A stretch of 63,973 nucleotides of DNA, counting the filler. It is 12 parts of 12 records of this genome, joined end to end, with 100 filler letters (N's around TTAATTAATTAA, not from the genome) between each part and the next. Parts side by side here need not be neighbours in the genome. Positions count along the whole stretch, not along the records: positions 56,552 to 60,427 come from SRR15195285_2213; 11 more parts are not named here. The stretch is one strand, 5' to 3'. The position numbers and the translations under genes were made by a program. The notes under the pieces are model-generated. The model did no database searches. It saw only the letters and a list, made by a program, of their open reading frames with translations, and was not told where the DNA came from. Position 1 is the first letter of the stretch. Each line of letters begins with the position of its first letter. Shown piece after piece: positions 1-63,973 of this stretch.

Positions 1-465
1 GGTCACTGTGCCTTTGCCGTGCGGCTTGCCCTCGTGCCACTCGCCCTCGTACCGAAAGCCGTCGGGACAGGTCAGTGTGCCGTTGCCGTGCGTCAAGCCC
101 TCGCGCCACTCACCCTCGTACCGAGCGCCATTGGGCCTGGTGTGTGTACCATTGCCGTGCATCAAGCACTCGCGCCACTCGCCCTCGTACTGAGCGCCAT
201 TGGGCGAGGTCAATATGCCGGTGCCGTGGTATATGCCCTCGCGCCACTCGCCGACGTACCGACTGTCGTCGGGCTCGGTCCTTGTACCTCTACCATGGGG
301 CCAACCCTCGCGCCACTCGCCGACGTACCGTTTGCCGCTGGGCCAGGTCTCTGTACCTCTACCATGGGGTTTACCCTCGCACCACTCGCCCTCATACTCG
401 CGACCATCGAAGAAAATTGCTGTACCTTTACCGTGGGCCAGACCATCCTTCCGGTCACCAATATA
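1..465 (-). repeat. MORN-repeat array (about 69-bp units)
   Basis: At least six 23-aa units such as YEGEWCEGKPHGRGTETWPSGKR and YEGEWREGLTHGNGTLTCPDGFR. The + strand ORFs 19..507 etc. are their antisense shadows. Confidence 0.9.
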
Positions 466-2604
466 GGGTTCTGGTTCTGTGGGACTGAGCCGAATGCGCG
501 ACAATAGCGGTGCAAGCTTATCCAACATCGCATCCACTGCAGAACCATCCACAGAGCCGCCGGTGTCCTCCGGCTCACTGACCTGCTCACCGGCACCACC
601 CTCTGGACCATTGGCGTTGTCCGGGGAGCTGTCGGTTCGATCACCGCCACTGTCTCCCGATGCGCCACCGTCTGGCTCTGGCTCTCTTTCATCCGACTGT
701 TGCGGGCCATCGTCGGCAGCCACGTCCACAACCTTACCACTACTGTAGTGGTTCGCCTGCGAAAGGGGCTTTCCGTTTGGCGCCATGTGGCCGAGAATAA
801 TCGCCTGGCGCTGTGTCTCGCGATCCGGGGTGCAGTCATGCTCATTCGATCCATCGGCGCTGTACTTGATGCATTTCGCGGCCACGCCTTCACCCGCTGG
901 CACCAGCGAATAGACTAGCACTGGTCGCTTGTAACGCACACTGATGACGCTGAGCTCCAGTTCACCGAGCCACGACGTTGGTCTACGAACCCATTGAACG
1001 TATGGCTCAAGAGGCCGCGATGACGTTCCACGGGCCCCGCGCAGTGTATCCTTCGTCTGTGATTCGAACACTATTAGTCGTTCCTCCTTCTTGACGTGCG
1101 GCAGCATTCCATCGAGACCATTCGTGTGGCAGAACTCGATGATATTGCCCTTGATCGTGTCAAAGTTCTCGGGGTCACCCAGAACCTGTCGGGCAACGCC
1201 CCGCCAGCCACACGCGTTGTCGGCCTCCTCCGAGATAAAGCTCACCCCTGGCACATTCCGGTTAAGATGGGAGATGGCCTCGGAGTAACCACATGACCCG
1301 GGTGAGCTGCTCTCGGCACCTGACCCCGCGTCCGATTGTGCGCCGTCCGTAGGCACCGTAGCTTTCGGTTCAGGCTGAAGCTGGCGCGCCTCGGTTGGCT
1401 CAAGACCAATGTCGTGACTGAGCTGATCACAGGCCCGGCCACTAGAACAGGTGAGCAGATAGTTGTCCTCGCCGGCCCTCTTTACGAAGTCTTCGATAGC
1501 CTCAATTGCGTCATCATCCAACTTGTCCCGACCACCCGCCGACTTGATTACCAGCTTGTTGCGCTGGTCGCGGGTCCGTTTCGTCCACTTGCCACGCGTC
1601 ACCGGCTCAAAGGTCACGGCGTACACTTTGCACAGCCAGTGGTCATCTTTCTTGGCATCCAACGCCTCGATCAGCATCACGCGCCAGGTCTTCAGACCAG
1701 GCGGAAATACGTGGTCGGCGCGCAAACTCTTCAGCGCCTTCCGGCCCCAGCGATGCCCAGGCTCCAACGCCGCGATCCAGTGCACAACCCAGACCACCTT
1801 AGCTGCCTTGGTCGAGGTGATCATGGCGGCCTTGGGTTTGTCGATACTGGGAAACAGCCAGTACTGAAACCCGCCACCATCCTCAGATTGCGCATAGCCG
1901 AGCCAATCTTTCCAGTCACACCGTTGGAGAGACTTATCCTCTGACAGAAGCTTCACCACCCGTTCCCGCTGCTCGCGGGCCTTGCACTCTTGCAACTGTG
2001 AATGCGATGACCGATGCACTACCACAGTCACCTGTGCCGTATCCGGCGCTGGTGCTGGGGCAAGAGCAGGAATAGCGACAGGGGCCTGAGGGGGGGCGGT
2101 GGGGTGATCCTGTTCAGGAGGGCGGGGGGCAGGATCAGTCGGAACGGGGGGGGCCATAGGTGCACCGGTACCGGGCGAAACAGAGGACCCGCTTCCACCC
2201 GCGACCGGTATAGCAGCAGCCGTTGGCACACGGGGGGCCCCTTGCACGACTTGTCGCGGCGGTGGCTCAGTGGGTGGCGCGGCGGGTGGGTCTGTCTTCT
2301 CCGGGCTCGCCGCCGGGGTCACGGGAGGGGATGGCCGCTGGGCCTTCTCCCGTGCGTGCTCCTGCAGCAGCGCCGCTCGGACCGCCGCCTTGTCTTCATC
2401 GGTAGCCGTCCTGTCCCCCCTCTGCTTTGTCAGGCGACCCTGCCACTTCTTGTGGGAACATATCGGTCGACCAGCCTTCCTGGCCGCATTGCCACACGCC
2501 GTACACAAATGCTGACCAGCGTAGTCGTCATGGTCCAGTCGATGATTATATGCATTCTTCTTCGGATCAGCCGGGCACTCCTTACACTTGGCGCATGGCC
2601 CCAT
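1..2604 (-). CDS. 3'-partial multidomain protein (868+ aa): GATA-like Zn finger, Pro-rich linker, possible GNAT-like segment, OTU deubiquitinase, MORN repeats
   Basis: Manual translation gives an open frame from ATG 2604 to the window edge with no stop, which is why the ORF track lacks it. N-terminus MGPCAKC...HLCTACG. OTU motifs ADNACGWRGVARQVLGD (Cys 1210-1212), WLGELELSVISVRYKRPVLVY and NHY (745-753). C-terminal YEGEWREGxxHGxGT repeats. Confidence 0.85.
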   Translation of the reverse strand, partial: MGPCAKCKECPADPKKNAYNHRLDHDDYAGQHLCTACGNAARKAGRPICSHKKWQGRLTKQRGDRTATDEDKAAVRAALLQEHAREKAQRPSPPVTPAASPEKTDPPAAPPTEPPPRQVVQGAPRVPTAAAIPVAGGSGSSVSPGTGAPMAPPVPTDPAPRPPEQDHPTAPPQAPVAIPALAPAPAPDTAQVTVVVHRSSHSQLQECKAREQRERVVKLLSEDKSLQRCDWKDWLGYAQSEDGGGFQYWLFPSIDKPKAAMITSTKAAKVVWVVHWIAALEPGHRWGRKALKSLRADHVFPPGLKTWRVMLIEALDAKKDDHWLCKVYAVTFEPVTRGKWTKRTRDQRNKLVIKSAGGRDKLDDDAIEAIEDFVKRAGEDNYLLTCSSGRACDQLSHDIGLEPTEARQLQPEPKATVPTDGAQSDAGSGAESSSPGSCGYSEAISHLNRNVPGVSFISEEADNACGWRGVARQVLGDPENFDTIKGNIIEFCHTNGLDGMLPHVKKEERLIVFESQTKDTLRGARGTSSRPLEPYVQWVRRPTSWLGELELSVISVRYKRPVLVYSLVPAGEGVAAKCIKYSADGSNEHDCTPDRETQRQAIILGHMAPNGKPLSQANHYSSGKVVDVAADDGPQQSDEREPEPDGGASGDSGGDRTDSSPDNANGPEGGAGEQVSEPEDTGGSVDGSAVDAMLDKLAPLLSRIRLSPTEPEPYIGDRKDGLAHGKGTAIFFDGREYEGEWCEGKPHGRGTETWPSGKRYVGEWREGWPHGRGTRTEPDDSRYVGEWREGIYHGTGILTSPNGAQYEGEWRECLMHGNGTHTRPNGARYEGEWREGLTHGNGTLTCPDGFRYEGEWHEGKPHGKGTVT

Positions 2605-3126
2605 CCCCTGCTAGTTCCAGCGCTGTCTCTGCCCTCTCCCCGCGTTAACCCGCTCGCCGTCACCAGTGCTGGAGACTTGCTGCCGACCAGCGCCATGCAT
2701 GCACCCGGCGTGGGCGGCGCGCGGTGGTTGGGTGCACGCGCGCGCATGGGGATGGGCCCTGGGTGTAGTAAGTCTCGGATGTACCGGTAGTAATCGTAAT
2801 GATAAGTGCAATTTGTATCATACTCGGCCGTACTGTAGGATCCTACCGAGAATTACCATTACAATGTACGGTTCCCGGTGGGAACTAGCCAATAATCCCG
2901 GGGAACTAGCCAATCAGACGAACCTGGGCACTCCTGATCGCGCGGCGCGTGGGTGCTCCGAGTGCTACTTTCTGCGTGCATCTTGCATGTATTCGAATAT
3001 GTAGTTATGTACCTTCCACGCGCGCGGCGCGGCGGCCGGCGGCGTAGCGGGCGCGCGGCGCGCGCGGCTAGTTCCCCATCCGTCCGCCGTGGGCCGGCGT
3101 GCCGGATCGGATTGGAACTAGCCACA
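2605..3126. promoter_or_regulatory. Divergent intergenic region with five GGAACTAGC copies
   Basis: Motif at 2610-2618 (-), 2881-2889 (+), 2902-2910 (+), 3067-3075 (-) and 3114-3122 (+). Palindrome GTAGGATCCTAC at 2835-2846. Confidence 0.55.
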
Positions 3127-3262
3127 ATGCAGCGCGTCGCGATCCTCGGCTCTCGCCACGGCGATCATTCTGTCACACCACCGACAACACCAGGCTCAGC
3201 AGTACTACCCCCGACAGCACCAACCCCCGGCAGCACCAACCCCCGACAGCACCACCACCGAC

Positions 3263-4228
3263 ATGGCCCCCACTACTCGCACCAGCACCTCCACCGTACC
3301 GCCACCCACCACCGCCGCCGCCGCCAATGCAGCGGTCAACACCAACACCCAGCCACAATCGGGCGGGTCTGCGGCGCCGGACACCGTAGAAGCTTTGCAG
3401 ATCTGCCCTGTCTGTTTCGAAGAGAAAGCCTCCACGGAGATCGTCCGGCACGAGGTGTGCACTCACTTTACGTGCCAGGGCTGCATTGTACAGCTTCAGA
3501 GTCACACGTGCCATCAGTGCCGCTGTGCCATTCCGGCTCATGTCATCGAGCATGGCGTCGACCGTCTTGCCATCAACCTCGCGGGGGACGACACTGGAAT
3601 CGACGTCCGCCCGAACATACTGCTGGGGTCCTCGCACTTACTCCCGCTCATCTTTTCCGACGGTGGCCTGTTTGCACCCGTGGCTCTGACAATTGAGATG
3701 AACGTGAGGCGTGAGGACACAGGCTCGCCGTATCTCCCCACGTTCAGCGTCAGTCTGCGATGGAGTGGCATAGGTCGAACGGGCTTCGGGTTGTCACGTG
3801 GGCATGGGCAGTCCGTCATCTCCGGTTCTGTGAGCGATCGGATTGACCTGTGTTGGGGTCAAGAACTGTGGGCTGGTGAAGGCGAAGTCACCGGAATGTT
3901 CGCACTGCACAAGAACGATCTCGCGCCATGGTACTTCAGCCTGCGGTACACCCGACCCATCAATCAATTTCCAATCGACGAGTTTACGGTGGAGCGCATG
4001 AACCCGGCCGACCCATCTAGCCCTTTCTGGAAGGTTCGTCTCCCCGCCGGAATCTACAACATCGAAGGCCGTGTGCCAGTGCACGAGACTGACGATCGAC
4101 ATGCTCTGCTCCGACCGGGCAGCACTGGGCTGGCTCGCCTTCAGCAAAACAACGAACGCCAGCGGGAGCGCTTTGATCGCGAAGTAGCCCGAGTGCCTCA
4201 CCGTAACGTGCGTCAGCGCCGTCGCTAG
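3263..4228 (+). CDS. RING-finger (C3HC4-like) protein, putative E3 ligase, with unknown C-terminal domain
   Basis: CPVC...CTHFTCQGC...CHQCR. The start is uncertain because an upstream ATG at 3127 lies in another frame. Confidence 0.7.
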   Translation: MAPTTRTSTSTVPPPTTAAAANAAVNTNTQPQSGGSAAPDTVEALQICPVCFEEKASTEIVRHEVCTHFTCQGCIVQLQSHTCHQCRCAIPAHVIEHGVDRLAINLAGDDTGIDVRPNILLGSSHLLPLIFSDGGLFAPVALTIEMNVRREDTGSPYLPTFSVSLRWSGIGRTGFGLSRGHGQSVISGSVSDRIDLCWGQELWAGEGEVTGMFALHKNDLAPWYFSLRYTRPINQFPIDEFTVERMNPADPSSPFWKVRLPAGIYNIEGRVPVHETDDRHALLRPGSTGLARLQQNNERQRERFDREVARVPHRNVRQRRR

Positions 4229-4450
4229 TTGAGTGTAGATTGCAGCGTGGAGCAGACTGTGGAGTAGGTGGGTGAATGATGGTCAGATGACCGGACATGC
4301 GTGTACAATAATGTCTAGGTTTCCCACTTGTGCCGCCACCTACTGTTCACATATTCTGCATCGCCTTAGTCAAATGTCAGGCGCCAGCCTGGTAGAGTTA
4401 GCCGCCGCCGTCTATCTGTGCGAGCGCTCGTGTGAGGGAGGGCTCTTGCT

Positions 4451-4651
4451 ATGGCAGCTCTACAATGTCTCTGCGCGCCCGACACCCTCCAAGCCAGCTG
4501 CACCACACCCGACCACTCCGGCGCAGAAATCCTGGCTACGGCGCTTATTGTCTTGGCTGGGCTGTTAGTCTATCGAATTGATCGGTGTTGTGGTGAGGTG
4601 GAGGAGAATGAAAGCGAAGAGGATGAGCCGCCGAGTGGAATGTTCTCGTAA
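4451..4651 (+). CDS. Small single-pass membrane protein (tentative)
   Basis: Hydrophobic ILATALIVLAGLLVY followed by acidic tail EVEENESEEDEPPSGMFS. Confidence 0.3.
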   Translation: MAALQCLCAPDTLQASCTTPDHSGAEILATALIVLAGLLVYRIDRCCGEVEENESEEDEPPSGMFS

Positions 4652-4779
4652 GGCCGGCAACAGACACGACACAACCGAAATGACACAATATGGTCGGACA
4701 CTTGGAATGTGACACTTGTAGAGGTGATCTTGTGGAACTATTACACGTTATTAAGGCACTAGGACAGGTTATTAAGGCA

Positions 4780-4879
4780 NNNNNNNNNNNNNNNNNNNNN
4801 NNNNNNNNNNNNNNNNNNNNNNNTTAATTAATTAANNNNNNNNNNNNNNNNNNNNNNNNNNNNNNNNNNNNNNNNNNNN
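4780..4879. other. Artificial contig linker N44-TTAATTAATTAA-N44 (first of 11)
   Basis: The same 100-nt all-frame-stop spacer occurs at 10943-11042, 16919-17018, 22915-23014, 26497-26596, 34954-35053, 40583-40682, 47630-47729, 52023-52122, 56452-56551 and 60428-60527. Confidence 0.98.
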
Positions 4880-5108
4880 AATACAATCATGATTTGAGAA
4901 TCGATTTCAAGGAACGTAAAATACAGAATTCTCGCTGAGCAGTCATATTTCAATGCAACCCGATTCCATTTTACATTTTTTAAAAATAGGAATATGATAC
5001 GGAGCAGGTACTGATATGCGGAGTATCAGTATATACCATATGGTTCTGGCCCCGCCTGTGAGCGGATCTGGCCCACCCTGTTTCCTCCTATACTGCGAGT
5101 ACTCTGGG

Positions 5109-8100
5109 ATGGGGGAGGAAGCGAGCGGCAGCGCAGATGGCGATGGGCGGCTTGGGATGGCGTGCGGGCCCGATGACTGGCTCCCGGACGAGTCGGCGGA
5201 GCGCTGCTATGGCGCCGCGTGCCGTGAGGAGTTCGGGGTGTTCCGGCGGCGCCATCACTGTCGGCACTGTGGCTACGTCTTCTGCGCGGACTGCAGCAGC
5301 CAGCAGTACCCGCTGCGGGAGCACAATGGGGCGGCGGGGCAGGTCTACCAACGCGTCTGCGATCGTTGCTTCACGCTCCTGGCTGACGCCGAGCGAGCGC
5401 AGGCGGAAGCAGCGGAACGCGCGCGCCAGAGGACTCGCACGGCGCTACTAGCAGAGACGGATCTCGCGGCTGCGTGCTTCCAAGAAGCGCAGGAGGAGCT
5501 CGGCTCCCTGATCCGGAACTCGGAGCTGCCGCAGCTTGGTTCCCCGCTGCCGCTGGCACAGGTCGGCACGCGGGGTGCGGCGGAGAAGTCGTTCCACCTC
5601 TGCATGTCAACCAGGCCGCGGGATGATGCGGAGGAGCCGGACGCACGGAGCGAAGGCACCAAGGCGATGGTCGTGCTGATGCGGCTGCCTGAGGAATCAC
5701 CGATAGTTCCAGACTCGGAGCCGGGCCTGCGTTACCTACGACAGTTCCTCCTTGGCCTGGATCATCCGTTCGTTCACCGCACGCACGATGTCGCCCCAGC
5801 GCTGGATGACACAGCACTGGTGCTGGTGCGACAGTACTGGCCGCTTGGCTCTCTGAAAGACCGGTTGCACCGGCTTGCTAACCCATTGCAGCCCGCAGCA
5901 CAAAAGTACGGCCCAAATGAGTGTGGGCCGGCATGGCCGTTCACCCGCATTAGGCTACTCGGGCGGCAGATCCTGGAAGGGCTGCGTTACCTTCGTTCCG
6001 TAGGCCTTCCGTGCGCTGGTGTCCACAGTGGCAACATCCTCATGCGCAGCGAAGAATGGTGTGTCATCACTGAGATGGAAGTAGACCTGGCCGGGCTGGA
6101 GCCTATGGGTGGGATTACCGTGCAGATGCAGCGCACCGGACCAAACAAAGAAAAGGTGGTTGTGCCCGCGGTGGCCTCATCGTGGGTGGTCAGTGAGAAG
6201 GAGCCGGCGGTCGTCGCATTCGGGCACATTCTCTATGAAATGGTGTCCGGTGGGCGGGTGCTTATGGCGAACGAGATGCCATCCACTGAAACTTTCCCCC
6301 AAGGGCTAATTGATTGTTTTGAACTCATTTTCCTGCCCGATGGGGACACTGCTCTGGCACCGAGCTGTCGACTGACGCAGCTACTAGAGCTGAACATTTT
6401 TGCAGACTTAAGTCTTCATCGCAGACACGCTGATCAACTGCTGACTTCTCGACAAAACTCACTGGAACTCAGGAGATGTCTTCGCAAGGCTCTCGTCGGA
6501 TTGCTGCCCCCATCGCTGCGGGGAAAGCGCCGAAATGCGCGTGACTCGATTCGCGATCCCCCGGCGTCTTGGGAGCCTGCTGGCCAAGAAAAGAAGAAGG
6601 CGAAGAAGAAGAAACGAAGCCAACGTCATCCACATGGTGACGATGACCAGGCGGACGGAGTGATGCTACTAGAGAACGGTGGGCTTGACGCAAGCACAAT
6701 CAAAGTTCGTTATCCTGGTGGTGACACCGCGATTCTCGCACCCAAGCCACAAGAGGACCCTAAGCCCACGGAGGAAGTCCAACAAAAAGACCCTCCTCCT
6801 GGTTCGGTCCAGGTGTGGCTCCAGCGTATTGTCGGTGGCTACGAGGCGTCTGGCATGACTCTTCAACCCAAGCTCAATGGTCGTTACTACCCAGTGCCGC
6901 AGCCGCTCAGTGCACCAGATTCGTCTGAAGATGCCGATGATCCCATTCCCGAAGCTGCTGCTGCTGAGCCTGAGCCTGAGCCTGAGCCAGAACCTGAGTT
7001 TGCACACGGTGCAGCTGACAGCTCTAGCACACAGCTTGTAGTGGACAGCGGACTCAGAGCGCCACCTCCGGGCGGCAGTCCGATAGCACCAGTGCGCTAC
7101 ATACAAGCTGGAGTGGAAGGGCCTGATCTGCCAAACGAGCTTGCGTGGGTCATGCCATCAGAGCATTCACCAGGCCGCTGGGACTTTCGAATTGGGCTTG
7201 TGGGTGAGTCACGTGCCACAGGTCCCAAGTTTGCGCACGGCAGGATGGAAGATGGCCCGCCGCCAACTGGGTGGAGGGTCCTTTCTCCAGAAAGCCCGAT
7301 CGTAGACGGTGACGGCGGCCAACTAGAGATAACAGCTCTAGTCAAACCCATCACCATGGAGAGCTACTTGACGGGCCTTGTCGATGCAGGCTGGGACCAG
7401 CTTGGGGACGTTCAGACCATGACAGAGGAAGACTTCTCAGACGCGGGCGTCACAGATGCCCGCCATAGACGGTTGCTTATCAAAGCCATGGATGAGATCG
7501 TCTGGCCTTTGCCTGACGACGCCGAGAAGGGCGAGGATGTGCTTCTGAAGCAGGAGCTACAAGCGTTGAAGCTCTCAGAATTGCAGTCTCGCGCGGCGAC
7601 TGCTGGAGTCTCAGCGTCGTCCATAGCGGAAGCACTGGATAGCACGGCCCAGAAACGAGCAATGATAGACTTAATTGTTGCTCAAGAGGCGCCTGGTCCT
7701 GCGCCCGAACCAGACGTGCTGCCAGAACCGCATCCAGAGCCGGAGCTGGGCGACCAGTCTGAGCCTGCATGGCGGCCAATCAAACTCAGCGATACAGTTA
7801 CTGTCGTCACCAATCCGAACAATGCGGATTTTCTCTCCCCAGGTGACGAAGGCACTGTCGTCGCTGTCGACGATGAAGATGAGAACGACATCTGGTTCAC
7901 AGTGCAGAATGCTTCGGGGGAAACCGACGAGTATGCCGCGGGAGACTTGGTGCACGCGCAACCAGCTGGATGGCAGATCCAAGAGCAAGTTCGCCCAACG
8001 CTGCAGCTTGCACATGCCGCTGGGCAGTATGGAATTTTGCAGTCGGCCTGGCCTTCACTTACCGCAGAGTGTTTATCAACTGCGTTGCAGTTTGCTCATC

Positions 8101-9224
8101 TTGATATAGGCACGCCTCTTGCCCTTCCTGGTGATGCAGTCAGTCGAAACAGACGTGGGGCGTCCAAACAAGCCGCCAATCGTGCCTTAGATGGTTTGGC
8201 GGCGTGCGGAGTCAAATCTGAAGTGGCACAACGTGCCGTGCTGAACGAAGCGAGGACTCTACTCAAAAGTCTGCTTCGGTCAGAACGAATGGTGAAGGCC
8301 GCGAGGCGACGTAAATGTGGTGGAAGACTCGGTTCGAAGCTTGATGCAAAAGGATTCGATAAGCGCTTCATTGCAACACTCGAAGGGATCTTTGACAACG
8401 GCGTTTTGCTGGTGCCGTTGGCGCGCGAGACTAAGGCGGAACATCAGCGCAGCATACAAGTAGGCGATGCTGTTCTGCTTGTAGCAGAGCCCTCCAACCC
8501 ACACTTTTTGCAGCCAGGCGACGAGGGAACAGTGATTGCCGTTGAGGATGAAGACCCAAACGATCTGTGGTACACCGTCCGTGATGACACGGGAGAGACT
8601 GACGAGTATCCTGCAAAAGATCTGGTGCTGGCTACTTCGGGGCTGCCGGACACGCTGGACCATGATTTATCGTCACAGCCCACCAGTCAGCCTGCGTCTG
8701 CGTCCGTTGATGAGCCGCGGCATCGACCTTTGCAGACCAAGTCGAACTTTGATGTAGAAAACTCTAATCCAACCTCAGATGAGGATGAAGCGGTGGCCAA
8801 ACCAGAGCGAAAGCAACGCTCTGAGAAAGATGAGACAGCTACCGTAGTTGCCTCCGTTTCAGCGCCGGCTGCTGTGCACGATCCGCGTTCAATCCACTTC
8901 GGTGCTGCGGCTGTCAATGATGACAGTGAAAGTGACGAGTTCGACGGTGATCTGTTTGGGGGTGGGCAGTCCGAGGAAGAAGACACAAGTATGTTTGGGG
9001 GTGGGGAGCCCGAGGAAGAAGAAAAGCCAGCACCTGCCTCAGAACCCGCGCCATTACCCGCTAAAAGCAATATCGCGTGGAAATCTGCTTTTGAGGATGG
9101 CAGCGGGGATTCAGACGATGATGATACACCTGAACCCGTCGCACAAAACAAGGCAGCTGCAGCTCGTGCCAATTTGGCAGCTCTCATGGATTCCGATTCA
9201 GAAGCTGGCTCCCTGTTCGATTGA
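5109..9224 (+). CDS. FYVE + Slob/PXK-like pseudokinase + SAM-like + duplicated SH3/KOW-like module + acidic tail
   Basis: FYVE WLPD...RRHHCRHCG...RVCDRC. Degenerate kinase GSLKDRLH...GRQILEGL...VHSGNIL...FGHILYEM. SAM-like segment DFSDAGVTDARHRRLLIKAM. Start taken at the in-frame ATG 5109; the ORF is open from 5016. Confidence 0.85.
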   Translation: MGEEASGSADGDGRLGMACGPDDWLPDESAERCYGAACREEFGVFRRRHHCRHCGYVFCADCSSQQYPLREHNGAAGQVYQRVCDRCFTLLADAERAQAEAAERARQRTRTALLAETDLAAACFQEAQEELGSLIRNSELPQLGSPLPLAQVGTRGAAEKSFHLCMSTRPRDDAEEPDARSEGTKAMVVLMRLPEESPIVPDSEPGLRYLRQFLLGLDHPFVHRTHDVAPALDDTALVLVRQYWPLGSLKDRLHRLANPLQPAAQKYGPNECGPAWPFTRIRLLGRQILEGLRYLRSVGLPCAGVHSGNILMRSEEWCVITEMEVDLAGLEPMGGITVQMQRTGPNKEKVVVPAVASSWVVSEKEPAVVAFGHILYEMVSGGRVLMANEMPSTETFPQGLIDCFELIFLPDGDTALAPSCRLTQLLELNIFADLSLHRRHADQLLTSRQNSLELRRCLRKALVGLLPPSLRGKRRNARDSIRDPPASWEPAGQEKKKAKKKKRSQRHPHGDDDQADGVMLLENGGLDASTIKVRYPGGDTAILAPKPQEDPKPTEEVQQKDPPPGSVQVWLQRIVGGYEASGMTLQPKLNGRYYPVPQPLSAPDSSEDADDPIPEAAAAEPEPEPEPEPEFAHGAADSSSTQLVVDSGLRAPPPGGSPIAPVRYIQAGVEGPDLPNELAWVMPSEHSPGRWDFRIGLVGESRATGPKFAHGRMEDGPPPTGWRVLSPESPIVDGDGGQLEITALVKPITMESYLTGLVDAGWDQLGDVQTMTEEDFSDAGVTDARHRRLLIKAMDEIVWPLPDDAEKGEDVLLKQELQALKLSELQSRAATAGVSASSIAEALDSTAQKRAMIDLIVAQEAPGPAPEPDVLPEPHPEPELGDQSEPAWRPIKLSDTVTVVTNPNNADFLSPGDEGTVVAVDDEDENDIWFTVQNASGETDEYAAGDLVHAQPAGWQIQEQVRPTLQLAHAAGQYGILQSAWPSLTAECLSTALQFAHLDIGTPLALPGDAVSRNRRGASKQAANRALDGLAACGVKSEVAQRAVLNEARTLLKSLLRSERMVKAARRRKCGGRLGSKLDAKGFDKRFIATLEGIFDNGVLLVPLARETKAEHQRSIQVGDAVLLVAEPSNPHFLQPGDEGTVIAVEDEDPNDLWYTVRDDTGETDEYPAKDLVLATSGLPDTLDHDLSSQPTSQPASASVDEPRHRPLQTKSNFDVENSNPTSDEDEAVAKPERKQRSEKDETATVVASVSAPAAVHDPRSIHFGAAAVNDDSESDEFDGDLFGGGQSEEEDTSMFGGGEPEEEEKPAPASEPAPLPAKSNIAWKSAFEDGSGDSDDDDTPEPVAQNKAAAARANLAALMDSDSEAGSLFD

Positions 9225-9364
9225 TGGCAGACTAGTAATGCAAAATAGTAATGCCCCTTCATTTAGGTGGCCGGGAATTTCAATGTGGGTAGCTTCGTTT
9301 CAGTACGATCTTTCGCGTTCACTGTACGATCCGTGTGCAGTCTGCAGACTGAGTTTCGCAAAGT

Positions 9365-10546
9365 CTACCTGGGCGGCTGTTCGTCCATCATCATCTGCAC
9401 AGCCGGTCTCCACACGCGCACCCGGGCGTTGATAAACCACTGGTTGATCTGCTTCATCTCTAAACCTGTCGATTGGACAAGAGCCAGCTTCTGAGACTTG
9501 GTTGGATATGGATTTGCGAAGTTCTCCTGCAGCCACGTGTTGAGCGTGTCCACTGCTGAATCCGGTAGCTTTTCCTTTTTCTTCTGTTGTTCCTTGTACT
9601 TGGCAAGAAGCTGCGTGGAGTCACGCCGGTAGCCCTGCAAAGCGCCATCGATCGTATGTACGCACTCCAGGGAGAGAGTAGAAAGCTTCGCTTCAATATG
9701 GGCTTCCGCAGCGACGACCTGGCCACGACAGCGGGCCACATCTGGCCCACTCCCAAGTAGCGAAGTGCGTTCTTGTAGCAGCAGCTGCTGCTGCGCTACT
9801 GCTTCCGAATAGCCTCGCAGATACTGGTCCAGGCGTGTGCTGTAGTCTCGCAAGACAAGATCCAGCTGCATCTCCAACTGTTTGGTGGCGGCGTGGCTCC
9901 CCCCACGCAACTGCTTGGTGTCCGCACTAAACTTGGCCTGCCGTTCAATTTCTTTTCGGATTGCGCACATGCGCTCGTGGATTTGCTGTCCCGTGGGCAC
10001 GGGCGTCGGCTTTTGAATCTGCGGGTATGCTGACGGCCTCACCTGGCAGTGGGCCCAAAATCCTGATGCGGTCGCAGCTGCGACCTGGATTGCGGGGGTT
10101 GCTGTTGCCGTTGCAGTTGGTTGCGGGTGAAATTGCAGAGGGTCGGCTGGAGGGTGACCCTTTGGAAGAAGGTTCGGTGGTGCTGTTGTGGGCATAACAG
10201 GCGGCAGATGTTCGCATCTGCTCAAAGCGCATGCGTCTGGTGGTATGCCCGCCGCAGCGGCGCAGCTATCTTTCGGCAAAAGGCAATATGCTGGGTGTTC
10301 CGGCACTTGCCCGCCAAGAGCGGCCGCCGTGCCTTCGCCAACTTGCAGATCGAAACTCATCGACATGGAAGGCAAACCGCTGAGCGAGCCCATAGACGGC
10401 ATGCTGTCCACGCTGTAGGCATCAGGCCAGCAGTTTAACTCACCCGGGCCAAACGCCAGCGCAAGAAATTCAGTGCAGGCTTCCTCCCCCGCCGCACCAC
10501 CGCACGTGGTGCCTGCAGGGCAAGTCTGCTGTGCAGGTGCATCCAT
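9365..10546 (-). CDS. TALE-class homeodomain transcription factor
   Basis: LNTWLQENFANPYPT...QINQWFINARVR, with the TALE PYP loop and WFIN helix 3. Confidence 0.9.
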   Translation of the reverse strand: MDAPAQQTCPAGTTCGGAAGEEACTEFLALAFGPGELNCWPDAYSVDSMPSMGSLSGLPSMSMSFDLQVGEGTAAALGGQVPEHPAYCLLPKDSCAAAAGIPPDACALSRCEHLPPVMPTTAPPNLLPKGHPPADPLQFHPQPTATATATPAIQVAAATASGFWAHCQVRPSAYPQIQKPTPVPTGQQIHERMCAIRKEIERQAKFSADTKQLRGGSHAATKQLEMQLDLVLRDYSTRLDQYLRGYSEAVAQQQLLLQERTSLLGSGPDVARCRGQVVAAEAHIEAKLSTLSLECVHTIDGALQGYRRDSTQLLAKYKEQQKKKEKLPDSAVDTLNTWLQENFANPYPTKSQKLALVQSTGLEMKQINQWFINARVRVWRPAVQMMMDEQPPR

Positions 10547-11723
10547 GCAATCTCTTCTGCTGGTAGCTGCAAGAGATCCACGGCGGAGATCACGTCACGT
10601 CCACTTGATGCTACTACCCGCCCCCGGTTACGTTGTGGCGCTGCAGCTGGTTGTGTTGGACGGTGCGTCGTTTTCTCGTCGATCAGGGTGCCCATTTGGC
10701 GAACTGGAGCACGCAGCTAGCGCTGCACTGAAGCCTATGAAGGCTGTCGCGACCTTTCGACTCGGTCCGTCCGGCGTCCGTCGCGTCCCGCCGCGCGGCG
10801 CGCCGGCGCGCTCGCTTCGCCCTTGCCATGCAGCCGCATGCGGCATGTTCACCGCCGGCGGGCCGCTCCAGCCGGTGCATGATCACCATCTTCGATGAGT
10901 CGACCCTTCCCCTCAACGCGCCGGAGTGAATTGATTCGTAAANNNNNNNNNNNNNNNNNNNNNNNNNNNNNNNNNNNNNNNNNNNNTTAATTAATTAANN
11001 NNNNNNNNNNNNNNNNNNNNNNNNNNNNNNNNNNNNNNNNNNGGGTGCGAGCCCGCCGGTAGCGTAGGTGGGCTAGCCTAGACAAGATGCACGAGCAATG
11101 CCGCAACCGATGGCACGTCTCGATTCTCCCGCTGGGTATCAGCTACATCGTACATGTATCTCAGTCTAGTCTGCGTCAGAATTCAATCCCCGGAGCAGCA
11201 GAGTCGAACAAATTCGGATACTCTCGATCAGAGAGAGTATCCCCTTGGTCGAACATCTTCTGACGGATTCGCGGTACAACGGTCGGAATTCGTACAAGGC
11301 TTTTTCAGTGTCAGTGGCCGGAGTAGGTAGCCGAAGAAGAGGTTGTAAAGAAGGCGAAGGCCAAAGGTGGCACGAATAGACGAAACAAGAACGGGGTCAA
11401 GCGCAAAGGGGTCAAGCGCATGTTTTCAAATCGAAAAGACATGCTGCGAGCGACGAAGCACAGACGCTGTTGTAGCAAAGATGCATTCATATATCAAATC
11501 CACGTGGGGTGCAGTTGCTGCGGCAGCAGTGTGCTGAAAACTGTGATGAAAAGCCTTGAATCATCAGTCCACCTGGGTTTAGTTCCGGCAAACGCATTCG
11601 CAGATGCAACTGTTTAGTGCCGCCAAATGCATTCGTAACTATTAATGGCTGCACACCACAATGTTCTCTAAGCCAGACTCGTAGCCATTGTAGAATTTAG
11701 AAACCAGCCAATCGCATGTGTCG

Positions 11724-14700
11724 TCAGGGCCCCCCATGATCCCCTTCAAGTATTGACTGATAATGGCTCAGCTGAGACAGCTGCGCAGATGCTCCACCAT
11801 GGCGTGCCGCCCATGCTGCAGGTGGGGCACCACCATGTATGCTTAGTGGCGTCGAGGCTGCCGCATAGCCTTGCGTACGCCGCTCTCGTCGAGCTGCCAA
11901 CCGACCAGCCATCGTCGGCAAAGGTGTTGCGGCTGCTGCTTGAATCTCCCCGTGTTCCTGATATTCACATACAGCGTAGCGTTGGCGTCAGGGCTAGCCT
12001 AGACAAGATGCGCGAACAACTAACGACTGCAAGTCAAGTACGTGGCTCGTACGAGCAAACCTCTGTCACCCCACAGTGCCGCAGCAATTGATCTCTGCAG
12101 TACATCACAGCACAGTACAGAGCACCAAAAACCGCTTGCAGTTTGAGACGACGTGATGCCTTAGTAGCATGCAAGGTTGCAACAGCTCACCTCGTTCGCC
12201 CGCTGCATCGACAGGGTTGGTGGTCGCAGCTGTGCAGCCCGGCCCGGGTTGAGCAATGCCGCCTTGGCTGTCTTAAACTCTTCAGCAGAAATGATTGCGT
12301 CATCCTGTAGCTGGGCTAGTGCCCGGATTTCAGTAGCGATGCCTCCAGGGCGCTCCTCGCCACTTCCCGTGCGTGGCGATGATGGTGGAGGCATGGACTG
12401 CGTTGCTGCTGCTGGCGCAGGTTGAGGCGAAGCCATGTGTTGCTGCTGCTGCTGCTGCTGCTGAAATTGATGCGGGGATGACATCGTAGCCGGTGCAACC
12501 CACATACCTCTAGATCCCAGTGGTGAGCCGGCAATTTGCGCGGCTGCCATTGTCTGGGCGTCTGCAACCGCGGCAAGTTGTTGCTGACGCTGCTCTTGTT
12601 GGAGCTGTTCCAACTCAACCCGTAGCGAACTCACGCGGGATTGTGCGCGATCGGCCTCATCTTTCGCGGCACGTGCGGCTGATCTTTCGGCATCCAATTC
12701 ACTCTGGGCTGTCCGTAGCTTGTCCTGCAGGGCAGAAATGTCAGAGGACGTGCGTTCCTCAACAGCAGATAACTCCTTCCGGTGTCGAGCAGCGGCAGCA
12801 GTTGCTTCTTCTTCTGCATCAGACGATGCAAGGCGTAGTCGTCGCAGTTCGCGGCGGTCAGCCTCACTTGCATCCTCTAGAGCTTCCTTGTCGTCCCGTA
12901 TGCTAGCCAGCTCTGCTTTCATCTTCACCAAACTGCGGGCAGATTCCTCTGCCACTGAGCTGATTTGCTCCAACTCGTCTCGTGCGGTCCGTTCTTTTGA
13001 CGTGCTCGCTGCCAGAGCACTTTGTGCCTCTGCTAGCTGTCCTTGCACGTCAGCAAGTCGAGACTCAACCATCGCAGAGGAACTCTTTGTGCTGGCTGCG
13101 GTAGCCTCCAACTCACTTGCTTGGGTACGAAGCTGTCGAACCTCTGCTTCACTCGTGCTGAGCTGTCTGGCTGTCTCTTCCACTTGTGACTCGGCTCGTG
13201 CAAGTTGCTGACGCATAGTGCTGGCCTCAGAGCGTGCGAGCATCAAGTCTTGCTGCATCGAGGCCTTGCCCCTGGCCTCTGCGGCATCAACCTGTGCAGC
13301 CAGCTGCATAGACATCTGTGCTGACTCGGCGGAGGCAGAATCGCGTGCAAGCTTTTCTGCCTCGACCACTCGACGCTGCGCGTCAGCAAGCTTGACCTCG
13401 TACTCGTCTCTAAGATGGCTACAACGAGCGTCTGCCTGCTCTTCCACCTGGTTGCGAGCTGCTTGTTCAGCATGGCGGGTGGCTTCTCTCAACCCCTTTT
13501 CAGCAGCGGCACTTTTTGTAGCCTCCTCCTCCATGAGTTTTGCGACACGACGTGCGCTTGAAGCTTCCAAGTCTGCCATCTCGCGCCGGAGCCTCGCGCT
13601 CTCGGCCACTGCATCGTCACATTGTTCCTGGATCGCTCGAAGTTTGCTGCTATGATCTTCTTCCCTCGCAGCTGCTGCTTGTCTGCCACTTCGAGTGACA
13701 TCGTCGCAGCGTGCCTCCGCGGCACGACGCGCCTCCACAGCCTGCGCGAGGTCTTGTCGTACGTCTGCAATCTCTCGCTGTAGCTCAGTGCTCCGACGTT
13801 CTAGTGTACCCTTGGCGCCTTCCAACGTAAGTTTGGCTCGCTGCTCTGCCGATAGATCCTCCTCGACCTGAATGAGCCTCTCTTCAAGAGTTGATTTCGC
13901 ACGCTCTACGTCCGCGATGCGGCTCTCTAGATTCAATTTGGCGCGCTGCTCAGCAGTTAGGTCAGCGGTCGCCCGCGCTCTCTCCGCAGTGTGAGCGCGC
14001 TTGGCATCAGCCAACTCTGATGATGCTCGGTCCAGCTCGCCTCGTTGCGATCGCATCTCCTCACGTAGTTGCGACACTTGTTGCTCAAGCTCCGAACTTG
14101 AGGCATGGGCATTGGACCGCAGCTGCGCGATGTCTTCAGCGTGCTGTTTCACTGATTCCTGTGCGTCCGCCTTAAGCTTTCGCTCTGCCTGGAGCTCAGC
14201 AGTAAGCCTGGTTGAGTCCGAACGAGCGTCTCCGAGCTGCTGCTGTAGCTCAGTCACCTTTTCCTCAGAGTGTGTCGCTCGCTCGACTGCAGCTTCGAGT
14301 TCAGCGCGTTCTCTGTTTCTAGTTGACGACAGCATCTCTGTGTGATCTTTCATCGCTTGACAAATGGGCCCAGTGCGTCCAATTTGAAATTCAAACACAC
14401 TATCGTCTGCACAGGTGATGCTCAGAGAGCTGTTAGGTTTCTCGGACCAAGATTTGATGTCGCTCCATTGAAATTGTCTGACCATTCGTCTCCCAGCAGC
14501 GTCAAACAGCTGCAAGCCTGGCTGCTGAGATTCCAGTTGGTACTCTAGACCGTTCAGGATTACTCGTTCCCCATTTGGCCTTATAGTGTTTGCAATATCG
14601 GTGGAGCTCACTGAGGTGGCTGATTTCTCGCTTGGCGCAGGCTCAGGGGATGCGGCAACCTTGAAAGCGGCCATTCCCGCGCTGCTTTGCTGTACAGACA

Positions 14701-16444
14701 TTCGTCGAGTCCGGAGGCGTGCCACGGCTGCATCAACTTCTGCAGATCCCCGCCTTGCGCTCCCGCCCATCTTCTGTTCCGGAATGGGAGACGGAAATCC
14801 CATCTCTGTGGACATTTTTCGCCTGCCTGCAGTACTGCTTCCATGCTCGGACCCATCGCTGCTCACTGAGCCTCTCCGGCTAAAGGACGGCGATGGCCCG
14901 GATGGATTGTTGGCGGGGTCAAGTAGGTCCTTGAACTGCGAGATCGAGAGCCTACACAGATGCCATGCTGTCAGGAAGGCTATCGACTAATCAAACAGAG
15001 TCCTTACAAGCAGCTGGAACGGCAGTTTAGACTGCTCATTTCATCTGAGGCGCAAAAGACCTGCACATTGATGATTGTGTATGCCGTACCTGCGACGCGA
15101 TCCACCCCCTCTGGCATCTGCTGGATGTGTCACTCCTTCACTCCCTCCTGCCGATGGCACGAACCAGCATTAAACTCTGAGTTAGAGATCCAAACTTTGA
15201 AATGGGGATGTGTTGAAGTGTGGCGCCAGAACGAATCAGTGAATCATAAGAATGATAGGTCAACTAGCCATGCACCAGCAGCAAACACGCACGGCGATCT
15301 CCGCTGCCCAGCATCATCGCTCTCGTCGCGGCTGCCGCAGCAGCAGCTGGGTCTTCTGCGGTAGATTTGCCATCAGTCATCAGGTCCTTGAACTGAGCGA
15401 TGGACAAACGTCGGCGGCCGCCGCCCGGAGGCCCACCTGTGCCACAAACGAGCGGTCGGTCCGTCAGCATGCGTACAGTGCAACCACCGCGGGTCAAAAT
15501 GAAGCAGCGTGCACGTGGGCACCTCCGGTGCCTATAGGTGAATCTGCTCCTTGATCGCTCCTGTCTTCGGAATCCGCCAACGACAGCGAATCACTATTGA
15601 TGTTTCGCGTTGGGCGTTCCGGCTTCCGCCTGGTCTGTGGCGGTGACGCCGACCCAGGTGCCAATTCTTCCGCCTGGACAGCAGACGCCTGTCTATTTTG
15701 CTTCCACTCTTCCCGTTTTTCACTAAGTGACTGTGCTGGAGCTGCATCCTCAGGATTGTCGCCGGGTCCATTCTCAGAGTCAACCGACTTCAGCATGGGA
15801 TTCGCTGGGGCCACCGCCTCAGCCTTTTCGGCAGTCCTCTGGCGCGTCAGCTTCCACTCTGCCCTCCGCTCGGCGGGAGTCATCGGCACATTCACAGGCT
15901 CCTCATCCTCATCCTCTTCCTCTTCCTCTTCCTCTCCCTCTAGCTCTAGCTCCAAGGCTGAGCCAGAATTTTTCTTTGCAGCCCGCCGAGCCCTAGCCTC
16001 GTCTGCCGCTCGTTGCTGGTCATTTTTCCCATCCCACAACGCAGCTGCTTCAACCGGTGCGGCGGCGTTGGCAGCACCCGGCGGCGGCTCGCTCTCCTCG
16101 CTGACCCCTCCTGCGGCTGCCTTCTCTGCCCGTGCGTCCGTATTCGCTGACTCTGCGGTGGCGGCAGGCAATGCCTCGGTTGCGATTGGCGGCGCAGCTC
16201 GACGAGCTCGGGCCTGCACGTCGGCTGCTGCGGGGGGCGAAGAAGACTCTGGCACCTCAATCACGTCGACAAAGTTGCCCGGGAAGATCCCTTCGGTGCC
16301 GTCGATATTGCCCGTGTACCAGCCGCCGCCCGGTATGCTCTCCGAGACAAGCTCAAACTCCTGCCCCGCCGTGAAGTGCAGGTCATCTTTCGACGCACCG
16401 GCCGCCTCGTCCCACGCGTGCAATGCCCTCGCGCGCCGCACCAT
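11724..16444 (-). CDS. Multi-exon SH3 + PH/FERM-C-like + long coiled coil + SHOCT protein (3' exons uncertain)
   Basis: N-terminal SH3 ALHAW...DLHFTAG...GWYTG...GIFPGNFV. GT-AG introns plausibly link it through small exons (repeated RRLSI(A/S)QFKDL) to ORF 12161-14866, which has the coiled coil and EIRALAQLQDDAIISAEEFKTAKAALL. Confidence 0.7.
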
Positions 16445-16840
16445 CGCCTACCGCGCTCACCACACCATCGCCAGTTTGGCCCGTCACAACGCAACGTGCT
16501 GCGCCCCCCGCAGTGTCAGTGGTGTATGGTGGGCCTCCTGCTGCCGCCAGTCGATCCGTCCCGTCACTCTCCCGCTCTCTGCAGCGTCGGATCGCTACAC
16601 ACAGAGAGAGCTGACCAGTCCACCCACGGCGCCACTGGACGGGACGGCTCACCGCACACCAGTTGATCCGCCCCGTGTACACTCTCTGCAGCGCCACACC
16701 ACGTGTATGAGACGCTACGGCCGAACAGCGCAAATCGTCGTTGTGTCAGAGAGAGAGCGCGCGCGCGAGAGAGAGCGATAGAAAACAGGGCGTTCAGGTC
16801 ACTCACGTCTCCACTGCACGGAACGCGCCGCCACAGCCAC

Positions 16841-16918
16841 AGAGACAGACAGAGACACGCAGAGACAGACAGACACAGACAGACACACACAGACACAGAG
16901 ACACAGAGACACACAGAG
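16841..16918 (+). repeat. AGAC/ACAG-type microsatellite at contig end
   Basis: agagacagacagagacac... low-complexity run up to the linker. Confidence 0.85.
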
Positions 16919-17528
16919 NNNNNNNNNNNNNNNNNNNNNNNNNNNNNNNNNNNNNNNNNNNNTTAATTAATTAANNNNNNNNNNNNNNNNNNNNNNNNNN
17001 NNNNNNNNNNNNNNNNNNATCTCATCAGCGCTGTCTGAACCAGATATATCTGTAATTTTGACAGCTTCTTGGTTCGCTCTGCCTCGGTGGCATTTCTTCA
17101 TCATCAAGACAAGCTCATGTGGAGATCATTGCAACAATGCCTTCAGGTCCAACCTATCAGGTCTTCCACCCCCTCCAAAACCCGCTGCCAATCCCAGATG
17201 GTCAGCCCTGCCCCGGTGAGTATGGCCTGCACAACCAGCACCGTGACTTTTCATCTGTCAGCAGCAGCAATGATGTGTTCTACTACAACAACATAATGCC
17301 ACACTGGAGTGCACATACCGAGATGACGGTGCCTTGAAGGGCGGACGAGAGTCGCACGCGAATGCAGCAAAAGCAGCAGTAGTCGCAGCAACAGCAAAAG
17401 AGTCGAGGCAGATGGTAGTGTGGTCTGGTATCTTCCATGGTGGGCCCCTTGCCGTCACTCTCTCGTTCGTCGCTCTGCACGCCAGACACGCACCAATGCA
17501 TCGTGTACGTAAGGTCACAAGACCAGCG

Positions 17529-20500
17529 TTACCAATAGCAACACCGGAGTTGGCGCACCATCATTTCAATGATTGAGTCCAGCAAGCTGATGCACCGTTG
17601 AGCGGCCTCCGTCTCCTCAGTCAGAAGCTGCTGTTCTGGTTCCTCTTGTTTGTCGAAGTACAGCGCATGTTCGTGCCGACGCTCATGATACCCGCGAGTA
17701 GCTTTGGCCACTTGCGTGTGACTTGCACGTTTCGCGGGATCATCATGATCTTCGGGGGGTACCGCACCACCCGCACGGGTATCTTCTACATCTGGAGTGC
17801 CAGGTAATCCCAATGGTTCTCGGGTCTCTACAACCTCCACAGGATCTCCGATTTGCGATGCAGGGTTCGCAGGATCATCACGATCTCCGAAATCAAGGGT
17901 CCTCCTCGGCCTGAGTTTGCTCCAAGTCCGGTGTACTATCGCTCCCTCCTCCAAATCGTGTCTATGAGTATCAGCAATCACCCTCACCACTTGCAGTGGA
18001 CGTACCTCCCACTCATCTTTGTGCTTGTGGTACTGAATTTGAAGAGACTTAGCTGTTCTGTGCTCAAACTCCCGCGCCTTCTCTTCCCAATCGGACGGGC
18101 CATACCTCTGCACAAGACCTTTGAGTTTGTGCAAATTATCCTCATCCTCAATCTCACCGTCACCGTCATCATCACCGTCATCGTGGATGCCCACCAAACG
18201 GTTCCAGTCTTTCTTCGAGAGCTCTTCGCCTGGCTCGTCCGGCAGAACACGCACCACGATCTCTTGTCCCTCATATAGCATGACTCTGAGTCGCCGAAAC
18301 AGAGGCTTTTTTTCTTGTTCTTTCTTTGTCAACGTTCTTCCTTTCTTTATTGCCTGTGCACGCCTTGCTTGTGGACTGTTCGGTTTTGGATATCTTTCGT
18401 ATACGCGCTCTTCGCCGCTTTCATCGACGATAGACAGGCCGAGATGCACAGTTGAGCATCCCTGCGCACGGCAAACACAGGTAATCTGGACGCCTACGAG
18501 TACACGGTGTGCGCAAAATGGTGCACAAGATGCGTGGTTGCGAAAGTTTAGCCACGTACCGCAACCCGAGCCACTATCTCGTGTAATTTGTGCTCGATAA
18601 GGTAATTTCGAAAACCAATTGTGCGATCATCTTCCTGGTCAATTTTGCACCAAACCTCTAACTCCACTGCGGAAGAGTACATGAGCGACCTAGCCGTGGG
18701 CAGGCCTGCGATCTGCAGATCAGCTTTCTTCAGCACCAACAAGTGAGGCAGCTCGTATTCGTAGAGATGGCAGGCCTTGCCACCCTTCCAAACAATTCCA
18801 AAAGCCAAGCCTGAGCCCAGCAGTTGAAGCATCAATGTTTTGATATTCACGGAAGTCAGGGCAGGGCTGGGGATCACATCTTCGTAATTGAACCGGCGCG
18901 GAAAATATTCACGTGAAAGCGTCCCGATGATCGAGTGCCCCCCCCAGTCCGACGGCACAAACCACAGGTATATCTGAGCTGCAAGCACAGCAAACAGAAC
19001 TAGCAATACAAGTGCGGCTCGCTTTTGCTCCTGCTCAAAGTTCTTGCTCTCCCACGTCTGCAATACGATGCGCATGCGATTCCAGGCGACGATGTTGCCG
19101 ATCCGATCGAGATTAAATTTTGGCAGCAGGCCGAACGTGTCCCGTTGATTATGAGACTGAACTCCGTGGTGCGGCGTGAGCTCTAACAGGCACCGCACCG
19201 CAATCTCTCGCATTGAGAAACCACGCAGAACCTCTGCAAGGGCTGAGAAGGTGGTGAATGTCAGCTCGAATCCAACAAACGAGTAAAGTAGACAGACCAA
19301 CCACTCGACCTTCGTCTTTGCTTCGCAAGTCTTGAACATAAAAAACCGCGGCTCACATGAACCGCACGGCCCATTGACGCTGTGCATGAAGGTGCGGTCC
19401 TCGCAGGCATCCGTCCAGTGTGACAGAGGTGCATCAATCGTCCACTCAGCACAAGACGGCTGCTGGACACATCCACCGAAGACATCCAGGCCGAGGGCAT
19501 TCAAAGAGAACCCGATAATGGTGGGGCCAGCGAACATGCCGCAGATTGCCAGCCATCGAGTTCCCATGTTTTGCTTGAGCAGAACCCGCGAGAGCACAAC
19601 CGTCCAGATGGTAGCTGACAGGTAGATGATCGCAAACAGCGTGGGCCCTGCGATGGCGCCACCTGTATTCCAGCACGTGCCACCTTCGAGAGTAATATTC
19701 GTAGACATATTTCGCGGAACGCAGATCCATGTGCCTGATGAAGTGGACGGTGGATGCAATGTCATGTTGATAGGTGTTGTTCCGTTCGATATCTGGTGTG
19801 ATGCAGCATACTCCGTCTCAACTTGCTCATCCGTACACTACACGGCAGGCGTGGTGCAATCAGAATTGAATCATAACCAGAAAATGTAAAAACTGCCAGC
19901 GATGCTTTCAACGTACTTTTCCAAGGAGACGAACGATTTGATCTGAAAAGCCCGCAAGAGCAGCACATATTAGTACAAACAACATGACCCACTTATGTGT
20001 GCGCTTGGACTGCATTTCTGCGAATGCGACTATCGTCTCGGTGACCGTCGCGGCGTCGATCTCCACGTTCATCAAGTCGTTATTCGGCGTGCTCATTCCC
20101 TTGTCTTCTTCTTTCTTCGTGGACCACCATGGCTCTTTCTTCAGCTCACGGACTGCAGCAGTCATCCATCGTGTCATCGTAAATTACACAGCAAATTGTT
20201 AGACTGACTGAGGGCCATAGGCAACGATAACTCACCAAGCTGAACTCGAGCCCAGATTATCGATGCCTCACGCTGGACTTGCTCCTTAGTAACACTATCA
20301 AACGGTTCGAATGACGCCAACCCCATTTCATCAGATAGGTTGCGCGTGGCTTTGGTGTTCAGTGACTGATCAGCCCAATCTTGTTCTACAGCCTTCAGAG
20401 AGTCGTACATGTTATTGCATGCACAGTAAGCGCAAAACCCATCCATCGTGCCGGGAACCTTGGTTTCATCGATGAGTGTCTCGAGGGACTCTATAGACAA

Positions 20501-22780
20501 GTCTGGATCCGCGAAAAAACGATGTCTGAATGCTTGCGTTGTCATCTGTCCGCGCTCCTGTTGTATTTGCCAACGCCTTTCCACTTTGAGTACAATCGTC
20601 ACGAACGCGCGAATCAGCTTTTTCAGTTCCTGCTTGTGTTCGGCGCGCTCCTCATCAATCTTCTGCAATGGCGTGTGTACCTCTTCATCAAGTTTATTTA
20701 ACTCTTCGAACTTCGGAGCAACAGCTCTAGCATCTTTCAACCAGCCGGCCACTGCTAATTGAAGCTCGACCAATGGTTTCTTTTGCAGCTTGGCTTTGAG
20801 ATTAAGAATTCGCGCAAAGTCTAGATTGTGCACTTTGTACCGTCTTTCTTCTGATCGATCGTACAGCTGCAATTTCCCAGCGCGTGAAAGAGCGACGAGG
20901 TTGGCAAAAGAGTCCTCCGATTCCGGTTCCGGTTCTGGTTCCGGTTCCGGTTCCGGTCGCGACTCACTTCGCACTGCCTTGTACTTTTCCCTGCAACAAG
21001 TGTACGATGGCTTTGTCGCAAATATGACAACGTCCCAGTACTGCCAAGCCTTATGCAATAGCGGCAAAATCATATACACTATACCCGGGGCAATGGTGAC
21101 CGCCATGAGGAGTACGTTTGCTTTTTCTAACCATTGCCCGCTTCCTTTTTCGAAACCCGACCACATATCAACAGACCACTCCGACCACTGCTGAAAGACC
21201 CAAAGCATGAAAATAGATAGACAGATAATAGTGGCTGTATCATCAGGCCAAGCGTCTTGGATGTAGGCCGTGCGGTCGTACAACAGCTTGTACACAAAGA
21301 ATCGATCAGCGACAACGTGTGCATGCTCATGCTGTACATGCAGCTCCTCCAAACGCTTTTCTTGATCGTTCTGTTCGCGTGAAGTGTCAGCCCATCGTTG
21401 CAGCAACGAATTCCGACTAGCCCAAACGTCATGCCCCATGCCGCGCTCTCCTTTGCCGAATTGTATATTTTCAAGCTCCAGTGTATGTCGCCTTACAAGG
21501 CTCACTGACTTCCGCACAAAATCGGGGACAACGCTGCAGTGTGATGGATTGTGTTCAGGGCACCATCCACTCGGCAATGCACCCTGGAGTCGCACGATAG
21601 TATAGTCAAAGTGGTTCGGATTTGTGATCATTCCACTGCATGTGTGCCGTAGATATTCCTCAAGATCATCGGTATGGAGTATGTCAAAGACCGCCTCACG
21701 GATGTGAAACCTCCGCAAATCGGATTTCCGCTTTGCATCTTGCTGGTCGTCATGTCCATTGTAGTGTGTGCTTAAGGCATCGCAACAACGATTCAATTCG
21801 CGCGCGATCATGTTTCCGGCCTCAATCTCGGCGTCCCTCGCGCCTCCTGAATGCCTGTACCGAACCGTATCTAAGAACTGACCCGGGTTTCTCGAGCCAG
21901 CCACCTCACGCCAGCTGTGGACTAAAGCCACGAATGTCCACATCAATGTGTTGATCACCACTTCACTTTTGTCCATAGATGGCAGGTATCCGCACCAAAA
22001 CAAAAAGTCTCCGCCAAAAATGCCAATTTGACGACATAACAAGACGATGCGTCGCTCACTCAAAACCTTAGGTGGGAGTCTGAAGCGACGCAACGTGCTT
22101 CTGTCGACGACCCAGTCACACCACATGAGCTGAGGTACCGCATGGAAGGCGAGCTGGATCACGAACAACTTGAGCCATTCGCAGCCAAGATCAGTGCGCC
22201 GCCATGCGCGCCACATTCGCTTGATCGCACCACCATCGTCACACCATTTCGCAATGTTGCCGCCGCACCTCCAAGATCCCCATCCACGCGAAAACTTCTC
22301 GCAACATGTTTGACGTCCCTGTTCCTTCCAAAAGTCCTCCTCCAAATCCTGTATAGTTGTGATCATCAAGTCACCGATACTGCTTTCACTGTTGGTCCTT
22401 GCTACGTGGGGACGAGCGCACTTGCCCAGAAGTTTAAACTTGCAGTGTTCTCCCCGAAGCTTTAGTTTCTCAAGTGCTTCCTGCTCATCGTTTCTGAAAA
22501 TCGGCCAAGTCACCTCGTCCTGATCTCCAATCAACTGCAATCTATGTTTCTCTGCGTTTGAAAGTTTTTCGAGCACCTTTCTGGCTTTCCCGATGTCAAA
22601 TTTTTTCATGCCCAAACCTTGGCACAGCTCCTCGATACTTCGTTTGCTCACCTCAGTCAACCCCAAATACTTTGGGACCCCAATGTCACGTTCTTGTGCC
22701 GGCTCGTCAGTAAACGAAACACGGGGGCTGGGCATCGGTACACTCTCCAGCGCTGGTCGAGAATGCGTTGAATCAATCAT
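17529..22780 (-). CDS. Large polytopic membrane protein, probably 4 exons (about 1,650 aa), with a Myb/SANT-like repeat near the C-terminus
   Basis: ORFs 20174-22810, 19908-20177, 18548-19765 and 17529-18449 can be joined by phase-consistent GT-AG introns. Many hydrophobic segments and an EPEPEP tract. Myb-like LKGLVQRYGPSDWEEKAREFEHRTAKSLQIQY. Confidence 0.55.
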
Positions 22781-22820
22781 CTCCCCCTCTAGCTCCCTGT
22801 CTGGCGTCAAAGGGTCTTTT

Positions 22821-22914
22821 GTATAGGGATACTCTATACCTGTATAGGGATACTCTATACCTGGCTCTGGCTTTGGCTTTGGCCCTAGCTCTGGCTCTGG
22901 CTCTGGCTCTAGCT
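22821..22914 (+). repeat. Tandem 21-bp hairpin unit (x2) followed by (CTGGCT)n
   Basis: GTATAGGGATACTCTATACCT twice, then degenerate hexamer repeats to the contig end. Confidence 0.8.
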
Positions 22915-23893
22915 NNNNNNNNNNNNNNNNNNNNNNNNNNNNNNNNNNNNNNNNNNNNTTAATTAATTAANNNNNNNNNNNNNNNNNNNNNNNNNNNNNN
23001 NNNNNNNNNNNNNNCTCCTTTTGCCGTCATTTGAGACTCCACGCCCCCACCCCTTGACGTATGATCAGCCATGCTTCGGTCCGGTATTCAGTAAGTGGGA
23101 TAAAGAATGGCGAGGCTTCGGCCCAGGGCCGACTTACATCACGGACTTGCCAATGCCACCCATCCTATGGGAAGGCGCGGCGCGCCTGTCTAGGTGATAG
23201 GCAGGCGTCAGGTTCAGGGCGCGATGGTTGGCGCAACGAGAACTGTACAGTATGTACCCGCACGCTCACGGCAAACATACACCCAATGCTAGTGTGCAGG
23301 CCATGTGATATGAGCGCCTTGCAATGAGCGCCTGGGTTGAGCATGCCACTTGAACGGCGTGTGGTGGCCCCCGCATGGGGTCGCCGCACACCGTTCTGCG
23401 CCGTACAGCCGCACGTGTACAGCCGTCGCGGCGGGGAAGGCAGGGGCGCGCGGGGGGGGGGCGATAACGCACCGGCAGCGTTACGTGGGAAGGTACGCGG
23501 GATGCTATTCCTACCGCCAAAAGCACTGAGGCAGCTGCAGAACTGAGTCATGACTCAATGCATTCAAAAAATAGATCCAAATCATGGACACTGCATGCAT
23601 TCGCGGCCGTTGGGTAGGAATTCCTACCAGTAGGGGTGGGACTGAGCGCGGCGCCCCGCGCGCGGGTGTCATGACCACGGAGGGCGTCCGTCCCGCGCCG
23701 CCGCGCCCGCGCCGCGCCGGTCGCGTCGATCCCGCGGTACGCCCCCTTGTGGCGTTGGCAATCTCGGCGCTGCTTTGTTCGTCCTACATGTACGCACCAG
23801 CACACCGCGGAGCACCCTACGATTGGTCTAGCTGCGTGTGTGAGGCGCCATTGCGATCTGACTCATCTGACGGGCACGTACTGCTGATAGTTG

Positions 23894-25617
23894 ATGAGTT
23901 GCGCAGCGAAGAGCGAACGGCGGGTGTTCGATAGCGTGGTGAGTGCAGCTTCACTCGAGCGCGAGGGCTTGCGTACGAAAGATGAAGAAGTGTCCCAGCC
24001 AGGAGAGCTTAGTGTCGACACTGCTGCGCTAACGCACGGTACGTTGCCTGGCCAGTGTGTGTACCTCGATTGTGGTTTGTGGAGCGGCGACGCTATTCCA
24101 CCCAGAAACAGGGACGAAAGACTGACAGTGCCGCTGTTGCAGAATCTCGAGAATCGTCCTGGCCGGCCCAACTGAACGCGCAGAAAGCCAATATCCTGGG
24201 TTTACCACCTGATTTTCCTGGCTGCGAGCGGCCTCCTACCTACAGGGCCGTTGAGGAGCTCAAGGTACTCCCGCAACCAATCCAGGTGCAGACTGAGGTC
24301 CACATCGACCACGTTTCAAACATTAACACGGTCGACGCCTCCGCCTTCATTGGGGCTTATGTACACCTGTTTTGGACAGACGAGAGACTTAAAGATTGGC
24401 CTCTCGCCAAGCCCCTGCCCGCTACTCTCTGGTGTCCACTTCTGGTACTGGACAATCGGCTACGGCAAATGGAGAGCCATACGTATACATACCTGCTTCA
24501 TCGGGACACAGGAGAAGTCATTCGCACGATTCACTTCGTTGGCGAAATTCGCAACCATATGGAATTGAAGGATTTCCCCTTTGACACCGAGGACATCAAG
24601 CTTGAGTTCTCCACTAAGTCGAACTGGAGCAGCTACTCCGAGGAGATCCACGGACTCGAACGAGATGATCGTGTGTACACGTTGGTCTCTCGCAAACCCT
24701 CGAAGCGCAAGTGGGTACGCCTCTCAGGGGAGTGGTACAAGGGCAAAGAAGGGAGAGTTGACGAGTGGAGTGTACTTGGCGTCGAAGCTTCGATATGCAA
24801 ACCGTCTCTGATGCCGCTGCTTACACCGCATCCGAAAGGACAAAAGCCCCAGTTGCCTGACACTGCTCTTGATACAGCCACGAATCCCTCGAGGATTCCT
24901 TCGAATTATACCTCCTTGACTGTAACAATCGAAGTCTCGCGCAAGTGGAAATACTACCTCTTGGAAGTGCTTGCTCCGCTCTACATGCTGACTTTTCTCT
25001 CGACGATCAGCACTTTCTCTATGGACGTGGATGATCTTCCTGCTCGGAGCTCCTGCGTGGCCACTTACTTCGTAGCCGCTACTGCGATGCTCTACGTTGT
25101 CGGTCAAATGCTACCAAAAACTGACTTCAGAACTGCGATCGACCATGTCATCTTCTTGACCATCTCCTCGCTGGTAGTTGCAGGTGCAGCTTCTGTGGTG
25201 CTCAAAATGTTCGTATTGCAGACGTATGGACTGGAGGAAGCTGAGCGCTGGAACATACGTGCCGCGGTTTGGATCATTTTGTGGAACGTTGTAGGCAACA
25301 TTGCCCGGTTGGTACCTCCGCATAGACGCCAAAAAGAGTACACGAAGGACAAGCAGAAAACACCCACAGAGCCCCAAGCGGATGGGGTGCACTACTGGCC
25401 GCTACAGCGCTACCAGCAACAAGAAAAAGAGCTGATCACTGGGGCCCAAAACAACGATCCACAAGGCGGCAGATCAGACTGCATGAAATCACATGAATGC
25501 ATTGCGGCGTGTGTGCTCGTAGTTTCGGGTTTTCTCACGTGGCCGCTCAGTTGGGTCTTCATCTACTTGCAGATAAAACTAGAGGAGTCGTCGTATGGTA
25601 GCTCAGCTAGTATGTAA
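23894..25617 (+). CDS. Cys-less (Pro-loop) pentameric ligand-gated ion channel
   Basis: LFWTDERL, LWCPLLVLDN and MELKDFPFDTEDIKLEF (Pro-loop without the Cys pair), then four TM helices after RKWKYYLL. A phase-1 intron 24039-24142 joins ATG 23894 in frame. Confidence 0.85.
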
Positions 25618-26986
25618 TGCACGTTGTCAGTCACACTGAGCCCGCCATTCGGTTTACTAGCACATGTACTACGTGTGAGTGTCAGTAAAGCGTAATTGTA
25701 TTGCCCATGTATGCCCTCCCAGAGGGCTATTATGCTACATGTACGCAGGCAGACAGGCAGACAGCGCCACGGGACTCCGTACACACTAGGGAGGTTCAAC
25801 AGACTTCATCGGACCACAGGGGAGGCTCACGACCCGGACGACCGCAAGGGGGGCTAAATAAAAGAGTCTCACGCTGCGGTGCGCGAGCGAACGACGCAGC
25901 GAGGCAGCTTGAGAGTGCCTGAGTGCGACTACTACTCGTTGCTACGTTAGAGAACGTATACACTACAGTATATCCATGTGTATCGCAGTGAGAGCAGGTG
26001 GTCACAGCAGGCCTTCGCACATATGGTATCACAGTCCATTCATGAACTACAATAATCACCGTCGTGTCTGGCGAGCCGGAGCTGCCTCGTAAAATGCCTT
26101 CAGTATCTCAGCCACCGTGCATTTTTGACCTGCTTGAGGATTCCAAGGGACATTGACGGCCTTGAAAGTTGATGGGTCCGCCTCTCGTTGTTCTCAAGAC
26201 GAAGGATGTGGCTGCTCTTCGCCGCGCTGCATGCTCGCAGTGTGGACCTAAGCACAGCAGTCAAACTATGCTGGATTAAGTTGGTCACTCGACGGAATTC
26301 TGGAATTCTCAGAACCCACTCCGTGTCCGACATTAGAAATCTGGATCCTTCCGACGCTGGACACCACCGGCAGCGACTTGCCGCCTGGACTAGCCGCATC
26401 CCCCGGGCAATCGTCGGACGCCGTTCCGGCTGGATCGGCGCCGCATGGGCTGAGCATCACAGTCAAGATTCCAGTCAGACCCGAACCGAGAATCACNNNN
26501 NNNNNNNNNNNNNNNNNNNNNNNNNNNNNNNNNNNNNNNNTTAATTAATTAANNNNNNNNNNNNNNNNNNNNNNNNNNNNNNNNNNNNNNNNNNNNAATA
26601 CAGATCCGATTGGCTCTCACATTATATTCGAATACCATCGTTCTACATGTACGTAGGATTCCGCACTGTCCGGGATCTATTTTTTAAAAAAAATAGAGCA
26701 TTCTTTTGACTCTGCTGGCCAAGGGGTTGCATTCTGATGACCCAGCCTGGAGCCTGAGCCTCATGCTCAGCCTGTGACCAACATGAACATCCAACTACCG
26801 AATTGAGGAATTACTGGCGGCGGACGTTCCGCAGGTACGCGGGCGCCTCGACGCCCTGCTGCCCTTCGGCAAGTACCCTGCACTAATAGCTGTGGAGCGC
26901 TCTGAAGGCCGTGGGATCGACCTCGTGTGCGTTTTGTGTGCTGTGTTCTGTGTGGGTGGGTGGTTTGGGTTTAGGGTCACCCCGGC

Positions 26987-29900
26987 ATGGCGTCGCTTCG
27001 AGGGTCAGTCCGGGCAGTCCAGCTCGCAGGGCGGCAGTCGATGCTGCGGCAGTCCAACGCCCAGGAGGCGGTGACGCACGCGACGATTCTCGAGCAGTAT
27101 GGGGAGGCGCGACACGCGGGGATTCTACACAAGAAGGGGAAGGTCAACAAGTCATTCGCAGGGCGGTGGTGCGAGCTGCGGGAGACGGACGAGGGCGCTC
27201 AGATCGACTACTTCAAGAAGAAGGAAGGCGTGTGGAAGGGCTCCATCGTCTTCGACGGTGATGTGGAAGCTGCTGCAATCGAGGACGAAGGGCTGCCCGC
27301 ACACTGCTTCGCCATAAGTACCAAGAAGCGGGTGTACATACTGCAGGCGTCGAGCGACGAGGAAGTTGCGTTGTGGCTCGAGGAGATCAATGCCGTGGTG
27401 AGTGCAGTTAGGGAGCTGACCAACGCCAGACCAGCCGCCGACGACGACGCCAGCGCCGCCCTGGCTGCTGCGCCGTCGCCGGCACGTGGAGAGAGGGAGG
27501 AGCAAGAGCTGCCGCCGGAAAGGGAGCTTTGGGCTGGCGGAAAGACGGCGCAGCTTGGCTGGGAGTCGTACGAGTCAGTGCGCGCGGAGCTCGAAAGCGC
27601 ACGCGAGGATCGTCGGCTGCTGCTCAAGCACACTATCGAGCAGGCTCGACTTATGGATCAGGTCCGGAAGGTTGTACTCCGCATGACGAAGGACGAAGAC
27701 AGTGAGGAGTTGATGTCTGGAGCTGCGCATTTGATGCATTTGTGTGCGGTGGACCCCGACGCAGCAGAAATCAAGCCGAGCGTATTGCTGCCTGCTCAGG
27801 ACGGTGACGAGCTGGATCCGAACTTCGACAACGTCGCTGTCGAATCGCTGCTGCTCAATTTAAGTAGCAGTCCGCCCGTGCAGTGCAACCTTGACGACGA
27901 CCAGAAGTTCGGGAATAGGCCTTTAGAGGGCATTGGACGTTTGCCTTCGATCCACAAGTCCATAGCGACGGACGAGCTTGCGTGTAGTGACGGCGAAGAA
28001 GACGACCAGCTTGCCAGTCTGTGCACTGTACCAGAGTTTCGACAAGCGTTCTCGGAAGAGCAGATGCTGCTGGCTGGGTATGAAGCGCTTCTATGCTGCA
28101 CTGTTGTCAAGCCCCCGGATTTTGCGCAGCGTTTGACGGACGAGGCGTCGGCGCAACAACGGTTCGAAGAAGCGGGGCAAGAGGTGCTGGCAGCAGAACA
28201 AAGCCTGGCCGAGCTGAGTGCCGCAGATAAACCGGACAATGAGGCAATTGCCGACGCTGCTCAGGAGTTGGAGAGGAAGAAAGAGGCAGTACAAGCGGCT
28301 TCGGGTGCTGGTGCTGACACGGTGTCAGCTGAGGTGCTAGTTGCTCGGGACTATGTAGAGACAGTTCTGAAGCCGCAGTTCTCGCTCACGTCGCGCGCAC
28401 ACGGTGAGCTGGTGCAGGCGCTGTCTGTCTGCAGTGAGGACAATGACGAGGAGTGCGCTGCATCACTTGTCGGTGTTGGTGTGCCGAAAGCTCACCTGGC
28501 GCCGTTCAACGTCCTGCAGTGGCGGTGGCGTTGCGTCCGATTTCGTCGGCCGCCTGCAGACCTGGTCAATGGTGATGAGATATTCCGTAGTTTCAAGGCA
28601 TTTCGATCGTGGGTCGTACGCCAGCTGGCCATGGTCTTGTCAGGCTTACTTCTGCACTTGCAAACGCACGACGATCATGCATGGGAAGCACTTGACGGAA
28701 TGCAAATAGATGCCCCTACCGGCTCAGCTAGCACAGCTTCACAAGCGTTCAGCAGCGAAGACATGGTGTCTATGCTTGTTGCTACTGCACGGCTGATTAC
28801 AAGGAAGCTGGACTACGCGTCGGAATTCAGTCTTGATGATTACGATCGGGCCGTCGAGAAGATGTCGGCACTCATCATGACAGTACTAGCGCAGAAACCA
28901 GAAGGTGGTGCAGCGGATGCTGACCTAGACCCGTGGACGTCATTTCTACCGCTCAACTGCATGCTGTACGAGAAGCTCCTGAGCGTCTGTATGTCTTTCA
29001 ATCGTAGGGATAACGTTGCAGCAGAAGGAGGGGATGACTTGCTCTTGGAAGACGATGAGGGAGATGCCACTGATGTCAACTCTGCAGTTGTGAACTGCCT
29101 GAAGCAAACTTGGCAACCGCTTCGCCTGAGTCGGGCTTACCACGCAACCCTGGTTGTCAAGAACGCTCTAAATGCCTTCCGAAAGCAACCCGGAAAAGAC
29201 GTGCTAGTCCTTCTGCTGGATTCAGTTCCTGACCTGAAACCCATCGCTCTTGGAGCCAAGGGCTACACAACTGACGAGGTGGAAACCACACGAGCTGCTT
29301 TCAGAGAGCTCAAGATATATTGCCGATCACAGCTGAGTGATCTTTTCAGACACTTTGACTTGGAACAGACAGAAGAAGTCACAGTGTTATCGCAGCTGTA
29401 TTTCCACACTACAATAGTGCCAGACGCTGGGGAAAGTTGGGGCGATACAGCTCTTGATCCGGTTTTAGCCCTCACTGAAGCCATCCAGGAAAGTGTCAAG
29501 GCATACTATGCCCGATGCAAGGAGGAGGCTGAGAACGATAGTGATGATGAGTACGAAGAAGATGAGGAAAGCAAATTCATCAAACTGAGTCTACTTGCAG
29601 AGAAACTGGATGATGATCTCGACCAGCGGATATTCTCGACACTGGCTCGGTGCGTTAAAATTCCACACGTAGAAGGGGAGGAGGCTGCTGCGCCGCTACA
29701 CGACGACGATGCGTACCGACCACGCACAGACATGGACCCTGCAAGGGATTCTCTCGATATTGCCCTACAACAGCTGATACAGAATGCTCGGATCGACTGT
29801 GCTGGTGTCATCGCTAGTGCCCATGTCGACAGAAGCATGGCACCATGCATGCTGGCAATGTCACGGCTGGATGAGCGGCTTGTCGAACTGAGGCAGGACA

Positions 29901-32439
29901 CATGGCTAGGAGAGCAGGAACTGCACGATGGTGTCGACCCGCCTCAGTCGCTGCTACGACTAGATGCGCTGACTGCCCCAGTTGTTGGGCCGTGGCTTGA
30001 GGAGCAGAAGGAGGACTGGAGCGAATGGGTCACACGATCTCTCAAAACTGAGAAGTGGATACCAGCGGAAAATGGTGACAAGGTGCGTGCATAGAGCACG
30101 TGGACAGTAAGACAAATTTCCTGTTTCCCCAAGCGCTCATTTTATGATTGTGGAACGTGCCTTTGTCTTCAGGTGGATGGAGTCCCGGTGGCCTCCAGTG
30201 CGGTAGACATGTACAGTATTGTAACTTCAGCAATGATGAACTTCGAGGACTCAGGAATGCATGGTGCTACAAGCGCCAAACTACGAGAACAGTTCGCCAC
30301 TGCGATTGTCAACACCATGGAGGCATATGTGAACGAAATTGAGAAGAGTCTAGGCCACATGCCACGGCTTGAGGGCAGCTCAAGGGGCAAGCCCGTCGCG
30401 CCTGGCAGGATCAAGCTCGATAAGAAGCTTCCAAAAAAGCCGCGCGAGGAAACCACATTCACTGGCACGATCGAAGTATACCTTCGTACAGTCACATTAG
30501 ATGAGGTGATCGTGCGGCTCAATAGTCTGCATTATGTTCAGAAGCACGTGTTGGAGTCGTCTGAGTCCAGAAAAACAGAGCGAGAACGAAAGGATGCCCA
30601 ACAGGCCGAAAGCCCGCAAGCATTATCATCGGGTGTACGCAGGCGAGGCAGATATTCGATGGCGCCACCAGTGAAGCAAAAGCCAGTGTTTCGGGAGTTT
30701 GTCACGAAAGACGGCGCAGAAAAGGAACTGGGCCTGCTGACGGCGACGCTGGAGCAAGCCCTCCGCAGTGTTCGTGAGTATCTTTCTGCAAAGGTTGTGC
30801 TGTACGACCAACGCCAAAAGATCCTAGATGGGCTTTACATGGGATACCCAGCAAATGCCAACAAGCAAAGCCCAGGGATGGAACTTGACATGAACGATTT
30901 AGACGACCTCATGAGTACAATTATGTCGAACGTAGTGGAGGGTCAGCGCGACAGCACGTGCATGGAGCTTTACCGTAGATTCTTGGAGTCGCTCGAGCAT
31001 GTGGTCCTTTCGCATGATGAATACCGGATATATAACCAGAACTTGCCGTTTCAGGTAAACGCGGACATCGACAAACTGATGGAGTTTTTCCACTGTGATG
31101 GTGATGGTTTGTTGATGGAGGACCTGCAGCAGATGAAGATGGACCTTGATGCAATTCTCACCTTGTGCAGTTGGGCCTCAGAGACCCTTGCAGAAAAGTA
31201 TGTCGAGTTCCGGAAAGAAGAAGACGAACTAGGCTCGTTCAACAGTCGCGGCGGGATGGGAATGTATCATCTGCGCAGGTCTGACGCGATTGCTCTCATA
31301 TTGTCGCATCGGCGCGATGATGCGGCGGTGCAGTTCTTCAAAAAGACCATAGCCGAGGTCAAGAAGGGGACCAAAAAGATGAAAAAGGGCACGGGTGGAG
31401 TTGGATTAGAGGACCAGGCGAAAATCGAACAAATCGACGCGGCTAACAAGAGTAAGTGTCGTCGCAGCCAGCGCGCCATAATTGTGTCCTGTGAACAAAG
31501 CTGGCTTCTACTCGAACCAGCTGTCAACTTGACCTCTTGGGTTGGTCACTGCCTTCTGTTGTCTGTTGGATGGCAACTGCAGCTTTGACAGACCTGCAGA
31601 ATCCGATCAAAGCGGGCTGGATGTACAAAGAGGGCCATCGGCGCAAGACTTTCAAGAAGCGATATTTTGTGGTTTGGCCAAAAAACTTTCGCGAAATGGA
31701 TCCCCCATTGGATGCTCCAGTGCTGTTTTACTACGACAGTGATAAAGATGGAGAGGTGCGCGCAAAATTGTATTGATCTCGTCGAACGTTGTTGCATGCG
31801 AGTGTTGCCTGGCGCGCTTCCCACATTCGTACCATGTACACGCCTCAATTCCGGATGTATTTTACTGCTTTGCGCTTTTGCAGAAGCCAAAAGGCATAGT
31901 CTCCTTAGCGAATCTCAAGTGCCGACTCCCAAAATCTGAGCGCAAAATCAAGGACGACGACGGCAACGAGATCGGCAACTGCGCCTTCCGCGCTGATATC
32001 GACGGCGCTCCTGAGGGTCACAATAAGTTCATTTTCGCCACAGAGACAGCGGAAGACCTCATTCGTACGTTCATGCCAGTTTGCTTCTTGCTGATGTCGC
32101 TGCAGCTGGTTCGTCAGTTCGGCTTTCGCGATAAACAAGTCCACGGATGTTGTGGGAAGTGGTGTGGCTGATTGGACACGTCGCGTGCGTGCTTGTGCTG
32201 TCATGTTCTCAGCGTGGATGGAGGTGCTCGAGTCCGCGTCTTTGCACGAAGGCGCGCTAGGTAAACAGCTGCGCGACCGTCGTAAGACTGGTGTTGGTCG
32301 GCGTAGGGAGTCAGTGGTGGCACAGGGCGGAGTACCCTTGAACGAGGGTACTCCGCCGCCATCCGAGCGCATGGGTGACGTAGATCATGCCCAGCTCGCA
32401 CAGCTGGCAGCTTTAGAAGAGGAGGATGACGAGAGCTGA
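26987..32439 (+). CDS. Multi-exon PH + Munc13-homology (PATROL1/DUF810-like) + PH protein
   Basis: N-terminal PH (GILHKKG...RVYILQAS...WLEEIN). MHD-like WVTRSLKTEKW, ASSAVDMY, VRLNSLHYV and KVVLYDQR. C-terminal PH split over exons (AGWMYKEG...KKRYFV...WMEVL). Confidence 0.7.
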
Positions 32440-33328
32440 CAACAGAGACGACTGCTTCGCCTGCATCATATCTAGTTGGACATACACTGAAGCAACTTTG
32501 GACACTCCCACTAGTGGCGCAGGTGCCGGCTTAACATCATGCAAAATGTTTTCGCACGTGGCAACATTGCAATGCCCGTCGTGCTGACCATGCATGTACA
32601 CAAGCAAGCACAAAACAACCCGCCAGCCGCATAAAACTCAATTGCGGCGTACAGCTGTACTGTACTGATGATGTCCGATTCAACTCGGACTTCGGGACGA
32701 GAGTAGCGCGGCATGGGGGGCTTTGTGTTCAGCAATAAAAAGATAGGGAGTCCAATCGTACTGTCCAGTACACACTGCCAGCGAGACTCTCCGGCCGGCT
32801 GGAGCAGCACTGGGATGCAGCAGCGCTGCTGGACGTGACGCCGACTGTCACATTTGATGCTAGCAGCTCGCCGTCCAGCCACAGCTCACGGAGGGTAAGC
32901 TCGCCACTTAGAACCTCCTGTGCAGCCATCGTCGGTGTCCGAGGCAATGTCTTTCATTAGAAGTGTCGGCACAGGCCATATACTGAAAACAAATGCGACT
33001 TAGATGGGGACGGCGAGTAATCTATCTCGAACAGAACGAATTGAACGGCAGACTTCCGTTTCATTGCTGCAACCAAATGGAGGATGGGCTATCGCTTACG
33101 TACTCACCACGTGGCAGGTCGAAACGTCAAGGCGTGTCACTACCAAACATGGATTCTGCTTGAGGTTTTGCCAGATGGCAACATTTCGAAGCTCATGTGA
33201 AAGGATGAGTGGTCGCTGCAGCTGCCGCAACGCATGTTTGTAAGCTGGGGATAAAAGTGTGCTGCTGGTGCACCAAACTTGAATGAAATATACCTAGAGG
33301 CTACTAGCAGTCGGTGTATTGTATGTCA

Positions 33329-34711
33329 TCAGCTGACCCGGGACGTTTTGCTTGGAACGGAATGAATTTGTTTTGGTGAAGCCATGCGTCTAGGTGAGCT
33401 CGAGGGACTCCGTGAAACCCGGCGTCTTCGTGGTGTTTGTCTGGCGCTCGTCTTCCCATCCGCGGAGTTTCTGCTTGTTAACACCACGGAATTGTCGAAC
33501 GCGTTTCTGCTTTCAAGCATCCAGAATGGGGTTCGCTGTGGCTGATTTCGTAGCTCTCCCGTCTCTCTCATCCACACAAGCACGCCGCCCCCGACGTTCA
33601 TAGCAAAGAAAAGCACACCAAAGGCTGTACCGGCCGCAGAGAGCCACGGGTGTGTCCCATGCAGTCCATACGACGCCACCACTCCATGGCCAGTCATCCA
33701 GATCCGGCCCCATGCAAATGAAACCCAGAAGCCCACCAAGTTGACGCGGCTGTGCAACACTATCGTGTCAGAAGATGCCTTTTCAGAACGCAAGTGAAGT
33801 ATTGTGGCGGCCTGGTTCACATGTCTACAACAATGGTGCAAGCCCAATGGCGGCTGCGAAGTGCAACGCTGTCGCAGCTTACTATGCCATTGTTCGACGA
33901 CAGTCAGTGCCTGTGGCACGGCAGCCAAACAGCCGAAGGATAACCTGTCGACAAACGATTTGCTCACTAATGGTTTTTGTCAACGTTGATCAAAAACTTG
34001 GCAGATTGCTAGGGACAAGATTCTAGTCGTTGCGGACTTTTAAGCTTAGATTATTGTGGCACTCACACGGTTGAGCATGAACAGGGAGTTAAACTCATTC
34101 GTGTACAGCAACATGACGAGTGGTTGCGCGGCGCAATGCCCAACAGAAAATTCGCTTGCCATTAGATCGTTTCCAACCGCGCACGAAAATAATCCACCGC
34201 CGAGCAGCGCCACGTGATGAACGAGCATCCTGTTTAGCAACGATGTGACCAAGCGTCACTGAGTGTCGTTGGTTGCGGATCACTATCGAGGCATGCGCGC
34301 GCACCAGTGTGGTGGTGAGCTGCGCGCCTTGGATTGATAGGTGCGAAACAGATCTAGCGTATCGTAGCAAATATATCCGAAGCTGAAGGGGTATAGAAAG
34401 AGCATCAGTCTGAGCTTGCCGTATAGTGGATTGGCATAGAGCAGCATGAGACCGTCCTCGCGGTAGAGCATGTGGGCAACGCAGAGCCCTGTGATGACGA
34501 CGTGCACCATCGTTGTCGCATGGTTGACGAATACGCCAAGTTGTTCGATTGATCGACCTGGACTGCCGGGCCTGCCGAACAAACGGTCTGCATGGGGGTG
34601 CAGAATGGTGCGCATACCCTGGTTCAGCGACAAGAAAGTCAACAGAGATACACCAGATGCAGCGAGAGGGCAGTCGGCAGCAGCCACCACGGCATCTTCA
34701 ATCATCCCCAT
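33329..34711 (-). CDS. TLC (TRAM/LAG1/CLN8) domain membrane protein, multi-exon
   Basis: TMVH, GYICYDTLDL, MLVHH, NEFNSLFMLNR and FAWGR motifs spread over ORFs 34283-34714, 34046-34252 and 33329-33967. Confidence 0.75.
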
Positions 34712-35325
34712 CACCTGGGTGCACCTGGACAGCCGTCAGCCCTTTTGCTGTGGTGTGCTGGACGTTGCCGTTCTACCGCCACCAATCAGGCTGCGAGACA
34801 CTAGTCGTAGCAGTGTGATGATGCTAATGTGTGTATAGCCCTCCGAACGAGTGCCTGCGCGGCCGCGCGGCGGGGCCGCGGGCCCCCGGCGCGGCGCCGG
34901 GGGCGCGCCTGCGCATGCGTATACATGGGGGTGCAGCACTGAAAAGAGGCCAGNNNNNNNNNNNNNNNNNNNNNNNNNNNNNNNNNNNNNNNNNNNNTTA
35001 ATTAATTAANNNNNNNNNNNNNNNNNNNNNNNNNNNNNNNNNNNNNNNNNNNNGCAGCAATACGACTTACCGGGTTGATTGCAACCTGGGCACACATGGT
35101 TCATGTGTATTCTGTTCATATTCGATATTGTATATATCAATGGACAATAGTCAATATAGGAATCCTACATATAGTGCACGCGCTCCCGCGCCGCCGGCTA
35201 CGCTCCGTTCGCGATCACAATTAAGTAAGAATTGTGTATGCTTAGGAATTCCTACGTAAAGCGCGTGAGTGTACACAGCAGCTCCCCGCGACGCGACGAA
35301 AAAATACCGACGTACCGACACCGAT

Positions 35326-37816
35326 ATGGAGACCACGGCTGGCCCTGCTCGGCGGCTCTACGGGCTCGTACGCCAACTGCAGCCCTCTCGCGCTAGCAAT
35401 GTGCGCGCGAACGATCCAGCCGCCGATTCGGATAACAGCACGCGGCTGATTAGCTGGGACGAGATCCAGCGCCACTCCATGATCGAGGACGCGTGGGTCG
35501 TAATCGACGGCGTCGTGTACGTACTGAGTCCACTCAACAAGAATCACTGCTGTCATTTGAATGCGTGCGTCTTAGTCAGGATGTTCGGCACAGGTACGAT
35601 ATCACCGAGTTCATTAAGGAGGATAGTGGCCACCCGGGTGGCGCAGACATCCCCATGGAGTACGCTGGCAAGGATGCGACTGAGTTCTGGACGGACATGC
35701 AGTACGAAGCACGCCACCCCACGGTGCAACTCACTGCAGTGCCAGCCCAACACTGATGCGCGACATTCTCTCACTGGCTGCCTGTATCCCTGCCTGCGCA
35801 CTAGTGGGCACCTTCAGGATGAGATCCTTGAGGCCATAGACAGCCGCGACCCCGGCGAGCTCTCTGATCTCGGGCTCGAGGCGCTTCCGGTGATTGTTGG
35901 CCTAGCGGACGGCGAAGCGCCGGCCTCTGCGAAAGGAGCCGGGTTTCCGTCCACCAACTGGGCTGGGAACATTCTGTGGTCAGCCTCAGAAGTCGCTCTG
36001 CCTGAGTCAGTTGACGAGCTCCAACAACTCGTCGCAGCAGCTGATGGGCGAGTGCGCTGTGTTGGGCGGAGCCATTCTTTTACTCCCGCCGCAGATACAG
36101 ACGGACTCCTGATGAGTCTGGCTCGAATGCAGGCAATTCTCCATTTTGACGATCAGGCCGGCAGAATAACTGTAGAAGGGGGAGCAACGTACACCACGAT
36201 CAATGAGTTCCTGCAAGACAAGAACTGGGCGGTGCCAAATCTCGCCACCCTGCCTCACTTCACCGTCGCAGGCTCAATCAGCATGGGTACGCATGGCTCT
36301 AGCGGTGTCGGCTCAGATGGTCGCGCGAAGCTGGGAAATCAAGCCTCACAGGTTTCAGCGATTGAATTTGTCTTACCGGACGGGAGCCTGAAGGCTTACA
36401 CGCGGGAAGGTGATTCAGAGACTTTCGACGGCGTTGTGGTAGGCCTAGGATGTTTGGGTCCGATCTCTTCTATTACTCTAGACCTGACCCCGAGATTCAA
36501 TGTCGTACAAGCTGTTTATATCGATATCACTGTAGAGTCTGTAATCAAGCACTTCCGTGACATGGTCAACAATGTCGACTCTTTCTCGTGGCTGGTGGAC
36601 TGGCCAAAGGGAGAGGAAACTACCGACATGGCTGCGCTTCAGGGTGTGGTGCGTGGCCCATGATGCAATCCACCTCGGCCTGCTGCCTCGTGGCAAGCTT
36701 CTGATGGTCCCTGTGCAACGTATGCACGGTTTGGTTTGTACACAGCTTGGGCGCAATCGACTGCTTGTCCGCACGTTTGTTTCACCTGAAGTTGTAACGC
36801 CGCCAGAACTTCCACAAGAGCGCTGGGGCGGAAGTGAGACTCGCTCCCAGTCCTTGGCCTGACTATGTTGTCAACACGGTGCTGTCAAACATGTCCTGAC
36901 TAGTCAATTGTTGTCAGCGCTCTACGATCCCCAGACAATGGGCGAAGCCATCCAGTCGAGTGGTCTCGTCTGCGGCCCGTGGTATGACCTCATGAACACC
37001 TATGGTGCAGGACTACCCTCGGGCAGAGGTGCGGAAGAAGACCAAAGTGCATATGGTCTGAACGGTACCTACGAGACGCGAGAGGTCCAGGTCGAGTATT
37101 TTGTACCGCTAGAACATGCCGAGGCTGCCTTGCAAATTTGCTCAGACGTCTGCGGGAAATGGTCGTACGATGTCTTCCTCATTACAGAGCTGCGTGCAGT
37201 AAGTGCAATCTGGATCGGATTTTCTTGGATAGACTTGTTTTTGGTGCGACGGTGCTGTTGTTCGATTCAAGTTTGCCGATGTACTTGCCACAGATTCGTG
37301 CGGACGAGATGTGGCTTTCACCAACGAAAGGGAGAGACTCTCTGGTCATTCATTTTTCGATGAATAAGAAGAATATTCCTGGAGTACTGTCCGCGTGCAA
37401 AGAACTCGAAGCAGCACTGCTCTCTCTTGGATGCAGACCTCACTGGGGGAAACTTCATCACATGGGACTGGAGACGCTTAAGGAACAGTAAGATATACTG
37501 TCGATTTGTGAAGCCGTTGGAAAGATTGTGCTGAAGCCCATGGTTTTTGCGTGCTGCTTGGAGCAGACATGGCGAGAGTGACCTGTCGCGATTTCGTGCC
37601 CTCTGTCAGGCGCACGATCCAGACGGCGTAGCTATTCCAGCCAATGGGAGTTTCTTGTTCTTTGTGATCATTGTGATTCAGCAAATATGAGGGCGATATT
37701 TGCTGGGGCAGGTGTTTTGTAATGAGTGGTTCGAACGGCTGATTTTTGACGACAGTAAAGATCATTTGAAACTTGTACTACCTGCAGAGGAGGCCCATAT
37801 GGGGGTTCAGGGCTAG
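35326..37816 (+). CDS. Cytochrome b5 domain fused to FAD-linked alditol/aldonolactone oxidase (VAO/ALO family), multi-exon
   Basis: b5 motifs DAWVVIDG, HPGG and YAGKDATEFWTDMHGH after splicing. Oxidase motifs TNWAGN, GRSHSF, SMGTHGS, EYFVP, RPHWGK and HDPDGVFCNEWF. Confidence 0.85.
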
Positions 37817-37910
37817 CGGTTGAGGCGGGGCGAAAGTGCAAAGAGGCTGGCAAGAACGGGCCTGGAGCTACGTGAGGTGATCATTGTTGTAATCGCACAC
37901 GCTCATGTGA

Positions 37911-40582
37911 CTACGACCCTGATCCCACGTTCAGTTTCACACGTAGGCCCTTTCGGCTTGCCTTCATCCGCACTACACAGTTGCTGTCATCAAGCACATC
38001 GTCCTTCTTCAGCTGTCTCATCGCCCCACCGTTTCGCGGCCGTCCCTCGCAGCGAATGTACTCTCCGCCTGCAGCGTGTCCGATCAAAACCAAACGTTCG
38101 ACAATGTCAGCCACCGACAACAGAGACGAACGCTCCGACAACAAATCAGGACAACAATGAACACAAACGGTATGTCTCTCGCGTGAATGCGCAGTTCTAT
38201 CGATTTCGGAGCTTACCAACCAGGGACCATGGCGGGTGCAACAAGATCTCAAACAGTGCCAGCACAGTAGTTCCAGGCTTCAGGACAACCACATCACGGC
38301 ATATCTTCACGTTTGAACGTGGCTCCTCCGGAAGAATCGGGTAGGACGCTCCTGAATCAAGGTCGATCACTGGCCACACAAGCACTGGTGGACGAAGACG
38401 CATTGCACAGGCCAGAACCTCGCGCACACCCGTCGAGCCGACACACACCGCGTCCTCGTTGGAAGGACTGCGTGTCAGCCCAAATGCTACCGCGGACTCC
38501 ATAGCATCAGCCTGCGCAGAGCTGAGGTCTGATTCCTCAGCTACCATTGAGACCAGCGATCGGTTCGCAGCTGTCGACTGACCGCCTGCTGAATTCAGTA
38601 CCTTAGCAGTGTCGCTAAATGTGTGGAGCGGAGTGTAGTCAATCTTCTTCTCCTTCGCCATTTTTTGCAGTTCGCATTCAAGCCGGGCACTCAACGGTAC
38701 CACAGCAGCGATGCCAGCTTCACCAATTGAACCCATAGATCTCAGACTCTCCTTTAGTAGCGTGACATTTGCCGCTGCATCGCCATCGTCGCACTTGTTT
38801 GCGGCAAGCACGGTCGGAAAACGTACTGCAAGGAAGTGATCAATAACTGAAGATAGCGTATCGTCCGTCATCTCCCTTACAGCTGCCTCACTCAGATTCT
38901 CACCGTCGACCACGCCTGCAAGCCGCAGCGCCTCGTGCGTCAACCAGTGCTGCGCCTGATATCCCGTGAACATATCGTACAGATGCTCTGGTTTGCGCTT
39001 CCAGCCAGCTTGTTTATCAAGAAGATTGTCGTAGATCCACCGCTGAAGCTCGTTGTGTATCCCTGCAGGGCGTGCAAGACAGCACCGACCGTCAGGTGCA
39101 GCAAGAGCAGCCTCGTTCCGTGTAGACACGAGTGTCCGAACTGAACCCGCAGATGCGACAAATTACAAAGAAACAAATTCAGCGCAAACGCACAGGTCAC
39201 GTCGTGTACAATCTCATGCCCACCGACCTCATTCGCGTTACCTCGTTCGTCTGTCTTGCCCGAGGCATCGATAATGTGCACAAGAACATCTGCATCACAG
39301 AGATCATTCAGGAAGCGATTGCCTTTGCCCAAGCCATCGCATGCTCCTGGTACAAGCCCAGCAACATCCTTCACCGTAACTGGCACCGGACAGTGCACTT
39401 TTGTCACCCCATTCACAGTTGGTCCCTCAACATTGATTATCGCCTGGTGGACGTTGGGATCGATGGTTGTGAAAGGTGTTGCGCCAACCTTTGCCAGCTC
39501 TGATCCTGCGACAGCGTTGAAGAATGTTGATTTGCCAGCGCTGGGCTTGCCAACTAGCCCGATGCAGTAAGCCCAACGCCCTCCTTTTCGCACTAGTGGT
39601 GTAATATCTGACTTTCCGCCGCCGTCACTCGTACCAAGTACACTTGACTCGGTCTGGAGCTGGAGTGCTAGCGCTCGGCTGATCGGGCCGGAGGGCTCTG
39701 TGCTCTCCAGGTCTCCTCCTGCGACCACTCCGGGCTCTGGTTCCATTATCAACTCACCATCCTCCTCGTCATCTCCAACTCCCTCGGCAGCTGCAGCAAA
39801 ACATAGGTGCATCAGACAGATTGCAACAGAGGCGTCAACTAGCTGCTGATGGAGCAATGCAGCAGCGTTGCGACTTGCAGGGCACACCTGAGTCGGTGAT
39901 GCATTCACGTGCCGCGCTGACCATTTCGTAGACCATCGCCTCGCCGGCGTTCTCAGCAGCCGTCTCTGCCACGGCTGCAATCACAGCCTTTGCAATAGAA
40001 GGCTTCAAAACCATCCGCAGCGATTCACCCGCGGCGCCATCGCTCAGCGGCCGGGAGCGAAGCTGTGTCAGTGCTGGCTTTTCTGGGTAGTCTGTGGGTA
40101 GCTGGAAGCTCAGGTACAGTGGCGCAGTCAACACATCCTCCAGCTCTTCACAATTCAGCCGCACCGAGAAACCAACATGTGAAAGTCCAGGCTCCTCGAC
40201 GTACTCTTCCATGAAGATCGCCTGCAGCGCCTCCAGCTCGTCTGCCACTTCGCTGTCCTCCTCTACTTCCTTCAACATCGGAACGCTTGGCAAGTTCGTT
40301 GTAGAAGGCTGCGGAGTCATTGGGCGGCGCTGGCCAGTATTGGGTGTTGTGGGCTGTTTTAAGTCGGCGACTCTTGAATTCCTCGCCACCTGTGCCTCTT
40401 CTTCAGCAGTCGTGCTCGCTGGTGCTGTTTGCAGCGGTGCATTCATGAGCAACTGCACGACAGCATCTCTGAACTCGTCGGAGCTCGGTACTCCGTGGCC
40501 GCCTTCATGTGCAAAGATGGCTGGGTTGTTGAATAGCGCAGCCAGCTCCTCGGTAGCAGCAGCTGTGACGATCATATCTTCT
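37911..40582 (-). CDS. 5'-partial fusion: FSH1-like hydrolase tail + RWD domain + Obg-family (Ygr210c/archaeal YchF-like) GTPase
   Basis: HEGGHGVP. RWD ELEALQAIF...LPTDYPEKP. GTPase GKPSAGKST, PFTTIDPN, DVAGLVPGA, GLGKGNRFLNDL and NKCD. Exons are linked by GT-AG introns. Confidence 0.8.
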
Positions 40583-40689
40583 NNNNNNNNNNNNNNNNNN
40601 NNNNNNNNNNNNNNNNNNNNNNNNNNTTAATTAATTAANNNNNNNNNNNNNNNNNNNNNNNNNNNNNNNNNNNNNNNNNNNNGGGAGCG

Positions 40690-43167
40690 ATGAGCACGCC
40701 GCGCCGCACGAACTCGCGCCGCGCGCCGAAGAGCCCGTTCACGTCGCCCGGCGCGGATGAGGGCTTTGGGGACAACGATGACCAGGCGGAGCGCATGGCG
40801 GCGCGCCGTGCCAAGGTGGCGAATGATCGCGCGCGGAATGCCGCAAGCCCCTTCAAGAGCCCGGGGGGCGGGCCGAAGCGCAGCAACAGCCGCATGCCCC
40901 CGCAGCGTAGCAACAGCCGCATGCCGCCGGGAGGCGGCAAGAACGGCGGCAAGCTTTCCGAAGATGCGATGATGGACATCTACAACAACTGCATCAAGCT
41001 GAGCGCGGACAACGTGCGTGTTGCTCTCTCGTCCCCACACTGTCCCCCGCGCTGCTTCGGCGCCTTGGTGCAGAAGCGTCTGCAGCTCACTGGGCCGCAT
41101 GTCGCTGAACGCGATGCCGTCGCTCCACTGACATGCCACAGAAAATCAGCACGAAGAACACGTGGAGCCTCTCCATGATCGATCACATGGAGGAAATGGT
41201 GAGCTCGTCCATGGCGATGGGTGTGGACGGCAACATGAACTTCCAAATGGCCAGTGGCGCGGTGGAGGCTGGTGTGAAAATCTACTCGTCGCGTGTCGAC
41301 TCTGTCGCCACCGAGGCCTACAAAGTACTAGGCAATCTGTCACGCGCGAATAACAAAGATGGTGCGCGCACGTGCACATTCCGTGGTGCTGCCGACTGAT
41401 CTCCCGCGCCAATGCACAGCGACTGACTCGCACGAGAATCCTTGCTCACTTGCCAGGCGGCGAGGAGGACACCGCGGATACTGAGGGCGTGGAAGACGGC
41501 GCAGAAGGAGCAGGTCCTCGTAAGCGAAAGATCCGCAGCGGCGTGTCCACTCTTGAGAGCAACGAAGAGAACCTGTGCCTTAAGGATCTTGAGTACCAAA
41601 TCACCACGGATCCGCTGTTCCAGAAAACTTCAGCCTCGTTTGATGAAGGCGGCGCGAAAGGAATGCTGCTCAACAATTTGAACGTGCAGAACGGATGTCA
41701 GATCGTGTTCGACTCCAGCGATGCTATCGATGAGGGCTCCGCCGAAGACGGTGCCTCCCCAGTAGACGACGACGAACTGGAATTGGGAGATCTGGCGGGT
41801 GAGCTGAATGATCTCTTCTCGTCCATCGGTGGCGCGGAACTGACGCCGGGATTCACTCAGTTCCGGTTGGGGCACATGAACCCACAAGCTGCGGAAACGT
41901 CCCTGGTCATCGGTATGAGAATTTGTTCGCCACGTGTCCGCCTTCTGGTTGATTTGGCTGTATGCCTTCGTAGCAGCTCACTCGTCTACTACTGTTTGCA
42001 GAGGAAATGTCTTCGACCTTCGACGACGATGACGCTGGGGCATTTGTTGACGATGGCGCGGATTTCGATGACGATGATGACGGTGCAGGGGCACCGTATG
42101 ACGGCATGGACGAGCCCGCAGCTGAAGGCGCGGTCGATGCTTTCTCAAGCGCACCGACGGTCCCAGGCGCAGAAGAGCCTCTTGACTTCCCGCTCGAGAT
42201 GATGGCTCAAGACGGCGGTGATGGGATGCGGCGCGATTTCCGAGACAGTATCTTTGGAGCCAACTGGGCCGGACCGGGTGGTTCGTGGAAGCACTCAAAG
42301 GATAAGGCCGATGGAAGCAAGGACAAGAAGGCACCGAAGGAGAAATTTGTGCTTGACTTCAGTGTCAAAGTTCCGGGTTCGGTACTGGAATGCGCCAAGT
42401 CGCCGACTGCTTTCACGTTATCTGCAGCTGCCCTGGAAAATAACACGGAAGAATCGACAACCATGCCAGAGGACTTGCACTATCAGCTGAAGGATCTCTG
42501 TACCCTGTTCACCAAACCGTCAGTCAGAGTCGCGCAGGGCCAGAGTGCGGGCGGAGGAGGCGTTGGCTCGGCCGCGGGCGGCGATGGATGGTATGACTAT
42601 GGCAACGAAAATGATATGGAGAACTTCTGCCCTGACATGGATGCAGGCGGGATGGACGACGATGACGACTGCGTCGGCGGCATGGGATTAGAAGACTCCA
42701 CCGCAGATGAAAGTGGAATGATTGGAGCGCCGCAGCTGGTTGGCGATACCAAGATCAACTATGCACGCGCAGCAAAGAAAGTCGACGTGCACTTGTTGAA
42801 GGAATCCATCTGGGATACGATCGAGGACAAGCATCAGCCGCTATCTGATGCAACAAACAAGAGCAAAGGAGATGCCAGCACTGTCCACGGCTTCCAAACT
42901 GTCATTGGAGGAATCAATGAACATGTACCAGACAACAAGAAGGACATGCTCAAGGATGTATCGGTTCCATTCTGCTTCATATGCTTGTTGCATCTTGCAA
43001 ACGAGAAGAACCTGGTGCTCACTGACGACAAGCTCGGTATGCTAAGCAGGCTGGATATCGGCCCGGATGGATCTGAGGGCGAGGGCACAGGGTCCTGTGA
43101 CTGGGCAACTGCGTCTAAAAACTTTGACAAAATCGCGGGCAAGAGTGGAGCGGTCCGAGCGTCATGA
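40690..43167 (+). CDS. NCAPH: Condensin I kleisin subunit CAP-H (Barren/Brn1), multi-exon
   Basis: CIKLSADNKISTKNTW, NFQMASGAVEAGVKIYSSRVDSV, DPLFQKTSASFDEGG, INYARAAKKVDV and FICLLHLANEKNL. Confidence 0.93.
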
Positions 43168-43673
43168 GAAACTCATCACGGCGTGAGCCCTTTGTGTGTA
43201 GATTAATCAACTATTACATTGACAATACAATTCCACCTCGGAGTCAACTTGGTACCTACGATAGAAGGTAGTACTGTAGTACTTGTGGGCGGCTCCAGCT
43301 CGTCCGCATGTGATGTACTTCCACCTCGCCCAGCATCGTGTGGATTCCGACGAGTCTGCTGGATAAGATATTCGAATAGTATCCTCGTTCACAACTTCAT
43401 TTGGCACGCGCTCGCCAACAGCTTGTCTACAGTCTGAGCTGGTGAAACCAGCGTTGCAGGGGCAGCCTAGCGCGTCGCTTAATAGCAATCGGTATCGGCA
43501 CCCAAGTTGCTGTGCGAGCGCTACTGCAAGGCAAGAACGCAGGCATCCGAGCTTAGATGCCCCATCCCGCGAGATAAAGTGCCACCACTCGCCATGCTCG
43601 AAGACTGGCGAGAGTTGAAGACGTGCGTGCTCCGAGCAACCAGCTTCAAAGATCACAAGTGAAACGAGCTCGA

Positions 43674-46600
43674 TTATCGCTCTGCTACCTCGCGCTCAAA
43701 CTTAGTCAGGTCAAGCTCGAGTGATCGGGGCAACGGGCGTCCTCCCAATTCAGTCTTAAGTTGCTCGACCATTTGCATCAAGTAGGCTTCCTTGCCCGCG
43801 AGTAGCTCTTCTTCCTCAACGATCAAGTACTCGACGTCCACCACCTGTTCTTTCGCAGCAGCGAGCTGCTGCTCCACCTCGGTCAAGTTGCGCCTTAACT
43901 CTTCGCAGTCGCTCGCAAGCTGTGTCTGATCAGCTCTTGCTTTCACTCGTGCGATAGCTGCCTTGTCCGCCTCGAGGGCTGCTGCTGCTTCTTGTGCCTC
44001 TTTGGCTTCCAACTGCTCTGCCTCCTCTTGCGCCTCCTTTGCATCCAACATCTCATCTTCCTCTTCCTCTCGGCGTCTCCTCTCCTCGGCCTCGGATTCT
44101 AACCGCAGCTTTCGTTGTCTACCCTCTCGTCCGAGCGCATTCATCATCTTGACTTTTGTCAGGGCATGGCGTGTGCGCGCGCGCTTGGCTGCCACCGTCT
44201 CTGCGACCTCGATCTTGAGCTGCTCTTGCTGCTTCTGGATTTCCTTGATCCACATCTTCGCAGGTATTGTAGCACCACCATCTCCCGTGAAGTAGAACCC
44301 CCGGCCCTTGTCTGCTAAATCTTCCAACACAAACCCATCTACCTGCCGGCCGACCCCAGCTTCCTCCAACGTAAGGTCCGCGGCAGGGAATGCACGCTGG
44401 AGCTTGTACGATTTAGCTTTGTCTTTAGACAAATTGAAGATGAACAATGCTCCTCCTTGCCAAGACGCCAATCGAGGTTCCAATTTGAGTTTCTTCGCTT
44501 TCTTTGCTCCTTTACTCGACCCAGACTTTCCAGCAGATGCAGCAAATGCACTCGCAGTTGCGCACTCCATAGTGGTGCTTTTGATGGGCATCAGATTACG
44601 TATGGCAGCAAACCACTCCTTTGCGTCTGCCACACCATCGCACGTCATACGCACGTTCATTTCAAGACCATCATCGGTTCGTGTAGTAAAGATGACCACT
44701 TTTGGTGCCTCCTTGTCCAATTCTACTGCGCTGAACAGCGGAATTGAGTACCGATCAATGATCTGCTTCTTTTTCTTCCCTTTGACGTTCTCCAAAAACT
44801 TGATCGAGTGCTTATGCAGGATCACGGTTTGAGGTACTGTGGCTCGACCTTTCTTGTGCTTCACGTGCAGCTGCTTGGGCCCTCGAATAACAGTTGTGAG
44901 TTCACGCTTGTCTAGTCGATGCCAAGCTGAGTTTGGCTGACAGACTGCAAGTTCTTGCGCTTCTAGTACCGTGAGATTCTCTGTTTCTAGTCGTTGTTTG
45001 AGAGCTGCTTCCGCATTGGCTTTACCTTCTTCGAGCGATTCCTGTATCGCGGCGCAGAGAGAGACGACTTTTGCTGCGCTCGAATGATGCTCCGTGCATT
45101 CGTCGAGAACAGACTGACCGCCAGCCCTCAAAAATGCCGCATGGTTTGCGTCTTGTCCTTCCAGCTCTCCGCTGATGAGTGAATTCAAGCAGTTGAGTAT
45201 GGCGAAGACCATTGTCGCCGACTCCATGTGCTCGGCTAAGAACTCTACGCATATCGTGATGACATCTGTGCTGCCAGCTTCCAGCTGATTGGGACCGTGA
45301 TTGGCACAAAGATTTCCTAGCGCAACGAAAATGTGTGGCAGCACAGTTACCTTGGTGCGGTGCATTCGGGCTGCCGAACACAGCAGAATAAATGCGCCAC
45401 ACTTCCCGGCTGAAGACTTCAGAGCATTATTCTTGTAAGCAATCGACCACAGCGCCGTGGCAGCTGATTTGGCTAGCTCTTCGTTATCGGCAAACAATCG
45501 CAGTGCCTGCGTGAGCAACCCAAGTGGGTTCAAGGTCGACAATTTCTTCGCAATATACGCCTTCACTTCATCCTGCTGCTTGCTTATCGCAGACAAGGCT
45601 TCCGCGCACCGTATCGAGCACATTACATCTGTGCTGTTGTTGCGAAGCGTTGCACACACCGTTTCTATCAGTCCAGCCCGCATGATCGCTGCTTTGATGT
45701 CATTCATGATAGCCATCTTGGCGAGAATGGAGACGTAGAGACGCTGTATCTCTACCTTACAGAACGTCTCGTCCTCGAGAATTGATCGCAACAGACTCAG
45801 TCCTTTAGTCTCCAGTGCCCGTGCTGTAAGCTTTGCTGCACTATCTGCCTCGCCCTGTGCTTTCACTGTTCTTAGTAGAGCTACCAATACCTCGCCAGCA
45901 GGCTCAACACTCACTACAGTTGCCTGAGGAAGGACGTCCGTCAAGACAGCGTTCACGACCGATGCCGAGTGGTCGGCAGCAAAGGTATGGTTCGCCGGAG
46001 TCGTCTCGCCCTGTTCTCCAGCCGACACCGTTGCGAGCAGCGTGAAGACACGGCACGCAGCCGCATGGAAGTGCTCGTCCGAAACAGCCTTAGTTGCTGC
46101 AACAATTCGTTCGACGCCATTATCAGCCTCTAATACCATCTCTACTACCAAATCATGCAGAGTCTCGTCGCCACCTTCCAATGTAGATGTCGCCATCACC
46201 GTTATCAAGGACAATGCGGCTGTCATGCACTCAACTCGCCGGCCTGGCTTGAAAGCTCTTAGGCATACGTTGACGCCATCCGATTCTGTTAAGAAAAGGT
46301 CCAGGACAGGCAAGGTCGACATCGCACAAAGCACGCTCAGCAAATCGAAAAGATGCATAGCAACCTCGTCGTTCGCCATCCCATGCTTGAGCCACACCAG
46401 CACCACGTGTGTCATTTCTTCTGTCCCGACGATGGAGGCGGTCTCAGTGCTTTGGCGCGCAATCGTTTTGAGTGCCTTGGCAAATGCTGGTAGTAGCTGT
46501 GGATATTGAGACAGGTCCAGCTCGCCGCCTGGAACGTAGCTAGCCATCACGTGACAGAGCTGCTCTACGGTCTCAGCAGCAAGCGAGTCTGCTCCTTCCG

Positions 46601-47624
46601 GCAGCTTCCCAACCATGTCCGCCGCTTTGATAAGGAGCTCTACTGCGCCGTGGCTGTCTGCCCCGGCAGCTGATGCAGTCAAAATGGCATCGAGGCAAAG
46701 CCACCACGATGTCTCTAGTTTTCCGAGCCCGAGGAATGTTGCGTGGGCATCATCGAGCGACGCGAACTTGACACATCTAGCTTCCGGCAGCCGCGCAGGT
46801 TTGCCTACGAACTCTTCAACCAACGCGCCGTCTTCGCGCTCGTCGCCTTCTTCCTCTCCCTCTCCTTCTGCCTCGCTCGTGCTCAACGCCTGAAGTAGCT
46901 CTTGACCACTTGCTATGTCCTGGGTCCAAGTTGCCAGTAGCTCGTCAACTGTCGTTTTGTTCTCAGCTGCCTTGTGTTGGACTTCTCGCAGCAGCCGTCG
47001 TCGTCGTCGCTTCAGCATCAGTCGCACAGACATGAAGAAGTTCCGTAGTTCGTGATCACGTGCCTCGTGCTGCTCGTCACACGCGGTGGTCACCGATTCC
47101 GCCACCCCGTGCAGTGCCATCAGTGCGTCCTCGTCACCGACTGCTGGTTCCAACTCTCCCTGTGGCGACTCCGGCGAGCCCGGCGTGCTGCCCTCGCTCT
47201 CCGCATCTTCTTCTTCACCGTCGCTACCACCCGCGCTATCGTCATCGCCGTCGCCGTCGTCATTGTCGCCGCCAGCGTCGCTGTCGTCACCATCGCTGCT
47301 GCCGTCGTCACCATCGCTATCGGAATCGTCGCGCGCAGTCCATGCCTGCGCCAGCTTGTCGGCGGCCTGTGCCTCCATGTCCTCCTGGCGCACGCGAAGC
47401 AGCTCCTCGATCTCCTCTAGCAGGTCCAGGTCCTCGGCAAACGTCTCAACCAGCAGGTCAGTCAGGGCCTCGAGATCGATCACCTCGCCGTCCCCCATGC
47501 CCTCGATGACGGCAGCGGCCTCCTCCTCCGGGTCCTCCCCGTCCGCGCCGCTCGCCGCATTCATCGTCTCGAAGAAGGACGCGAGCTCCTCCAGGTCGAC
47601 CTGTCCGCACACAGACAGCCACAA
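43674..47624 (-). CDS. 5'-partial EF-hand-like + armadillo-repeat + PH-like + coiled-coil protein
   Basis: 1316-aa ORF. ARM-type helices (ATALWSIAY, VALGNLCAN), PH-like ADAKEWFAAIR and KMWIKEIQ, charged C-terminal coil. Confidence 0.7.
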   Translation of the reverse strand: MWLSVCGQVDLEELASFFETMNAASGADGEDPEEEAAAVIEGMGDGEVIDLEALTDLLVETFAEDLDLLEEIEELLRVRQEDMEAQAADKLAQAWTARDDSDSDGDDGSSDGDDSDAGGDNDDGDGDDDSAGGSDGEEEDAESEGSTPGSPESPQGELEPAVGDEDALMALHGVAESVTTACDEQHEARDHELRNFFMSVRLMLKRRRRRLLREVQHKAAENKTTVDELLATWTQDIASGQELLQALSTSEAEGEGEEEGDEREDGALVEEFVGKPARLPEARCVKFASLDDAHATFLGLGKLETSWWLCLDAILTASAAGADSHGAVELLIKAADMVGKLPEGADSLAAETVEQLCHVMASYVPGGELDLSQYPQLLPAFAKALKTIARQSTETASIVGTEEMTHVVLVWLKHGMANDEVAMHLFDLLSVLCAMSTLPVLDLFLTESDGVNVCLRAFKPGRRVECMTAALSLITVMATSTLEGGDETLHDLVVEMVLEADNGVERIVAATKAVSDEHFHAAACRVFTLLATVSAGEQGETTPANHTFAADHSASVVNAVLTDVLPQATVVSVEPAGEVLVALLRTVKAQGEADSAAKLTARALETKGLSLLRSILEDETFCKVEIQRLYVSILAKMAIMNDIKAAIMRAGLIETVCATLRNNSTDVMCSIRCAEALSAISKQQDEVKAYIAKKLSTLNPLGLLTQALRLFADNEELAKSAATALWSIAYKNNALKSSAGKCGAFILLCSAARMHRTKVTVLPHIFVALGNLCANHGPNQLEAGSTDVITICVEFLAEHMESATMVFAILNCLNSLISGELEGQDANHAAFLRAGGQSVLDECTEHHSSAAKVVSLCAAIQESLEEGKANAEAALKQRLETENLTVLEAQELAVCQPNSAWHRLDKRELTTVIRGPKQLHVKHKKGRATVPQTVILHKHSIKFLENVKGKKKKQIIDRYSIPLFSAVELDKEAPKVVIFTTRTDDGLEMNVRMTCDGVADAKEWFAAIRNLMPIKSTTMECATASAFAASAGKSGSSKGAKKAKKLKLEPRLASWQGGALFIFNLSKDKAKSYKLQRAFPAADLTLEEAGVGRQVDGFVLEDLADKGRGFYFTGDGGATIPAKMWIKEIQKQQEQLKIEVAETVAAKRARTRHALTKVKMMNALGREGRQRKLRLESEAEERRRREEEEDEMLDAKEAQEEAEQLEAKEAQEAAAALEADKAAIARVKARADQTQLASDCEELRRNLTEVEQQLAAAKEQVVDVEYLIVEEEELLAGKEAYLMQMVEQLKTELGGRPLPRSLELDLTKFEREVAER

Positions 47625-47856
47625 CCAACNNNNNNNNNNNNNNNNNNNNNNNNNNNNNNNNNNNNNNNNNNNNTTAATTAATTAANNNNNNNNNNNNNNN
47701 NNNNNNNNNNNNNNNNNNNNNNNNNNNNNGAATGCGGCCGTAGCAGACCGTTACCGACTCTACGGCCGGCATTTCATAGCGCGCTCTACGAATCGAGAAA
47801 ACAGCGGCATTGATACCACCGCACCCGCCTCCGCTGCAGCTCCCACCGACGGCGCG

Positions 47857-48462
47857 GTGCCAGGCAGTGGTATGGAGAATGCCAATCCGTTTGCTGGGTT
47901 TGATTGGATGGCGAAGGACTTAGCACAGCGCCGAAACGGGCAAAGCGGGATGATGGAGGCCGAGGAGGAACAAGTTCGGGACAACTCGTCAGGAACTGGT
48001 CAGCAGCATGTACACGATGTACACGATGGTCTCCAGAAGGAGAAGCCGGCGCAGATGGATAAAGCAAGCTCGCTGACAACCAACTCTGCGTCGACTGCGG
48101 AGGCGCCTGGTGCAACTTCCGCGCAAGTCGATATTGGCACCACTCCCAATCCAGGGGAGAATACCAATGCCACTGCGGTTCCGACAATCGCACCCGTGGC
48201 ACTAAAAGTGAGTCCAATTGCTGCTGAGACTGGATTCGACTTCGGTGTCCCAGGCTGTCATCATCTGCCCGTCTCGAGCAGCACTGCTTCGCTGGATGGT
48301 GTCGAAGACGGCAATGGTGGTGGCGCAGCAGCCTGCGACTCAGCAACCCACACCACTGGACACGCTGCCACTGCACATGTCAATGCTACGACGCCAGTGG
48401 GCGACAGCTCGGGCAGTCCCATGCACTCCCCAGATAATCCCCACCCACAGCTAACTGATTGA
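47857..48462 (+). CDS. Low-complexity hypothetical protein
   Basis: 201-aa Ala/Thr/Gly-rich ORF with no recognisable domain. Confidence 0.3.
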   Translation: MPGSGMENANPFAGFDWMAKDLAQRRNGQSGMMEAEEEQVRDNSSGTGQQHVHDVHDGLQKEKPAQMDKASSLTTNSASTAEAPGATSAQVDIGTTPNPGENTNATAVPTIAPVALKVSPIAAETGFDFGVPGCHHLPVSSSTASLDGVEDGNGGGAAACDSATHTTGHAATAHVNATTPVGDSSGSPMHSPDNPHPQLTD

Positions 48463-48600
48463 GCCCAGAATACTACTCAGAGTATACTCCGAGAAAATGA
48501 AGGACATGGATCACGCTTCAGGCCTGTTCGATCCACACATTCATTCCATGTGCCCAGCCCTATCTATCGACCAAGACGCTCGCGCTATCTTTCTTCCGTC

Positions 48601-48756
48601 TGTGGGTTGGCACTGGACTTCGAGTCTACTGATTTACGGAATGATGAGGATGTCGTGCGTGAGGCGGTGTAGCAAAACGATATGGCGCTCGAGTTTGCAT
48701 CTCGCGACCTTCGGGGCAACCAGGACATTGTAAAAGATGCCATCGTGTTGACATAG
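48601..48756 (+). pseudogene. DUF4116-like repeat fragment with an internal stop
   Basis: GLALDFESTDLRNDEDVVREAV*QNDMALEFASRDLRGNQDIVKDAI, with TAG at 48670-48672. Confidence 0.6.
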
Positions 48757-48997
48757 GCAAAAGGCCTTTTGCCTTCTGTCACAGTATGGGTGTATGGCTG
48801 TCCACCGGATTCCTAAGTTGGTTGATTGGCTAGGGTCCTAATGTTGTTGACATATGTTGTTGACATTGCATTACATTGCACAAAGTAGCCGGGCAGCTGA
48901 TTTCATGCGCCCTGCAGGTCCATTCCGTTGGCAGCTGCCACGAGTGTTGGCAATGACAACGGGTAGTCGAGGACGATTTGCCCGATGGTGGGCTGCA

Positions 48998-49489
48998 TTA
49001 TGGTATGGGGAGTAAAACGAACGGGTGGGTTACCGGCCATAGCGTTGGCGAGCCGGTTGTCCACGTATCAGACTCGACGTCGTAAATTTGGACCATGTCG
49101 TCTTCGTCGTACGGGGAGTATGTCCTGTAACCACCAGCTACAACAAGCCGACTGCCGATGATGCCTGCGCTGGATTCGGTGCGTGGTACAGGAATCGGGT
49201 TTCCAGTGGACCAGGTACTTGTTTCAATATCGAAGATCTCCAGCACGTCTAATGGCGCGCCAGAACTAGGCTGCCCACCGACCACGAAAATCTTGGTGTT
49301 AGTGCTGGCGACCATCAGATCGCGGCGAGCTGTTGGCATGGGTGGCTGTGAGATCCACACGGCTGTGGGATCATTCAGGTCGAGTGACTCCATGACGGAG
49401 AGCCTGGCACTCGTGTGTGGTTGGTAGCCACCGACAATGTACGCAATTCCGTTGACCGTGGTACCGGCAGCGCGTGAGCGCGCTTGCAA
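48998..49489 (-). CDS. Kelch-repeat fragment (about 3 blades)
   Basis: YIVGGY, MPTARRD...IFVVGG...EIFDIETSTW and LVVAGGY...IYDVESDTW. No ATG start and no full propeller seen. Confidence 0.65.
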   Translation of the reverse strand: MQARSRAAGTTVNGIAYIVGGYQPHTSARLSVMESLDLNDPTAVWISQPPMPTARRDLMVASTNTKIFVVGGQPSSGAPLDVLEIFDIETSTWSTGNPIPVPRTESSAGIIGSRLVVAGGYRTYSPYDEDDMVQIYDVESDTWTTGSPTLWPVTHPFVLLPIP

Positions 49490-49869
49490 CAGGTCGGGTC
49501 AGCTGGGAAGATATTTCCGGCGAGGATGGAGAGATCGATCGCGCTCTTTCCTTTTCGAAGCCATCTGAAGTTCCTCTGTTCTCTCCGTTCAAGACGTGCA
49601 AGAACTCGGAGGATGGGATGTTCGAATGTATAGACGAAGATGACGTGGAGAGACATGTCAACTTGTCTCGCCCGGTCCGACAACTACTACGGATGGGCGA
49701 AGATTGCGTGTAAGTGGCGCTTGGTTTTGCTTCCACAGACAAGACGCCATTGCCGGCAAGTACTGTTGTGCTCTCGTCATTGAATCGCATGCGTTGTCGA
49801 AGGCATGTCGCTGATGATGTTTTCTGAGCGTGCACTGGCGTTGGTGTTGTGCCCTGCGTCGCGCGTTGC

Positions 49870-50248
49870 ACACCCAGACGAGAATTTGGGCTTCATGTTT
49901 GCCACGGGCAAGATGCACGGCGGCCGGCAGCTAGCAAACGTGCAGATTCGTATCGGAGGGCCGCGAGAGACGGACGTCGCCGCGTGCGAGATGGGCGATC
50001 TTCGTCAACTACGTCGTGCTCTCGGTGCATACATGAGCAAGCGCGACCTGCAGCAGATGGTCGTGAAGTGCATCGAGACAGAAGACATCACAACGGAGTA
50101 TGGAGTGCCCTTTCAGATCTTCTACGGCATCTCAGGCAATGACCATGCTTTTTGGTCAATAGCAAACGCCCGAAAAGTCATCGGCTATGAGCCAGAGGAC
50201 AACAGCGCGATTCGATTCGGTACGATGGCCACTGCACGGCAGCAGTGA
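49870..50248 (+). pseudogene. C-terminal half of an NAD-dependent epimerase/dehydrogenase (uronate dehydrogenase-like)
   Basis: QIRIGG...YMSKRDLQQMVVKCIE...IFYGISGNDHAFWSIANARKVIGYEPEDNS. No Rossmann GxxGxxG or YxxxK segment seen upstream. Confidence 0.55.
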
Positions 50249-50573
50249 ACACCAGCCAACCATGTGGATTCATGCAGCTTCTATTTCTGCGCGCGAGTCG
50301 CTCACCCGCTGCATGCTTTTGCAGCCGCAGAGATCTCTGACCACGTGGCGGCGGCCACAGGCGGCTCCAAACTGTGAACTTTGTTTCTTTAATGAATGTT
50401 GCACACAAAGTGCATAGCTACGTTCGCGCGGAAGGCTGGGAGAGCGACGGAGGCCAGAGGGAGTGCAAGGCACTATCTTGCCGCATCGGCTGTGCAGCGG
50501 TACCATCCCACCAGTCTGGGTACTGCATTTCTCGCCAAGGTTCGAAAGCAAGGCGCTTGCATTTGCTCAACTC

Positions 50574-51880
50574 CTAGAGACGGTACGCCTTCACCGCGTT
50601 GGTCTGGAAGACGGCCTTGACCTGCTCCTCTGTCGCGCCCGCACGCTCGCATGCCGCCTTGAGCAGATTTCCGACTTTGCAGTACTCGTCTCCCATGGCC
50701 TCCGACACGAACCCTGCAGGGGCACACCAAAGTCAGTACGCATGACACGTGGCTATGCTGAACAAACAAGACAGGCGCAAAAGAAGCGCCACTGGGCATG
50801 GTCTTACAGTTTGACTCGTACAGCACTCTATCGAACCCTATCCAGCACAGCGTGGCAATGTTAACCCAAATGTCCATTTCGAACAGGGTGTCAAATCTAC
50901 TCCCGGTCGCTTGTTCGCGCGCGCGCGCGCGCGCTCTCTCCTCGTTCTGTTCGCTTAGCGTGCAGCTAGCACTGGGCACAAGAAAAAGCAGCAGGGACGG
51001 CAAACCGTACCAAATGCTGCAATGGCGCGGTCCATGTAGGCGCCAGGATCTTCAACGCCCCATTCCTCCACCGCGCCCATCTTGCAGTAGCAGTTCGGCA
51101 GCGCACCGAGTTTGTCCATGGCGGGGCCCCAGGCGTCCATCTCGCCGCCGTCGTTGCCATTGTGTGCCATGTGGTCGATGACAAACGTCATGTCCGGGAA
51201 CTTGGCGCAGCATTCGGCAAGGTTCGGCGCCATGGTCGGGTTACAGCAGAATTCCCAGTGGAGGCCGGCCGCCTGTAGCGCCGCCAGGCCCTCGTGGAAC
51301 TTGGCGTCTAGGCAGGCGTCAGGCGCGTTGTTGTCCGAGGCCGGGAACACCATGCGCGCGCCCTTCAGGCCGGATGGGAGAGCGCCGCTCTCGTCCTTCA
51401 CGGCATCAAGGAACTCCGTGACGGCTGCGGCGCCGTGCTGCGCGTAGATCTGGGCACAGAATGCGACGCATTTCGAGTTGGGGTCGTCGACCATGGACTG
51501 CACCCACTTGGCCTCGTCCGCCGGGGAGCGGTTGAAGCACTCCAGGAAGACGTAAGACTTGATCTCGATGCCACCCGCGGCGGCGCTCTTCAGCATGTCC
51601 TCCTCTGACCAGTCCCGCTGGAAGTTCTCGCCCTCGCCCTGCACCCACTCGTTCGTCAGCCCGCCGCTGAACATCTTGCACAGGTGCACATCTGCCACAC
51701 GCCACCACCACCACCACGCATCCTGTCAATCTCAGCGGCTCTGCTCGCCGCCTATCCCAACACGGAGAGACAGACGCAGAAACCCACACACCGCCCACAC
51801 ACAGCACACAGACAGGGAGCTAGCCCGCCAGTACATGGGAGGGTGATTAGGGGCAACGCACGCGTGTCGATGACCTCCAT
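50574..51880 (-). CDS. Amidohydrolase-2 family, L-fuconolactonase-like, multi-exon
   Basis: Spliced MEVIDTHVHL, FPDMTFVIDHMA, LPNCYCKMG, AFGFDRVLYESNW and VFQTNAVKAYRL*. Confidence 0.85.
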
Positions 51881-52122
51881 CGTCCCGTCCCGCTCCGTCG
51901 TCCCCCCCCCCCACAGCCAGGGCGGCCGCGCGGCACCGCCGATTCCAACGTCCCAATGGGATTTCAACGGGATTTCACTAGTGATCTTCCGAAAAATGCA
52001 GCGACTCGAGGTGGTCAGAGGGNNNNNNNNNNNNNNNNNNNNNNNNNNNNNNNNNNNNNNNNNNNNTTAATTAATTAANNNNNNNNNNNNNNNNNNNNNN
52101 NNNNNNNNNNNNNNNNNNNNNN

Positions 52123-54882
52123 CAGCAGCAGCAGCAGCAGCAGCAGCCACGTCGTCGACGCGACCAGCAGCTGCGATCGCGGCCACCAAGCGCTGGCGTG
52201 CTGAAAATGAGAGCTGATGCGAAAAAGCTGCCCATCTCGATGGCCAAAGAACGCTTGCTTGCGGCGATCCAGCGCCAGCCTGTGACAATCATTGTGGGCG
52301 AGACAGGGAGCGGGAAGACGACACAGTTGCCGCAGTTTCTACTCGAGGCGGGGTATGCAGCACGGGGCAAAATGATTGGCGTCACCCAGCCACGGCGGGT
52401 AGCCGGTAGGCACCACGACATCATCGTCTGGCTCCTTGCCATTCTGTTTTGTCTTTGCATTCACTACAGAGTTACTGAGGCCAGTCTGCGTGCGACCGGC
52501 CAGCCATATCTGTGGCGGGTCGCGTCGCGAAGGAGCAGGGCCAGGCGCTAGGTAAAACGGTCGGCTACACGATTCGCTTTGACGATAAGAGTTCTCGGTC
52601 TACACGGGTATGCACAGGACGGTACAACTTTGCTCACTTGTACCAAACCTTCTAACTGTGATGTGTGTGGTGCCTTCGCCACCGTTCTTCAGATCAAATA
52701 CTTGACCGACGGCATGCTGCTTCGCGAAGCTCTGACTGATCGACACCTGGAGCAGTATTCGGTCATTGTTTTAGATGAGGCTCATGAGCGGACAGTGAGC
52801 ACTGATGTGCTGTTCGCGCTGGTGAAACGCGAGCTGACACTACAACAACGGCAGCGGCAGCAGCAGAACGCGGAGGAGGAACTGGTTGAACGAGGTCCAC
52901 TAGACCAATTGCAGCTGCGGGTCGTGGTTATGTCGGCCACATTGGAAGCTGACAAGTACTCAACGTACTTTGACGGAGCAGGAATCGAATACGTAGAGGG
53001 TCGGCAATTTCCAGTGTCCCTGATGTATACTCCAGCGCCAGAAAGTGACTTTATCGATGGTACGCTGATCACAACCATACAGGTCCACCTGACGCAGCCC
53101 CTAGACGGCGACATCCTGGTGTTTCTGCCAGGCCAGGAAGACATCGAGGCACTGCAACGCTTGATCGAACAGAAGCTGAAAGAGTTGCCGTCTGACGTGC
53201 CGAGTCTTCTCGTCCGCGTGCTTTATGCCGCACTCCCACAAGACCAACAGATGAGGGCATTCGACGAGACGCCGCCTGGTTGCCGGAAGGTCATCATTGC
53301 CACGAACATTGCTGAAACCTCTTTAACTCTTAGCGGGTTGCGATATGTGATCGATTGCGGGCTAGTTAAGCAGCGCACGCATTCTACGACTGGCATGGAC
53401 GTCTTGCAGACCGCTCCAATTTCGCAAGCGCAGGCCCGACAGCGCAGTGGCAGAGCTGGTCGGGAAGCGCCGGGCTCGTGCTATCGCGTGTACACTGAAG
53501 CTGACTACAGCGAGCTAGCGCCAACAACCACGCCAGAGATCATTCGGGCGGATCTAGCGACAGTGATGCTCCAACTTCTTTCTATGGGGGTCGACAACCC
53601 ACTGGAATTTGACTTTCTAGACACGCCGCGCAAGGAATCAACCGTACGTTACCTCCATTTCATGCCTCTCGCTATGTCATGCACCTGAACCACACCGGCT
53701 CGTTGATGCAACAAATCATGACTGTGGAATGAGACGTATGTGTGACTGTTTGTGTGTCTATTCGTGCGTGCGTGTATGTAAAAATCATGTATGCTCGTTT
53801 CTAGGTTCAAGCTATGGAACATCTTCATGCTTTAGGGGCAGTGGACAAGCGATTTTCCTTGACCACGAAGGGTCGGAAGATGGCCGATTTTCCTCTGGCC
53901 CCGATCTATGCCTCGATGTTACTACGATCAGCAGAATTTGGCTGCACCGAGGTTCGTTCTGAACTTTTGTGTTGTTCTGTCCTTTTATGTTGCCAAACAC
54001 GACCCACACCAACAAAACCCTTAGACAGGTCATCCTTTTTTTCTATTGCATTCGCTCCTTTCCAACGCACTTGTTACGCAGGAGGCCATCACTGTGGTGG
54101 CATTGCTTTCTGCTGACAACATTTGGTACAACCCAAGCAGCCAATCGCAACGTGCGGAAGCAGAAGCTCGGCATCGGCTACTATCCGACCCACATGGTGA
54201 CCACCTTTCGCTTCTTGCTGTGTGGCGTTCGTACACCGCATACCGCAGCGGAGAGTTGCAGCTCCAGAGTGGATCAGGCAGGTCAGGCAGCATCGAAGAC
54301 TGGTGCCGAGAAAATTTCATAAATGCTCGGTCCATGAAGAAGGCGGGCGAAGTGCGAAAGCAGCTACAGACCCTTTGCAACAGACATGAGGTTGCGATAA
54401 CGTCATGTGGCGACGATCTCGATTGTTTGCGTAAATGCTTGGCAGCAGGCCTGTTCCTTCATGTGGCCCTGCGTGGAGATACCGGGCAATATGCTACGCT
54501 GGCGGAACACCATATTGTTTACATTCACCCAACTTCTGTTCTAAAGCATTCGGCAAGGAAGCCCTCGCACTTGGTCTTCAGTGAGGTGCGTGCAGCACGC
54601 CGGCGTTTGCTGTGCATCTGATCGTTAGCGCGCAAGGGCTTGTTGGGTAAAGCGTCCAGCTGAAATCGCGTGGTCGCGTGCTCGTGGTCTGTGCAGCTCG
54701 TACTGACGAGCAGGCAGTACCTGCGCTTCGTCACGGCCATTGAACCAGAGTGGCTTCTCGAGTTTGCGCCACATTACGTGCGGAAGCATCAAAATGCAGG
54801 CATGGCTCAGCGCAAGGATCAAAAAGATGGCTTCCGAAGTTCAAACGCTTCATCTGCTGCGGTAGACCGAAGTGGTTGGTAG
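52123..54882 (+). CDS. DHX33: DEAH-box RNA helicase (DHX33/Prp43-type), multi-exon, 5' end possibly truncated
   Basis: [31 protein letters not shown] and QRSGRAGR, plus HA2 and OB-fold exons. The orthologue assignment is tentative. Confidence 0.85.
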
Positions 54883-55047
54883 GCAACGCGGCCTTGTACT
54901 CAAGTAGTCGGAATGCAACTACAGCTATCCTCAGCAGCTACAAGGAGTGCACTGTCTGCGTAAATTCGATGGTCTGGCAAGAAAGATACTTGCAGGCTTG
55001 AGTGCACGAAATTCACATTGTGGCGATCACGCTTTTATATACCACGC

Positions 55048-56451
55048 TCACGCACACCTTTGTGCAACAATTTTCTGGCCATGCTCTGCGTATTCCTCCT
55101 TGCTAATCCACAGCTGGTGGAACGTCCCCAACGATGACAATATTGAACCTCCGATCCAGCTGCTGTAGCGCTGTTCGACCTCCTGCAACACGCATGGGCA
55201 GCCGCCGGGGAGGCCTTAGCACAGGAGCACACGAATAGCAAACGAGAAAACCCAATGTACAGCCATTCCGTGGACAGCATGGCAGGGCGCATCTATTCAG
55301 AATCGTTCGGTGCGAAAATGGTGCGCGCACCGTGCTTGGCGTATGGAATTTGACCTTCACACGCTGCGGCAGTCGGGTACCCAGGATTCGCCCCAATCTC
55401 TGCGAAAAGCCAGGCCACAGCGTATTGCCACCGGAGGCAATTATATTCCCGTAGAGCTCACGTTTCAGATCCACATCCACCTTGTTCACTGCTTGCTCTA
55501 CTAAGTCGGGAAACGTTAGTGCTGTCGGTGCCGTGCCGACTGAAACGGCCCCTGGCTTAGACTCGTCGGACCCCGGCGCCCCGGGCGTCTCCCCCGATCT
55601 AGTAAACATTTTTTCTGCCAGTCCCCAGACAAGGTCAGCCTGTAGATCGACGGTGCTTCCGTCTGGCATTTCGTACTTCTCGACATCTTCGCTGACCGCT
55701 ATCAAATGTGGATACAGGGACGTCCGACAGCAGCGTGTCTTCATGTCTTTGGCAAGGTCGAGCATCCAGAACTTCCGGAAGCTAGAACTGGTAAGACTGG
55801 GATCTACGTTAGACACTGCGAACGCGCCCGACCCCGGGGGAAACTCGCTGCGCACGAAAGTCGTGCGCGGCCGCAGAACGTCGCCTTTGGCCTGCAGAGT
55901 CTGAACGAGCAAGTCGCCCAGCGCGTCGCCAGTGATTGTGCTACGGGTGAGACCCTTCGTCATCACGTGGCCCTCGTAGACCGGCACGGCCGACGTAGTC
56001 GTGCCACCCGACTTGAGCACGAGGGAGGTCGGGCGCCCAAACGCAAACGAGGTGAGCACCGCATTGTTTGCCAGGTAGACAGCGGGCGGAGCATGCTTCT
56101 CGAACATGAGCTGCACTGTCTTCGCACGAATATCTACCGTTGTGTGCGTCGGCTCGGAAAGCAACAGTGGGTGCTCCGCGGGGTTGCTGCGAAGCGTGCC
56201 GATTAACGCGTGGTGCCACAGCCGCTCTACTGCGTCCCAGTTGTTGATGAGTCCGTCTGCCAGCGCTGGTCGCAGCTCCAGCCCAGCCCGAGGCAGCCCG
56301 AGTTGCTGGTCGATGAGCGTCTTCTGCGGAGCCTTACCCATCTGCTTCGCAGCTTCGGCGGCGTCTTCTGGCAGGAAGCCAACGACAGATGGTATGACGC
56401 ACCGGGGCCCTTCCTCCCCGCCGTACCCGCAGCGAGTCGTCGTCCCCCCCA
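55048..56451 (-). CDS. ARP4: Nuclear actin-related protein ARP4-like, 5'-partial
   Basis: [41 protein letters not shown] and a last exon [28 protein letters not shown]. Confidence 0.8.
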
Positions 56452-56551
56452 NNNNNNNNNNNNNNNNNNNNNNNNNNNNNNNNNNNNNNNNNNNNTTAAT
56501 TAATTAANNNNNNNNNNNNNNNNNNNNNNNNNNNNNNNNNNNNNNNNNNNN

Positions 56552-57172
56552 AGGACATCGAGGACGAGGCTGCCTACAACGAATTCCTCGACAGCTCTGA
56601 GGGATCCGACGATTCCGAAGAGGAAGACGCCGATGGCGCCGCCGCCGATGAGGAGCAGGACTCCGAGGAATCTGAGGACGAAGACGAAGACGATGACGAT
56701 GAGGATGAGGACAGCGACGCAGACGATGACTCGGTACGCCAGCCCAGCGCGCAGTGATCTCTTCCTCGCTAACTGCCACGCTCCGCCTCAGGAGAGCGAC
56801 GTCGAAATTGAAGACGACGAGGGCGAGGACGAGAATGAGGACGAAGATGAGGACAAGCAGGTCGATGACTACAGCAAGATGAAGCTGAAGGAGCTGAAGG
56901 AGCTGTGCAAGGAGAAGAGGCTTCCCGTCAAAGGCAAGAAGGACGAGCTCATCGCACGCCTGCAAGAGCACAGCGAGGTACGATCTTTTCTTCTTTTTTG
57001 TCCACCACTTCTCTACTTCGCAGCTGAAAGTGAGCTTGTGCAGGATACTGTTGACAACGACGAGAAGGAGGAAGAGGAGGAGGAGACTCCGCCGCCCGCT
57101 CCGAAGAAGGACAAGAAAAAGCGCAAGTCTGGTGACGACGGAAAGAAGAACAAAAAGAAGAAGCAGAAGTGA
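56552..57172 (+). CDS. 5'-partial acidic SAP-domain nuclear protein (host; 2 introns)
   Basis: SAP YSKMKLKELKELCKEKRLPVKGKKDELIARL. Introns at 56734-56791 (GCTAAC branch site) and 56978-57043. Lys-rich NLS-like tail. Confidence 0.8.
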   Translation, partial: RTSRTRLPTTNSSTALRDPTIPKRKTPMAPPPMRSRTPRNLRTKTKTMTMRMRTATQTMTRYASPARSDLFLANCHAPPQESDVEIEDDEGEDENEDEDEDKQVDDYSKMKLKELKELCKEKRLPVKGKKDELIARLQEHSEVRSFLLFCPPLLYFAAESELVQDTVDNDEKEEEEEETPPPAPKKDKKKRKSGDDGKKNKKKKQK

Positions 57173-57294
57173 GCTCGCCAGCTTGCCTAGAACACAGTAG
57201 AAACGGATGGAAATGGGCCCGGCGCCAACGTGTGTATTCCCGGGGGGAAGCCGTAAATGTACTATGTTCTCACAACTTCCTTCTGCTTGTACAC

Positions 57295-57570
57295 ATGCTT
57301 GTCAGCGCGTGCGAGTCCACAAGTGAAAATGAAGAGCCCACTGCCTCTGACAACGAATTCATTGATGATAGCGACGTAGAGTCCGATCATCCTGACAGCT
57401 ACGCCTCTGGAAGCGAAACTGAAGATCTCCTAAGCGAAGAAGAACTGACTGACATCGATGCGAACAACGTCGTGAGCTGTAAGCGTGCGCGCCGCCAGAC
57501 AGAGTTCTACGTAGATTCTGATGCAGAGGAGTTGATGGCAGAGAGCGATGACGACGGCACGCAAGGTTGA
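57295..57570 (+). CDS. Small acidic protein with a CHZ (Chz1/HIRIP3)-like motif
   Basis: 91 aa; SDNEFIDDSD and EELTDIDANNVVSCKRARRQTEFY. Confidence 0.5.
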   Translation: MLVSACESTSENEEPTASDNEFIDDSDVESDHPDSYASGSETEDLLSEEELTDIDANNVVSCKRARRQTEFYVDSDAEELMAESDDDGTQG

Positions 57571-58059
57571 TCACGACCAGTAGTCGCCGCCTGAACTTCG
57601 GTAGCTAACAAAGATCTCTCTGTCTGCCGGTATAGCTCTCGTAGCGCGCAGAATCGGCGTGGCGCGGCCTGCAGTGAAACGAGCATTGTTCACAAACGGT
57701 GTTCCCCTGGCATCGTTCGCATAGCGAGCGAAAGAGCTGTTGGTTCGGGCACCGTCGAAGCAATCTTGATCGTTCCTACAGACAACGTATTCGCCACGCC
57801 GCATGTTGTACTTTTGTCCGACCTGAGCTCTCGTCAGCCTCTCACCTGTGTAGTCAGCAATTTTAGCACCCGCGGGGAAGCGCCGTGAAGTGAAGAGGCC
57901 AAAGCCTCCGTTTTGCACCTGAGATGGACGTATTCGCAGGCCTTCCTGTGTTTTGGTGTGGATCCAGCACTTCGTACCCCGACACGTCCTGTTCCTACAC
58001 GGAGCGCCAGACTTAGTAGTAGCTACACAGCGATCGCACTCACGCACCGCTTGACTCAT
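57571..58059 (-). CDS. Minimal SET-domain methyltransferase with an N-terminal CCCH-type Zn finger
   Basis: CVATTKSGAPCRN...CWIH, then GFGLFT, YTGE, ARYANDA and EIFVSY...YW. Confidence 0.9.
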   Translation of the reverse strand: MSQAVRECDRCVATTKSGAPCRNRTCRGTKCWIHTKTQEGLRIRPSQVQNGGFGLFTSRRFPAGAKIADYTGERLTRAQVGQKYNMRRGEYVVCRNDQDCFDGARTNSSFARYANDARGTPFVNNARFTAGRATPILRATRAIPADREIFVSYRSSGGDYWS

Positions 58060-58077
58060 TTGTTTGGTACAGGAAAT

Positions 58078-58512
58078 TTAGGCCTGAGCGATGTCTGCTA
58101 TCGCGCCCACGCCACGCGCTCCCAGAGAAACACCTTCCGCAGCAGCTGCAGCTCCTTCTAGGAAAGGTGTGGCTGCAGCACCAATTCCCGTAGCGGCGGC
58201 TAGACCGCCCGCCGTCGCAAGCCCACCTGCAACATTTTGAGAAACTGATGCAATTTCATCAGAAATGTTGCCGACCTTAGACCAATCGATTCCACGTCCG
58301 ATCATCTGTTGCATGTCGTCGTAGAACCCAGGTCCTTCTGGGCTTTTACGCACGTAGAACCTCATGCTTGTGGCGTACGGTACATCAGTAAAGAACCGCG
58401 TGCTGACCGGGTAGCCAGAGCCGCTCTGTTTCCTCATCAACTCATGGACAGACTTCTCTAAAGCTTTGTGTTGGGCACGCGTCAAGCAGACGTATGGCTG
58501 TCGCGTCGGCAT
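58078..58512 (-). CDS. Putative virion membrane-lytic/minor protein (adenovirus pVI-like organisation)
   Basis: QSGSGY and MIGRGI motifs, followed by amphipathic IDWSKVGNISDEIASV and a Gly/Ala-rich hydrophobic tail. Confidence 0.55.
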   Translation of the reverse strand: MPTRQPYVCLTRAQHKALEKSVHELMRKQSGSGYPVSTRFFTDVPYATSMRFYVRKSPEGPGFYDDMQQMIGRGIDWSKVGNISDEIASVSQNVAGGLATAGGLAAATGIGAAATPFLEGAAAAAEGVSLGARGVGAIADIAQA

Positions 58513-58541
58513 CTTTTCCTTTGGGGATCGAAAATAATTCT

Positions 58542-58964
58542 TCAGACGTGCTTTGCCTGATCAAGGCCCAGCTCGCTAGCGACCACTAGCCAAGCTAGAG
58601 AGCCTGCTCCACACCAGTTCTCCCTTACCTTTTGCTCCATGTCTCGCTCGCAGTCTTCTGCATCGATATGGGGAAACAGCTCGCTCACAGGGCGTCCATA
58701 AGAATCCCAAATGACGGTTCTATCGCCATCGCGATACAGTCCACACCAGTGAGTGCCAATAGTACCTTCAGGGTCAGTATTGACAATCATCGCTTCTGTC
58801 TCGTTACGCTGTGCCGGCACACGATCTGACGGAAAGACTCCAACGAAATCAGGCACGTGCTCAAGGCCGTATTCTCGTAAGACATCTTCGCCAGTCGTCT
58901 CGGCGCCTAGAATATCGATTATGTGGCGGAGTTGCCGCCAGAACAGCTTCTCCGCCGCGTGATC
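58542..58964 (-). CDS. Adenain-family (peptidase C5-like) virion maturation cysteine protease, with no AUG in frame
   Basis: FVGVFPSD, IVNTD...GTHW (His 58749-58751), WDSYG and EQ...WCG (Cys 58611-58613). The frame is open back to 58964: DHAAEKLFWRQLRHIIDILGAETTGEDVLREYG. Confidence 0.9.
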   Translation of the reverse strand, partial: DHAAEKLFWRQLRHIIDILGAETTGEDVLREYGLEHVPDFVGVFPSDRVPAQRNETEAMIVNTDPEGTIGTHWCGLYRDGDRTVIWDSYGRPVSELFPHIDAEDCERDMEQKVRENWCGAGSLAWLVVASELGLDQAKHV

Positions 58965-59882
58965 CTAGTGACAAGAACAACCATGGCCTTCACCACGCTG
59001 GCCAGTACGATAAGCACCGTTCCCAGCCATCTCAGAACAACCATGACCTGCACCAAGCATTGGCATCTGACGGTAGACAATCAGTGGCGCGATTCCTGTC
59101 CGACCGAGTCCAGTCCCTTGTGCAAAGATCCCAGCACCGTACTGCCGTGTACAGTTCTGAACCGCCTTGTTTCGTTTTCTCGAACTGCTTTCCCGTGCTG
59201 CCTGCGCCATACAAGCAGCCTTTGCTACTGGTCTAACGTTGGCCGCCTGCTGCCGTGACACCTGTGCCGCTTCTCGCTGGTACGCCGGTCGCGAAGGCAT
59301 CTGAACGTCACGCTGAGCGGCTTCTCTGCGTGTTTCGCGATACTGGCGCGCTTCGTTGACCTCTTGTCTCGCGGCGTTGGCACTTCTGGCTGCACTGACG
59401 ACGTTGCCTGACTGAGCCTGTTGCCTCGCGTTTTGAAGATTCTGTCCAACAACGGTTGCGCTGTGGGCAGCTTCGCGTGCATCTGTTGCTGTGCTGCGAG
59501 CTCTCGGTCCATACTTGGCAGCGCCCGTGGCCGCAATACCTGCGAGACCCGCCGCGGCTTTGTATTTGTTCTTGTGTTTCGCCCAGTGTTCTTTCAAACC
59601 CGAACCTTGCTGCGTACGAATCGAGATCTCGTCTGAGCTGGCGTCCAGTGAAGGTGGCAGGCCACGTTTTGTGATCATCGTCTTTTCTAGGAGCTGTCTC
59701 AACGTCAACTCCTCGGCTGGCTTCGATCCTGTCTTGCGTGTCCGCAACGGCAAGTTGAGCAACCAATTCTCTGGCAAATTTGGCGACATGTCCTTTGGGA
59801 GGCCAAAACCAGAACCCATCATGGCTACAATTTTTGTTGCCTGAGACGGCGAAATTGTACATCGACACTTCTTTTTGGCCAT
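58965..59882 (-). CDS. Basic core-like virion protein with repeated GxG motifs
   Basis: Arg/Ala/Gln-rich, about 305 aa from MAKKK. Motifs MMGSGF, QQGSGL, QYGAGI, AQGTGL, MLGAGH, MAGNGA and QRGEGH. Confidence 0.65.
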   Translation of the reverse strand: MAKKKCRCTISPSQATKIVAMMGSGFGLPKDMSPNLPENWLLNLPLRTRKTGSKPAEELTLRQLLEKTMITKRGLPPSLDASSDEISIRTQQGSGLKEHWAKHKNKYKAAAGLAGIAATGAAKYGPRARSTATDAREAAHSATVVGQNLQNARQQAQSGNVVSAARSANAARQEVNEARQYRETRREAAQRDVQMPSRPAYQREAAQVSRQQAANVRPVAKAACMAQAARESSSRKRNKAVQNCTRQYGAGIFAQGTGLGRTGIAPLIVYRQMPMLGAGHGCSEMAGNGAYRTGQRGEGHGCSCH

Positions 59883-59916
59883 GCTCTCGTTTGATCTTAC
59901 GTGACAAAATAAACTG

Positions 59917-60427
59917 TCATCGCGCATGAGGAGTCAGTCCTCGAAATGTCAACATCCCAGACCAGTGTTCATCGCTGGGTAGGTTCCGACCGGCCTGGTC
60001 CCGGAGCCTGATTGTGAGTCGCTCGGTCATTCCTACATGGACACCAGCTTGCGGTGCATCAGCCGGCATGTACACCTGTTGGTGTCCTGGCGCCGATTGG
60101 ATCGGAATGAAAGCGATGGCGTCGCTGTGGCCCCGACTCAAACCGTCCGAAGTCGCTTCGGGAGGTGCGTAGTTTCCGCTAGCGACGTCCAGTTCCACAC
60201 GAATTGCGTTGACCAAGTCGATCTGCGGCGCGTTGTCGCCCTGGACAACAACGCCTACATCGGCGTCTGTATCTATCAATCGGCTTTTCGAACCGAATCC
60301 GAGTAAATCGAGGAAGGACTGGTCATCAATGTGATACCCGATGGTGAAGTAGTCGCTCGGTGAGCCTCCATGGCCGACATGCGTAGCAATTTGCACTCGA
60401 TTGATTGACGGAATGTGCGACACGGTG
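59917..60427 (-). CDS. Minor capsid protein (penton, single jelly-roll), 5'-partial
   Basis: SFLDLLGF, VNAIRVELDVASGNY, IAFIPIQSAPG...YMP and LTIRLRDQAGR...EHWSGMLTFR match the Polinton-type penton C-terminal pattern. Confidence 0.8.
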
Positions 60428-60527
60428 NNNNNNNNNNNNNNNNNNNNNNNNNNNNNNNNNNNNNNNNNNNNTTAATTAATTAANNNNNNNNNNNNNNNNN
60501 NNNNNNNNNNNNNNNNNNNNNNNNNNN

Positions 60528-60986
60528 GGGGAGCTTCCATTGCTGAATTGTGGCGCAGAAGACACAGCTGTATACCCGAGGAAGATGCTGCACGTCTATA
60601 CTGCCACGGCACTAATCGACTCGCAATGCACGTACGTGACGCAAGAAGACTTGGATGAACTGAACCTGAAGCGACCGGAGCTGAAGCAGACCATGCGCAA
60701 GTATGCAATGCAGCGCGCTGAGCGATTTGGAATGCACATCAAGGATGATGAACCCACTGTCGAAACACGTAAATCCGGACCCGGTACCATCATCGAGCTA
60801 GCCGAAACAGCGAAGCAATTTTCAGAAGCATTGCTGAAGTATGACTTGGACCGCATACACTTGGAGAGCACAGGCTTGGAGCACAGCATCTTGCTTGATC
60901 AACTGTCCGCAGTAGATTTGCAAAACATCCACAACAGCTCTGTCGCGCTTCTGAAATCAGCACAAGCCGCTGTCGGTCGCGTCTGA
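60528..60986 (+). CDS. 3' end of a cyclic-nucleotide-binding-domain protein (probable CNG/K+ channel tail)
   Basis: GELPLLN...YTATALIDSQCTYVTQEDLDELNLKRPELKQTM resembles the C-terminal half of a cNMP-binding domain. Confidence 0.55.
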   Translation, partial: GELPLLNCGAEDTAVYPRKMLHVYTATALIDSQCTYVTQEDLDELNLKRPELKQTMRKYAMQRAERFGMHIKDDEPTVETRKSGPGTIIELAETAKQFSEALLKYDLDRIHLESTGLEHSILLDQLSAVDLQNIHNSSVALLKSAQAAVGRV

Positions 60987-61999
60987 AATTATCGAAGACA
61001 AGAGGTTGAGGTAAAGGCGGAGGTCTTCCGGTGGGCGGAACTCGTGAGCAGCTGCTGGTGGGCACACCACGGCATCGATTCTGCTCGGAGATTTCTTGTA
61101 TGACCTTCCTTTGTACAATGCACTCCGGCGCTGTTCTCGTGTTCGAATCTGCGCCCCTGCCTGAAGCTAGCTGTCGCGTGTGTGGTCTGATCACGGCGTG
61201 GCTCGCACAGGATTTCGATATTGGGTGCGTGGTGGGTTTAGCGTGGATGGCCGCGAGCTGCTGTCATGGTGGTGGTTTACGAGCGCACGTAGGAGCGCGG
61301 CAGAAGCTCGGTAGAGGGTTGCGAAAAAGGAGGGGGATGGGAAGAAGCTGTACGAGAGGGGAGAGCCGACGGACTCTAGTGTGTTGCACAGGCTAGCGTC
61401 CCACCTCGTCACCATCGCCGTGTCGTAGGCGGGAGGCAAATCTGAAACACGACTATGAACGCAGCTTGCATCACAATCTTTTTCGTGGCCGTCGACTCGA
61501 ATCCCGGTCCGGCTGAATCTCGCATTTATAGAACTATCCCGGCGCTTGCCATCTGTCATCCATACCCAGTGATTTCTCGAACCCCCTGGATCGGTCTGAG
61601 CTGATTTTCGGGAAAGAGTGGAGGAATTGAGTCTGGAGAATTCGCCCAGCCACTTCGCCCAGTCATCGATCACCTTTTAGCACTAGGAACTTCCTAATCA
61701 GGTGCCCATTCCAAAATCGTCTCAGACAGTGGGAGAAATCACTGGGAATACTGTGTGACACTAGATCTACCTCTAGAGAGGTACTACTACATGTAGTAGT
61801 AGTACTGGTAGATCTACAGCTGTAGTACCGACCATGCATCATCAGCCAGCAGGGCGCGGGTTCTCCGTACTCCGAGCGGGAGAGCCCCTCACGTTCGTCT
61901 CCTGACGAGCAACGAACTCTCACGGGGCGGAGCGCTGCACACGCTGCTGCCGATCTGCCTGGGCCGCCTGCGGAAGTGGACTGGGGGGTTGTGATAGGG

Positions 62000-62926
62000 A
62001 TGGCGTCGTTTGGCGACGCGACAGTGCATGAGGTGGCGTCGGAGCCCGCGCCAGAGCCAGCCGCTGCAGCAGATGCCGGCGAGTTGCAGACAGCGACCAG
62101 TGCCGCCGGTGCCGACTATGTGCCGGCCACGGCGCTCGAGGCGCGGATTGCAGAGGTCATCCGCGGGGTCACTTCGAAGCGGGAGCAGAAGCCGAAGTTC
62201 GTCAAAATCCAGCTGCAGTTCCCGAAGGTCGCAGCTGTGTTTGAGAAGGTCCGGGCGACGTTCGCGGAGATCGACGAGGATAAAAGCGGCACGATCGAGC
62301 TGAGCGAGATCAAGACCGCGCTCGCAAAGGTAAGCGAGCTCTTCGCACCGATCTCCGGTTAGTGTGACCGCCCCGCCTGTGCCCTCACTACTACCCCGCA
62401 TCAAACCGCCTTTGGGGAACGCTGCCGCAGATGGGAGCAGCGGTGACGGACGAGCAGGTCGAGAGCATCTTCGCTGCCGCCGACGAGGATGACAACGCCA
62501 AACTCTCGTTCCAGGAGTTTCTGGTGTTCCTTTGCATAGGCTACCTTCTAGAAGAGCTTCCTGCGGTCGAAGGGTTCCAGGCCGCGTTCGCTACGGCCCT
62601 TGACGCCTTCGACGTCTTTGATGTTGTGCGCTGAGCACCTCAAGCCCGCATTTTCGAGTCTTTCAGACGACTGCTGGCACTCGTGAAGAACCTTGTTGAC
62701 TCGAGTGCCGTGTCATTGCATCATGCTACACTTGGTGTTGCAGGCAAACCAGGGCGTAATCGTGTTGTCGGAGGTGCGGGCAACCCTAAAGGAGGTTGGC
62801 ACGCCGGAAACTCTTGTCGCGCGTATGGCTGAGATGGACAAGGATGGGAACGGATATGTCATATTCCCTGAGTTCCTCATGGCGTTCTGCGACTGGGTGG
62901 GTGTAGACGAAGATGAGGATGAGTGA
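62000..62926 (+). CDS. Calmodulin-like EF-hand protein (3 exons)
   Basis: EF loops DEDKSGTIELSE, DEDDNAKLSFQE and DKDGNGYVIFPE, with GT-AG introns between ORFs. Confidence 0.88.
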
Positions 62927-63973
62927 GGTGATCTGCAGTCATGACTGCCGTAACTTTGACGTCTGCGTACAATGCGTGCCTGTGACTCCTGTGTATAGTA
63001 ATCCGAACCAGCGACAATTTGGGTAATCAGCTGTGATCTACTCCCTTGCAAGCCGTTTACAGCAGCAGATCCGTGCTGAAAGCTGCGGCAGACGCTCGCC
63101 ACGCCTGCCCCACTGATCAGTTCTTGAGTTGTCTATCATTCTGGCAACATAGCGTGAATGACGAGCCTGTGTACTGACTTGGTACCTCAGACTAGAGATT
63201 GCAGCTTGCATTGCGATGGACGCACCCTCTGGCGATTGCTATGAGTGCGGTGCGGTGCAGCAGGAACCGAGTAGACTTGAGCGAAGCATGTGAAGCAGGA
63301 TGACGATGAATGCAAGGGTTGCCATGTTTGTGCACTTGCATAGTACAGGTGTTGCGGCCGAGGATGAGCTGAAATGATTCCGGCGATTCTGTCACGTCGG
63401 CAGCATCACAAAATTCACCATCTTGCATTTGCACATCACGCACTGCAGTCCGCCTCGCACAGCGTGTAGTTCTTCTAACCGCGATCGCCTCTATTGATGC
63501 TACTCACTGCCACTGGCCAGTGAGTCACGGGTGAGAGGCTCGTAACGTTCGTTTCCACCGTCAACTCTCTTTTTGAACGGACCAATTCCCTTGCGCTTCA
63601 TGGCAAATGTTCCCGCAGCCTTCATGACACATACGCGTCAACATTAGAGAGTATGGCACGATGCGAGCAAACGAAAGTGCACGCGATAATAGTCGGTGGC
63701 GCACGCACCAAGATAGCCACTACTGCCACCGAAACACACACCATCCGAAACACCCACCAATTCCGATACTTGCCGCACCCACCATCGCAGTCAGGGTGGC
63801 GGAATATGATCACATTACCAGGGGATTCGATGCACCCACCACCGGTCCAAAACCTGTGTGCGCACACCATCACGATCGTTCGGATTCATTGCTTGAGTCA
63901 AGGAAGGGGCGCTTTGACTCTCTACTGTTGTTAGGCGAAATGTGGAACTCTGGCAGCAGCGCCAGCTGGGGAC

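Follow-up and report, generated by a model that had tools for sequence, protein, structure and literature searches.

The locus described here raises the question of how a maturation protease of the adenain type can be produced from a gene that appears to have no translation start of its own. In eukaryotic dsDNA viruses, each gene normally has its own promoter and AUG, and programmed readthrough and frameshifting are seen as strategies of RNA viruses and retroelements. The stretch of DNA analysed (hereafter the window; 63,973 nucleotides) consists of 12 contigs joined through N44-TTAATTAATTAA-N44 linkers, and the junction in question is located on a 3.9-kb contig (56552-60427) that is cut at both ends. 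The junction seems to belong to a small element, resembling a DNA virus, of a marine eukaryote; from this contig, on which no capsid genes were identified, we propose that the element represents a dsDNA virus module of the polinton-like or virophage-like kind. In a distant relative (L005), a Pox_A32 ATPase (E 3.8e-13) adjoins the homologous gene pair. Genes of eukaryotic type are present on the other contigs of the window. On the basis of sequence comparison, we lean towards programmed readthrough of a UAG codon, which would give a core-protease fusion of low abundance; the first-pass annotation had already drawn this inference, and the comparison of the TAG, a hairpin, the N-terminal helix of the protease and a sister clade now supports it.

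The following features make up the junction:

58968..59882, minus strand: core-like ORF of 305 aa (MAKKKCRCTISPSQ... to ...GHGCSCH), from the ORF and its alignment with the related contig L001
58965..58967, minus strand: in-frame UAG stop and proposed readthrough site, followed by GA in the window and in the related contigs L001 and L002
58957..58964, minus strand: spacer between the TAG and the hairpin, 8 nt in all three copies
58925..58956, minus strand: predicted GC-rich extended RNA hairpin, starting at nucleotide 9 after the stop in all three copies
58920..58922, minus strand: ATA codon, a rival start site, aligned with ATG in L002 and with GTG then ATG in L001
58545..58964, minus strand: adenain-like (clan CE) cysteine protease of 140 codons without an N-terminal ATG, from AF2, Foldseek and alignment
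58544-58542, minus strand: TGA stop of the protease, from the ORF

The minus strand at the junction reads ...GGT TGT TCT TGT CAC TAG GAT CAC GCG GCG GAG AAG..., in agreement with the first-pass annotation, with the TAG at 58967-58965 and the frame behind it open as far as the TGA. Translation of 58964-58857 likewise gave the 36 codons (DHAAEKLFWRQLRHIIDILGAETTGEDVLREYGLEH) without Met that had been described ahead of the GTG at 58856, where the ORF track starts. This had also been singled out as the only co-oriented junction without an AT-rich spacer, and the other co-oriented junctions of the contig indeed have an ATG of their own and A/T-rich spacers, as follows:

59916-59883, minus strand: A/T-rich spacer ahead of the core ATG (59882)
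58541-58513, minus strand: A/T-rich spacer ahead of the small gene
58077-58060, minus strand: A/T-rich spacer ahead of the SET gene

The DNA comparison comprised three copies, all of one lineage, namely the window and the independent, divergent metagenomic contigs L001 and L002, with protease identities of 64-70% among them. Computation shows that the in-frame TAG followed by G is conserved in all three (916-918 in L001, 176-178 in L002). The protease stop varies among the same loci (TGA/TAA/TGA), and so does the stop of the small gene (TAA/TGA). Because the same TAG is present in two independent divergent contigs, the mutation or assembly error that the earlier reading had listed among its alternatives is unlikely. 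More generally, we give very little credence to an artefact or a dead gene, that is, a mis-assembled base or a decayed integrated copy without function. The contig is short, the assembly is fragmented, and the junction bases fall within 58789-59025, a segment outside the cover of the contigs of two DNA and two RNA runs that were compared at 85% likeness. However, the whole arrangement recurs in the two other contigs, the protease frame is intact with its catalytic H, D, Q and C conserved, and RNA-library contigs matched segments of the core gene, the protease gene and the small gene, which indicates their presence only.

It is also highly improbable that the TAG is an ordinary sense codon, read through a reassigned code or a suppressor tRNA, and that core and protease form one gene. 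Stop codon reassignment occurs in some protists, according to the excerpt of PMC6905037, and the reading frame continues past the TAG in three copies. On the other hand, the contig's five viral ORFs contain exactly one in-frame TAG, and its site is conserved; ATG-initiated ORFs of at least 250 aa in the window terminate at TAG (8), TGA (8) and TAA (5); in-frame ORF pairs split by a single stop numbered 4 for TAG and 12 for TGA, with no surplus for TAG; no tRNA gene was found in the window; and a conserved hairpin would be unneeded. Pyrrolysine-type UAG decoding was dropped on account of the eukaryotic setting. None of the 251 longer candidates in the close clade was a single-ORF fusion of core and protease.

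The protease itself was characterized by structure prediction and alignment. Its AF2 model has a mean pLDDT of 91.7, and the top six PDB matches in Foldseek are adenovirus protease chains (4pie, 4wx4, 1avp, 4piq, 1nln and 4ekf; probability 1.00, E 3.6e-4 to 3.2e-3, TM (query) 0.52-0.61). H72, D87, Q111 and C118 are among the nearly invariant columns of 21 aligned sequences; following adenain, we take H72, D87 and C118 to be catalytic and Q111, seven residues ahead of the Cys, to be the oxyanion Gln. Two of them have the following positions on the DNA:

58751-58749, minus strand: catalytic His
58613-58611, minus strand: catalytic Cys

The window protease had no match to Pfam Peptidase_C5 at E <= 0.1, and this model gave 19.1 bits against a cut-off of 21.3 for the protease of L004, an AT-rich relative. 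The protease is therefore classed as adenain-like by fold, and not as a member of Pfam C5. In fold and in the His, Asp, Gln and Cys residues it resembles adenain (MEROPS C5) and the virophage and polinton-like virus cysteine proteases, although at 140 aa it is much shorter than adenain (about 204 aa).

The codons behind the TAG belong to this protein. Sixteen of 18 relatives outside the clade align across the entire post-TAG segment (consensus MxxxAExxYxxxLxxxxxxLGxxxT), and in the six outside relatives that contain the AE motif, Met lies 2-10 residues ahead of it, which corresponds to the TAG position of this clade. The post-TAG peptide (AE..LF..L......LG) matches the N-terminal helix of ATG-initiated relatives and is modelled by AF2 as a helix (residues 2-18, pLDDT 93-95), so that the resemblance to a protease N-terminus remarked on in the first-pass annotation holds for Met-bearing relatives. 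Since their Met sits at the TAG position and the peptide is homologous, we conclude that the post-TAG codons are protease-coding and translated. An ATG of its own is present in all 12 more typical relatives examined (L007, L014-L021 and L023-L025), whereas in this clade the gene lies in frame behind a UAG. Two members of the family, P0011 and P0024, lack all or part of the N-terminal helix. The gene calls P0005, P0006 and P0009 start with M where relatives have V, which suggests that these genes may also be without an upstream ATG.

One different explanation is that the protease starts independently 14-15 codons after the TAG, and that the window copy, with ATG changed to ATA, is either defective or initiates at ATA with low efficiency; the hairpin would in that case have a different role, for example in forming the mRNA 3' end or in regulating the downstream start. 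Indeed, L002, L001 and P0002 share a start-type codon at one aligned position. The ATG is codon 15 in L002 and codon 16 in L001, where it follows GTG, and the gene call P0002, the closest protein relative, begins with M at the codon aligned to the window ATA (58922-58920). On this account a shorter, separately initiated protease could be made from the L001 and L002 copies, and its length would be about that of P0011 and P0024. In addition, integrated viral copies are often defective (excerpt of PMC10120064), as the ATA copy would be. A conserved in-frame stop without an AUG had been proposed as a check on related copies; the TAG is present in all three, but L001 and L002 have the downstream ATG. 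An ATG at the junction in homologues had been named in advance as evidence against readthrough, a point partly touched by the ATG of these two relatives, 14-15 codons downstream; but starting there would remove most of the helix that 16 of 18 relatives keep and that AF2 predicts with high pLDDT. Moreover, the position of Met shifts between the two copies at a site that is merely hydrophobic (I/V/M), the hairpin of 7-9 GC-rich base pairs ending 2 nt before it would probably be a poor context for scanning, and a promoter-like A-rich spacer is lacking, unlike for every other gene of the contig. The TAG in all three copies and the maintained frame would also be left unexplained. We consider a downstream start unlikely.

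Folding of the context 3' of the UAG, which had been suggested earlier, predicted a hairpin 8 nt after the stop in all three copies, together with an excess of synonymous conservation. The lower stem has 7 bp (GGCGGAG/CUCCGCC) and is followed by an internal loop and an apical stem of 4-5 bp, with a tetraloop of UCUG in the window and UUCG in L002. Each of the three sequences has this fold as its MFE or centroid structure, and it is also the consensus fold; the computed hairpin is thus conserved. Among 2000 synonymous re-codings for each copy, those as stable as the native hairpin numbered 0 for the window, 23 for L001 and 13 for L002. Identical residues in the 16 post-TAG codons are encoded by identical codons in 8/9 cases between the window and L001 (99/254 elsewhere; Fisher p = 0.004) and in 7/8 cases between the window and L002 (39/106 elsewhere; Fisher p = 0.007), and third positions are identical across the three copies at 10/16 of these codons versus 36/169 elsewhere (p = 0.0009). 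In the window, GC3 is 0.81 in the 16 post-TAG codons and 0.50 in the remaining protease.

Among the inverted repeats of each locus, the hairpin ranked I2 of 30 in the window, I1 of 13 in L001 and I5 of 17 in L002. Dinucleotide shuffling of the 73-nt folds gave modest z values for the window (-0.96) and L001 (-1.57) and a strong one for L002 (-3.70). Compensatory changes were found at 3/23 pairs, just one of which (19/36) is inside the hairpin; there is almost no covariation in it because the stem pairs are invariant. The spacers of the three copies (GAUCACGC, GACGGCGC and GAGACAGA) contain 4/8, 5/8 and 7/8 purines in the window, L001 and L002, respectively, and are purine-rich only in L002. 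The 'hairpin rule', a 3'-end signal of giant-virus transcription, was rejected as an explanation of the structure because the other stops of the three loci are not followed by a comparable inverted repeat. A search of viral contigs with the hairpin pattern gave 0 matches, and Rfam had no match on the contig at E <= 1.

The sequence around the stop also bears on two other ways of starting the protease. Initiation at a non-AUG codon just after the stop, such as the conserved CUG at codon 7, or termination-reinitiation at the UAG, seems improbable to us. The CTG is identical in all three copies, and the protease begins directly behind the stop. However, the CUG is part of the apical stem and comes after the conserved AE, the codons preceding the AE (GAT CAC GCG, GAC GGC GCG and GAG ACA GAG) include no near-cognate start, and the stop is neither overlapped nor abutted by an AUG, in contrast to known stop-start systems. 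Still less credence is given to splicing, in which the AG of the TAG would act as acceptor for 3' splicing or trans-splicing, the AUG and a few residues would come from an upstream exon and the core gene would be intronic. YAG|G is present in all three copies, eukaryote-type genes are found on the other contigs, and a very short first exon would suffice because the Met of relatives is just 2-10 residues ahead of the AE. Nevertheless, L001 and L002 have no pyrimidine tract, inspection of the window and L001 showed no conserved GT donor after the core ATG, and for splicing the protease need not be in frame with the core ORF, nor is a hairpin required at a distance of 8 nt.

If the UAG is read through, the upstream protein would form the N-terminal part of the fusion. 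This core-like protein, whose start at 59882 was picked from the alignment with MAHGKKTRCTIS of L001, is basic and rich in Ala, Gln and Arg, with a tail rich in Cys and His. The relatives P0159 and P0160 finish at the same position. No match to it was found in Pfam, PHROGs or Atlas; Pfam also gave none for the protease, the 168-aa ORF or the small ORF, and PHROGs none for the eight proteins searched. When viral contigs were queried with the core protein, only L027 and L028 were retrieved, which are spurious tailed-phage loci matched via the word WAKHKNKYKA and were discarded. A search of genome contigs for further copies gave one doubtful frame of 71 aa (L026) in a bacterial MAG. Just upstream of the TAG, the cluster of GxG sites described earlier was recovered by a motif scan:

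59016..59060, minus strand: [M]xGxG cluster (MLGAG, 59060-59046; MAGNG, 59030-59016)

MLGAG/MIGAG is common to the window and L001, and MAGNG/MAGRG to the window and L002. These motifs of the core tail presumably fit the adenain cleavage consensus and are candidate sites for freeing the protease from the fusion. When the fold of the junction was predicted with Q at the TAG position, the last 50 residues of the core came out disordered (pLDDT under 50 for residues 12-51), and the protease domain starts directly after the stop position. Cofactor-like docking of the Cys-rich core tail was not seen in this fold.

Taken with these features, the readthrough model runs as follows. Most ribosomes translating the abundant core-like protein would terminate at the UAG (58967-58965), and a fraction would read through it, stimulated by the 3' G and the stable hairpin 8 nt downstream, to give a core-protease fusion of about 446 aa. 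Such a fusion would set a low ratio of protease to structural protein and could take the protease along into particles under assembly; there, the protease could release itself by cleavage at the [M]xGxG sites, 17-27 residues ahead of the junction. We infer the occurrence and efficiency of readthrough, the incorporation into particles and the self-cleavage from the arrangement described above. The locus has the elements of a type III readthrough signal: a UAG, a G after the stop, a predicted 3' structure about 8 nt on, and a downstream frame that is constrained and, in the window, has no ATG for 36 codons. Type III structures typically start about 8 nt 3' of the stop, and the gag-pro-pol genes of gammaretroviruses and epsilonretroviruses, like the present locus, combine UAG and G with an 8-nt spacer and a stable 3' RNA structure (excerpt of PMC3542737). 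The extended hairpin predicted here is similar to those of epsilonretroviruses, whereas murine leukaemia virus has a compact pseudoknot (same excerpt). In gag-pro-pol, as proposed here, the enzyme is made in small amounts as a C-terminal addition to an abundant structural protein; unlike in retroviruses, the enzyme of the present locus is a clan CE cysteine protease rather than an aspartic protease plus polymerase, and it belongs to a dsDNA virus-like element. In the protease-scaffold fusions of herpesviruses and tailed phages, the maturation protease, covalently joined to an internal structural protein, enters the capsid at a set ratio and cuts itself free. There, the protease is N-terminal and the ratio is obtained via a nested in-frame gene or a second promoter, whereas here it is C-terminal and the ratio would come from recoding.

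A related arrangement was observed in a distant, AT-rich sister clade. Its protease also has no ATG, and is in the -1 frame relative to an upstream gene of 345-390 aa that ends in a run of A9-A10, the only place where this gene overlaps the protease frame; a TAA bars any upstream protease start in three of the four distinct sequences. Judged from these sequences, the protease of this clade would need a -1 shift on the A-run. Programmed -1 frameshifting or transcriptional slippage on A-runs is known, for example, from retroviral gag-pro and potyvirus P3N-PIPO; the AT-rich clade, though not the window itself, resembles these systems in its -1 frame and A9-A10 run, but no conserved structure was found 3' of the run (consensus -2.6 kcal/mol). 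The upstream proteins of the GC-rich and AT-rich clades had no significant BLASTP similarity; an LSPSQ-like motif at their N-termini lines up between the clades, for which we do not claim homology. We put at about even the chance that a whole lineage of polinton-like dsDNA viruses lacks a protease start and produces the enzyme solely as a recoded C-terminal part of the structural protein encoded upstream, with hairpin-stimulated UAG readthrough in the GC-rich clade and a -1 shift or polymerase slippage in the AT-rich clade.

If this is true, small DNA viruses or integrated elements of marine protists set the dosage of their protease, and probably also its packaging, by recoding, which would represent a convergence with retroviruses and a DNA-virus counterpart of the Gag-Pro strategy that includes both retroviral solutions. 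As far as our literature search shows, no programmed readthrough signal has been described before in eukaryotic dsDNA viruses, so that this one would be the first. The candidate signal is compact (about 45 nt). Gene callers cut these proteases short at internal GTG or ATG codons or at Met 15, and therefore the N-terminal helix and the proposed fusion product are absent from databases. Among the best 150 proteins of the profile search, eight have an N-terminal extension of at least 60 aa ahead of the protease.

The junction of interest sits on a 3.9-kb contig (56552-60427) of the window. The 12 contigs of the window (1-63973) are joined by linkers of the form N44-TTAATTAATTAA-N44, and thus genes across a linker are not genomic neighbours. 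Eukaryote-type genes (actin family, FYVE, PH, PATROL1-like TPR and FAD-binding domain) were observed on the other contigs, and tblastn revealed no second copy of the 3.9-kb contig's genes elsewhere in the window. This contig carries the following genes:

60423-59917, minus strand: 3' part of a 168-codon ORF, stop TGA
59882-58968, minus strand: core-like ORF of 305 aa, basic and Ala/Gln/Arg-rich, stop TAG
58964-58545, minus strand: protease frame, stop TGA
58512-58078, minus strand: 144-aa ORF with a Gly/Ala-rich tail, stop TAA
58059-57571, minus strand: SET-domain ORF (Pfam SET, E 2e-8), stop TGA
56633-57172, plus strand: SAP-domain ORF

The SET-domain ORF abuts, with zero spacer, a plus-strand stretch (56633-57570) that holds the SAP-domain ORF plus an acidic ORF; these ORFs may belong to the viral element or to flanking host DNA. 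The small gene behind the protease is kept in L002 (646-1114), one of two closely related metagenomic loci, and the Gly/Ala-rich C-terminal half of its product is probably membrane-active. Its GC-rich Ala/Gly codons give rise to the contig's other large inverted repeats.

At the junction the minus strand reads ...TGT CAC TAG GAT CAC GCG GCG GAG AAG..., and 36 sense codons with zero ATG lie between this TAG and the GTG at 58856. Every other co-oriented junction of the contig has an A/T-rich spacer and an ATG, so that both observations of the first-pass annotation, a protease in frame behind a UAG without its own ATG and the only co-oriented junction lacking such a spacer, were borne out. Eight close protein relatives (64-86% identity) were found, all on short ENA/JGI contigs, and the junction could be compared at the DNA level in three copies (the window, L001 and L002). 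In both loci, ...C-G-C-x TAG closes the upstream ORF, and the in-frame protease sequence begins directly behind it (TAG GAC GGC GCG GCG GAG... in L001, TAG GAG ACA GAG GCG GAG... in L002); the in-frame stop is therefore conserved, and it is TAG-G in 3/3 copies. The other stops differ among copies (protease TGA/TAA/TGA, small gene TAA/TGA), and outside the junction only ~38% of same-residue codons are identical between the window and either locus, which places the three copies far apart. At the protein level, two core-like relatives (P0159 and P0160) have their C-terminal end at the same residue position.

Pfam gave no match for the protease frame. In a library of 1.84 billion proteins, a profile of the family had 11,643 matches at E <= 1e-3. 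The AF2 model has a mean pLDDT of 91.7; in a Foldseek search of the PDB, the top six hits were chains of adenovirus protease, and poxvirus I7L, ASFV pS273R and Ulp/SENP-type enzymes ranked next. An alignment of 21 sequences shows His72, Asp87, Gln111 and Cys118 (counted from the first post-TAG codon) as invariant positions. Sequence and model together indicate that a genuine adenain-like protease is encoded downstream of the TAG.

Readthrough and a downstream start can be told apart by whether the codons following the TAG are translated. An ATG in homologous copies had been named as contrary evidence: none is present at the stop itself (TAG in 3/3), but downstream there is an ATG at codon 15 in L002 and a GTG followed by an ATG at codons 15-16 in L001. 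The gene call of a relative protein, P0002, also starts with M at the codon-15 site, where the window has ATA (58922-58920); taken alone, this would suggest that a start codon was lost in the window. However, a protease started at codon 15 would be missing the greater part of the N-terminal helix. In distant relatives with their own Met, the N-terminal segment aligns with the post-TAG peptide (consensus MxxxAExxYxxxLxxxxxxLGxxxT vs DHAAEKLFWRQLRHIIDILGAETT in the window); this segment is fully spanned in 16 of 18 out-of-clade sequences, absent in P0011 and half present in P0024, and is predicted as a helix at pLDDT 93-95, in agreement with its earlier description as resembling the N-terminal region of such proteases. 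In the six relatives with the AE motif, Met lies 2-10 residues ahead of AE, which corresponds to the TAG position in the window clade. A near-cognate start codon just past the TAG was also considered, but the three codons ahead of AE hold none. Homology and model thus indicate that the post-TAG codons are translated, and it is possible that a short protease is initiated separately in L001 and L002 alongside readthrough.

Immediately 3' of the TAG, the DNA alignment revealed a near-identical block in the three copies. Folding of this context, which had been proposed as a check, gave one common extended hairpin (single-sequence MFE or centroid, plus consensus fold), in the window at:

58956-58925, minus strand: predicted hairpin, 8-nt spacer from the TAG in 3/3 copies

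The lower stem has 7 bp (GGCGGAG/CUCCGCC; 9 bp in L002), and above it are an internal loop, a 4-5-bp apical stem and a UCUG tetraloop (UUCG in L002). Because the stems are invariant, covariation is almost absent; pair 19/36 of the consensus fold varies (A.A, G-U, C-G). The support for the hairpin comes from synonymous sites, not from covariation. In the first 16 post-TAG codons, same-residue codons are identical in 8/9 cases between the window and L001 (99/254 elsewhere, p = 0.004) and in 7/8 between the window and L002 (39/106 elsewhere, p = 0.007), three-way third-position identity is 10/16 vs 36/169 (p = 0.0009), and window GC3 rises from 0.50 to 0.81. When the same peptide was re-coded with each gene's own codon usage (2000 trials per sequence), 0/2000, 23/2000 and 13/2000 re-codings folded as stably as the native window, L001 and L002 sequences, respectively. 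Dinucleotide shuffles of a 73-nt stretch gave a weaker signal (z = -0.96, -1.57 and -3.70 in the same order). Among the inverted repeats the hairpin ranks I2/30 in the window, I1/13 in L001 and I5/17 in L002; the inverted-repeat listing of these loci holds no comparable repeat after other stop codons, and Rfam gave zero match.

In type III readthrough signals, as described by Firth & Brierley (PMC3542737), UAG-G is separated by an 8-nt spacer from a 3' stem-loop, and such structures usually start about 8 nt downstream of the stop. The window junction has the same three elements, with a predicted stem-loop, and readthrough is proposed on the basis of this match. A minority of ribosomes would decode the UAG of the core-like ORF, by analogy through a near-cognate tRNA that would insert Gln, Tyr or Lys, and carry on into the protease to give a fusion of ~446 aa. 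We consider it fairly probable that a core-protease fusion is produced by UAG readthrough, and the conserved TAG-G, the hairpin and the helix homology lend comparative and structural-RNA support to the same interpretation in the first-pass annotation. Reassignment of TAG as a sense codon is unlikely: the five viral ORFs contain one in-frame TAG, TAG terminates 8 of the 21 long ATG-ORFs of the window, ORF pairs split by TAG are not in excess (4 vs 12 for TGA), and no tRNA genes were found in the window. Splicing at TAG|G would leave the frame match and the hairpin unexplained, and we regard it as improbable.

Seawater RNA-library contigs match parts of three genes (58095-58334, 58549-58720 and 59162-59464). 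Those of library X15 (oligo-dT) show 0 differences to the small gene, and those of X12 show 4 to the protease and 2 to the core gene; the matches indicate no more than occurrence in an RNA library, and none of these contigs spans the junction.

The readthrough mechanism itself is of an already known kind. Full-text searches of main texts (PMC10120064 and PMC6905037 included) turned up no report of recoding in polinton-like viruses or virophages, and likewise none of programmed readthrough in dsDNA viruses or of frameshifting in polintons or virophages. What appears to be new is that a dsDNA virus-like element would use readthrough for the expression of an adenain-like protease.

An AT-rich sister clade (~28% identity, contigs of 6-15 kb; L003, L004, L005, L006 and L009) likewise has no protease start, except in L009. 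L003 and L004, from two samples, are identical over 1,600 nt and were counted as one, giving four distinct sequences. The gene order is a Pox_A32-type ATPase, a 345-390-aa gene ending in GGCM[RH]C..KKKx*, and the protease, whose frame is shifted by -1 relative to the gene before it. The two frames overlap solely across an A9 (L003, L004, L006) or A10 (L005, L009) run, a candidate site of -1 frameshifting or transcriptional slippage:

L003/L004, 4941-4959: frame overlap at the A-run
L005, 4944-4959: frame overlap at the A-run
L006, 60-78: frame overlap at the A-run
L009, 2767-2797: frame overlap at the A-run

The run is immediately preceded by a protease-frame TAA in L003/L004, L005 and L006; the first in-frame ATG lies 30 codons in, within the conserved GVFMRD motif, and only L009 has a usable -1-frame ATG. 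Thus, protease synthesis from three of the four distinct sequences would require either a -1 shift of the ribosome or slippage of the polymerase. No conserved structure was found 3' of the A-run in this clade. Twelve more typical relatives (L007, L014-L021, L023-L025) have their own ATG and an A/T-rich spacer. BLASTP gave no significant match between the two clades' upstream proteins, and hence their homology is not claimed.

Just ahead of the proposed recoding site, the upstream protein has a conserved Cys/His-rich tail (GHGCSEMAGNGAYRTGQRGEGHGCSCH in the window, GGCM[RH]C in the AT-rich clade):

Window, 58968-59045, minus strand: Cys/His-rich tail
L001, 841-915: Cys/His-rich tail
L002, 98-175: Cys/His-rich tail
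L004, 4920-4956: Cys/His-rich tail

Possible roles of this tail are metal binding or a cofactor function for the protease. The AF2 model of the read-through junction has a disordered 50-residue tail, which would suit a flexible linker, and the protease domain from the stop position onward; it gave no sign of cofactor-like docking by the Cys-rich tail. The motifs MLGAG and MAGNG occur 27 and 17 residues ahead of the junction, and similar ones (MMGSG/MLGAG) close to the N-terminus of the upstream protein. The adenain cleavage consensus is (M/I/L)XGX-G; since the tail motifs fit it, self-release of the protease is plausible.

Among the best 150 profile matches, eight proteins (P0022, P0027, P0138, P0070, P0081, P0086, P0103 and P0114) have an N-terminal extension of 60-260 residues ahead of the protease. 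Such natural C-terminal fusions imply that synthesis of the protease as part of a larger protein occurs in the family. P0022 has a GHSLG lipase-like motif in its N-terminal part; P0022 and P0027 have unlike N-domains and a common protease join point (...GG(G/S)...HLIYDTLL), and P0081 carries a hydrophobic Gly/Ala-rich segment ahead of the protease.

Elsewhere in the window (26987-31588, plus strand), a 1035-aa PH-domain ORF stops at a TAG (30092-30094), and a 459-aa PATROL1-like TPR ORF follows in frame, with its Pfam match beginning at profile position 150. These two ORFs are probably a single gene with an intron, or another case of an in-frame stop.
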